Source: Sphagnum compactum (taxonomy: Eukaryota). From it: DNA of 64,000 bases. This document shows positions 1 through 64,000 of the stretch, in pieces (position 1 is the stretch's first letter; each line of letters starts with the position of its first letter). The notes beneath the pieces were generated by a model, which saw only the letters and a program-made list of their open reading frames with translations, was not told where the DNA came from and did not search any database. The position numbers and the translations under genes are program-made. The stretch is taken from assembly GCA_965153455.1 (NCBI GenBank), contig OZ234493.1, positions 14,994,213 through 15,058,212 of the forward strand, in the 5' to 3' direction.

Positions 1-1256
1 ATGACCCCCTCCCCCAAAGAGTCAAGAAGAAGAAAAACATGAGGATGGTAGACCTAATTGATATGGAAGGTAATTGAAAGCACCCTAAACCAAAGAGATA
101 ACCCCCAAACTTTTCCAATGCTTTGGGGGCAAATGCCTTCAATGAATAGATATCCAAGTTGGGTACCTCCTATGTATGGGATGGGACCACAAATGTGCCC
201 AAGGTTTATAAGGATCTAAGTGCCCAAGACTAGAATTACACACTCATCCCAACCCACAATAATATTGGGCAATGGCCACAATCAAAACATAGTTCAACCA
301 AGCATATAAGGTTGGAAGGCAAGTTGGAAATACTAAACAAAAGTTGTCATAAGTAATTAATCATAGAATATTGTCACAATTACATCATAATAACCATTCA
401 TTAATTTAGGCAATAAAGTATGAGACCTCCTTAATGGATCAATAAATTCATCATTTGATTCAAATATTGAGGGAACAATAGGAAGGGACCACTTCAACCC
501 CCCCCTCCCCTAGCATTAGGATTGGTAGGAGCACCATTTGGTTGGAATCTTTATTTTCCATGGTATCCCACGATGCCACCTATGACAATACCCTCTTCCA
601 TAACAAAAGGTAACATTTGTTTTTTAAATTACCTTTAGTACACCAAAAATTCGGTAGATGTGGAATCTATAATATAGGAAAATTAACAATGTGAAATCAA
701 TATACCTTGATTTACATGAGCCATTTTGCAAGATTTCACTAGACATTTATCATAAAAACATCTCCATGTAATTTGTGTAATGTACATCTTAAATTTGAAA
801 ATTGAGCATCTAAATTATTGTTTTCAATGAATAAAAGACTTAATAAAAAGAACCCATAATTTAAGGTACAAAAAAAAATGTGTTCATCAAAATCCTTTCA
901 AAAAGTCCTCCTTGGTATCAAGTCACCACATCATACTATCATTGAATACTTTATTTACTGAAAGGCATTATATGAAGATGCATTGAATCCATATTCATTG
1001 ATTGTGGATTGTGACAAGGTTTTTGGTAATATTTTATAAGTCCATTATGTTATGACATTCATCAAATTTATATAATGTGATTATACCATATAAAAAATTG
1101 TAGCGTCAAGTCCTTTTTCATTTTAATCATTTTGTTTAATCATATAGCTAATTGCTAATTGCAAACTTGTAAAATTTGCCACATTATAACATTTTATGGA
1201 AGGTGTAGTGTGCTTTCACCTAAGCAAGATACATTAATTCAACACTTAGAAGATTA

Positions 1257-4200
1257 GTGGTAATTTGTGAAAAGAACTCAACTAATGCATATGGTAATCA
1301 AGTTTTATTGGATGTATATCCGATGATGAAAGGAGACAAGAAGAAAATAGAAAAACAATCTACTTGGGGTAGCAAGCAAGGGGAGAAAGAGATTCACTAC
1401 TACATAAAATTTAGCCACTCCAAAGACAAATGTTTTTGGAACCTTAACAATCTAGGTAACTTGAAGGAAAAGTTGGAAGTAGTAGTGAATGAAGTTTCAA
1501 GCCAATAATCGAAGCAAGGTACATGGAAAAAAAGGAAAACCTAAGGAGGTATTGTTGGTAACACCTCTTTAATTTGCTACACATGTAACCAACTAGGTCC
1601 CTTGGCAATGTTACTAAGTCATCCTTGATTAAAAGATGCTGAGATAATTCATGATTTGGGTACCAATATGGTTATGATTAGAAATAATGATATGCTAAAA
1701 ATTGTTTTGATTTCCAAATATTGAAATGGCAATGTCAAGAGGCCATAGGTGATAATTAGTCACAAATTCACCAAAGGCATCACAAACAAAAGAATTTTTT
1801 TGGCCTTTAAACTTGATTTTTTTCTTATTAAGGTGATTACTTTGCTTGACTAAATGGGAATTGAACCACATATCCAATTCAAAGAATAACTATGCATAGT
1901 GGAAATTAATGAGATGCCCACCATGTAGAAGGAAAAAGCCTAAACATTGCTAAGTGGACATTACCCCAACAAGTACATGTTAGAAAAGTCAACATGGGCA
2001 TGGTAGAATAATCAAAAGTACTTTAAAATTAATGTTGACCTAGAAGGGACAATAGCTCTAGTAATATAAACAATTTTGTGAAAGTTTATGAATGTGTTTA
2101 CCAAGAATTACAAGGCACTAAAATACCCCTACACATCAAATGCACTACCATATGAACCCTAATTACGTAACTATAATTAAACTATATCTTGCCGAATTGT
2201 TGATAGTTGGATTCATTGAGTTCGTGGAGCAAACCACATGGTTATCATCTATTGTGTGACCCCCAAAAACAATGGCAAGTTGTGGATTTTCATCAATTTT
2301 GGTTCAAATGAATGCCATAATTAAAAAGGACCCATACCTAACATTGTTTGTGGACAAGGTGTTGGATAATGTAACAAATCATGAGGTTTATTTATTTTTG
2401 GATGGGTTTTTGAGCTACCATCAAATCCAAATAACTTTTGAGGATTGTTACAACATGGCCAAGTTATCACATATTGGTAGGCTTTTGGTTAGGTGGTGAT
2501 GTTGTTTGGGTTCAAGAATTCCAAGCACCAACCTATCAACAAGTATTAAAAAGGCATTCAAGGACTACTTGGATGACTTTATGAAACTTTTCTAGGATGA
2601 CTTCATTCAATTTAATGACTTGGCCACTCAATTGCACAAGTTGCAACATTGTTTTGAGAAGTGTCATGAGTTAAAGATTAGACTCAACCTAAAAAAATGT
2701 ACATTTTTCGTTTTCTCAAGAATGATTTTAGGGTTCATAATTTCCAAAGAGGGGAAATTATGGGACTCAAAAAAATAGAAGCTATTGTCAAGATGTTTGT
2801 CCCCACTATTCCCCATGACATCCAAGTTTTTAATGACTTAACCCAATTCTATTCTTGTTTTGTGAAATTTTTGCACTCATCATAACACCAATCACAAAAC
2901 CAATGCAAAAATCAAAGGCTTTCATATGGACTTATGAATGCCAGGATGCATGGAAAGCCATCAAGTGGAAATATACAAAGGCAAATATCTTGATTGCGTT
3001 ACATTGGGACAAGGAATTCCATGTCCACATGGATGCCTCCAGCTTGGCAATTTAAATGCAATGTTGGCCCAAAAAATTAATGGTAAGTGCAATTAGCACA
3101 TTGCATATGCATCTTCTTTGCTAAGCACAATGGAGTGGAATTATACAACCACAAATGGGGGGCATTGGCCATGGTATATGTGTTCCATAGATTTTAACAT
3201 TACCTTTTAGGTAATAAATTTGTATTCTATGTGGACCACATGGCATTGACCTACCTTGTCAACAAACCTTAATTTTTGGGCAAGATTACATGGTGGTTAC
3301 TTTTATTTTTGGAATATGACTTTATTGTCATATACCTTAAAAAACACATTTGGTGGTAGATGCGCTTTCTCAATTGCCCAATTTTTTCAAACCTCAAGGT
3401 GTTTTGAATAGATGTTCTAGGCATTTTTTTTTGCTATGCATACATATTGGTTACATGAGGTCAAGAATTACCTTCTCACAAGTACTTTCTTTGAAAACTA
3501 CCTTTTGGATTATTGAAAGTGTATTGTTTTGAGGGCCTTACGATTTATCATAATGGATAATCATTTATATTATTTTGAGTAGGACATGATATCATGTCAT
3601 TGTTTAAATTCATAAGAGGTAATTATTGTCCTCATTGAGTTGCACAACGGAGTGGGTGCTGGTCATCTTTTTGCAAACATTATTTTTAGGAAAAATTTGG
3701 ATGCATGTATTAGTGGCCCATTTTTCACAAAAATACCATGATGTGCAAATCTTTTGATGAGTGTGAAAAAATAAGAAATTTAACCAATATTGGCATAGCA
3801 AAGTTGGTCACCACATTATCATCAAACCCATTTGCAAAATGGGGGTTGGATTTCGTTGGTCCCATCAACCCCATGGGGTGATATGTAAACAACAAATATA
3901 TATATTGGTGACAACTAATCATGTTACCAAATGGGTGGGGGCCATGGCTTTTAAAACCAACATAGTAGCAACTACTACGAAGTTTCTGCACAAATGCATT
4001 TTGATCAATTTGGGTGCCATTTCAATTTGGTTACAGACCAAAGAATACATTTTATTAACAACACCATTACCTACTAAGTGGATCATTTTATCTTTGGCAT
4101 ACTACTTTAACCACATATAACCTTTAAAGGCAGGCTAAATCCATTAATATGGTAATTAAGACCATGTTGACCAAAATATGAAATTATTTTATTAACATTT
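1257..4200 (+). mobile_element. Degenerate Ty3/Gypsy LTR retrotransposon gag-pol remnant
   Basis: Zinc-knuckle-like ICYTCNQLG (~1573). RT: KKDPYL..VDKVLD..YLFLDGFLSYHQI, with FMKLF*DDF at the YxDD position. RNase H: WDKEFHVHMDASSLAI..YVDHMALTYLVNK. Integrase: HNGVGAGHLF..KWGLDFVGPI..YILVTTNHVTKWV. RT-RH-INT order is Gypsy type. Many stops and frameshifts. Confidence 0.9.
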
Positions 4201-4499
4201 GGACCTTTAAAAGTAGTGTAAAGGGACTTGTAACCATTGCTTTTAAGCAATAAAAGGACTTGTAAATGGACTTGGAAAACCTTGAACATATTTTTGGCAA
4301 ATTTTTAACACAAACCTTAACAAAATTGTACAATTTAATTTTTTTTTTTTTTGAAAGCCTTTTTATTAAAGTATTCCAAGAATATTCCCCAAAAGGCAAT
4401 CACCTAAAGGGTTGCCAATGGCTCCAATTAGCTTGTTTGCATCCAAACCTTACCCTAGCCTTAGTTAAGGTGACAAAAGATCTAAAAGGTAGGTCAAAC

Positions 4500-6201
4500 C
4501 AACTTATTTAAAAAACATACATGTTAGGCATTCAAGAAAAATTAAGGCATGATACCATTGGCTTTGGTTTTATGGATTTAATCATGATGTAAAAGAAAAA
4601 AGGTATGATTACAAGCTGGAGGCCCATGCCTTCCATCGAGAAAAAGGATGAAATTCCATTTAAGAAGTTGGGAAAATATACTTTGACATGTACCATTTGG
4701 GAATGACACCAAGAATCATAATGATGGTTTAATTGTAAAATATTATAATGACAATTTAAAAAAAATTGTACCCCTTTGATAGTAAAGGGTTAAGGCCTTC
4801 CAAGGGTAAGGTACACTTGATGACATTTTGCATGTGAATAAAATGTTGCACCTCTTCGCCTCAAGCAAGCTTCAAAAAGCTTTTGTGTATTCTCACATTC
4901 TTGAACAAAAAAATTGGGTTGTGGGAAAAATAGGAGAACAATTAGAAAAGGAAGAGAAGAAGGGTGGTGACAGATTTTAGATAGAAAAGGAAGAGAACAA
5001 TATAAGTTGTTGAAGGTAGGCAAAATAGAAAAGAGAGAGAATGCCAAAAAATAGAGAAAAAAAAGAGAAATTGTGACTAGAAATTTGTGAAAGGTGAAGG
5101 AAGAAAACATAAATTTATAAAGAGGAAAGGAAGATAGAGAAAGAAAGCATGAACATTACAAAGAAGGAAAAAAATGAGAAGGGAGGATAAGGAAAGGAAG
5201 ATAGTTGGGAAAAAATTCAAAAGAATATGCAAGTGAAAAAAAATCATTCCAATTATGGAAGCTGTGAAAGAGAATGTGAGGGTAGCCACATGGTGAAAGA
5301 GTAGTTTAGAGGAAGCAAGTAGCCCAAATCATAAAAACCACTAGAAAGAGGGAAAAAAAAAGACAAGATGAAGAAGAATAAGGGAATTGTGTAGGCAAAT
5401 AACTCCCATCAAGCCCCCAAAATGACACCCATGTGGAAGATATAAAGATGTTTAAAAGAGGATGATACTGGGCGGGTGATTATGATGGGTTTGGCAAGGT
5501 TGTGAAGGATATGTTGGAGCCCACTTTGGGTAGATTTAGTAGCAATCAAGGTGAAGTTGGTAAAGGGAGAGTGGGTAGAAATCACACATGAGGTGATCTC
5601 TACAATGATACAATTGCCAAGAGAAAGGCTAGAAATGATAAGATTTGTGTTTGATAGTATGTTTGTTTATGGTGTGTAGGTTATCTTTACTTGTTGTTCA
5701 TTGGTTGACGGGGGGCAAAGGAAATTAATGACGGGGGGCAAAGGAAATTAATAAAGTTAGTGCGTGAAACTAAAAAAAAAAGAAAAAAAAAACTAAAATG
5801 TAAATAACCTAGGAAAAGAGGTGTAATTTTAGACCTTGATTTAAAACATTTGGATTAAGTGAGGTGTATGGTGAATGTGGTGCAAAGGCAAGGAAGTTGA
5901 AAAAAAGTAGGAGGTTGAAGGAAGAGGTAAGAAGGGATAAACAAATGTCAAAGTCGAGCAAAAATCCCACCTAAACTCATTGAACACATGTTCTTGCTGC
6001 TTACCTCAAGAGTTAATATTTAATGGAACTTTGTCCAAAGTAAAGGAAAAGTGGGTCACCTTTGTTGTCACCATATAGTAAAAAGGTTAGGAGAGTCTTA
6101 CAATGAGGTGCTTTGGTAGGGGTTGAAGAGAACAATAAATAATATTCCCACATGAAGGGATAATGGGTGAAAATATTAAACATGGCATTGTTAGTGACAC
6201 A
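4500..6201 (+). mobile_element. Probable 3' part of the first Gypsy element (K/E-rich decayed ORF, PPT-like G tract, possible LTR)
   Basis: Purine-rich decayed reading frame at ~4950-5640. Perfect 23-bp tandem duplication TGACGGGGGGCAAAGGAAATTAA at 5706-5751. Region ends GTGACACA, like the LTR at 31146. Boundaries uncertain. Confidence 0.35.
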
Positions 6202-9200
6202 AGTTTAATTTGAACTAATTAAACTATCCACTTCCATGACCATTTAATATTACATCATGAATTAAATAATGTAAAATAATGTTTATTTTATACCTAAAAA
6301 TTAGGTTAGATCATAATGATAAATTTGAATTGACCATGAAATGTATAACTTCAATTTGAAGCAAAATGTATTAAAACCAAAGTAACCCAAGTACATGGCC
6401 TTTTAGATAAATTGTTTTCATTTCATGCATATAATACTTTTGCCAAAATTTTGATTTGTTAATTTATACTTTAGGTTGCAGAAGAAATTTCATGATTTTG
6501 AAAGACATTTAATTAAATATGCAATGGATTTGGTTTTAGAAATCATATGTAATGTTGCATGGGGTTTTAAAAAAGATCCATTGAGCAATTGGGGTTTTTT
6601 TATACATGGATATGAGGGATCCAAAAATTTTATTATAATTTTAGGAGTTGCCTTTCCATGGATGATCACATAGAGAACCTCTTGAATTTATTCTAGTGAC
6701 ACATATTTTTTCATGATTGATTGAATTAAATTTATGATGAAAAATAGGATAATAAATAATTAGTGTTTTTTTCGACCATTTTTTACATCGCTATGATAAG
6801 AAAAAACTCAATGTGAATTGCACAAAGGTTTTTTTGGGGAAAAAACTACAAAAGTCATCATATTTTGAGGAAAAAATGTCACATTTCACCATATTTTAAC
6901 ATTGAATTCCTATATTGGCCACTAGAACTAGGGAATTTTTTAAAAATATCTATTTTACTATCTCTTATGATAAGCAGTTTGCTAAAACAATAATTGTTGC
7001 CAAACCAAAACATAATAAATGAGGTTACACAATATTTGATAAAAGTAAATTGAATGGAATAAAATAAAATAATTTTATATAATGTCAAGGTTGACAAAAA
7101 CCTTGTTAGTATTATGCTTTTGTCCTTGTGTGTGTCATTGTGTGACCAATGCTGGGGATTCACAAGGAAGGATTCTCACGACAAGCCACATGGGGGAGGT
7201 GGCACAAAAGTGAGACACATGGCAATCATTGCAGTTGGCTTCAAGGTCATTAAAAGGTTGAAATTTGTGAACATCGTTTGATAACACAAGGCCCTTTTCC
7301 TATTGTGACAAATTCTAAAAAAGGGCCTCACGAACTAAATTTGAATCAAAATATTGTGTTCAATTGGTTTATAAGGTGTGGATACACACAAAAGAGCCAA
7401 TGGGATTACTTTACAAAAGGACTATGTGTTTTTTCTACTCTTTTTCCACTTTTTCATATGAAAGAATTTTTGGATGAAATCTTTCACAACTCGTTATTAA
7501 AAATACATATAGTCACCCCAATAGATCACATGTTTTGTGTTAATCATTGTTGAATAAATATGAAAATTTCAAAGTGTGTAAATTTTGCTAGATTTTGTGT
7601 TTCATTTTGAAAATTTATCATAATTGTGAACCATAGCAAAATATGCTAATTACTTTAGGTTTTTGTTTCTTGTGTCATAAATTACAATTTTGTTTTGTAT
7701 GTCATGCACATTACACCCCATTTACATGTGGTAAAAGACTTTTGAAATTTTAACATTTTAAAAAATATTTTGAATTTTAAAAAATTTCAAATTTCATATT
7801 TTTAAATCTTGTGAGTGCTCAAAAAACATTCATAATTTAGATTACTCCATATTTAGATTTGTGAATCAATTAACATAATTGGTTTGTATGTTTTTTTCTA
7901 GCCATTTTCTAGCATTATTTCCAGGTAGGAGAAGTGGTCAATTGTTGATTTCACTTTTGTTTCTATTAGTTCCACTTGTGATTGAAAAAAATTTCATTGT
8001 TGTTATTAGTCTATACCTAACATTTAAAAAATTCAAATTATATCATGGATGCATACATAAATAACAAATTTATAAAAAATATTTGACAATCCATCAAGCA
8101 AATTATAATAAGAATGTCTCTAAATAGTTGATTCAAAAGTTTTTAAAGTTGAAACCTAGATTGGAAACAAATTTATAATAGATGGTTATCCAGACATTAG
8201 TATCAAATGTTTCGAAACATATCTTGATTAATGTATTAAGTTGCTAAAGAGTGTTACAATATTTCAAGTTGTCAAAAAACTAGTATAAACATTATTACAA
8301 TGAACTTCCTCCAAATGAAGCATGTAACAACTTTGAAGTGTCATATGGTGCTATTGGAAATAGCATGATTTGAAACACACAATTAATACCCAATCCATTG
8401 AAGATGTGTCCAATTCAATTGTGAAAATCAATTTGATTGTCACAAGATGACAAAAATGGGCAAGATGAATGCACACACATTGTAACAACAATGAAACATT
8501 GTCAAATAACATCCTTGAACATCAATAATATCAATAAATTTGTCACCAAAAAGTTAGTAGTATCAATCATTAGATAACATTGTTGAACTCCACCACCATT
8601 AGTAGCTTTTTGTGATAATTGTTGAATCTCATTGTGTATTGAGTGTACTAATATTTCAAGCTTTCAATTCAAACTATGATTACACCATTTTAAATAGAAA
8701 AATCAAAATCCATATCATGAAGACCTCAACCATCCATATAATGATGCGAATTGAAAGGGGAATCAAACCAATTACGTTTTGGAACAAGTCTTGGAAGGAC
8801 CCATTAGCACCCAATGGAACAATGACTTGTCCTATGGGTTCATTGGATTCCTAGATGGAATGGGCATCACCCATAGTATATTAAAATCTTATTCTTATTT
8901 CATGTATGCAAGTGATTGGAAGTTTCTCCTAAGAGGAATAGGGTGATTAAATATTATTTACACATTTTGGCACTCTTATTATTAATACTTGACTCATTAT
9001 CACATTATGTTTTGCAGGTAACATTAAATCATGTGTTGCCAAGTGAAATGCACAACTCCACAAGAAAAGGCATAAAAAAAAACTCTCTTTGTGTAATGAA
9101 CAATTTTGACAATTTTGAAATTGTGAATAAAGTTCAATGTGCACTCAACTAAATCTTATATGTGTACTATTGTTGTGAAACTTAAAAGACTAAGTGCACA

Positions 9201-10625
9201 AGGCACATGCAAATTTAACTAAAGTCAAATTGCCTTTCATTAATTTAATTAATATTTAATTTTTTTGAATTTTATTAAAGTCAATTCTTTTTCTTATATT
9301 AAATTATCACTTGAAGGTTTTAAGTAGAGGGTTCATATAATGTATAAATTTGTCCATTCAACATGCATTCACCTTAAAACCAAAGTTCAATAAATGATGG
9401 AAGAGGAAGATGGACCGGATTTTAATTTTATTATTTATAACTTGAAAGCTCTTGCAATTGATAATCTCATGTCATGGGAATGTTGGGGGAAAATAACAAG
9501 ATCTTGTTTACGTTAAAAGAATTTAAAAATATGTTAGTGAACCTTAGATTATACATTGATGAAATTATGATTTAAGAAATTGAAGAGTATGAAAACTAAA
9601 TCCAAGAGGAGATTAGGAAGACATTGAAGTTTAGAATGAAAATTTTCAAGATTTCATAAATTTTTTCGTGCAATGATTTTGGTAAAGGAAATTGTGTGAA
9701 GTTCAATTTTTTATAGGTTCATAATTTTTTGCAAAAAAATGTCATGCATTTAAAACATGTATGAAGCATATATAAATAAAATGAAATATTTTCATCCACC
9801 CGATCGTCAAATGGGAAGTTTGTGATGACATTATAGCCCATTGAATTCATGGCACATTTTTTTTTGGCTTTAATTTAGATTTTGAATATTTCAAGAAAAA
9901 GCATATTAGACCATATTAGGCAATTGGTAAAAATATCATCATTGTGCAAAGAATTGGATTTGGAACCATCCCATCAATCCACAATGGGATTTGAACTAAA
10001 CCCAATTTGAAATTTTGTCATGAAAGGAATTGAAAACTCTTGCAATACTTTATATGTCTAATGGGAACTAGAGGTCTTCTTATGTAGGGCAAATAACCAT
10101 TTAAAACTTGTCATCATTAGCCTTTTTTTATTGGCCAAATATCACCAAAAAGCGAAACTAAAAATTCCAAAATGAAGTGTTTTTGAAATTTGGAGGGTTT
10201 CAATTGCCAAAAGCAAAGATTTTTTTTTTTTTTCTTCTATATTTTGATATTTGTCTTTCGATGTATAGCCATCAAAATAGAAGATTGGTTAAAGATTTTT
10301 TAAATTTCATATCTGGTTATAACCAGGTTTGGCTAAATCTTCCTAGGATGGTAACCACTTAGGCAAATAATAATAATAAAAAATCCTAAAAAAAGGCACT
10401 AAATCACCATAACTGGCAAAGGACCTTTTTGTGTTTAAACTTGATTAAGGAAAAAAAAAAAAAAAAAAAGATGCTGCCCCTGGGTGTGTTGTATTCACCC
10501 CAATTATTGGATTCTTCAGGAAAAAGCTGTGGCATGCACATGAGGTGCAGAAGGGGGTGTTTTAAAAATTTTTGGGGGGATTTTTGGGGACTTGGGAACA
10601 CAATACTAACAATGGGGCTGGTATA

Positions 10626-11018
10626 TCTAGTACCCATTTGTTCTTTTTCTCCTAACCAAAAAAGAAAGAAACAAAAACACCCCAAAAAAAAATCCATCAA
10701 ATTTTTAGGGTTCAATGTTTTTTAGGGTTAAAAAACAATTACAACCCTAAAAAAAAAAACATGTTTGATTCAAATAGAAAAATGTCAAGTAGTCTAGAAT
10801 GTTTCCCATTTGTTCTTTCTCTCCTAACCAAAAAAGAAAGAAACAAAAACACCCAAAAAAAATCCATCAAATTTTTAGGGTTCAATGTTTTTAAAGGGTT
10901 AAAAAACAATTACAACCCTAAAAAAATTAAATTTGATTCAAATAGAAAAATGTCAAGTAGTCTAGAATGTTCCCATTTGTTCTTTTTCTCCTTAGGAAAA
11001 AAAAGAAAGAAACACCCA

Positions 11019-11049
<31 letters not shown>

Positions 11050-11153
11050 GGAAATTTTTAGGGTTCAATGTTTATTTTTAGGGTTCAACAACAATCTCAA
11101 CCCTAAAAAAGAAACATGTTCAATTAAAACAGGAAAATGTCAAGTAGTCTAGA
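10626..11153. repeat. ~168-bp tandem repeat, 3 copies
   Basis: TCTAG anchors at 10626, 10793, 10961 and 11148. Each unit contains AAATTTTTAGGGTTCAATG...AACCCTAAAAAA...AAAATGTCAAGTAG. Confidence 0.9.
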
Positions 11154-12769
11154 AACATACAAACTCTTCCCACTCCCCCCCCCCCCCCCCCCCCCCAAAC
11201 CACATTGGAATTTGCAGTCTTTTGGTTGCCTTATAACAATTGGGGCCAAAGTTGGGGGAGTGAATCTAGGGATTCAATAGTGAATCTTCTTGCATCATCC
11301 CCCTAACCCTACCCCTCCCCCACCACACCAGTTCCTCATGGGTTGGGGTGGATCTTGCCTTTTACTAAGTAAGTAGGTACATTGAATAAAGTCACATTGA
11401 TAGTATTGAATATCCTCAAGAGTTCTTACTCACTCACCCACAATGGAAGAATCCCAAGAAGAAGAAGAAGAAGAAGTGAGATTCAATATATATCCACAAT
11501 AAGTATTGAATCCTTACTTGGATGGGATGACTAATTCAATCTCATCACTTGTGTTAAAGAAAGTCATCTTAAGCTAGCTACACTTGGTGTTGTTGTTGTG
11601 GTTATTCTCCTAGGTACTTTTTTTACTTTGCTCTATGATGGATGATGGATGAATGAATGAATGGATGAAATAATGGATGAATGAATGAATGAATGAAGCT
11701 TAGAGAATGATATGTCAAGTACACTTACTACCTCCATATTGCTTATTGAAAGATTTGGCGATTTTAGGTCAAATTCCCGAGTACACTTACCTCCATATTT
11801 GCATATCGAAGATTCGGTGATTTTAGGTCAAATGTTCCCATTGCTGAATCTTCCTTTGATTTTGGGTAGACACAAAATATGCATGATTGAAGACGAATCA
11901 CTCTTTTCAAGTAGTTGGGCATCGAGTGAACAAACTTGTTTGATTACATATTTGTTAGTTTGGATGAAACTCTATCACGGCTTGGCCCTTGAGGTAAGGG
12001 CTCAACCCCTAATATGTTGTTTTGCTCGTAATCAATCTTTGGACAAATGCATTTGTGTTTAGGGTTTATGTGTGTATGAGAGAGAGTGTGTTGTGTATGT
12101 GTGTATGTGTGTGTGTGTGTGTGTGGCTTTGTCTAGTTTTATTGGGAGTCCCTTCATGGGTCATTGGCCTTTGTCTTTCATGCGGGTCCTATAGTAATAC
12201 TTGTTACGAGAAGGTTCTCTACTTTCTCGTCTTTTTGGTGATGGAACTTGGTTTTTGTTGTTTCATGGGAGGCCAAGGATCCTACTTGGGTCCCTTGGGT
12301 ATTGGCTCCCTTTGTCTTTCATGCATGACCTCTAGTTAATTGTAGTAAATAGTATTTGTTATGAGAACCTCTACTTTCTCATCTTTGGCACTATAGCTTG
12401 GTTTTTTTTTAAATAAAAAAAAATTATTTTATTTTTATTTTTTGTTTTTATAATTGATTGGTAGAGATTTTTGCTTGCATCTCAATGGCCATAGTCGGTT
12501 TTAAAAAATAATTTTTTTTCACAAATTTCTTTGTGTTTTGGATGCCTTGTTGGAAAGGTTTTTTTTTGGTTTGGCTTCTCATTTCACAATGAAATTAAGT
12601 TTCATCTAGGTGACGCCAATCTTTTTAATTGGTCATCGGTCGGTTCTCGTGGATCATTTTTATTGTCACTTCCTTTTGCTTTGTTTTTCAACAAGAAGTC
12701 CCCCCCCCCCCCCCCCCCCCCCAAATTGAAGTACATGGATGGAAAGGAGGGAAAACCCTCAAAAAATCA

Positions 12770-12868
12770 AGCACATGGATGGATGGAGGGAGGGAAAAAC
12801 CCAAAAAATCAAGTACATGGATGGATGGATGGATGGATGGATGGAGCAAGGGAGGGGTGGATGGATGG
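12770..12868. repeat. (GGAT)n microsatellite cluster upstream of VIP1
   Basis: Visible directly. Similar (GGAT/GAAT)n run at 11637-11696, (GT)n near 12090-12125 and (CT)n near 16033-16063. Confidence 0.9.
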
Positions 12869-13386
12869 TACCAAGCATAGGTTACATTGAGTTGTGGAAT
12901 TTTTCCAGTGTAAGTCTAAATACAGCAAAAACTAATTAATAATGGTTGAAATAAAAATAAATTATACAGTAATGGTTAAATTTCCCAGTAGCAGTAGTAG
13001 GTAATTTTTTTTTAAAATTTAAAAATTTAAATTTCCTGTTTTTGTTTTTTTTTATAATTTTTTTTGGTTTTGGGTTTTGGTTGGAGAAAAACTAGATTCC
13101 CTCCCCCACCGGCAGTAGCCGGTTACCGACGGTCAACAGGCCGCAGTCGGTTGATTCTCAGACCCGGGCGGGCGGTTCATTCGGCGCTGGGCAGGGCGAC
13201 GAGTGGCGTCCGCGGTCCAGTTCGCGGTCTACCGCGCGGTCTCTCCCCCTCTCTTTCTCTCTCTTCTCCGTCTCGACGACCACGCTGGTGAAGAAAAGCC
13301 TCGCGGAGACGACGAAGGAAGGAAGAAGCAAGAACGCGGAGCAGCAAGAGCAGCAGGAGCAGGAGGATTACAGAACAACAAAGGAG

Positions 13387-16029
13387 ATGGGATCTGCAGA
13401 GAGAGAAGCAGCGGGAGGAGGAGGAGAAGCAGAAGGAGTAAGAGAAAATGGCGGAATGAAGCAGCAGGAAGGAATTCGCAAACTGGTGGTGGGCGTGTGC
13501 GTGATGGAGAAAAAGGTGAGAGAGCAGGACGAAGAGGAGGAGGGAGGAGGAGGAGGAGGAAAAGGAGGAGGAAGAAGAGAAGGAGGGATCTTAGAGAGAG
13601 AGCTTTTCCCAACTTTGTCTTGAGCTTGTGAGTGTGACTTACTGTATGGTGTGTTTGACGTGCGTGGGCAGTGTGCTTGGTTTTTGTCTTTCTTGGCTTG
13701 CTTGCTTCTTTTTGATTTTTGACGACATGATGAGTCAGGCCCATGAGTTCTCGGTCAAGTTGCCTTTCAGGAAACAAATGATCTAATCATGAAGAGATGG
13801 GAAAACAGAAGCGGGAAATAACAGATTGATGTTGCTTCTTGGCTCTTCGGGTCTCTTGGTTGCGAACGAGAGAGACAACCAAGTTGTGAAGTCTACAGCA
13901 CTAGAAATGGCCAAAACCTGGAGTCCAAGATCAGGCGACTCATGGGGGACCGACGTCTCACCATGCAGACTAGTGTGGAGGTTGGTCCATGCCTGAGAAG
14001 AAGAAGGAGAAGAAGGAGAAGAAGACATGCGCAGGCTTGGCACGAAAGCTGCTGGGATCTTGAAAGACTCGTTCCAGGAGCTCTCTATCTTACTGTCGAA
14101 GCAAGCTTGATGGGTTGAGCGCCTATGCTTGCTGTCGTCAAGAAGCTTGAGCTCGCTACGTAAATACCCAATTCCGGTCGTAGAAGAAGAAGAGGAAGAT
14201 CTGGGAGCATGCTGTCTGCACTTGCGAAGAATGTGACACTCACTAGTCAGGGTTTGGAATTCTGCGAGTTCTCTCACAACTGCAGCAAATCTCTTCATCT
14301 CTCTGTGTCTTTCTCTCGTCTTTCGTTTCATTTGCAACTCTGAACTCAGATCCTAACTCGTCTGCTTCAAGGCATCATCAAACCTCGCAAATGGAACTAC
14401 AAAAAACAAAACAAAACAAAACAACAACCGCCTGACAGTTCAGTGGATCGAATCCTGGAAATCTCCTGACAAGAAGAATCTCAGCAGCTCCAAAGACGAG
14501 ATTCTACGGAGTGTTGGAGGGATCGATCCATCCTGTGCAGTCGTAATCGAGGAATATGCTCTCAGACTTGTGGAATATGCTGAAATATGAAATGGGTGCA
14601 GATCGACTGCCAACACCTTTTGGTCATTTTCATGTCAAGAATCTGAATCTGGCTCTAGATTCTTGTTCTTGTTCTTGGGTGATTGTGTGATTGATTGATT
14701 GATTGATTGCTGATGATGGGTCATGGCATACTCGTGTACACAAATACTTACACAACAATTCTGGAATCCAGTCTTAGAGCTGCCGTGATCAGATCTTCAA
14801 CGATCCTCAAGGATATGAGGAACCCATCAGCCTGGGAGGGAGGGAGGGAGGGATGATTCCTCCTCGAATGGTCCTCCTCCAGCTTCCTCAAGTTAGACTT
14901 TCATGTGCTTGCCTGCTAGCTGCTGCTCTTGTGTCCTTCCTTGAACGTTGTAATGCTTTGGTGGTTTGGTGGTGGTGCATCCAGGTGCTTTGACACGATG
15001 ATACTCAAGAGGATCATGCTGGTCTGCTTGAATCTCTGTCTGTTTGCTTGAATGTCTGAAGTTGGTACCTCTGATTATATCCAAGCTCCAAGCATGATCA
15101 TGACATTCTTTTTTCTTATCGACAATGAAAGAAAGAAAGAAAGAAGAAAGATTGAATGAAAGAAAAAAAACTTGGATGATTTGCTCGCTCTATGGAACAA
15201 AGATTTCTTGAGAGAAATTATTCCTGTCAGGATCTCGATCTTTGCTTTGTACTTATGTAGACCTTGGGTATACAGATTTCCTTGGCAATAAGTTTCTGTC
15301 ACAAAGTCGTGATGGTGTTCCAGGCTTCGATCATACACAATGTATGATTTATGGGGGTGGGTTTGTGGATTTCCGGGTTTTGCAGGCACTGTCGGGACCA
15401 ATGACACAAATTCTCAACCGTCTCCAACAGTTTGGTGAATTTGAGGTTCACCAGCAGCAAATCTTTACTGGCTTGACAATGTCAATCAAGCTGCTGTTTT
15501 GTTTGTTTGTTGTGGTAGTTTTCTTTTGTCCAATATTGAGCTTGAGAGGCAGGCTGAACTGTGTTGTGTTTATGACATGACTAGTGTACAGGTTCCTGAT
15601 GAAGCTGTTTGTACATCTTTGTTGCAGATTGTTCTCTTTGGTGACAGGGTTATTCTCAGTGATCCTATTGAGACGTGAGCCCTTCAAATAGCCATGCTTT
15701 CCAGTGTCCAATTTCCAGATCATGTACAATTTTATTTTTTGGGTTGGGGGTATTGGATTTGATTCTGTGATAATGTCCACCAACTCTGCTGAAATTTTTC
15801 CATTCCAAAATGTGGCCACATGCATGCAGTCTCATTTAGGTATTCGCATAAATTTTTCCTGCCAGGTGAGAGTCGAAGGTTGGTCTACAGCTTGACACTG
15901 AATTGGATGGAGCACTTTGTTTTGTGCGCAGGTGGCCAATTTGTGATTGCCTGATTGCATTCAGTTCATCAGGCTATCCACTTGCAAAGGTGGAAGCTTA
16001 CGCTGATCTCCGAAAGTTCGTTTTTTTCT

Positions 16030-16068
<39 letters not shown>

Positions 16069-19000
16069 CCTTTTCCCCCTCCCTCCCATCAAAATAAATG
16101 GGTCAGTCCATGCACAGTATCATTGGCCTCTAGCCAGTTGGAGTCCTAAGTAAGAGCACAGCTTGACTCCAAGTAAGAGCAGCAAATCAAGAGGCAGGAT
16201 TTTTTCTTGGATGTAATAATGTTCAAATACTTTGCAGATCAGAAGAGAACTGACATGTGAAGCTTATAAACTTGAACAACATTTTGGCTGGTGGTAAATT
16301 TGTGTGCAGACCTTATTTGGTAAATGAGTTGAAAACTCAACGCATTCTTCAGGACCGTCGCAAAGTTTACTCTGTATGTACCTACTTTCTGATGCCACCC
16401 ATAATTGTCATTTGTTTGTTTGGTTGGTTTGCGCTGGAAACAAATGTTGCTTGGGTTTTTCTGATATACATATTTGTTGACTTGGGGTTTTATTTTTGAG
16501 ACATACATAATGTTTTTGAAGATGAAAAATTAGTGGCGGTAAGTATCATGGGTTCTTTGAGCACTATTGTTGTCGCATCAGTGTCAATTTAGCTCATGAT
16601 CTTCTGTCTGTCTGATCTATCTACTCTACCTTCTCACAGCTGCTTGAGGAGTGCGGGATTCCTGTTCCCCCCTATGCGACAGTCAACCGCGACTTTCCTT
16701 ACCAAGATGTGGATTATTTGGTGGAGGAGGAAGACTATGTTGAGATTTGTGGCAAGCGGATCATGAAGCCATTTGTAGAGAAACCTGTGGATGGTGAGCT
16801 TCTTCTTCTAGTTCACAATGTAAGTTATTCAAGTGAGATAACAAAGTAATTCATGCATCACTGTTGGTGGACACACTGATATTGAGACTTTTGTACAATG
16901 TGCCAGGAGATGATCACAATGTTATGATATACTACCCAAGTTCTGCTGGTGGTGGCAGAAAGGATCTCTTCCGGAAGGTGAGAGACAATTGGTTTGAACA
17001 TTCATCATTCTACTCTGAATTCATGTTCTTGTTCTTTTTTGTGTATGTAACCGAAGTTGTTGATTGAGATGTGGGTTGTTTTTTTAAGGTGGGAAATCGA
17101 TCAAGTGAGTTTCATCCAGAGTTACGAAGAGTGCGGCGAGAAGGTTCATACATCTATGAGGAGTTCATGCCCACAGGTGGCACAGATGTTAAGGTCAGGC
17201 ACAGCAAGTCTTCCTGTCAAACAACAATAATAATACAGTCCTGGCACTAGTTCATTCTACAAATGTCTGTCTCTAGGTTTAGATGATGTTTCAGGAAGAA
17301 ACTTTCATTCAAGAGGGAAGATGATGGATGGGTGGTGGTGTTAAATGACACCTGCTGCCTGCAGGTCTACACAGTGGGTCCAGAATATGCGCATGCTGAA
17401 GCTCGCAAGTCTCCAGTTGTTGATGGTGTTGTCATGAGGAGTGCAGATGGGAAAGAGGTGTGTGTGGCACATTCATCAAATTCCTAAAGACTTTTTGAGG
17501 GTGAAATCTCTTGCAATAATTTTACTCCTGATGAATCTGAATGTGTTCATGAATCTTTGGTGTCCAAGCTTGAAGCTTTTGAATCTGAGGAGAGCCCCAA
17601 CTGAGAGGAAAGATTCCTCCCTCCCTTGGGTCATGTGTGTTGCTTTGCTTTCAGGTGAGGTATCCGGTGCTGTTGACACCAGTTGAGAAACAAATGGCTC
17701 GTGAAGTCTGCATGGCGTTTGGCCAAGCGGTGAGCTTGCTCGTTGATCAAGATGACCAACTTATTGATTGTGAAGGGGAGAGACATTGCAGTAGTGATTT
17801 CATCAACTCATTGTTGATACCCATTTCTTGTGATCAATTATTGTATCCATTCAAGACTTGGTTTGTATTTTGTTTTGGCTATGATCTTCTTGAGTCAAAG
17901 TTGGTGGTGTGTTGTTGGGCAATGATGACAGGTTTGTGGGTTTGATCTTCTCCGGTCTGAAGGACGATCATATGTTTGTGATGTCAATGGATGGAGTTTT
18001 GTGAAAAACTCGTACAAGTAAGCAATTAGGAATCAACCTTGAAAAATTGAAGCTCCAGAGTTGTAGCAAAAAAAATGAACCTGCTGCACACATACATGGC
18101 CTTCAAGCAAAGAAAAATTATACCCAACATGGCTGTAGCTGGTGCTGCCAACTTTGTAGAACCCATGCTTCTATAATCTTCTGAAACTTGACAAGCTCTA
18201 GTTAAATTTCTTTTCAGGTACTATGATGATGCAGCATCGGTATTACAGCTGATGCTTTTGAAGGCGAAAGCTCCACACCTGATTTCAGTGCTACCTGCAC
18301 CAAGCTTGCTATCTCAGAGTCGTGACTTGGAGCCTGAGAAAGTCAAGGATGTAATGAAGCTCGCTCCAACTACATCAAATGGCACATTTGGGCAATCCGA
18401 GGAGCTTCGCTGTGTCATTGCTGTTTTACGCCAGTAAGCATCTCCATCTTGCGATGCAGTTTTGCAATCCTCCTCTTCAGTAATACATTATATGGTTTTT
18501 TTGCAGGGAAGGTTATTACAAGATTTGTGTCTTTTTGTTGCTCGACATCTTCTTCACTTACCCCTGGCTCCATGTTTGAAGCAACAAACTTTGAACTTTT
18601 GTCTTTTATAATTAATGCAGTGGTGATAGAACACCGAAAGCAAAATTGAAGATGAAAGTCACGCAAGACAAGCTACTGAATTTGATGATGAAATACAATG
18701 GTGGCAGACCTCGCGCTGAGGTGCACATGCATACCATTCACTCCTTTACATGGAATTGCCCCTAGATTCAGAATTTCTTTTTTATGTCTAAGGTGACAAT
18801 CCAGCTTTGTCTATGGCAACAATCCTTTGCAAGCAGAATCTTGTGATTATTCTTCTCATGTGCTGTTTTCCATGTAAAGCCAAATATATGTGGATTCTGA
18901 AACCTTGGGGGCTGGAGTAATAATATGTAACAGGCAAAATTGAAGAGCGCGGTGCAATTGCAAGATCTTCTTGACGTGACTCGCCAACTTACACCAGACC

Positions 19001-22000
19001 GAAGGTGATCAGGAAATTGCTGTCAAGTGTTTACAATTGTGCCATGATTTCTCACATGGGTTCCACTTGGATGTTTCTATAGCTGCCTGATGGGTTTCAA
19101 TACTAAAGGTGTGATTTTCGTGGGTAGCTCAGGTCAACTGAGTTTGAGGTTGAAGACTGTGAGAATGCAGAGAAACTTCGGCATGTGAAAGCTGTCTTGG
19201 AGGAGGTAAAATTCCCAGACAATAGTAATAGTGAGACCCAATTTCATTTTTGGCTTAGGAAAATTTGCTGTGTACTCTCTCTCCTGACTTTTGGTTTCTC
19301 AAATTCAACATTTTTCCAAGGGACTCAGATGCCCTACTGAGTAATTGCAGCTCTGGTAATCATTGTTTTTGCTGCACTAAGTTTTTCTTCTTGGTACCTA
19401 CTGCAGGGTGGGCATTTTTCAGGGATCTACCGGAAGGTACAACTGAAACCTCAAAGCTGGGTGAAGGTGATCAAGGAAGGAGAAGGGACTGAAGAAGAGA
19501 GACCTACAGAGGCACTGATGCTGTTGAAGTATGGTGGTGTCCTCACTCATGCGGGACGAAAGCAGGTGCAAAAAAACCAACACTTTATCTATAGTTTAAA
19601 TGTTTCAACATCTGCGAAAGTGCATAGGATTTTCAAGGAGTGAATGTACATCACCTAGTTTTTTTTTTCTTTTTTTCTTTTTTCCTCGTGTAGGTTCTCA
19701 CGGAACCTCAGAGAACATTGTATCATAAAGAAGACATGCAATGGGTTCTGTAAGGAAATGTCAAGGCATTTCAGCCAACTGTCCCCTATTTCTAGAAACT
19801 GAAAGATCAGGCATTGTTTTGCAGGCTGAAGAATTGGGGCGCTCATTCAGAAATTACATGTACCCAGGTCAGTTTTTTTTCTCTTTAATGCCTGTGAAGA
19901 AGAAGCTCTGTATTGTCAATTGCTGCACTCTCATGGAAACTAAAAATTGCTGACTAAATTTGCCGTCTGTTTTTGGAAACAGGGGAGGGTCCTGGATTGC
20001 TCCGTCTTCACAGTACGTACCGACATGACTTGAAGATCTATAGTTCAGATGAGGGTCGTGTACAAGTAAGTACTATGTCTGCTATGGTCTCTAGTGTTGC
20101 AAACTTTCAAGTGTTTTGGAATTTATTTTTTGGCAATGTAAGATTCCTTCTTTGTGGAATGGTTCCCTCTTCGATTTCCTTTTTTGGATGGTTGGATGGG
20201 GAAAAAAGAAAATTGTATAAAGAATTTTGTCAATGTGAGGAGGGCTTGCCCCTTTGACAGAAATCCAATGGGGGGTTTTGGCAACCTTTGCAGATGTCAG
20301 CCGCTGCGTTTGCGAAAGGATTGCTTGATTTGGAAGGGGAGTTGACACCCATTATGGTACAGCTTTTGCACTGTATATGGAATATGGTAGAGGCCCACAT
20401 AGCGGGGGTGTGGGTAGAGATGCTCTTAAGTGCACCGAACTTGCAATATTGGAGAGAGCTCAAAGAGCTTCTACTCTCAGAAGAAAAACATTACTGTAGT
20501 ACAAGTGTGGCTTCAACACATGTCTGTTCAATAATTAATTATTTTGAAAAATTCCATGTCAGATAAGAAGATTCTAGAATATTCTAGAAGATTCTTTACT
20601 TTTCATTCACAAAATTGTGTTCTTTGACAAAAACATTTTATTGAAAATTTCAACATTTCTTTGCAAATAGTGTAATTAGTGTTGAAGTTGCGTTGTCGAG
20701 GTTCTACTATGGGTTATACTAACTTAGTGGGTCAGGCTGAAGACTAACAAGGCCTTCTCGTTGGTTCAGGTATCACTGGTGGGTAAGGATTCATCTATGC
20801 TAGATGGGCTTGATACCGCCAGTCAAGAAATGGACCAGGCCAAGGTGAGGCTCCTTCCCTATGTGTACCGAACAACGACCTTGCAATTTTCTTTTCTTTT
20901 TTCCTTGCATCTTTTCTAGAGGCAAGTAATCTAGGACATTCGGGTTTTGGGTCCAAAGGAAAGTTAAAAAGAAAATCATCACCTTGAGAGTAATACTGTA
21001 TGTAGTTGGGGGTTAAATTGTAGGGTAAAAGGCCCCAGAGTGTGGGCATTCCCAAAATACAGGGCCTAGGATGAGGTGGTAGTCAACTCTGGCCCCACTT
21101 TTTGAGAATGTCCCCAATCCGTCGACTCCGGCCCTGCATTTTGGGAATGTCCCTGATCCATGGGCTTTTAAATTGCCAAAAGGCGACAAACACGGGGAAT
21201 ATTCTGTCCGCATATTCCCTATTTTCCGAAGGGAAAGAAATTGCCATGTTTTGAGGGAAAGTCTTTTGTTTCTGGGATGGATGTTTTTGCGGATTTTTTG
21301 TTGGCATATTCATGGACAGAAGGTGCCCTCCAAATGCACTAGGAAGTTTCTCTGAGTAGCTTTACAGTGTATTATCAACTTTGCCATTCACAGCAAATTG
21401 TAGATCTTCCAGCGAAGGGGGAAACAAACAAACAACAAACAAACAAACACACACTTCAATAATCGGAAGCTTATTATGCCTGTTGGTTGGAGTGGTTGGA
21501 TTTCAGGCAAAGTTATATGAGGTTATGACATCGTCTGAAACAGAGGCTGCTCGCATCCGCTCAAATGGCAATCTGCCATGGCTTGAGAACAGTAGCATGC
21601 CTTCAAATTCATTGGATTTGATGAAAAAGCTGGTCCACCCTCCACCCTCTCTCCTCCATCCTTCCAAATTTCCTGGGTACCTTTTATATGAAAAAAAGCC
21701 TCTCCTTTTAGGATGAAGTTTAAATATTTTGGGGGCTTTTTTTCCCCCCCCCATAGATGATTGTGTGTATAAAAGTGATGGAAAAGAAGGGATTTGGGTG
21801 TTGTTCAGGTGAATCTGACAAGGAAAGTCATGGAGCAAGTGACCAAGCTATGTGAGGTGGAAGAAGAGCGATTAGCTTTTAGTACATCGAATAAGGGGCT
21901 TCCCCAGTATGACCAGGCATATGCACTCGGGAAGTCCACCATTGACATGCAACGAATCGCAGCAGGGCTACCATGTGGGAGCGAAAGCTTCCTTCTCATG

Positions 22001-24696
22001 TCTGCTCGTTGGAAAAAGCTTGAACATGACATATACAGTGAACGCAGAAAGTGAGTACCCACCTCTGATTTGTATCTTATTACATGACTGATGAAGCCCC
22101 CGAATATTTTATTTTATTTTATCTTAGACTAGAAAGTGCTGGGTGGGTGGGTGAGTGGGTGGTGGTGGGTGCTTTACACATGGTGATGATATCTACAAAA
22201 ATGTTATCTTCTTTGGATACTGAGTCACCAATTACTCAGGTAGCTTATGTACTTCAGTAGCTTATGTACTTAGCTTAATCCCCATTTTCAGTTTGATTTG
22301 AAAACTTGACTTGATTGGTGTGGGCGATCATATTGCAGCTTATTTAGTTATCTTAATCCTTTATTTACTAATCTAGTGCAGCGATGTTGCAACCATGCTG
22401 TAACCATGAGTCTTCGGTTTGTGTGTGGGATGGGGGGGTATTTGTGAATTCAGTCGCTATGATATAAGCAAAGTTCCTGACATTTATGATTCTGCCAAGT
22501 AAGGCCAAATCTTCATCCCATGACCTGCTTAAGCCTCTGTTTTTTTCTTCACAGTCTCCATTTACCCATTTGGTTACACTTTGGCAGTTTGTTCTTGATT
22601 CTTTGATGTCTGATGGGAGAGACTAGGCTACTCTCTCTTTGAGCTCTCTGATGATACTCAATTCATTTCCTTTGCATTTCCATCATGCCTGTGGATGCCA
22701 GATATGATCTTCTACACAATGCACATTTGAAAATCAAGGGTCTAGATGAACTCTACAAAGTGGCCAAGGTGATGGATTTTTCTTCTTTTGAAAATACTCA
22801 TTTCCTCCTGCTACTTATTTGAATTTTGTGGATTCCAATTTTGTAGCAAATGAAGAGGCAGTTTTTAGAACTCTGGGTACCTTTTTTTTCCTCTGGTTTA
22901 GTTATGGTTGAGGTGATTTTGTGGTGGACAGGTATTGGCAGATGGGGTTATTCCAAATGAGTATGGTATCAACCCTAAGCACAAACTAATCATAGGTGCA
23001 AAGGTACTTTTCCTATTCAATTAAATTGTTCCTTGCACTGTGATTTCATGGATTTAGGGTTTAGGGTTTAGGATTTTTCCAAAATTTTATTTTTAAAAAC
23101 TTTTCTATCCAAACTGGTCAAAGTTTGTACACCTTTGAGGTAAATGGTATGTCAATGTTCAATGTTCCAGATTGCACACCGGTTGATGGGTAAGATACTA
23201 ATTGACCTCCGGAACACCAAAGAGGAGACGTTAAGTGTAGCAGAACTGAAGAAAAATGATGAGGAGAATGATGATGCAGCTGCTCCAATGCTACGTAGTC
23301 CGAAAAAACTTGATGGCAGCAAAGACAGTCCAAGAGTAGGAAACAGGCGACAACAAAGTGCTGCTGAAAATGTGACTGATGATGATACCGAAAAAGAGAC
23401 CCAGTATCGTTTGGATCCCAAGTATGTTGTCCTAAACCTAAGATCTCAGTTGTACATTCATGAATCTTCTAAAGGGTCTTGTGGATTTCAGGACATTGTT
23501 TATTTGAAGGAGACTTTGCATGATCATTGCTCGAAAAGTTCTCATCCTCATGTGCCCAATTGAGATATGTCGCACTTGTGGGAATTGTGGGAAGTTCCAC
23601 AAGAACATCACAACTGGATGACGTTGTATAGATTTTATGGAGCTGGATGCTAATGAATATGACAATGGTTCTTAATAGGTATGCAAATGTCAGAACTCCT
23701 GAGAGGCATGTTCGTACTCGGCTTTACTTCACATCTGTAAGTGGTCCTCATCCTCACTCTGTTGTTGTACCCATTGGTAGGTTACAAAGCAATTTGGTAG
23801 GTCGTGACTGGCAGGTAATGCTGCAAACAGAAAACTGTGTTTTTTATGATTGCCCATATGTCATGGTTGACTAACTTTGGCTGTGTCTGGATTCTTGCAG
23901 GAGTCCCACATACACTCCTTGATCAATATATTGTGGTATTGTCATTTGGATGACTCATTGAAAGGTGAACCTGGACTGGTTTCGAATGAAGGGCTACAAC
24001 GTATATCCGAAATCAAGGAGCTTGACTACTTGACTCATATAGTCCTGCGAATGTTTGAGAATACTGCGGTACAAAAATCAATTTCTCCACAACCCAACTT
24101 CACCATTGATCTTCCTTTGAACTTTTCTGCAAATTTTTCAATCATTTAAAAGATGTAGATACTCAAATGGAGCAGTCATTTTAATCCTGCGATTAATATC
24201 ATCTTCACGAAAAGTTTCTGCAGAATTTGATCTTACAAGAGGGTTGTGGTTGTATGGTATATAGGTGCCATTGGAAGACCCAAAAAGGTTCCGGATTGAG
24301 CTAATGTTCAGTAATGGAGCTGCTCTTAGTCCTCTCGAGGTACTGACCTGCTCTTTGTTTTTTTTGTCTCAATTCAATAGCACATACAATAACAAGTGCA
24401 AGATTTTGAGCCAAAAGCTTACAAAACACAAGTGTTCATTTTCAAAGCGGAAATAATTGACAGTTGGTTTGAGATGATGCCGTCATGGGTGGCAGGCAAC
24501 TCCTCGGAACCGAGACCATACTCTTCCTGTACTACTGGCTGTGACATTACAGGAGGATGGACGATACGTAACTTTGGATCAGTTGGAGAAGCTTGTTCGA
24601 CCGTTTGCTATGCGAGCTGAAGATTTTCCACCATCCACAACGCCACATGAGCTCTCGGGTCTATTCATGAAAGGTGAAGGAGCTTTTGGGCACTAA
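13387..24696 (+). CDS. VIP1: Inositol hexakisphosphate/diphosphoinositol-pentakisphosphate kinase (VIP1/VIH/PPIP5K), 30 exons, ~1051 aa, intact
   Basis: Manually spliced GT-AG exons: 13387-13515, 15386-15445, 15628-15674, 15932-16015, 16310-16373, 16640-16793, 16907-16977, 17089-17193, 17365-17457, 17655-17729, 17932-18017, 18218-18433, 18621-18720, 18934-19004, 19133-19205, 19407-19565, 19825-19867, 19983-20065, 20294-20356, 20770-20844, 21507-21632, 21809-22050, 22454-22498, 22702-22768, 22932-23003, 23171-23421, 23679-23736, 23901-24068, 24265-24339, 24496-24696. Total 3156 nt, in frame, TAA at 24694-24696. Motifs: [45 protein letters not shown] (ATP-grasp kinase); RHGDRTP across exons 12/13, [29 protein letters not shown] (histidine acid phosphatase-like domain). 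Confidence 0.96.
21027..21169. mobile_element. Small hairpin/MITE-like element in VIP1 intron 20
   Basis: Inverted repeat GGGCATTCCCAAAATACAGGGCC (21044-21066) versus GGCCCTGCATTTTGGGAATGTCC (21130-21152), plus outer AAAAGGCCCCA / TGGGCTTTT. Confidence 0.65.
23053..23072 (+). repeat. Short interstitial telomere-type repeat (TTTAGGG)n in VIP1 intron 25
   Basis: TTTAGGGTTTAGGGTTTAGG. Another GGGTTTAGGGTTTAGGG lies near 25066-25082. Confidence 0.8.
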
Positions 24697-27639
24697 AAAG
24701 AAGAAATAATTTTTGCATCTTCTTAAATTAAGAAAAAGGCACATATCAAACAGATCCTTGTAAAGAAAAGATCATGCACATGTGTGTACAGAGAACAAAA
24801 GAATAGTCTCATGTCTGCTGAAATTCCAACGGATGCTGGCAAGAATAAGTCTCTGTTCTGTAGTCTGTCTGCGGGTTTATATTGCCACCCAATGGATGGC
24901 ACTAGGGTGAACATAGTTCATCAAATCCTTTTGCAACTCAGTTGGAGCAACAAGGTGAAACACAATATTCTGACTCAATTTTCAGTCCATACAACGGTGT
25001 TGGGTTTTGGGTTTGGGTTTTAGGGGAGAGAGCCTTATATGGCTATAGACCAAAAGTATTGCCATGGGTTTAGGGTTTAGGGAAATGAGCCGATAAAGAC
25101 TATATAATGCCCAAAAAGTATTGCCATCCCATGACACTCATGACTTCATCAAGTTTGGAGGGAGAGATTGAGCACAAATGTTTTGATCAAAACACGAAAC
25201 TAGAAGTTGTACATTGGGTTATGAGCTCTGTATGAAGAAACAATCTGGAGTTGCAAGTAATGGGCGATTCAGAGTTGGAACAGAAGAGCAATTGTGTTCC
25301 CTTCTGTTTTAGTCCAAAACCCACTGTTAGTTATGTGCAGAAAGAAGTGAAATCTAGATACAGAGCTGCTGCTGGACGCATGACAGGAACTTGAACCAAA
25401 CCCACCTGAAAAGAAAGATATCCTAAAAAATTGCAAAGATATTGAATTGAAATAGTTTTTTTGTTGGATTATGATTCACAAGGTGTGCGGTGGTGGCATC
25501 GGAGGCGATAAATGAGGAGGGGGCAAACGACAGCAGCAGCAGAAGGACAACCTACCTTTTCAACAGAAGATTTCATGCCGACAGTAGCACTCAATATCCA
25601 TGGTGTTCAAGGTCTTTTGTGTTGGGTGGGTGGGGTGTGGGAGTATCCAATAACAAAATGTCAGAACTGGTCAAAGATCTGTTCTAGGAGCACTGAACAA
25701 AAAACTCTTTGCTGGGCAACCAGCTTAACATCAGAAGAACATGACACTCCATCCCATTAGCAGCAGATTTAATTGCATTTGACCGCATTCTTTGATGGGG
25801 GCCTGTCCATCAACCTTTTCAAGTTTTTTGTGTTAGTTCCAACTGCCAGGCAATTCATGATTTATAGCTTTCAATAATTAAAAAAACAGTTGTCAGCTAC
25901 TACCTGTGTTTTGTCAGGCAGTTTCTTGTAGAAAACCTCACACCCGAAGGGATTAGAAGAATTTCAGATGCTTTGAGAAGATGAAATGTGCTATATATTA
26001 TAGAATAATAATAAAACCAATGAGTTCTGAGGTTGAAAGAAGGGATGGTTGTAAGTACCTCTTCATTGTCTTCCTGCAGTCAGGCTTGCCTAGCAACCAC
26101 ATCTGTATCAACCCCACTTGCACCTGCTGCTGTTATCTAAGAGTATGGCCATTGGTAACACCCACTTTGCTTTGCAGCAGCCTGCACAGTATCCTGTGCA
26201 CAAGTGGTGCATATGCATCAAAAATCTATGCTGTCTTTACAATGTACCTCCTGAACTTGTTGTGTGAGTAGCAGCTTCAATTGTGGGCCACTGCGTCAGG
26301 GCCATCATCTGTACCATCATCATCCTGAGTTACAGTTTCGTGAAAGAGGAAACTGCGCAGGACAAAAAAAGAGTCTGTTCTGGAGCCTCGAATCCAACAA
26401 GGAATTTTTCCACCACATCAAACCCTAAATGGGCTATGCACGCAAGATTTCAGGTTTGCCAAAGGTGGGTTTCCCAAACTGTGGTTTTCAGTTCACAAAG
26501 CTTTCAGCAACTCCATACATACAGTGTGCATCTTGTTCTTCTAATGTCTACTCTTGTCAGAATCCCCTGCTGTTTGTTTTCTCCTGTCTCTAGTTTCTGG
26601 ATGGCATGCAAGACTCTAACAACATGTGTCCAGCTACTAACCCATCTTTGTAGTAAACCTGAACTGGAGGCTCATGAAACTTGCTGTTGTCCTCAACACC
26701 ATCACATCTCCATTTGACTCTTACATGACATTCTTCTCAAATTGGAACATCCCAGTTTGAGACAATGTAGAACAATGAAGATCGGTGTGGTGTGCAAATC
26801 ATTTGATGTCACCACATGCACCAATCATTTTGAACTATGAATCAAACTCATATTTTTCTCAAAGTCAAAACTTGTTTCTTTAGCGGCACAAAGGAGAGAA
26901 TAGTGTGTATGCAACCTTTATATATGCACAAGTCCAAAGGCAAAAGAAACTGGGGCTAAATTATGCTACATTTTGGTGGGGCGTTGGGAAAAGTTGCAAA
27001 ATAAACATTATACTATACCTGCAACTGATGTTCAGCACAAAATAAATTTGCAAAAGATCTAGACAAGAAAAAGAGAAGGTTTTTATTGAACATTTGGTGA
27101 ATATGTTGAGAATTGAGCTCCTGTCTAAACCATTGCATTACTATTACAAATACACAACACAAGGTGTATTGTGCATGCTTGTTGTAATGAATTCTCATAG
27201 AGGATTTTTAATATGATCAAACGAGGATTCTAAACTGAGGCCACAAATGCACAATATAGAACATGGAATGAGTTGGATTTGAAAAGGAATTTGAAATGGA
27301 ATGAAGGAAAATGTTAACAACTTTGAAAGCAACTTTAAACCACTTGCTGCTGAAGACAGGCATTCTCTTTAGTGATGAAAATCTATAAGTGTCCATGGTA
27401 TAGGACACGGTTCAGTGTGCTCTCATGGTTTAAGGTGCTTCTACCTTAGTCATGCTGCACTCCATGAGTAAGCTTTGAACATGGAGGCAATTTTCTAATT
27501 TTTAGACCTAAGGTTTGGAGATTTTGAATTTTGAATAATTTCTGTGATGGAAATTGTTTAATGAAAATTCAATTTCAGATTTACACTAAAGAACATTGGT
27601 GTACCATTTGCCCTTACAAAATTCATTCAACATATTACG

Positions 27640-30375
27640 ATATAAAGAAAACAGTGATGATCACCAAGAATGGACTTTTTGAATGGCTAGTGATGCCATT
27701 TGGACAAAAAAATGCCATTAGCATCTTTTCCAAGGTGATGAATGAAATTTTCAGGAATGAGCTTGATAGTTTTGTGAAGGTTTTTGTAGATGACCTCAAC
27801 ATCCATAGCTTGGACTCAAACGAGCATCTACAACATTTACTTCCGGTGTTACAATGATTAAGAGAGGTGTACCTGAGGCTTAACCCTTCTAAATGTAAGA
27901 TTGGAGCTTCTGACATTGTGATTCTAGGCCACTTAGTTTGTGCTGCTGGAATTTGGCCTGATCCAAGCACAGTGGTAGCAGTACAAAACTTTCCAGCCCC
28001 TACAACTCCAACAAACATGAAGGCATCCCTAGGGTTCACAAGTTACTACAGGAATTTTATCAGAGGTTACAGTCGTGTGGCAGGACCTCTCTTCGAGCTA
28101 ATGTGCAAAGATGTGTCTTTTGTCTGGAGTAAGGCTTGACATCAATTTGCTTTTGAGGGGTTGAAGGAATGTCTGGTGTCAACTCCAATTGTGGTGAGAC
28201 TTAACTTCACCAAGCTGTTCATTTTGGATGTAGACTGGTCCACCAAAGGACTGGGGGCTGTTTTGTGTCAGGAGGATGGGAGAAAGGGAGTGGTTGTGGC
28301 TTATGCAAGTAAAGGCCTATCCAAGAGCCAAAAAAACTATCACCCAATGGAGGAGATCTGGGTTGTGATGCACTTTAGGCAATATCTACACCACATTGAT
28401 TTTATTCTGTGCATGGACCACAAGCCACTTGAGTGGTTGGTTATTGTGTCAGAAGCCCATGGCAGGAGGGGATGCTTGGTGAATATGCTCCAAGACTTTA
28501 GTTTATCAAGATCATCCACATGGCAAGAGGCAAACATACATACTGACACTTTAAGTAGGAATCTTGTTGGTATGCCTGAGGAGGATGAGGACTTTCAAGT
28601 TGAAATACCAGATATGAAGGTGATGATTTTCTCTGCAGTAGAAAGGGAAGAAGAATGGAGAGGCATGAGATGTCATGACTTGACAACGCAGCAAGTGGCT
28701 GCATGTAAATTGTTGCTTTGGGATAGATCATCAGACTTTGTGAGGAAGAAGAGCAGCATATTCCAGATATCTTTACCCTAGGTTCTGAGGGTGGCATCAA
28801 AGTTGAGGTGGCTTGGAGAGAAGAAGCTAAAACTGCAGTTGTGGAGCTCCTCCATAGTGGATGGCATAATGCATGTGCAGTTAGTCAACTGACAATGCTT
28901 ACAGCTGATCTGTACCACCTGATGCATGGTCTCAGTTCTCTTATGCCAAAAATATCATCTGTTGATTCTACTGTCATTACGTTGGACATGGGGTTCGGGT
29001 CCTGGGGATGCCAGGTACGTCTTCTCACAGGGTTATTATACCAAGTGCATCTCTCATTTAAATGGCCAAGTTGAACTTGCATGTTCTCCACCAACTGCCG
29101 TCTCTTTTCAAGCTTAGGTACCAACAAGCCTTTGTAGTACAATTAAACCTCCTACCAGTAATAGTTTAGTGCCCTCCTCCTAATGCGCTCCTTCTCCAAC
29201 TCTTCATAAACAGTAGGAATTTCCCCAGAGTTCAACATGGCCCATGCAGGCCCAATCCTGCCATATGTCCAGCCTCCTGGTCTTTTCATCCTCAACTCTG
29301 TGAGGAACATCAATGGTAGCTTGCCCCATGGTCTCACCAACCTCCCTATGTGCTTGCCTCATTAAGTGCCACTGCATTTCCTTGTCCATCTACAACTGAC
29401 TAGTTGTCATTCCAATCCTTCTAATCTTCTGCCCATCAATGCCATTATGTGAACTCTTTTATAGGGTGCCCTTGGACACCCTTTGCAAGAAACTAATAGA
29501 GGGAATAAATATGTTTTAGTGGTGGTGGATCACTACTCTAAGTGGGCATAAGCTAAGGTGGTGGCAGACCATGGTGTGGCTACTGCTGTGGAGTTTTTTT
29601 GAGTCAGAGATCATATGTTGATTTCCCAAGTATGCATTGACTCATATGGCTCTGAGTGGGCTGGGGAATTTCCTGCTTTGCGTGATATCTATGGATCACA
29701 CACCAACACACATCACCTTCACATCTCAATGGGATGGCAGAAAGGTTAATCAAGCTGATGATCAAACATGGATTAACAATGATTGCGGCAGTACATGGGC
29801 ATGAGGAGAACTGGGATGTGCAGCTATGGAGAGTCTTGTTTGGTGACAGGTGTGGGGTGTAGGAGAGCACCAAATTCTCACCTTACATGATCTTGACGTG
29901 GAGGAGTCCTTGATTAATGGATGACAACAGACTTGCTAAACTGTGTGAACCTGTGCAAAATGAGAAGAATAGTGATCAGATTGCTGAACAAATGGTTCCT
30001 AAACTGCAATTGATATTCAAGTATCCATGCTGCACTACTCACAAATGTGGAGGCGGCTCAGAAGAAGCAATTTCATACATATGCAACCCATGAAGGAAAA
30101 CAACTATTTGCTGGATTACAAGTGGAAAGCTGGGTAAAGATGAGGTGGCCTGTTAAAAAGAAGGGATGGAATGGTCTTGGGAATCTCCTTACAAGTTTGT
30201 AGGTTATCAAGATGAGCAAGGCTTTCAAAAGTTTGATGAAGGGGGGAGAGTGTGCATACTCCAAGACAGAGATGAGCAGGTTTGGAGAAGGCCCAGAAGC
30301 AACTTTCAAGTGTTCCAAGTATTCAAGCAACTTTCTGCAGCTGAAGCTGAATTTGTGAAGACCCAACATTTTTAA
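27640..30375 (+). mobile_element. Degenerate, 5'-truncated Ty3/Gypsy pol (RT, RNase H, integrase) with an internal inversion
   Basis: RT: TKNGLFEWLVMPFGQKNA..FVKVFVDDLNIHS. Connection: LRLNPSKC..LGFTSYYRNFI. RNase H: FILDVDWSTKGLGAVL..AYASKGL..MDHKPLEWL. Integrase core from ~29460: ETNRGNKYVLVVVDHYSKW. GPY-like tail WESPYKFVGY. The integrase Zn-binding segment lies on the minus strand at ~28885-29400. Confidence 0.92.
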
Positions 30376-30666
30376 TTGGGGAATGGCGAAATATATGATG
30401 GAAAAACATGGAAGAAATGGATTTTTAGAAAGTTCTGTCACTGGTCTCAAAGCTTTGGAATTTTTTTCTAGAACTTTCTGGATGCTTTGTTGTTTTTCAA
30501 TTTTGAAAATCGTCATCTTCATGTTAGGAAAATTTTGGAGACAGCAGCTTGTCTTTATTAGGATAATACTTGTGTAATTATGTTACTTGATGAACATTTT
30601 GCTGATTAATTTTTGGGAGGGAATTTTCCATATGAAAGGAGGTGGAAGTTTAGGAGTGGGGGAGTC

Positions 30667-31146
30667 TGTCTTGTTGGGGCTAATATCTGGGATTTTCTGA
30701 GGCAGTAGAAGATTTCTTGTGATTAGAAGTAGCAAATTGGGCAAGAGTTTTAAGAGAGATTACGTCTGCAAAAATGTGATCTAGGTGGAAAGGGATCTGG
30801 AGGTTTGAAATTTTTGACAAGAAGCAAAAATTTTGACCTGTTTTGGAAATAAAAAGTAGCAACATTGCATACAACAATTATGTACATAATCTGGAGGTGC
30901 AGAAAGGGTCTTAGTACATGAAATCCATCTTAGGACCAAATGTGCCTGTGGATTGAAGTGTTTAGTGTTTAGCCTAAAAATATGTGTTGCTAAAGGGTCA
31001 TTGATGGATGTGAAGGGAGACTACTGATCTGGAGGCAAAGTAAAATTATTTTCTTTCTCACCCAAGTTTCGTGCAGGTGGTCAGGTCAGGAGGTTGCATG
31101 ATTATTTTGTTGTGTTAGTACAACCTCCCCCAATCTTTTGGTGACA
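30667..31146 (+). repeat. Probable 3' LTR of the second Gypsy element
   Basis: Follows a polypurine tract (GGAGTGGGGGAG, ~30653-30664) and is bounded by inverted termini TGTC...GACA. No 5' LTR partner seen in the window. Confidence 0.55.
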
Positions 31147-34100
31147 CAAGTTCAATTTTTAATTTTGCAATGATCCATTTTGATTGCTGGATTATCATTG
31201 TAATTTATGCACTATGTGCCAATGCCCATGGTTTTGCAATTCAAATTTTGGCAAGGTAGTTTGTTGGTGGAAAAGTTGCATTAGATAGCATCAATATTTC
31301 TTTCTCATGAAACTTGATGTCAAGTGCAGAAAGTTCAGTTGGATATGTATTACAATCCCCCCAAGAATTCATTGTTGTTTAATGGTTTATTTTGACCATC
31401 AAAAAATCCAACAAAGCTTGAGGTGCGTTACTTGATTTTTCCACATGAATCCATAGATTCTCAAAACCCTTGTTAAGGTCAGCTATTTGGTCATCAACTT
31501 TTGTTCACATATGGAAAAAGAAAAAGAAATTTTATTGATGAAAAAGTTAGAAAAATTATTATATGAAAGATTTTGCATAATTTTTCATATGGTCATTCGT
31601 AAACAATTACCTCATTTCCATAACTATCTCACTTCTTTTCCCTACCCACCAACAACATGCATATGAAAAGACAAATTAACACGTGCCTATTAAAGTTCAT
31701 GATATTTATATTAATTAAACTTAAATTTGACATTAACACAAATAACGATGAACTATTGAAAACCATATGAGAACGTAAGAAAATAAAAGAAAAGAAGATC
31801 TTCACTTGTAGGGCTCAGCAATGTGAAGCTCAAGTTTTATTCATAGATTAGAAAAATCAAAACCCATGTTTGCATTCCTCAAATATACAATTTATGTTTT
31901 CTTTCTCAAAATCAAATGCATATGCAAACAAAGGAACATATTTTTACCATGCCCAAGTGCAAGGTGATGCCAAGAGCATAAATTGCAATAACATTCTTTT
32001 GGAAATGCTAGTGTATTTCAACCTAAAGCTTTAGTTCTGACAGATGACAAGTTGCCCAAAGTGAATAAATGTTTGGGATTTGAACCAACAATAATCCAGC
32101 AGGTCTATATTTCAGTCATAGGAATTGGGATTTTGAGGACGTTTGGTACAAAAGACATTGGACCTTATATAATGAGGAACTTTTACTATCTAGAAAATTG
32201 TTAGTCAAATAATAAAAGTGTGGCCACTTTTGATTGATTTGAAAATGAAAGTAATTTAAGACCTTGAAAACTCAAATTATCAAAAGAGTCCTGAAATTTT
32301 CAGACATTTAAATTGTACATTAAAAATTTGGGTACAAAGAACCACCAATTTTGGCAAATTTTCAAGATCAAAAAATGAAAGAAAAGAAAACACTGATCAA
32401 GAGATCAAGATTCAAAGGACATAAAAAAATAGAAGAATTGAGACTCCAAGCTTCACATATGACCTTTAAGGTACATAAATGCTTATATAATACAATAAAG
32501 CACTTGGAGAAATTTCCTATGTGTATTTGGAGGGCCTCCAGCATCATTTTTTTGGGTGTAAAAATTTGTCAAAATGCGAAATGTTTTTATAAAAAAAGCA
32601 TATTCAGTCACAATATTTTTTCTTTGATTGGTAACAATAAGCAAACTTCAAAAAAAAAGGTTTGTAAAATTTTCACCACATTTGGACTCTGATTTTAGTT
32701 TGGTAGCATTATGAAAAATAATTTTCTTATTATTTGGATAGGTTCTAAAAACCTGTTGCCAATTAATGTTAAATCCCTCTTGGGATGCTAGCCAATGATG
32801 CAACATCAGAAAATTGAACAATATATCATTGACCTCAGATAGTCATTTGGCAACACTGATTCACTTTTTTGGCGAATTTTTTTTTTTAAATTTTAAATTG
32901 CAAAATTTTCTTTTGGGTGGTGGTTGCTACAGGTCTCTCCACTAGCTTCCTTATTTAATGGGTAGGGTGTTCTGTGCAAGGGGTATTAGCCCAGGCCGAA
33001 AATGGTGACGAACTCTTTTGGGAAGAGAAATTTCATGCAGCCCATGGGAAGGCCCGAGCATGCACGCAAGGTGCCTTGCTTTTTTTCCTTTTCAGTTTTG
33101 GGGGGAGGGGGGTGAGGATTTTTTTTTCATTTCCTTGGTTCCCAATGTGTTCCCACTAGGTTACCTTCAAGTTCTGAATGGGTTCCCAATATGTTCCCGA
33201 AGTTCCCAATGTGTTCCCCAACATGTTCTTCATAGCACCTCACTTTTATCCCATATGTTTTGGCAAATGTTGTCCTCCTTTCACCTATATAGGTGCGCCA
33301 AAGGGGATGAACTCTATACTTCAAAACAGAACCTTCTATTTTGGAGAGCCTCCATGGTTTCATTTTTACAGTGATGGGCGAATCAAATCAGCGCGTTGCA
33401 AGAAAAAAAATTTTGAACTCAGGAGTCACATCATCTAATTAAGTCAAAATCTATCTGGGCATGCTCGCCTCTGTTGCTACCCTACAAAGTTGGAATTTTT
33501 TTTAATTTTTAAAAAATAAAAAAATAAAAAACACACTGGCCCCAAGTATACCCCCTGAAATGCACCTCCTAGAAAAGAGGAGGGTTAAAGAGGTAGGCAT
33601 AAATTGGACGGTCCTGTTCCACAAATACTAGGCATAAGGTCCCTCACACCCCTATGCCCTGGGAGTCTGCATTTGTTTTGGCTTACTGTAAGGTTTGACC
33701 TCATGCTTTGAGTCAGCATTTCTTTTACTGGCAAGTTTTCGCCAAATTTCGACCTATGCAAAGGAATTTTCACGGAAAAAAAATGACCAGAATTCACCAG
33801 ATTTCGAAGCTGCTAAAAAATTCAAATCATCAGAATTTTATGATAACTTCTAGTAGGTAGCCACAAGACAACATAGAAACAGTTCCCCTTTTTTTCTACT
33901 TTCATATCTAACATGTAGCCAAATTTGGCGAACTATTTTCTGGATGATCGCCACTTTGACTGCATGACAAAATCCTTAAAGAAACCCTGCTTCAAGTTGA
34001 GTGAGGCTGCTAACACGTGGGGGATATTCCCAAGATGTGCTGAGCTGGGCAGGGCCGTAGCTTATTTTGAGATTGCCCCACCCAGGGCTCAAGCCTGAAG

Positions 34101-34179
34101 CCTGTACAAATTTACATATTATTTATAGGACTCATCACAGGATGCTTGCGGCCTTTTTTATACCATATTTTATGTTGTA

Positions 34180-34911
34180 ATGACTTGGAGCGGGAATAAA
34201 CTGAAAATTTATCTTCAAGGAAGCAAGCACAGGGCCTTGCAAGGGGACGCACAAGCAAAGTATGCTTGGAGGAGGACTATTTCTACCCTAGAACCTCCCA
34301 AGGGAAGTTTCGGAGAACGCCCGGTCGGGTTATGTGGAGTGCTTGTGCGTCCTTCTACTCAAACTTCTTCTTCATATTAGAGCTCCTCCAAGCATACTCC
34401 GGTCGGGTGCAGTGGTAGAGTGCTTGTGCCGCAGTTCGATGTTGATGATCCACATGCGGAAGTTCTCATCCTGGTTTTCCTCAGTCTCGTGCTCTTAGTG
34501 CGACTGGCAAGAGCATCGGTAAAACTCGTCCGATATCTTCTCAAGCTTACTCGAGAGTTTGTTCCACGGGGGCGGGAAACAATTGTCATCCCTCCCCGTG
34601 ATGCTCAGTTGCAGGCAGTCGTAGTCGAAGCCAATGCATCATCCCGTGTATCATCAATGATTGGAGAAATCATGGGTAAGTACTAGACTAAACACTTGAG
34701 ATACTAAGTCTGTGTGATCGATTAGTTTTGAGAAATTGTAAACATCCAGAGATTGAACTTGTGGGAACCCCCTATGCCTGCTGTCATGCGAGCACCCAAC
34801 GTAACCATGATTGTTATTGACACATAATTTTTTTTCTAATGGTACTACTACTGGACCCTCTTAATTTGCAGGAACTGCAGAAGGCGGGAATGAAGACGAG
34901 GAGAATGTATA
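34180..34911 (+). other. GC-richer island with a possible small two-exon gene or non-coding transcript
   Basis: Frame from ATG 34180 runs to ~34676 with a single TAG (34378-34380). Good donor ATGG|GTAAGT and acceptor TTTGCAG|GA (~34871) give ...EIMGTAEGGNEDEENV*. Hydrophobic stretch VLILVFLSLVLLV. No recognisable homology. Confidence 0.3.
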
Positions 34912-37900
34912 AGTGAAATAGCTGATGAAGTTCACGGCAACTTAAAAATCTATTGTATAGATCCGAGTCAGGCGGCCTGTGAGCTTAGTCGAAGCCAGCA
35001 TACTGTTGTGAAAATATATGAGTTGAGCTTGATGATTGAGTGTCGAGGAGTTCGCTTTATTAGTTGGTCTCTAACTAACTAGCATGCATGTGATCAGTGA
35101 TCTAGCGCAGGATTAGCTTCACAATTCCATACCGAATTCGATTCCCACGTCAGGAACGCTGAAGAATCTACCAAGCTGATCTGATGTGTATTTGCGGCAT
35201 CCGCTCTCATCTTCAATAAAGCTGCTGCCAGGTCTACAGATTTGTTTCCCAAACTGTTATCCCAAACAAATGCTGAGAAATTTATTAGAGACCCCTAGGG
35301 CTTGTCACAAATCTCTGTGTCTTCTGAGCACCGGTTTTGGGCTCCCATCTGCTTCTTTCGGGCCCCTAAAACTGTGGGTGGAAATTATCCTAATTATTCT
35401 GCTGGGTAACCAGATGAGAACCAGGTTTGGTCAGTTATTCGATTTTTCCAAATTATCTTCGGTTTCTGGTTGTATGAAATTTAGAAATCAAAGAGCCTCT
35501 GGTTCCAGAGTTTTTGCAAATTTTAAGAATCGAAGAACCTCAAGTTTGGGTTTTTTTTAATGGTTTTGGAATCGAGAAACCTCTGGTTTCTTCTTTTAAA
35601 ACCTTAAAAAGAACCTGCGGTTTTCGGGGAATAACAGGAAAAGTATCAGAATTTTGACAGGTTCCTAGATTTTTTTGAGAACTGCGGTTATGTATCAGAT
35701 TCGGTTCTTGCTTTTCTGAGAACTGCGGTTATGTATCAGGACCGCTTCGTAGATGGTTTTAATGACCGTGGGGTGTCTGGCAGAATCCGGTTATTTTGCA
35801 TTTTTTGAGAAGTTCCATGGTTATATATCCTATAGAACTGTCATGATAACCGCCGGTCATCTTGTGCCATTTCTGACAACCGACTAACACTGGCACCCTA
35901 ATTCTCTTGCAGTGCAGCCCTAATCTTTACTGTGAGTGTTCTCCTCTGTCCTCCTCTCTAGCTCTCCTTGTACTGTGCAAGATTGCAGTCCATGTGCAAG
36001 AAGTAAACCTCGAGCTCCAGATCCTTCAACTTGAATACAGTTTGATCTTTTCCGGCCTGCCAGGCTTGATTCTTGTTGATCTGCAGTAGCCATAGTTGTT
36101 GTCTTGCCTCATGACCAGTTTGCAACCCGTTGTGGGTTCCAAGCCCTCACATGTGCACTCTAAGTGCCTGTTACTCACAAGATCTTGAGGTTAAGGGAGA
36201 AAAAGGGACTTTGATTCAGATTTTAGTAGCAGGTTTTTGGGGTACTAAAGAAATTCCTTTTGCACTTGTCAATTAACGCATAAATGTCAGTGTGGACCAA
36301 ATTCTATAAAATCCCATATCAAATTGTATAAAAGAGAATAAGAGAATTTTTGGCATGTCTACTGAAAGCCCAACTGATTCTTGCAAAACTTTGTGCAGTA
36401 GGCTGTGGGCCTGTATTCCACTAGACGGATCACACCAGGTAAACATAGTTAAGTCTTCTCTACAGAGCCAGTAGAGTCCTAACGAGTCAGTACCTGTTCT
36501 GCAATTTGCAATTGTGGCATTCATTTGTGTAGGGTAAAGGCTGAGGCCACAGGCTTGAGGCCTTACTGAGGTCAAAGCACTGGGCTCATTCTCATTTTTC
36601 AACTTTTCCTGTGATACCTGGAGGATACCCACAGGGAAAAATCCAGAAGCAAGTGCTTTGAAAAATGAAATGGCCATTAAGTTTTTTGAACCCTTCACAG
36701 AGGAAAGATTCTGTACCATCCAACTACAATTATAAAATCTGCCTGTGTTCATTATGATTCAACAAACTGTAATGTTGTAGCAGGTGATGCAGTTTCATTA
36801 CAGAGAACTCAAGTGTTCGGCATGGTTGATGTCATAGTAGTCATGATCAGATGCTTCCCTAGCAAATAGAGTTGCAGAAATGGAAAAGAAGCTACATGGT
36901 TGTAAGTACCTCCCTCTTTTTCCTGCAGGAAATACTTAGCAATCACATCTGGATTAACCCTAATTGCACCAACTACTACTTAAGAATATGACTGCCAAAC
37001 GAGAGGACTTGTAGCCCATTTGCTTCACCATATCCTCCAGCATATCTGCCTGGAACATCACCCCAAATCTATGTCAAACTCCCCTTTGGACCCTGTTTTG
37101 TTAGGCAGCTTCAAGGTCAAGAGTTTCTTGGCCAATGTACCACAATTGTAATTCATGGGTCATTGTGTGTGGGGTACATGCCACACAGCTTTGGTCCCCA
37201 GTGCGTCACTGCACCACAGTCATGTCTTGAATCTCAATGAGCTTAAATCTCATCAAAGACAAAGTGCACATGACAAAATGTCTCCCATTATGGAGCTTTA
37301 AATCTAACAAAGACTTGTCCACCACACCAAGCCCTAAACTGGCGATGCAGACCAGTTCACCTAGCTTTTGAAGTGCATTTTCTGGTCCTTACCTTTCTGC
37401 TGCAAACTCAGGGGCTTCAGACATAGCCATACCTTGGCAAGCTCTGTAGGCATTTTGCTGAATTCAATTGCCCTCTTGTGTTTTGCATCAGTTTCAAGTG
37501 ATGCATCACACAAATGCTTGTGCCAATCCTTCTATTAAGAACGCACCAACACTGGTGATATTCCTGCTATTGCCGCAATCGTCACACCAATTTCTTCCTT
37601 GGCTACCATCACTCTGGCTTCTTGAGCCATCACAAACAATCACCTAGTGTAGAAGTAAGACAAGGGATGCAAGATGCAGTCAAAAGTCATAACCCACATC
37701 AAATTGCAACAAAAGATGAAACAAAAGAACTATTACAATAGAACATCATGGATCCTTCAAACATTTAGAGTCATGTTGGCATTGTTCACCAGAAGATTCA
37801 AGGAAAAATTGTAGTTCAAGGGGTATGGAGGTGTAAAGAAGTACCTGTAGTAGAAACCTGTGACGGGTTCAACAGCAGAAAGGACTGAGTCCAAGCCACC

Positions 37901-40511
37901 CGAATTAAGCAGCAAGCCATATCTTTACCCATGAATCTGCATGACCTCTAGCTCTACTCTCACCCAACCCTCAATCTCTGCACAGCAAATTCTTCCCTAA
38001 CACTCTGGCTGGCTTCCCAAACTGTCAAGTCAAACCTACATTGCTTCCCAAACTGTCGACTCCTGCAATGCTCGTCAACCTTGATCAAGAGGGATCCAAG
38101 TAGTGTACAAATACCATCCATTCACATCTGCTGCATTCCAATCCCAACTTTGTGATCATGTTCTTTGCCTGATAGGGTCGGAGAGTAGGGTAAGGACGGA
38201 GACCGGTTCTGGGAATGAGGGCTCTGCAGGAGCCTGGAGTCCTCTTGAGTGTGGGACCTGAATTCTCTAAATGGTCCCCTTTGAGATCCTTGGTCCTTAC
38301 CCATTGGAAAGAAATAAGAAACTTTTTCTTTGATATCGGACGACTGTGATTCATTTGAGCGATGCTGGAATATACTCCCTGTGCAATGTATCTACGTTTT
38401 GAAACTCATCGGAAAGATAACTTTAGCATGGAAAGAAAAAATCAAGAGGTAAGCCACAATTTTTACAGAAAGTAAGGTGCCCCCCAATTACACTGGGAAA
38501 ATTCTACCCTGTAATTTTTGTCAAAACATTAATGTTTACAGTAATAAATAATATTTGGTATTCTATAAATTGAGAATCCATATGTTAATTGAAAGATAAA
38601 TTCAATAAAAAATAGTAATCCCAAATTGTTGACTATTTTACAATTAATTTAAAAATAACATCTTACACATAATATCATCTGAATAATTAGATAAATAATC
38701 TATTTAATAATTAGATAATCAATAACTAATTAGCTATCAAATAATTAGCAATAAATCTATTTGTAACTTATCTGAAAATCTAACAAAATCTGGTAAATTA
38801 TGAAAGAATTATATATTAATGTGTATAATTATCTATTAATCTGATAATTAATTTGATTATCAACTAATAGTTAAGTTACCTAAACACAATACTCACATGC
38901 AAGGTGATTTCGAAATAACCAATTGGTGATTTGCGTACACCCTTGAGTGAAGATTCAACCTAAACACAATCCTCACATTTCAGTCATTCTGAAATACCCA
39001 ATTGATGATTTGAGTATTCAATTTGAATGAAGACCCAACCCTAAATACAATACTTGCATTTAAGATCACTTTGAATGACTAAAATAATTTTATAGTAATA
39101 TGCTGGAATTATATAGTGATAGTTGTATGGATCCATGTATTTCTTGTTTTAGGACAAATATATCTGCTTGTATACTTGACTTAATTTTATTATAATTAGT
39201 TATCAAGATTAAGTATTTAAAATAGTGGTTTCGAATAATGTGTTAAAATAATAAAATCTAATAAAGGGAATTAATTAACTTTCAAATAATTTAATTAAAT
39301 ATTTAAAATAACTAAATGATTATGTATTTATTATAATTAATAATTTGCATGATGTGAAAGAAGTCTCTAATAATTCCTCGTTTATATGACATAATTTTTT
39401 GATAATTCTAAATAAATTTATTGTGTCATATAATGAAGGAATTACTAGAGAAATTCAATAAGAAGACAAATTATCCATCACAATTTGTTCAATTCTAGAC
39501 TAATAATTTGATTGATTAATCAGATTCGACAATCAAATTATCAAAAAAAAATGATAAAATTACTAGATAGTGATTTATTTTATAAATTAATTGAGCAGAT
39601 ATGTAACATATAAAGTTGAAGAATATAAATAATAATAAATAATAAACAATTTTAATTTTCTTTAAAATATTAGACGGAATTCATGTAATTACACAATTTT
39701 TTGAAATAATTGAGGTAGATATATAATTTTCTGATTGATAATATGAAAATTAAAAATAAATTATTACCAAAACTCCAATTATTGACTATTTGATTTTAAA
39801 AGTTTGAATTAAATAGTTTCATAAAATCAATTCATAAAATATTTAATTATTTTGTATTTGGAGATATTATTATCTATAGTAATTAATCAATCTACTTCAC
39901 TTTTTTTTTGTTTAATTAGTTATGAAAGTAGAATTATCAGAAATAATTTATAAGATTAGATCAATAGTTATTTATTCAGCCACTAAATTAGCTCATATAA
40001 ATAATTAAATAAATAAAAATTAATTATATATAATAAAAATTTGAAGAAAATTTCAATGTGAAATATTCAAAATTAAAAAGTTATTTTTATTTTTTGAATT
40101 ATAAAATATATATGTTATATATGAATTAGATTACTATAGGTTAAATATCTGATAAAATAATGAATAATATATTTAAAGAAAAATTTGTTAATTTATAGAT
40201 AACCAACAAATTTATCTGAAATAATAATTGATTGAAAATAATTATTAATTATATTGAAATAGTTAACAAATTTTTAGGAAATTAATCTTGGGCTAGTATA
40301 ATGAACAAATAAATATTTTATAACATACCTTACCCCATGACAACATGATGTGAAACTCACTTCAAACATTGAGCACTTTGTCTAATCATACATGAAATAT
40401 TGTTTGATTAAAAATAAATTGGATAGTCAATTATTGGTTAGTTACTAATTACAAAATCATTGTCAATTATTTTGATGAACTAACATTCTCTCTAGTGCCA
40501 AAATAATTAAA

Positions 40512-40826
40512 CAAAATCTAGCAACTATTAAAAGACCTATATGCGAGTATTGCAAAGCATGTAGGAAAAATCGAGCAACTATTAGAAGACCGATATGCGG
40601 ATATTGCAAAGCACGTAGGAGAAATCCAACAACTATTACAAGACCAATATGAGGGTATTGCAAAGCACGTAGGAGAAATCCAACAACTATTACAAGACCA
40701 ATATGAGGGTATTGCAAAGCACGTAGGAGAAATCCAACAACTATTACAAGACCAATATGCACGTATTGCATAGCACATAGGAAAAATCCAACAACTATTA
40801 CAAGACTTATATGTGAATATTGCAAA
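40512..40826. repeat. 54-bp tandem repeat, ~5.5 copies
   Basis: Unit GCACGTAGGAGAAATCCAACAACTATTACAAGACCAATATGAGGGTATTGCAAA. Central copies identical, outer copies diverged. Confidence 0.95.
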
Positions 40827-41399
40827 TATAAAATGGCCTCATGCATATTAAACATGAAAGGATGCAGGTATTACAAGGTAGGTTTAATGACAATGTTAAT
40901 AATTCAATTAGGATGCAAGTATAGCCTTAAATATCTTTGGGCAATGTGCTTTTTAATCCAATAGATGTAGGTATTACGTAATGTACATTTTTGGTTTTGT
41001 AAACCCAACAAAAGTTAATTATGAAGTATGTGTATTAGATTATTTTAGTTTTGTTTATTACATCTAAAGCACAAACAACATGGGAAAAAAAAGGCATATA
41101 TGATAAACCATATACACATGGGGCAAGTGTGACTTGAAGAAAATTTATTTCAATAAAAGATGTACAAAACTTGCTAGATAAAAAAAATGTTAGAAAACAC
41201 CAATGTGAAAAAATGGGTTGTTTATAACATATCAAAGGACCGAAGTTCAAAAAGTGGGTAGTCCAAAAAAATGAAAAGGATAACAAAACCCAACATATTG
41301 TATGTAATGAAAGCCTAACCCAAACAAAACAAGCCAAAAAAAAATAGATTATATTATTTTTTCTTACCTCCCATGAATCATTTTGGATTCATGGAAATC

Positions 41400-41950
41400 C
41401 AATATGGCTTTCAACTCCTATGTTCGGCTTGCCTTAGTGGATTCCCGATCTCAAGTTTTATCATCGCAAGCCATTTTCAATCATTGTGCATATGCAGAAC
41501 GAGTCGATTGAATCATCTTTTGTAAATCCTCATCCTTTTCCATCCGTGTTGTTGCATCTCGAAACACACTTCCCACACCCTAATCATCAAGACCTAGCAC
41601 TTGTAATAATCATCCTACAATCAATTTAACCAAAACATCATTATGCAACAATGATTAGTTCATCCCACTCACATTGGGTTTTAGCAGGAACGCAAGTAGC
41701 AACCTTTTGATCATTCTACCTTTGCATGGCCATGGCATCTCCCAGGATGCAAACTTTCATTTTAACATGGTTTTGATACCAAGGACCTCCTTTAAAAGTT
41801 GAAGGCCTCTCGAATTTGGCCTTCTCTACCACTAAGCCATGCACCTCCTTCAAATGTTTGGTTTACCACTTGGTAGCATATATATGCAACAGTGCAATTA
41901 TCGATTTTACATTGCCATTTTGACTCGTCCTTATTCCATTCCTTGTCCTT
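41400..41950 (-). pseudogene. Degenerate C2H2 zinc-finger coding remnant
   Basis: Minus strand WNKDESKWQCKIDNCTVAY(fs)ATKW*TKHLKEVHGLVVEKAK gives C-x4-C...H-x4-H. Disrupted. Confidence 0.5.
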
Positions 41951-42739
41951 ATTAGCAATATTAAGTGGACAAGGGGATGTTGGTGGCTAAGTGGGGTCAA
42001 TTTCAGTTTCTAAACCTAAACCACAAACCTCCAAAAAATAAATTTTTATTTTTTAATAAAAAAACCTTAACCCTAAACCTTAGAAACAAGATCACACAAC
42101 AAAATGCAAATATTATAAACAAGACTAACTTCTTTTCAGGTATTACAATGAAAACATTTTTTTTTAAAAATCCCACACTTTCCATCAAATGATGAAAGGT
42201 GTGAATATAATTAAATTTAAAAGTTTTATATAAGTTTTCTTGTGCACATTTGATAAATTTTAATTTATGTATGTTCTGAAATAATTTAACCTACCACTTC
42301 TCGATCAAAATTCCCAATTTATAATTTTGGGAAGGATCTCATCACTTGGATTGGACATAATCACCATGGCCAATTTTAAATTACATTGATGGCTTGTTTC
42401 ATCGATTCTAGGTTCCCCAATTCCTAATTGTAATGGAACAACATTTTACGCTTGAACTTCCTAATCACAACAAACCTTGTTCAATTTCCTTCTTCTACTC
42501 ATTGCAATCCTACATATCCAAACAAAAACCTTAGTCAATAACCATATTGATGTGAAAAAAAATCAAGAGTATATAGAACAAGTCCTTCCAAAATCTAAAA
42601 AGACAAAGACAAGTCTCTTGAATGCACCAACAATAACAAAGGAGCAACAACACATAAGAAAACAAATAAAAAGACTATTTACTAAATTTTCTACCTTTCT
42701 CAAAGGACCAGAAACATAGAAGCGAGCTTTTCTCCCGTT

Positions 42740-43335
42740 GAGAGGAACATCAATAAAAGCTAATGATAAAAGATGACCATGATTTGGTTGTCTTTAATTT
42801 TTCATAAGAGTAATGACAGGGAGAAAAAAATACACAAAGACAATAGCTATGTGCCATCATTTTCGTGTCTTAGAGGAGCAAGAATAAGAAGTGAAAACAA
42901 CAACGATCTATGTGGTCATCGTCATTTTCTATTTTTCACAATAATGACGACAATGAGAAAATAAAAGATGCAAAGATGATAGCTATGTGTCGTCGTCTTC
43001 ATGTTTGAGAGGAATCAAAACAAGAGGTGAAAATAATGACAATCACAAATCATCGTTTTCTGTTTTTCATAGGAGTGACGACAAAAAGGAAAAAAAAACA
43101 CGAAGTTGACAACTATATGTTTGAGAGGAGTTGGAATAAAAGGTGAAGACAACAATGATTTTTGTGATCATCGTCATCTTTTGTTTTTCAAAGGCATAAT
43201 GCCAGGGAGAAAAAAACCCATGAAAACAACATTTGTATGCCATCATCTTTGTGTTTAAGAGGAGCTAGAAGAGGAGGTGAAAACGATGACAATCATAGAT
43301 CGTTAGACGTCATCTTCTGTTTTTCACAAGAGCTA
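42740..43335. repeat. Degenerate ~120-135 bp tandem repeat, ~5 copies
   Basis: Recurring AGAGGAR...GTGAARA...CATC...TGTTTTTCA units anchored near 42740, 42871, 43007, 43123 and 43257. Confidence 0.7.
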
Positions 43336-45832
43336 CAACGGGGAGGAAGATGAGGCCATAGTTATCATCTTCCTATCTAAAAGGATCAAGAACAAGAAGT
43401 GAAGAGGCAAAGATGGGGAGAAAAAAAAACACATGAAAAAAATAGAAGAGCACTTATAAGAGCTCTTGTCAGTCAAGAAAAAAAAAACCATGAAAACGAC
43501 AAGATAAAAAAAACAAGACATGGGTGTTATTCCTATGTTTGAATGTTGCTCTCAAGCACCATAGCTTAGCACTCCACATCTTGAGCACTCCATAGTTCGG
43601 CACTCCACAATTTAAACACTCCACAGCTTGAACATTCCATTCATGTCTATAGTGGAGTTCTAATGATGGGGGAAAGAAAATGAATTTAGGTTTAGGGGAG
43701 GTAGGTTTAGGTAGGGTGAATTCTTAGGTAGGAGGGAAAACTTTGGGGTCAAGAAGAAGGTTGAAAAAACCTTGGGCAAAGGAAGAGGAAAATAAAAATG
43801 CCCTACTTGGATGTGTTTGGGTTCATCCCAAAATGGCTTGCATGGTCTCTTCTTGAATTGGTGCACTAGTGGTTGTTAGTTCATTCTAGCACTGGAAGAA
43901 GACGTCTATCATGGCTTCATGTCAAAACATATTTTCAATACATGACACGCCATCCACAATGGAATTTTTAAATGTCATACAAAAGAAATTGACAAAAAGG
44001 TGTATTACTCCTCCCAGCATTTGGTACCCTGCGTAAACCATTGGCCGAATTTTATTTTTTACCTTTTATCTCATGGTAGGCTACCTATCCACTATCATGG
44101 GAAACAAATGAAAAGAGACTTGCACATTTTTATTTTTATTTTTAGAAATCTTTTAAATGCACATTTGTTGAGGACAAATTTCATTTGGTCATATCTCCAA
44201 GTACATTGAAAAAAATCTACCAATGTTTTGCAAGATTGAAAACATCAACAATGAACATTTTGAATAATACATTTAAAGTATTCTTCCAGTGGGAAATGGT
44301 AGGGTTCTAAAAGCATTCTAGAATAATAGATATTTGTGGAGGTAATTAGAATAATTTGAACACAAATAACATGGGAGAAGCAAATTATAAGGGAATTTGG
44401 GTAGACTCTTGGTGTTGTTGGAAAGGACTCATTGAATAGGATTTAATGAAGGTGATTTGAAAATGTTTAAACCTAAGGTCTAGGAGATAATGAATTTGTA
44501 GTCATTTTTGTCATTGGAAATTTAATCAAATTACTAAAAAAAGTTTTGAAAAGAAAATTTAATTGGTTAATCAATTCACATCTAAGCAAAGGCACATGGT
44601 ACACTGTATTCATTACCTTAAGCATAACCATTTAGATCTCCACTATAATCATATTCAGTGCAAAGGATGCAAGGATGATTTCGACATCTATCATATACCC
44701 TTTTGTGAATAAAGAAAATATACATTTTTGAAATGGTATGTACACAAAAACCAGTGTAGCAACCAAAGGTAGGTTGGTTGGTTACAAATTGTAAATGCTT
44801 TTATGGCAAAAATGTTTTTTTTTGGGTGTAGGTGCATCCAATTGGCTACACAAAGAATATTTTTCTCTAAATTTGGATATTATAATTTGTGTATGCTCGT
44901 AACTTGCTAGTAGCAAATTGAAGAATGTTGTTTGTTCAAATGGTTATATATTTTTTCAAGCTTTCAATTTAACTAATTACTGGATTTTGAGCAATGTAAC
45001 ATGGTGGCAATAACTACTTCAACAACAACTTGGGAAGTTTTGTGGCAATTGAATGTGAAACATTGTCGATCTACACTTTATTGCATAATCACCAGTATTT
45101 CATGAAATCCAAAGCTACCTATATTACTACTAAGAAATGCCATGAAATGCCTAGACGCCTTGTTGAGTGGGTATGTTGGGTTTGAGTTTGTTGATATTAA
45201 AACTATGCTACATCTTGAACTCATGCTGGTGTAGTTTTGTGTTATAACTTGTTAGGGAATTGAAAATTGAAAAATAATGCCTTATTTGTCCAACAAAAAA
45301 TTATATCACACATTTTTTATATGTTTAATTTCTAAGCCATAATTTTATTTTATTTCACAAGAAGGTCAATAATAATGCAGCTTCTTATATTTGAGTTGAG
45401 GAAGTTGAATTTGAAGTCAAAATGCAAAATGACATGCTTTTAGCTTTATGATGGCATGAATCTACCCTTCTTTCATTAGGTGGGTATAAGATCCGAATTT
45501 GTGAAATATTTATGATGGACACATGGTGATTCCATCAAGAAAGGTGCATGGTTTCTTTTGGCTCTACTTAGTGTTAAACTATGGGTGGACTCTTGATCAT
45601 ATGGTGTCAAGCCTAGGATGAAACATATTAATGGTATAGACCATACTAGATACTGAAATTTGGTACAAGGTATTTGGCTTTAAGAAACAGATCAGAATCT
45701 ATTTTAGAACTAGAAACAAACAATGAAACAACAGCCTAAATTGGTACCAAAAAAACCTCATATAACATTTAACACAATTCAATGGTACACACATGGTGAA
45801 CATAAAGCTTCATACTCTTGATGTACATTATT

Positions 45833-48755
45833 TCACATACCATTTGCTTGGTAGAAAGCTAAGCACAAATTATACTGTTTTACACCTTGAAAAAGTGTCA
45901 CTTGGAATGATATCATCATTGAATTCAATTTTGGAAATTCTTGTTCTTCAATGGCAAATGAAACCTTGGGGGGGGGGGATATTACATATATAATTTGCCA
46001 ATGATCTTCAATTAGGCACATCATGCTCAAATGTATGATTTCTTGAAGTTTGGTCATCAAACAATAAATTCAATTCAAGAAACTCTTTTTAAAACACAAT
46101 ATCATGTACCTTAATTCTTAGTTGCAATGCCCTTGTCATTTTAGTTGTTTAAGATTTTCGCCAACAATCACAAATGTTGTCTTAGTTGTTACCTGTCCAT
46201 TTGAGAAAATGAATAAGTCTAGTGATGTACTAATCCTTATAAACTTCACTTATTTTCAAGTGCACATAAAACTTTAAACAAAGCAAACCATATAACAAGG
46301 TAATACCCCCATTCCAGTATAATGGGCTAGTGTTTTATCTTGGATTCTTTACTTGGTTCTAAATATGGGAACACCTATTAATTTGCAGACCTGGGTGAAA
46401 GTATGATTGGGTGGACCCACTAGGAACACCTTCAAAAGACAATCAAGGAACAAAAATTAGCTAAATAATATTCCTAGGCCCTTTTCTTTAAATGTTTTCA
46501 TAATTATTATTTTTTTTTCATGTTTATTTATTGCATGCCAAAATATATGGCTTGAAGTTTCCATTACAATAACAAAAGGTGGAAATCATTACAATTTTGT
46601 ATTCCTTATTGATGTGGCCCCTTTAGGAATCAAGTTCTTAAACTTTGGAAATTCATAACTAAATTATACCTATTCAAATATTTATCCAATAAAAATATCA
46701 AATAGAATACCATTTAAAGTACCTCAGAAAATTATATCCACAAAAAAATACCCTAAACCTTGTTTGAAAAATGTTCCTAACCAAAAAGTTTAAGGAACAT
46801 AACCACTATTACTTTCCTAAAACTTTGTGTGAATATAATGAACAGGAACAAAAAAATTCAAAATGTTTTTTGCATTGTTGAAGTTTCAAAATCTATACAA
46901 CCTAATTAATGTATTCAACAAAAGAATTTATTAAAAACCTTTCTTTATGTGTTTCCTATATTTTTCCAAAGTTTGATGGGTTTTGAAAAATTAAGGTGTG
47001 ATGTTCCTTGTGGTACCACCCAATCATACTTTCACCCACTTATCCTCCATTAGCTTGGACAAACTATTCAACTTCTTCAGGATTCCTTGAACTCCCCTAT
47101 TATTACAACAACCTTGCCCTACAACTTTGACTCTAAAGCTGATTCAATATTGGAGTGTAGTGAGTTTATTTATAAAAAGTCTTCATTGCTCCTATGAACT
47201 CTCTCTTCAAACTCAATGGTTGGCACATGCATAAAAGTGATATCCCTATTTGTGAACTTTTGTATCTCGAGATTCCTAATAGATGGTGAGAATATTGCTT
47301 CTTGGAGTTTGTTCATAAACTAAATATTGAATGGGTCACAGCACCATTCCTTGATAGCAACTCTTGAGATCCTACTTATGCCTAGACAACAGGAAATTGT
47401 TTAATGACAAAAACTATTGTTTATTGTGTATAAAGAAAGAATTTGCAATAGATACAAAAGAATGGATCGAATCAATACCAACAATGGCATAGGTCCCATA
47501 AAGCCTTCAATATTGAAAGCTTAATTTTGAGTTAAAGTGCATCCTTTTGCTTAACCTTGTTATGGATGTGCAAAAAAAATTGATAGAAAAATGCCTTGCC
47601 CTTACGCTAATGACTAGCAATGATAATGAGAAAGAAACTTAGAATATGTAGAAATTCCTCTTCTTTTGCAAAAAACAGCATGTCCAAGCTCCCAAACCAT
47701 TTTTCTAGCAACTTAGTCACCACATTGCCAACAGTCGGGATGCCCAATGCAACTATCAACTCCCACAACAATTTTTGCTTACAAACCTACATAAGTGTGT
47801 TGTATTTCTATTTTAAAACCTACTTAAAGGTGAAATTTACATTAGCAACAAATGTGTATAAACACTTAATGGGGCTCACTTAAATTGCCTTCACCAACAT
47901 TTCATACATCTACAAAACTTGAATAGAAATACCAAGAGGGGCTAACCTCTATTGCCCACTAACTTCTCTGCACTTTTCTTTCCAAGGCCATCAAACTTTG
48001 ATAAGACCTTAGTGGTCAAAGTGTACAAATTAGAAGGATCACTCACCAACCCCTCATCTTGAAGTTGGTGTAGGATAAAGGGACCAAAGCCATGGATTAG
48101 ACATTTGGCAAAATGCTCAATCTACATATTCATTCATTGTGGAATCAATGTAAATGTAGTTGTAATCTAAAAAGAAAGAACACCAAGGAAAGAAATAGGG
48201 GACAAAAAAAATAATGAACAAATTACATGGCAAAAATGATGACCTGGGCATTTTGAATTACAACAATTTGTTACATGCTTATCCTTACTTGTAGTCAATT
48301 CCCCACCACACCATGGACATGTATTTAGTGGCACCCACAATTGCACACATGTTAACCTTAATTCTTTAAAAACATGCACCACTTGCAAAAGTGAACACCA
48401 AATGTGAAGGTTTGAGTTGGAGACCTAGAAAGGAAATTGCAAGCATAGGCAACCCTTGGAGTTACAATACTATATCAATTTAAGTCATTCCATTTTCATG
48501 CAGCTATTCAGTGCACTCAATTCTCCTTGTTCTTATTGAACATGAAAATGAACACAAATATAGTTGAATCCAAAGCCCAATTGGATGAGTAGAAGCAACT
48601 AGTAAAAAAAGATATGGAATCAAAGATATAGGATTGATAATTTTAAAAAAGATTTTTTTCTAGAACCTTACATAAGACTTACCTAGGGAATGACATCACT
48701 AGCATGTTGAATCACAACATGGTCACCTTCACAAATGTCCATTTTTAATTGTTTA
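45833..48755 (-). pseudogene. ligA: Intron-containing NAD+-dependent DNA ligase (LigA family), 5'-truncated pseudogene: OB-fold end, C4 zinc finger, HhH, BRCT
   Basis: Minus-strand exons in LigA domain order: ~48755-48683 KQLKMDICEGDHVVIQHASDVIP* then GTAAG; 48382-48227 VVHVFKELR..PLNTCPWCGGELTTSKDKHVTNCCNSKCPG; 48121-47947 IEHFAKCLIHGFGPFILHQLQDEGLVSDPSNLYTLTTKVLSKFDGLGKKSAEKLV..AIE; 47786-47639 KQKLLWELIVALGIPTVGNVVTKLLEKWFGSLDMLFFAKEEEFLHIL; 47381-~47039 ISRISRVAIKEWCCDPFNI*FMNKLQEA...SKL*GKVVVIIGEFKES..EEVE*FVQANGG; 46192-~46110 VTTKTTFVIVGEN..TKMTRALQLRIK; probable last exon near 45965-45833 AIEEQEFPKL. Carries stops, frameshifts, a CAG>CAA acceptor and a MITE insertion. Confidence 0.85.
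46392..47038. mobile_element. MITE-like non-autonomous element inserted in the ligase BRCT exon
   Basis: Terminal inverted repeats TGGGTGAAAGTATGATTGGGTGG (from 46392) and CCACCCAATCATACTTTCACCCA (to 47038), extending imperfectly to ~35 bp. AT-rich non-coding interior. No clear TSD. Confidence 0.8.
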
Positions 48756-49322
48756 CATACATGTTTACAACAAACAAGTACTTGAGGGGGAATTGAACCT
48801 CAATCCTTGTCAGGATTCTGCCCAGTGCAGCTCAAGCATTATTTGCAAGGTGAAAGCACACTATGGTGACCCCCTTTGGGACACTTTTGGGTCTAATATT
48901 ATAGTACATATAATATAATTGTCCAAAAGCATGTTACATTTAATTTTGGGTATCAATTTTGGTTTTTGGGCCTTACAACAATTATTTTTACAAAATCAAT
49001 GTTATGTAGTATTATTTAGAAAATAATAATGACTTTTATTATTTATATTGAAAGATCCATGAGTATATTTATAATATACATTGGTATAATAGGGTCACAA
49101 GGTGTGGATGAGTTCGAACAAGTGAAAATTGATGTCAAAACGTCAACTTTTTTGCAATTCTTGTTACATTTGTCTATGTGGTGCCACTTTAATGGCATGT
49201 GAATTATGGAAAGTTATGCTTATTGAATAATATGGATATTGAAAAGTCTAAAATGAATCAAACAAAATTCCAATATCAAAGTTTGGTTTGAATAAATGAT
49301 GTTTAAAAGTTTCATTCAATAA

Positions 49323-50745
49323 CACTACCATTAAAAGAAATCTTGTCCATTCCAACCATATGGTTACAACTATAGATGCGGTTAGTGTCCAAATCAATTA
49401 CTTTTACAACTATCATTAGGTTAGTCCTACGTGTCATTTTAGTTGTAAATGTGTGTAGTATATGTGATTATTGCAATCACATATGCGACTATAGTGTTGA
49501 TATAATCGAATGAAGTCGCAAATGTGACTATAATTTGTGACTATTACATGTTTGGATCAAAAGTAAAACGAAAATGCACATTTTTCATTCAATATTGTGA
49601 ATGGATCTTTGGATGAATGAAAACCTAATTGTTTTTCCAACTGGTCATAACTGTTTTGGCAACTACAACCATTAATTTTTCGATTTACAATATTTTGATG
49701 ATTAAAACATATGTGGCATCTTTGGAATTACAATATTTATTTAATAATCAAGTTGTGTCTAATTGTTTATTGGTGTTTTGTATTGTTTATTAACATGTTG
49801 ATAATACAAATTGTTATATATTTTAAAAATATATTTGAGTTATGATCTATTTATAAATATTATATATGATGATTATTTAGTTATATATTATACATGTAAA
49901 TTATATTATATTAATATAATTAAAACTTATTATAATCATAATTAGGTATGATATATTTTTCATTTATAAATCATGTGCTTGAAAAAAAAATTCCAACAAA
50001 TCATCATCAAAATGTAATTCAATTTAACAAAATTCAGAAAAAATTTATTCAAATTAATGTAAATTTTTGGAAGAGAAATCTATTTAATCGTGTATGTCAT
50101 TGAAAGTACTTTAAGAATCAATTTAAATTTTTTCATTCAGACAAATATTAATAAAATATGAAATATTGAAATTCATTTTTGTGTATGCTAAATAAAATGC
50201 ATTCCACTATATTTTTATATTAAATGGGGTGGTTTGATGGCAAAGGAATTGATATCCATCCTTAAAGTCTAAGGATCAAACCTCACAAGTAAGTGCCTAC
50301 TTAAGCCTACCTAGGTACCTAGATTAGGTGGCCTACCTAGTTACTTAAATTAGGGTTTTAGCCTAGCTTAGGTAGTGACATGTGTCAACAACTCATAAGT
50401 TGGAATTTATGAAATTACCAATAGTATGAATTATTATATTTGTTATTTATATAAATAATGTATTTAACAAATGTGATTTAAAAAATATTAAATCACTTAA
50501 ATTTAATTATTTAAAAAATGCTGCCTGATATTTTATGTAGTCATATTTGTAATTCCATAGTCCTACGACTAGTCAATGGATGAAAAATCATTGCAGTCGC
50601 AAGAGATATGTGACTACTAGTGTGACTATACATGCCATGTGGAGTTTTATGTGATTGGTTGTCTTTTGCCACTTGTCCAAAGTGACTACAAAATTTGTAG
50701 TTGCATGTGTCCATTACAAATAAAATTATGTTTTTTGTAATTAAA
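49323..50745. mobile_element. Probable non-autonomous CACTA-like element
   Basis: Starts CACTACC. Both ends are rich in GTGACTA/CAACTA/AGTCGCA subterminal-type motifs around an AT-rich core. Right TIR degenerate; no TSD confirmed. Confidence 0.4.
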
Positions 50746-51136
50746 ATTATAATAATTTATTTTCAAATTTCTTCTAGTGTACTTTCATAAAAGGCCTTTT
50801 AATTTTCATAATACAATTTATTTCATCCTCAAATTTTTAATGTAATTTAGGGTATTATTAGACACATCTTAAAAAACACTCAAATTTTCATATTTTTTAA
50901 ATTTATGTTTATAAAAAACTAAGCTTTAACATCATCAACTAACAAATGGATGATAAAATGTGTTGGGGGTTGGCTGAAACAACAAATGGATTGCATAAAG
51001 GGCAGTTTTTGTTTACTTCCTTCAGGGTTGCAGCAGCAGCAGTAGCTACAACAGAACATCCACCATTTTGGTGGTGTAGAAGAACAATTACAGTAACAAC
51101 GAGTTTGTTGAGGGAATTGATCGGTTTTCAGTAAAC

Positions 51137-51650
51137 ATGTTAAGAAAAAACCTTGCCTAAGATTCCACCAGCTGTTGTTGCTTCTGCTGCTGTGGCCAAC
51201 AAGGTGAAGAACAAGGTATGTTCTACCAAAGTGTTGAAGAGGGATTTAGTCTTCTCCAGGGAGTCGGAGCTGGAGGATGCAGAGTCATGGGATCATGGGA
51301 AGCTGCAAATCTGTCCCAAGAGAGTGCGAGTGATTTGCACTGATCCTAATGCTACAGACTCTTCTAGTGATGAAGAGGGCAACTTTTGTCGCAGTGAAGT
51401 GTTGATCCATAACAACTCCCATCACAAAAGACGACAATATGTGTAGCAGATTGACATTTGACTAGCACATCAACAGCAGCAGCAGCAGCAGTGTGCAGCA
51501 TTCTTCTCCTCTTGCTCCGCATTTGATCCAAATAGCCCAAAGAAGCAGCAGCAGTAGTAGTTGAGGAGGACATTCCTAGCTACCACAACATTTTCACAGC
51601 TCAGGTGATGATGATGAGATGTTCTCACAATTATGCAAGTCCCATTGAGG
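51137..51650 (+). pseudogene. CRF: Cytokinin response factor (CRF)-type AP2/ERF gene, N-terminal CRF-domain fragment
   Basis: KRVRVICTDPNATDSSSDEE...KRRQYV*QIDI matches the CRF domain. The ATG at 51137 is out of frame by 1 (A-run), and there is an in-frame TAG at 51444. Confidence 0.8.
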
Positions 51651-53499
51651 GGACTGCAAGAAGCTCTGTTGTCCCTCTACTGCATCAGATGGTGTTCTCC
51701 TGGGACTCAGGCAAGAAAGACAGAGACAGGGTTTCCAAGTCACTGGAGAACTTTGGATCTGGTATGATAGAGGATGGCAATGTCCATGCTCGTGAGTCTG
51801 AAGATTGTGTTGCGCCACAAGAAAGACATCATGCTTCGGTTCATATGAATGGATTGCTTTACAATAAGGGTTGCACACATGCCACTGGCAGTGGCAAGAG
51901 GAAAGGAGAGAGGTTGTGGCCTCTATTGACATGTGTGAACCATAGACTGGGTTCAGAGCATGAGCATGAACCACATCGATTGAGGAATAGCAGAGACAGA
52001 GAAAGGGAAAGACGAAGAGAGGGGACAAGTTGTCATGATATGAGCTTTCACCAAGACAGTTTTGGGGGCGCACTGCTGGAAGTGAGAGGACAGAGTGGAG
52101 GATACTTGTGGATTGCCATAGGTGAGCAGTTGTTCACTACTGAGAAGAAGATGAGGAAGACAGAGGAAGGGGTTGTACAGGGAAGGAAGGCCGCAAAAAA
52201 CACATCACTGCAGCTTACCGTCAGAGGCCCCTTGACTTTGCAGGATGAGCAGCAGTCTGCTAAGGATCACTTCCATCAACACATCATTCTACTCTGTAAG
52301 CATGCACATAGAGCAAGTCATCTCCACCAGTAACTCTGTGCTCAATCAATTCCACCTTACACCATGCCTACCTTGTGGCATGGCACCTTCACCATCACAT
52401 ATTAGAAGACTGAAAAGGGGACAACATCATTTCCATTGCTCGCTGGGTTGATGATCAGGTCCCAAGCTTGTATAGATGTGCCAATTTACAGTTCCGGGGA
52501 AGCTCCTGTTGATGGCTATTCAAACTCAATGCCCCAGTGTTACACAGGCGTAGAGCAGAAGAAGCAAACAGAGATAGTGAAGTGGGTGTGTAATCTCAAT
52601 CTTTTCAAGTCCTGCTGCTAATTTCTTGCAAATTGCAAACAAGAGGTAGTTTGGTGCTGATGACAATCCTATGAGAAGCTTCAGAAGGTGAAAATGGGTA
52701 TGTGGGTGTTGTTGTTGGGAGGACAGGCACTACAGTAAACAAATGGCAGTGCCTCAAGGCAGCAACAAGGTGTTGGAGAACAAGTTTTGGTTGCTTCTTC
52801 ACTTGTCTCCTTGCATTATCCAGGTTTTGCCTCCCAGGAGCTTTGTCTTCACAATGAGATACACACTTTGTAGCTTGTTTTCAGGTACATCTTTTTTCAG
52901 TCTGTGATGCATCTGCAGTTGAAGCAAACATCACAAGTTTGCGCCCAAGTTTATCTGTTTATTATTAAATTCATCAGGAGAAGGAGTGCCCCTGGTCAGC
53001 TCCTCCAACCATCTTGGATGTTGGAGAGCTTCAGATTGTGCTTCTTGAGTGTGCAATGGAGTATGAATTGAAGGTCAAAAGTGCACTGCTCTACTTTCTT
53101 CTCCTACAGGACCTTCTGAGACACTTTTCCAGTTTGGAACTTTCAATGCCTTCCACGCAATGGGAGCATATTGCTGCTCTAACAATAATTGGGTTAAAAC
53201 AATCACCAAATAGCAGGTCTGCAGTTGACATTCTTTGTGATATTGTTGTCGACAACTGAGACGAAAATAAAGATGCAGGAGTTGAAGTTTCACAGCCGAG
53301 AAATTGAGCATCAACAGCTTGAACAGCAGCCATGTGTAGAGAAGTTTGCAGGGGTATTTGCAGTTCTTTCTGCATCTTTACATTTGGGCAATGAGCTGCG
53401 CCCAAGTTGATTTTCCAGTACTATGCTTCTCAGGTCTTTTTCTACAAAGATTCAAGTCATTACAGACTACACACTAACACTGAATCTCTTGCAATTTAC

Positions 53500-54380
53500 G
53501 TGAGAGATTATAGCGGCAAGGTGACTTGCAGCAAATAAGTCTGCATAGACTGAGGAAACAAATGATGAAGCTGCAAGATGAAAAAGGTGCTCTTAGCAAG
53601 GAGCTCTCCACCTTAAGGACAAGAGAGAGGTAATGTCAAACTGCACATTTTCTTCTAGCAGGTGAACTATTACTTTCATGTTTGAAAGTATTATGCTTTG
53701 GAGTTTCCTTCACCCATATTGTACCACCACTAATGAGCTAGATCTGTCAGATTTAGTTTGGAAACAAGATCCCTGGTCATTGATGCGGTTGTTTGTCAAA
53801 ACTCTTCTTAATCATTGGAACTGGATTGCAGGAAGTTTGATAAGCAGCAACACACTTTAGATGATGCACTACACCATGTGAATCACTTGCAATGGTTCGA
53901 TCTCACCATCAGCACACTTCACAGAGTAGTAGCCCTGGTTGCCTTACCTTAGTTGGAGGGAGGTACATCTTTGTCTTGGGTCATGTCTAAATATGCTATC
54001 ACTCCAGCTTGTTTGGAGTGATGAAATTTGAAGCAACAAGTAGAAAGAAAAAGACATCTGTCTACTCTCCCATCAACTTCACCCATTGTCATCGGTCAGT
54101 CAATAGCTTGGAATGAAGAGAGAGAGGTTGGTCTCTCCAAGATAAGTAGCAATCCATCCTGCTAAGTTCATCTTGCAACAGAGAGTTGGTGAAGAAGCAG
54201 CAGGAAGTGGTGGAGTGTCAATTGAAGCAGAAGGAGGAACAAGCACATCTGCAGGATCTGGAGGAAAAGTTGAAAAGGACTCACATTGTGCATACATCAC
54301 AGCGACTGGAGCCCTGCAAGCTTCTCACTTTGCTGCCAGCTCTTCGAGAATGGTTACACTCTTTGAGAAAAGTTTGTTAA
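53500..54380 (+). pseudogene. Unidentified coiled-coil protein exon fragments
   Basis: Exon-like pieces, some with GT/AG flanks: LHRLRKQMMKLQDEKGALSKELSTLRTRE, KFDKQQHTLDDALHHVNHLQ, KKQQEVVECQLKQKEEQAHLQDLEEKLKR. Family not recognised. Confidence 0.4.
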
Positions 54381-55185
54381 GCTCTTCCCAACTTTTGCAA
54401 TCTATGTTGGACTTTATGGGCACCTGCTTGTTTATCCCTGAAGTACTTTGTTCAATAGATGGGTATTCTTTCAGAAACAAAAAAACCTCTTTCACTGTTG
54501 GATACTTCATGATATGGTGCTTTCCTGGGTTTGATTAGCCATTTGATTCTAGTGTGCCCCACCTGAAATGAGTGACTATTGGAATCATTTAAGAGGGTTT
54601 CCATGATGGGTGGATGGATGATCAAAGTGTCTTCTTGAGATTTCAACATATTAGCCAGTTTGCAGAGGTGATAACAAACTGTAGTGACCCAAACTATTAA
54701 CAAGTTTTGAACTCAGTTTTGGTGGTTAAGGTATCTCGTTTGAAGGTTACACAATCTTGTTGAAACCTTCAAACAGGATGTCGAAAAGAAAGACTAACAT
54801 GGGATTTAGAACTGCAGGATAATGATGAGGAGCATTCTTTTCCACATCTTATGACACACTATGTTAAGCCACTGTCAGCACTTCCGATCAAGGATAGAAA
54901 TTATCAGACAAGTAGTTTTACTTCAAGTTGTTTGATTTCTATTTTTTCCATTTCATGTGATGCAATACTATTGAAATTTGTGAGGCTAGAACTTGGTCCC
55001 AATTTGCACTTTTCTGACATTCCAGATTTGGAATCATGGGACCATTTGGTTTCTTCAGAATAGGGTGTATCATCTGTTCATGAACTCAATCAAAATCAAA
55101 CTGGTTTTGGTGGGGTATAGGGCCACTTGGGACCACTTGGGCATCTGAGTGAACAGCTTGAACAACAAGCAGATGGGAAAGTGGT

Positions 55186-55570
55186 GGTGGAGAAGATGGG
55201 AAGATCAACAAATTCAGAGGTGTGAGAGACAAGCTGCACAAGCCCTAGCACAGTCCAAGGTCTGATCAGCACCTTGGAGTGTCCTTGTTATCTATCAAAG
55301 GGAGGTAGATGTTTAGAGAACTTCATTTGGGTTCTCACATCTGAGGAGAGACTAACTTAGAATCACAGAAATCCTTCTTCGTCTTCTTCTTCCAATCCTC
55401 AACCTGGAGAGCTTGCTGTATTAAGCCCCTCATCATAACAACCTTCAGATGATGACGAGCAAAAGCAAGAGAGACAAGCTTCACAAACCCTAGCACAATG
55501 TAGGGTTTGATAAGCTCCAACAAAGGCCCTGGGGAAAGTGGGCAGCAAAGATTCATGATCCTTTCAAAGG
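55186..55570 (+). pseudogene. Partial AP2 domain copy 1, split by a 293-bp insert
   Basis: GGEDGKINKFRGVR (55186-55227), then an insert at 55228-55520, then QRPWGKWAAKIHDPFKG (55521-55570). Confidence 0.85.
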
Positions 55571-55572
55571 CG

Positions 55573-56639
55573 ATGCCTACCAATTTGCCACTGGATGGAG
55601 CAGCACCATAGTTGTGTGAGGTATTACGATTTATAGCCCCATGATGCATTTCTAGATGGATGTAGCAGGCAAGCATTTCGAAGTGGTGGGTTTAGGAGGC
55701 ATAGGTCCTATAGTTGTCAAGTTTGGGAAAGCCTTTGGTATGACAGTGACTGTCTTCAGCACCTCCCCCACCAAAGAGAAGGAAGCTTGTGAGGTTCTGG
55801 GAGCTGATCCAGTTCATTATCAGTAAAGATCCAGAGTAATGAAGGTAAATTAAATTTTTTTTTTAAACAACCCAAGAGAGTCTGCACATGAACAATGGTC
55901 AAAGTCCTCTTGTTGGCCACAGGCCAGTGCATGCTTGATGTCAATGTGATGGAATTCATGATCTGTGGAATGCTTGTTATCAATGCAACAGAACCCATGA
56001 TCTGCACATTGTGATATGCTTGGTGTCAATGCAACAGAACTCATGATCCATGTATTTGGATATGTGGATATTTGTGTAGGCTGCAGCAGGATCAATTGAT
56101 TACATAATTAACACAGTCTCTGCTTCTCATCCTTTGGATCCTTACACGAGTACTTTGAAACTAGATGGCAAGCTCGATGGTGGGAATTCTAGAGAAGCCT
56201 TTGTTAATCCATGCATTCTCCCTCACTTCTGGTAAAGTCCCCAAATTCTTCTTCCATGTTTTTTTTAGCTTTTATTTTTGGTTTGAGAGGAGCTTTTTTC
56301 TGAGAAGTTCATTCAGAGAGAAAGAAAGAGAAGTGTTTTTGAAACTCATATTCTTTCCAATTTGAGTTTGTGTCAATTACACAAATTTCTAAACCTAAAA
56401 GCAAAATTGGGTATCCTTGGAAATGGCTGGCAACATGGCGATTTATTGGAGGAAGTAGCATAGGAGGAATCAAGGAGACACAGGAGATGCTTGATTTTTG
56501 TGGGGAGCATAACATCACTTGCATGATTGAGAAGATCCCCATTTCATACATCAATACTGCAGTGGAAAAACTTGAGAAAGCGGATGTGAAATACAGCTTT
56601 GTCATTGATATTAGAAATAACCTTAAATCTAAGAATTGA
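55573..56639 (+). pseudogene. CAD: Cinnamyl alcohol dehydrogenase (CAD)-like 3' fragment, 3 exons with introns retained
   Basis: 55573-55844 MPTNLPLDGAAP*LC..GITIYSPM..VVGLGGIG..VVKFGKAFGMTVTVFSTSPTKEKEACEVLGAD; 56080-56231 AAAGSIDYIINTVSASHPLDPY..LKLDGKL..MVGILEKPL; ~56439-56639 [55 protein letters not shown]. Stops and frameshifts present; N-terminal half absent. Confidence 0.9.
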
Positions 56640-56770
56640 ATTCCGGTTTCAGATGACAACTTTGGAAGTGCAAGGGTGTAGCAGCAGCAGCAGCTCAATT
56701 TTCTCCTGCTTATAGTAGTACTACTGACTGCCAGGTTTTTGTTGTGCACCTAACTAGCCATGTTTCCTAT

Positions 56771-57700
56771 GGTGGAGAAGATGGGAAAACCAACAAATTC
56801 AGAGGTGTGAGACAAAGGCCCTAGGGAAAGTGGGCAGCAGAGATTCATGATCCTTTCAAAGGTGTGCGCTTGTGGCTCTGCGCTTACGATACTCCAGAGG
56901 AGGCAGACAGGCTTATGACAAAGTTGCAAGACAAATCTGAGGTCTTCAGGCTCATACCAATTTTTCAGGCTTTGAGGAGCTTGAGCTGCCTACTACTGCA
57001 AATCCTGACTCAAGTTCGGGTTTGAAGAAGAGAATGACAGAAAATCCTGAAAACCCAAATGGGTGCACTAGTGTTTCCAACAAGAAAGATGTTGCTGCTG
57101 TTGGGAAGTGGTTGTTTCATTCAACTCTGAGAAGAAGTCTTTGTGTCCAGCTGTGGCGGAGATTAAATTCCTCATAGACAGAGTTTCATCAAGTGAAGAA
57201 GAAAAATCTTGCCACACTGCAGTCTTTGAGCTAGAGGTGAATGATGATGGTGGCTTTCCTTCTGCAAGTATGGGGCAGGAGGGAGATGATTCAGATATAG
57301 CACTGTGGGATGGAGGTTCAGGTGCTTTTAGTTCACAAGTGGTTATTTTGCTGGTGCTTTTCTTTGTTGTTTCATTGTCAATGCTACCCTTGTATGTGGC
57401 TGATGCATAGGATGAGTCATTGATGAAGATTGCAACTGTATATTCAAGCGAATCTCTTCTTAGTTTTGGCTCCATGGCTGACATGGTACAAGCTTGCATA
57501 ATCTAAGTAGTCAACAGTTGTGTGCTTAATCTAGGATTTGTTTAGGAGTTAAGGATTGTCTAAACCTTGACAATGGTGACTTTCCATTGAGTAGCTGCAC
57601 TTTCAGCAGCTTTGCAAGTGACTTACCAGTTTTGACTCAAGATGCTCTAGATTTGTGATTGAGATTTGCAAGACCTGCATTATGGAACTGTACCTGCACC
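56771..57700 (+). pseudogene. CRF: AP2/ERF domain copy 2 plus downstream part of the CRF-like gene
   Basis: [36 protein letters not shown](fs)QAYDKVARQI*GLQAHTNF: a full-length AP2 domain with two stops and a frameshift. Segment ~57110-57420 appears inverted. Confidence 0.85.
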
Positions 57701-58869
57701 AGTTGCTTGGGAATTTAATGCTAATGGAAAGCAACTGGACCTTCCAAAGCTGAATGTGCAGCTACTCAATGAACAGCTGCCCTTAGACCTTCCATGTATG
57801 TCACTTGCCTCTCCATTGCTTTGGCATGACTAGATGCTTGTGGCTTGTACTATAGTGCCTGCTAAAATGAAATGGGCACAATCTTGTTGCGGTTGGAATG
57901 AAGAATATATATTCTATTAGCATCTATGCACCTCTTGATTAGTGCTAGCCAAGATCATTACTGACATTCTTCCATGTTGCTTCTGGAAGTCATACAACAG
58001 AAACTCAGTTGCAGGTTGTGGTAGAAACTTAGTTACAGGTTGTGCCAACCTCTTGTTTGGCTTTGGTTTTGAGCATATCAATATTATGTAGTACTTGAAC
58101 CAACTGCTTATAAATATCATAAGGTGCATGCTTGCACCTCAAACCACAATATCCATAAGGCTGCGCTAAATGAAAAAAATTGGTACCAACGCTAAGGTGC
58201 CACACAGAAAAAAGAAAGCAGCATTGTGGTGGTATGTACAAAGAGGTCTAGCTCAGACTAATTGTGTGCTGTCACTTGATGAACTTGTACAAGGTTTTGA
58301 AAAGTTGTTGAATGCGAAGCTGCTCGAGACTTTCATTGTCAGCAGTAGTACATAATCGGCCCTGTGATGTTAGCATGTAAAGAGGTTGGGACAGTTTCAG
58401 CTGATGAATCCATTGGAAGGATATCCAATTTGAAGATCCCTGAATATATCACTTATATCATGGCATGCTGGGTTTGGGACAACTTACTCCTGTGGGTGAA
58501 GTTTTTGTTTGAACTTGATAGTGTCTTTAAGGACATGAGTACAATGAGGAAAGGAAGGCACATATTTTCATATATCCAAATGTATGATAAAACCTACATA
58601 AAACCTACCTAGATAGAGAGGAACCTACCTATGGAGCTAAGATTATTGTAGGTGAGATAAGCATTTAAAACCTACAAACCACATGTTTAGTGTTTTGTAG
58701 TGCAAAATTTTACTCCTTTGCAACTACATTGGCCATAAAAATGTCGGCATGTTTACTTTATGGCAATTGTAATAGTCAAATCTAGGGCATAAGGACCAAT
58801 GATATGCAAACATACCTAGTTATAGATGGTATGAATACATTGTAATTTTGACATCAATATGTGCTACAG

Positions 58870-59638
58870 GAAATATGAGTTGGAAAGGGCATCTACCACA
58901 ATACATGGCATTCCTACACTTGTTGTTTGGATAACCAACGCAGTGCAAGAACACCTGCTGACAGGGGGCACATTTGATGACTAGGATGTGGTTGCTTTGT
59001 CCATTCCACCTAGCACAAAAGCATGCAGCTACAAGGGAATCAAAGCATATGAGAGCCATTTTCATGTGGATGACCAAACAAGTGTTGGATGTGTGACTTA
59101 TGATAGCGGGGTGGCATCATTTTTCAGCCACAACAATGTTGATGACAATCACCATCCTTCAAGACAACTACAATATGTAGGTGTCTTGAAGGATATTTTG
59201 CAACTAGATTACGGAACAATGTCCACCCCCATTGTCTTGTTTCAATGTGATTGGGTTCGAAATGCTTCGGATAATTGTGGTAATCCAACATACAAACGAG
59301 ATGATGCGGGATTTTTAATGGCTAACTTTAGGCACATGTTGCCGGAGGATATTGAACCATTTGTACTCCCTTCCCAAGTGCAACAAGTTTTTTATGCTGA
59401 TGACCGACACACCCCATAGTGGAAGGTTGTACTACATGCGGAATCACGAAGTAGGCGTGTAATTTTGGACACCTATGGGGAGTACATAAGTACAAATGAA
59501 GATGGCAATGCATTGGATGCACCATACACCATATTAGATGCCCCAACAGTCCCTAACAAGATTGGTGCAGTCCTCCTCTCTAGAGTGGAATCACTCTTAC
59601 TCAATGAAGCAAGGCAACTTTGTGTTAAAAGAACATAA
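58870..59638 (+). mobile_element. CACTA/En-Spm transposase C-terminal (DUF4216-like) remnant
   Basis: SYKGIKAYESHFHVDD..TYDSGVAS..YVGVLKDILQLDYG..IVLFQCDWV..KRDDAGFLMANF..EPFVLPSQVQQVFYADD..*WKVVLH. In-frame TAG stops. Confidence 0.85.
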
Positions 59639-60969
59639 ATTTTGAAAATCGAAGCCAAGACACATGTTTGGGCCATACCACAAGGTAAGGACTAAACACA
59701 CAACAGAAAGTGTACATGACTGTACCATGCCAAAAGGAACATGGACCTTATGAATGGGGGATAGGTGATGTTTACTAAAATTTTTGACCCTGTTCTAAAT
59801 CTAAAATGTGTATCAAGTGATTGTTCTATTGGGGATGGTCTAGATCCATGAAAGGTTATTAAGAACATGAACTTTGAATCTGTCACTGGCTGTGCAATGG
59901 CATATGTATGTCCAAAATCATATGCAAAAAACTTAGGTGTTTTTTTTATCCTATCACCAAGATTGTATTAATATTTTAATATATAATAAGTATTGTATAG
60001 ATTATACACATACATTATATATATTTAATAAAATATTTTGTGTGTCTTGCAGGCTTTCGCATGCCTTGAGATTCATCAAAATTATGTGCACACAGTGGAA
60101 AAACAAGGAAGAATTGCAATTTTTTGATCTTACATGGAGTAATGTTTTTTCTCTATGGCCCTTCCATTAGGATTTTTTCCAAAAAATTGACATCCATGGA
60201 TATGATTATTGTAATAGTTTATAACATTAGCCCAACTCATATTATTTTTAACAAATGCTAAATTTCAAAAAAAAAAATTCTCAAAATAGTTTTTCCAAAA
60301 GTCAATTTAGTTGTGGATTTTTGAATTAGTAATGTTTTCATGGTCTTCATTATCATATTAATTAGTTACTGAAATTTTTAGATTTTAATAATCAATAATT
60401 ATGATTTTTTCAATAAACTTCCCTTTTTCAAGGAAAAAAAAAGAAAATGTGTTTACAGAAGCATGATCATGTCCTCCGTGGAACAAAATGGAAATAAATT
60501 AAAAAAGGAAGGAAAAGAAATCTGAAAGGAAGAAAAAACAAAGAAAAATTCCTTAAAAGAAAAAAATACATCTAAAAAAAGTAACAATTAATAGAAACAA
60601 AAAATGAAGGACTTAAAAAATTCAATAAAATCGAGATAACAAGTAGATGGGGAAAAAGGAAACAAAGAAAGGGGGAAATAATGCATTTTCCAAAAAAATG
60701 GATTTGAAATGTCAATTTCAAGTCTCAACATCTCATTTTGGATTTTGAAAAATGACAATGGATTTGGGCTCACTAGTGTCTAGATGCTCTGGAACGCCCA
60801 CAAAGCTTTGTCTTCAAAAAGTTCTATTCCCACTATTGAGAGCTGATGAACCTGTAGCTTAAACATTGACATTGATGATGACAGTGTCAAGAAATATTTA
60901 AATCAATTGAAATTTTGATATATAAAATGTTTTATGACATTTTAACATTAATATGTTTCCTGATTATAA

Positions 60970-61467
60970 CATGGTTGTAACTAGTTGTACATGGATTCAA
61001 TGTTGATATTCTAGATGATAGTTGCCACTTGTTTTCATTAATGGCAATCCATTAGTTGAAATCATTTGCATTCATCTGTTATCTCCTTTATGCAATCCAT
61101 TTTTTGTTTCATCCAACCCCTAACACAATTTATCATCCATTTGTTAGTTGATGGTGTCAATAATGGTAGTTGAATACTAGACTAGTGAAGTTAGCACACA
61201 TGCCAAGTCGGGATGTGCTTATTATTTACTATCCACTGAAAGTGCAAGCTATCCAACTGAAGAGATTCTATTGATGTTAGGAATATTCGACGATTGTCCA
61301 CCCAATCGAAACTGCTTTCGACTATTTACCAATTTTGTAGACAGGTCGACTTAAAGGGGAATCGCCATTATTTTATTTTTTAATTAAAAAATCCTAGTTG
61401 CAACACAGTTGCAAATGACGTGCAGTCGAGAACATTTTGGTTAAAAAAGGGCACTTTTCTACTAGTG
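60970..61467 (+). mobile_element. CACTA right terminus with subterminal repeats
   Basis: Ends TTTTCTACTAGTG at 61467 (reverse complement CACTAGTAGAAAA), preceded by dispersed TAGTTG/CAACT/GTCGA motifs, ~1.8 kb downstream of the transposase remnant. Confidence 0.6.
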
Positions 61468-62029
61468 TTGATAGGTAGTGATGGATTGAACATTGCCCAC
61501 CCAATTCTACTATTTGATGTTCTGCATTCCAGAAAACCTCAAGGCTTAAATGTAAAGCAAGTATCAACCTTTACAAATCTATAAGTGGACCTCCTGCTCC
61601 ATGTTACTTAGGGTTCTAGGTATAATTTCATACTAGATCACTAGAGCACCATATGCATTGGTTTGTCTCGATAATTTAAGTCGTTGTGTTGGTGGAATAA
61701 CATGAAAATATGTAGTTGCTAGGATTTCATTGCCAATTATATGGCTCATCCAAGAAGGTATTGACTTAACTCAAAAGGAGGTAATAACTTTAGAAGAAGC
61801 GGGGTTTTCCTTTGATTGCAGTTGTGTTTGAAGTTTATTTGGTTCCCAATTGTCTAGTCCAAGCAGTTTGCATGTGGCTTGTATGAATGCTCATAGCATT
61901 GTGCAATCGATTGATGCAAGTTGTTCGCCCATAACTCATGGTGGTAAGAAGGTGAGATGGCCTTTCGTCTTCAAAATAACACAACACACCAACAATTGGG
62001 AGGCTAGTAGTTTACTTACATAGTGCATT

Positions 62030-62333
62030 AATTTTCCCCATGTTAATGTCCCTTCACCTGGGTATGGACAAATTTATAGTATTTTTTCAGATGACCAAAG
62101 ATATGACGTGACTATTGGAAAATTTCCCTAGATGCTCATGTGTTTATTTTGTCAAAATGTTGGCAGGTTCTTTGGGTGTTTGTGGGGTGTATGTGCATTG
62201 TAAACATGTGTATCACATCTTGCAAACGATCATGTTCTGTGGGCTCATGGAAAAGTTCATTCATCATTGCACATGGAGTTGGGATGAAGTTCAGTGTTTG
62301 TTGAAGTGCTCCAAAGTTTTTGAATTCTTGTGA
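62030..62333 (+). pseudogene. SWIM zinc-finger coding remnant, probably transposon-derived
   Basis: PGYGQIYSIFSDDQRYDVTIG(fs)PRCSCVYF..VHCKHVYHIL..FIHHCTWSWDEV shows the CxC-xn-CxH SWIM pattern. Frameshifted. Confidence 0.65.
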
Positions 62334-64000
62334 TAGTACATCATCTCATTCATAAACCTCTTTGTAACTGGCTAGATTATGCTTGAAGTTTAGATACTAG
62401 TTTTGGCCCATTCATTATGTTCTCCACTTTGTAGCTTTTGAATCATTGTAGAGTGATGTTTATGTATGTATAATACTTCGGCCATTTCAACACATGTTTG
62501 TCAAATATTTAATATATTTTGAGAAGTTAATTTTTATCAAATATATGTCAAGTATGCAATTCCCACCCATTTCAACATTTTTAAAATATTGTAATTATTA
62601 TTGAAAAGGATTAGACATTTGGAGCATTGTTTGGACGAGGGATGATAAAATGCATCAGGTTAAATTAACAAGAATGCTTTCAAACGTTCACACAATGCTA
62701 TTGGATGAAAGCACGTTACATTATCCATAAAATGTTATCACAAGGCAATTTTTGCAAGATTTTGAACTTTGTAATTGGCCATGTGATTAAATATAATGGA
62801 CTAAAATGAAAAGGGACTCAACACTACAATGTTATATATATTATAATCACATTGTATGAATTTCATAGATAGTTTTTGAACAACCATAACATAATGGACT
62901 TTCAAAGGAGTAACCAAAAACCTATAACAGTCCATAATCAATGAGTATGGACTCCATGCACCTTCATATAATGTTTTTTAATGAGTAAAGGACTCAATGG
63001 TAATATGATGTGATAACATTGATACCAAGGAAGATGTTCTGGAAGGATTTTGATGATCAAATTTGTCTATGTACCTTTAATTATTAAGGCCTTTATTGAA
63101 CAAAAATAATAGTTTAGAAGTTCATATTTCAAAATGAGGTTCTCCATAAGGTAAATTAGGATTAAAAATTTTCTTATAACAAATTTCTAATGATAACTTG
63201 TAAAACGATTTGTGTGATTCAAGGTATCCTGCTTTCACATTACCTTCACAATGTTAATTTATGCAATTATGGACTTCCACATGTGCCTAAAAGTGTTACA
63301 CTTTAATGTGCTTTCACTTGTTGTTGACGACTTTCTTGGCCAAACCCATGTTCAAAGTCAATAAGCCATTGTTCATCTCAAAACAAACCATGGATGTGAT
63401 GTGGCAATTATTCTAGGGCTTATTAAAGAATATTTTGCCATGTCATAGAATATTATGTGAGGTAGCAAAATATTTTGTCATGTCACATGATATTCCGTGA
63501 TGTGACAAAATATTTTGCCACCTCATTTAATAATATCCACGTGGCAAAATAATATACTAATAATATTCCATGATGTGGCATGGAATATTTTTTAAGATTC
63601 CTTTCTTACTCACCCGAACAAGTTCGCCTACTCATGTTCACTTGCTCGCCCACTAGCATCGTTGGGTGTTGGAAATGTGAAACCACATGTTAGTTGGTTA
63701 CACCTTATAATGGTTGGACCATTGCTTTTCTCTATCAAATGTATGTCATATTACTTTGCTTTACTTCTTTAGAGCCTTTTATCTTACATGATTTTGTAGC
63801 AAACCAACATCAAATTGGTGTAGATCGTGACCTATTCTAGGTATATTGAAGCTAATTGATGTGATTCATAGTCTAGGCAAAGCCGGATATGGGGTGTTTG
63901 GGTGTTGTGGTTGGAGGAAACAATGTTAAGCAACAAACACACTCTACTTAGCAAACGACAACTCACAATGTAGTAGGTAGTGCACTACTTGCTTCTTGTC

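Follow-up and report, generated by a model that had tools for sequence, protein, structure and literature searches.

A truncated, unprocessed pseudogene in Sphagnum compactum, probably copied from the moss's own nuclear LigA-type DNA ligase gene

The locus described here lies in a 64-kb stretch of Sphagnum compactum DNA (contig OZ234493.1 of assembly GCA_965153455.1, positions 14,994,213 to 15,058,212), hereafter called the window. It is almost certainly an unprocessed, truncated pseudogene that was copied from the moss's own nuclear gene for a LigA-type (NAD+-dependent) DNA ligase. On the minus strand, window positions 48745–46008 correspond to exons 11–16 of the 16 exons of this gene and cover the end of the OB fold, the C4 zinc finger, the HhH domain and the BRCT domain. 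The references for the intact gene, here called the parent, were Sphagnum gene records and the metagenome contigs L003, L004 and L006, not the window's own genome. LigA is typically a bacterial or viral enzyme. To our knowledge, the textbook plant DNA ligases are all ATP-dependent.

When the full-length S. compactum LigA protein (P0002, 1103 aa) was compared with the window by tblastn, its residues 742–1102 aligned in collinear blocks with E-values of 7.5e-5, 6.7e-43, 1.2e-18, 4.9e-36 and 4.4e-17 and identities of 61–85% per block, the block with 61% identity running across an unspliced intron. In blastn, positions 48745–47038 form, exons and introns included, one block of 1733 nt against three genomic copies of the intact gene (E = 0). 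The identity of this block to L003, L004 and L006 is 84.6–85.4% in blastn and 86.8–87.3% after alignment with MAFFT, and positions 46393–45528 match the parent genomic contigs at about 75% (blastn). These protein and nucleotide matches are far beyond chance. The parent loci differ among themselves by 1–3%, and the fragment is about 13% diverged. Pieces of the fragment also match the NCBIfam LigA model PRK07956 collinearly (positions 360–379, 380–429, 445–491 and 498–543). Over model positions 360–543 and P0002 residues 742–1102, the canonical C-terminal order of OB, C4 zinc finger, HhH and BRCT is thus found in the fragment. Its exon borders coincide with the block limits of L001, an intron-less, RNA-like contig.

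The original prediction of the C-terminal part of a LigA gene on the minus strand is borne out by the collinear alignment of P0002 742–1102, the PRK07956 matches and the 1733-nt block, and all of the peptide strings quoted in it are present in minus-strand frames. The Pfam check it proposed for the joined domains succeeded in part. Taken piece by piece, HHH_2 alone exceeded its gathering score (34.5 vs 27 bits), DNA_ligase_OB (18.1 vs 32.9) and HHH_5 (17.6 vs 27) stayed below theirs, and the BRCT pieces taken singly gave no Pfam match. Among the six to seven exons that had been proposed, six are real according to the L001 borders. The seventh (VSFAIEEQEF, about 45.96 kb) is false, as it lies past the parent's stop codon in sequence homologous to the 3' UTR. 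The start of the supposed second exon (VSNSNLHIWCSLL) is intron sequence, and what had been taken for a large intron before VTTKTT consists of an ordinary intron of about 190 bp and a MITE of 645 bp. The parts of the locus, in window positions, are as follows.

48849–49400 (no strand assigned): high-copy repeat, word depth 1466–3837 vs about 42–138, loose ends at 48849 and 48880
48683–48745 (minus): exon 11 remnant, end of the OB fold (..KMDICEGDHVVIQHASDVIP followed by a stop)
48383–48682 (minus): intron 11, donor GT kept, acceptor CAG changed to CAA
48227–48382 (minus): exon 12, linker and C4 zinc finger (CPWCGG...NCCNSKCP), four of four Cys kept
48122–48226 (minus): intron 12, GT..AG kept, absent from L001
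47947–48121 (minus): exon 13, first part of HhH (IHGFG, FDGLGKKSAEKL), frameshifting 2-nt deletion after 47957
47787–47946 (minus): intron 13, GT..AG kept
47639–47786 (minus): exon 14, HhH (ALGIPTVG..KLLEKWFGSL)
47382–47638 (minus): intron 14, phase 1, GT..AG kept
47038–47381 (minus): main part of exon 15, end of HhH, bryophyte-specific linker and start of BRCT (GKVVVIIG..ANGG)
46394–47037 (no strand assigned): MITE-like insertion of about 645 bp inside exon 15, without counterpart in L003, L004, L006 or L001
46379–46393 (minus): last 15 nt of exon 15, severed by the MITE, following donor GT changed to AT at 46378–46377
46193–46378 (minus): intron 15, acceptor AG kept
46008–46192 (minus): coding part of exon 16, remainder of BRCT and C-terminus (VTTKTTFVIVGEN...VHDIVF, a stop, KEFLELNLL...)
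45762–46007 (minus): homologue of the parent 3' UTR, aligning to L001 past its stop at 6254 and up to the contig end
45318–45761 (minus): downstream homology to the parent locus, 72–75% identity, the duplicated segment ending near 45318

The exon 11 remnant lacks the first 12 nt of the exon and ends in TAG where the parent has CAG. It matches L001 5169–5233 and L004 from 9701 on (parent exon start 9689; both blastn) and P0002 742–761 (tblastn). Exon 12 was recovered with L001 5229–5386 (blastn), with P0002 (tblastn) and with positions 373–423 of TIGR00575, and its Cys columns are invariant in the family alignment. Matches to L001 in blastn were likewise obtained for exon 13 (5386–5569, 91%), exon 14 (5563–5709, 90%), the main part of exon 15 (5712–6061, 85%) and exon 16 (from 6071 on). 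Exon 13 additionally matches NCBIfam LigA models with E = 1.7e-7 to 3.8e-6, exon 14 carries the HHH_2 match above the cut-off (E = 2.4e-8) and exon 16 aligns with P0002 1059–1102 (tblastn). Neither blastn nor the alignment gave a counterpart at the fragment for L004 12271–13368, about 1.1 kb of the parent locus. Residues 1–741 of P0002 gave no above-chance match anywhere in the 64-kb window (tblastn); the fragment has neither the adenylation domain with the KxDG lysine nor the NAD+-binding domain Ia.

The fragment contains seven premature in-frame stops, of which five were found by script and two were read from alignments. Stops in the main part of exon 15 are located at 47322, 47172, 47121, 47066 and 47042–47040 (TAA), and exon 16 has one at 46091. 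Deletions of 2, 5 and 1 nt in the coding exons all shift the frame; apart from the one in exon 13, they follow 47080 in exon 15 and 46148 in exon 16. A TGA (46010–46008) is present at the position of the parent's stop codon. Splicing would also be impaired, with the acceptor of intron 11 and the donor of intron 15 lost. Given these stops, deletions and splice-site losses and the MITE, there is no open reading frame that gives a protein. No ligase can come from the fragment, which most likely has no function, and the earlier view of a dead copy devoid of an adenylation domain therefore holds. Its substitution pattern is neutral: identity to the parent is 86.0% in exons and 84.8% in introns, 85 nonsynonymous and 34 synonymous codon differences were counted over 358 codons, and 252 transitions stand against 84 transversions. 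In the poly-A RNA run X22, which carries the same species label, no read fell on the fragment at 95% likeness, with about 12% of the run sampled, a figure from which nothing on expression follows.

The insertion at 46394–47037 has the features of a MITE, namely terminal inverted repeats (37 nt, 92% complementary), small size, no transposase (longest ORF 65 aa) and many copies. Its contig word depth is 495–2346 vs about 42–138 in the flanks, i.e. 10–50 times higher. A 4-bp target duplication is possible (AAGT / AGGT vs a single CAAGT in the parent), its length being ambiguous and one copy mutated. Elsewhere in the window, Pfam recognised one of six other large ORFs (RT_RNaseH, 28.1–28.8 kb) and matched none of the other five. 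A tRNA-derived SINE upstream of the breakpoint, considered for a GGTTCAATTCC-like string, was rejected after ARAGORN found no tRNA in the window.

All five introns in the fragment are retained and homologous to those of the parent, four of them inside the 1733-nt block and the fifth in the next block. Intron 11, for example, shows unbroken homology to the intron of L004, L003 and L006 and is absent from L001. The five sequences between the exons are genuine introns of the spliceosomal type. Since they are homologous base for base to the introns of the intact Sphagnum gene and missing from L001, bacterial contamination is ruled out, as had been argued from the introns in the original prediction. 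The genomic DNA copied to this place would amount to about 3.5 kb and take in the last six exons with the five introns between them, the 3' UTR and part of the downstream region. It would come from the moss's own nuclear LigA-type gene, the genome being Sphagnum-like, and the copy probably arose by a segmental or repair-mediated duplication of DNA rather than by retroposition. Because copying began 12 nt into exon 11, the promoter and the start codon would have been left behind from the outset, together with domain Ia, the adenylation domain and most of the OB fold. Neutral drift after the copying presumably added the stops, frameshifts and splice-site losses, and the MITE would have entered exon 15.

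Capture and transport of the fragment by a transposable element (Pack-MULE, CACTA or Helitron-type) would be a different route from such a plain duplication, and we regard it as unlikely. The region is transposon-rich, a high-copy repeat starts some 100 bp upstream of the fragment's 5' breakpoint, and the breakpoint falls within an exon, which is often seen in captured gene fragments. However, a repeat search found no terminal inverted or direct repeats bracketing the 45.3–48.75 kb segment, which would mark a capturing transposon. In word depth, the fragment does not stand out from its unique flanks, and about 100 bp of unique, non-homologous sequence (48746–48848) separates the 5' breakpoint from the upstream repeat.

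Transcription of the fragment, from its own or a neighbouring promoter, into a non-coding RNA or a source of siRNA that modulates the parent gene appears very improbable. The sole point in its favour is the identity of about 87% to the parent over 1.7 kb, which would permit cross-targeting by small RNAs, but the fragment evolves as its introns do and the promoter-bearing 5' part was not copied. We give practically no credence to the locus being anything but a plant gene copy, be it a processed retrocopy, recent DNA from a bacterium or an insert from a giant virus. Retroelement remains are present in the window (the RT_RNaseH match mentioned above) and LigA is usually bacterial or viral; the retention of all five introns and their homology to the plant locus nevertheless exclude a retrocopy and direct bacterial DNA. 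Against a viral insert, the full-length LigAs of IMG/VR are at most 36% identical (one partial match reaches 41%) and group in trees with bacterial clades, not with bryophytes. Duplication of a part of the moss's own gene is thus the preferred reading.

An intact parent had been expected to exist elsewhere, and four Sphagnum species, other mosses and liverworts were found to have one. It carries the KxDG and domain Ia motifs as well as the C4 zinc finger, HhH and BRCT. Full-length models are available for S. compactum, S. fallax (BDL97_10G025300), S. magellanicum (CY35_10G021800) and S. balticum. L001 covers P0002 1–1103 in a single HSP, has 16 CDS blocks and is spliced relative to L003 and L004 at every intron; as it lacks every intron, it was taken to be derived from RNA. 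Judged by these sequences, the parent is an intact, spliced nuclear gene of 16 exons, and the presumed RNA origin of L001 indicates that it is transcribed. The parent protein exceeds the Pfam cut-offs for the adenylation domain (DNA_ligase_aden, 1.4e-73), OB (6.8e-28), HHH_2 (2.6e-17), HHH_5 and BRCT (1.2e-13), with Nlig-Ia below its cut-off (23.6 vs 27 bits). It aligns with E. coli LigA (2owo) at E = 2.1e-127, including the KxDG lysine and the D-x-x-Y-D motif of domain Ia. All 12 aligned sequences share K482, D393, D397 and the four Cys, and Y396 is replaced by F in Marchantia. All six LigA modules with their catalytic residues are present in P0002 and its orthologues.

From the conserved domain Ia motif we infer that the parent protein uses NAD+ as adenylate donor. 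The protein starts with a basic, Ser/Thr-rich extension of about 310–360 residues, and the family shares a conserved basic N-terminus (M-x-R-x-V-G-R). The extension is consistent with a putative targeting to organelles. We tentatively propose that the expressed 16-exon nuclear LigA kept in setaphytes may be an NAD+-dependent ligase that seals nicks in organelles (plastids, mitochondria or both); this reading is plausible but falls short of being the probable one.

Orthologues with 51–62% identity were found in Physcomitrium, two species each of Riccia and Marchantia, and Calypogeia, and the next best matches were bacterial (at most 42%). No complete LigA gene of plants other than mosses and liverworts was found in the databases searched. 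In trees with 80 loci kept out of at least 600 GTDB matches, a sample without cyanobacteria, alphaproteobacteria and Paulinella, the moss and liverwort LigAs form one clade (support 99–100) that is split into mosses and liverworts and is joined to the bacterial LigAs around it by a long stem. For this sample, the phylogeny called for by the original prediction has hence yielded a bryophyte clade among bacterial sequences with viral LigAs no closer. A viral origin of the family was rejected, as none of the 56 IMG/VR loci that encode LigA relatives grouped with the bryophytes and no viral sequence was closer. Vertical inheritance of the parent gene goes back to the ancestor shared by mosses and liverworts, and the source of the family was probably bacterial. 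Mosses and liverworts may have received the gene from a bacterium before they split, by horizontal or endosymbiotic transfer, or hornworts and vascular plants may have lost it. As anticipated, some bryophyte orthologues already carry the automatic label "DNA ligase (NAD+)". The family is hence part of public bryophyte annotation, yet LigA or an NAD-dependent ligase of a bryophyte is not mentioned in the literature searched; supplementary tables of HGT surveys and organelle proteomes may list the gene.

In itself, the locus is an ordinary dead gene fragment that matters for annotation only. Annotators should mask it as a pseudogene rather than report it as a candidate for horizontal transfer or as contamination. 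Its value is that of a pointer to a conserved, intron-rich and apparently transcribed LigA family across mosses and liverworts, which is little studied and deserves experiments. If the parent protein is organelle-targeted and NAD+-dependent, the picture of DNA replication and repair in bryophyte organelles would change: the gap of the unclear plastid ligase would be filled, and organelle DNA maintenance in setaphytes would draw on NAD+ instead of ATP. The genes acquired by land plants would then include one more clean case of a bacterial replication gene that was domesticated long ago. Physcomitrium and Marchantia are easily knocked out, and the question of the parent LigA is therefore directly testable.

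Compared to other unprocessed, duplicated pseudogenes of plants, the fragment is alike in its retained introns, 5' truncation, disabling mutations and neutral substitutions, and it is unusual only in the identity of its parent gene. Its source family comprises the automatically annotated "DNA ligase (NAD(+))" genes of Physcomitrium patens, Marchantia polymorpha, Riccia spp., S. fallax and S. magellanicum. These genes are intact, whereas the fragment is a 3' piece disrupted by seven stops, three frameshifts and a MITE. With bacterial LigA (E. coli, 2owo), the parent shares the domain order Ia, adenylation, OB, C4 zinc finger, HhH and BRCT, of which the fragment keeps the end of OB, zinc finger, HhH and BRCT. 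The parent differs from bacterial LigA by 15 spliceosomal introns, the N-terminal extension, a 3-residue deletion at the start of HhH and an insert of about 50–60 residues before BRCT, while the copy in the window is disabled and begins only at residue 742. The job proposed for the bryophyte LigA, nick sealing in organelle DNA, is assigned to LIG1 in the excerpted text of Moriyama and Sato (2014; PMC4166229). There, the P. patens entry is LIG1 only, the plastid ligase is said to remain unclear and no plant LigA is mentioned. Unlike LigA, LIG1 is a eukaryotic-type enzyme that depends on ATP. For Paulinella, an excerpt of PMC9450145 describes nuclear-encoded NAD-dependent DNA ligases with chromatophore or mitochondrial targeting peptides, which constitutes a precedent for a eukaryotic nuclear gene whose product, a bacterial-type ligase (EC 6.5.1.2), goes to an organelle that contains DNA. 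The lineage and the organelle differ in bryophytes, where targeting is putative, but by analogy the same logic may extend to the bryophyte parent gene.

One exon of the window, used as query in a word-based protein search, retrieved P0002, a protein of 1103 residues from Sphagnum compactum, at 85% identity. Its Pfam E-values are 1.4e-73 for the adenylation domain, 6.8e-28 for OB, 2.6e-17 for HHH_2 and 1.2e-13 for BRCT; domain Ia is weak (8.3e-5). Comparison with E. coli LigA (PDB 2owo) yielded E = 2.1e-127, and both the KxDG lysine and the D-x-x-Y-D motif of domain Ia are in register between the two proteins. P0002 is a complete LigA, and with its full set of LigA domains it is the intact parent whose existence the original prediction had anticipated.

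When metagenome contigs were scanned with P0002 as query, the complete gene was recovered in three genomic copies (L003, L004 and L006), and its 5' half in L002. Contig L001 spans residues 1–1103 as a single HSP, with every intron of L003 and L004 spliced out, and an in-frame stop precedes the first Met by 27 codons. From its spliced structure, we infer that L001 is RNA-derived. The parent coding region is divided into 16 blocks, which corresponds to 15 introns. Six further spliced blocks were observed upstream of the LigA start codon (L001 501–2190 against L004 233–3492), which belong either to an extended 5' UTR of several exons or to an adjacent transcript that was assembled along with the gene. 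P0001, a prokaryote-style gene call of 145 aa from a 1993-bp contig, fuses exons 13 and 14 seamlessly, yet runs into the flanking introns, and resembles an incompletely spliced Sphagnum LigA transcript.

All peptide strings quoted in the original prediction were present in minus-strand frames of the window at about 48.75–46.0 kb. Run singly against Pfam and NCBIfam profiles, these pieces matched NCBIfam PRK07956 at 360–379, 380–429, 445–491 and 498–543 in strictly collinear order. Of the Pfam domains, HHH_2 alone exceeded its gathering score in these single-piece scans (34.5 vs 27 bits); DNA_ligase_OB (18.1 vs 32.9) and HHH_5 (17.6 vs 27) remained below theirs, and the BRCT pieces, scanned alone against Pfam, gave no match. 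The identification of the copy as LigA is thus based on comparisons with the parent protein and its DNA, not on per-exon profile matches. With tblastn, residues 742–1102 of P0002 aligned to the window in collinear blocks (E 7.5e-5 to 6.7e-43), and residues 1–741 had no above-chance match there.

Window positions 48745–47038 form one 1733-nt block, including exons and introns, with 84.6–85.4% identity to L003, L004 and L006. Positions 46393–45528 are about 75% identical to the parent genomic contigs, and 45518–45318 matches the parent locus again, further downstream. Matches to L001 define six exons. Since exons and introns align together at the DNA level, the locus is a DNA duplicate, comprising exons 11–16 and the five introns between them, together with the 3' UTR and part of the downstream region. 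Neither a retrocopy nor bacterial DNA at this locus is compatible with a DNA-level duplication that includes introns, and both origins are ruled out. The 5' breakpoint is located 12 nt inside exon 11. The last exon originally proposed (VSFAIEEQEF) does not hold: it follows the parent stop codon, within the part aligned to the 3' UTR of L001, and the true C-terminus continues directly from the BRCT exon. A repeat search of the window found no repeats bracketing the duplicated segment. About 100 bp upstream of the fragment lies a high-copy repeat (48849–49400 and beyond), with a contig word depth of 1466–3837 compared to about 42–138 in the flanks and loose ends at 48849 and 48880. Downstream of its LigA gene, the parent locus carries about 1.1 kb (L004 12271–13368) to which nothing in the window copy corresponds; either the parent locus gained this stretch by insertion or the copy lost it.

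Lesions of the window copy and further features of the window are as follows:

48685–48683, 47322, 47172, 47121, 47066, 47042–47040 and 46091, minus strand: premature stops in the parent frame, from alignment to the parent (five from a script, two from reading alignments)
46394–47037, inside exon 15: MITE, absent from all parent sequences
43001–43350: three tandem units of about 116–136 bp with 65–78% identity (families D1 and D2, repeat search)
28140–28781, plus strand: ORF with RT_RNaseH and RT_RNaseH_2 (E about 2e-19)

In addition to the stops, the coding sequence has deletions of 2, 5 and 1 nt, and both the acceptor of intron 11 (CAG to CAA) and the donor of intron 15 (GT to AT) are lost. 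The original observation and the core of its interpretation are correct: the locus is the non-functional 3' end of a genuine plant LigA gene with introns. The element at 46394–47037 ends in 37-nt terminal inverted repeats (92% complementary), lacks a long ORF and shows a contig word depth 10–50 times the flank level, and represents a MITE insertion into exon 15. Identity to the parent is 86.0% in exons and 84.8% in introns, 85 nonsynonymous and 34 synonymous differences were found in 358 compared codons, and the ratio of transitions to transversions is 252:84. This is a neutral pattern of substitution. Divergence of the copy from L003, L004 and L006 amounts to about 13% in each case, and these three are 1–3% apart from one another, indicating that the duplication predates the split among these Sphagnum-type lineages. 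Elsewhere in the window, the ORF at 28140–28781 is what remains of an LTR retrotransposon; it is located in the first of two GC-richer blocks (about 12–38 kb and 52–60 kb).

The 90% cluster around P0002 comprises full-length models of S. compactum, S. fallax, S. magellanicum and S. balticum; their only names are "hypothetical" or "unnamed". The protein database was queried with the ligase part of P0002; the 8000 candidates that had the most words in common with it were scored and 120 listed. Physcomitrium patens matched at 61–62% identity (UniRef name "DNA ligase (NAD(+))"), and the liverworts Riccia sorocarpa, R. fluitans, Marchantia polymorpha (named "DNA ligase (NAD+)"), M. paleacea and Calypogeia fissa at 51–52%. 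Next among the 120 were prokaryote-length proteins with at most 42% identity, those named being from Chloroflexi, Anaerolineae, Chloroflexus, Methylomarinovum and Bacillota. No LigA of hornworts, vascular plants or algae was among the listed matches, which is suggestive of its absence from these groups.

In an alignment of 12 sequences, there is no variation at the catalytic lysine, the Ia aspartates or the four zinc-finger cysteines; in Marchantia, F replaces the tyrosine of domain Ia. Compared to bacterial LigA, the bryophyte proteins lack three residues at the HhH start (HFAK.---LI.GLG) and have about 50–60 additional, poorly conserved residues inserted between HhH and BRCT. Due to an N-terminal extension, the Ia motif is found at residue 342–391 (844 in the Calypogeia model) instead of 31–36 as in bacteria. 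The extension starts with a conserved M-x-R-x-V-G-R, and its first 80 residues are basic (9–16 R+K vs 2–5 D+E) and rich in Ser/Thr (12–19), a composition that fits a putative organellar transit peptide.

Two trees were calculated from samples without cyanobacterial or alphaproteobacterial LigA: a FastTree phylogeny of 122 rows (9 bryophyte sequences, 40 database matches, 55 of 80 GTDB loci among the matches listed and 18 of 56 viral loci) and an IQ-TREE LG+C20 phylogeny of 46 rows. In both, the bryophyte proteins are monophyletic (support 99 and 100), with mosses separated from liverworts inside the clade, and a long stem (0.7 and 1.55) connects this clade to an unresolved base among Chloroflexota, Actinomycetota and other bacteria. 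Viral LigAs fall with bacterial clades. This single, split clade among bacteria indicates a family of bacterial type that has passed down vertically since the moss-liverwort ancestor. A metagenome contig matched by the same peptide patterns (L005) encodes a LigA 31% identical to the Sphagnum protein, which is unrelated to the plant clade.

The window fragment itself is ordinary; only the likely role of the parent family, whose protein is predicted to be an organellar, NAD+-dependent ligase, is of specialist interest. The family is already annotated automatically and, as far as searched, undiscussed in the literature: our searches, some of them poorly selective, found no paper on LigA in bryophytes, and supplementary tables may list the gene. 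In passages of Moriyama and Sato (2014; PMC4166229), LIG1 is the sole organellar ligase given for P. patens and other plants, the plastid ligase is called still unclear and LigA appears solely as the E. coli enzyme; the corresponding passages of a 2021 review (PMC8383295) likewise mention only LIG1. A further source (PMC9450145) describes EC 6.5.1.2 ligases of Paulinella that are encoded in the nucleus and carry targeting peptides for chromatophore and mitochondria, and these provide a precedent for the role that bryophyte LigA may have.
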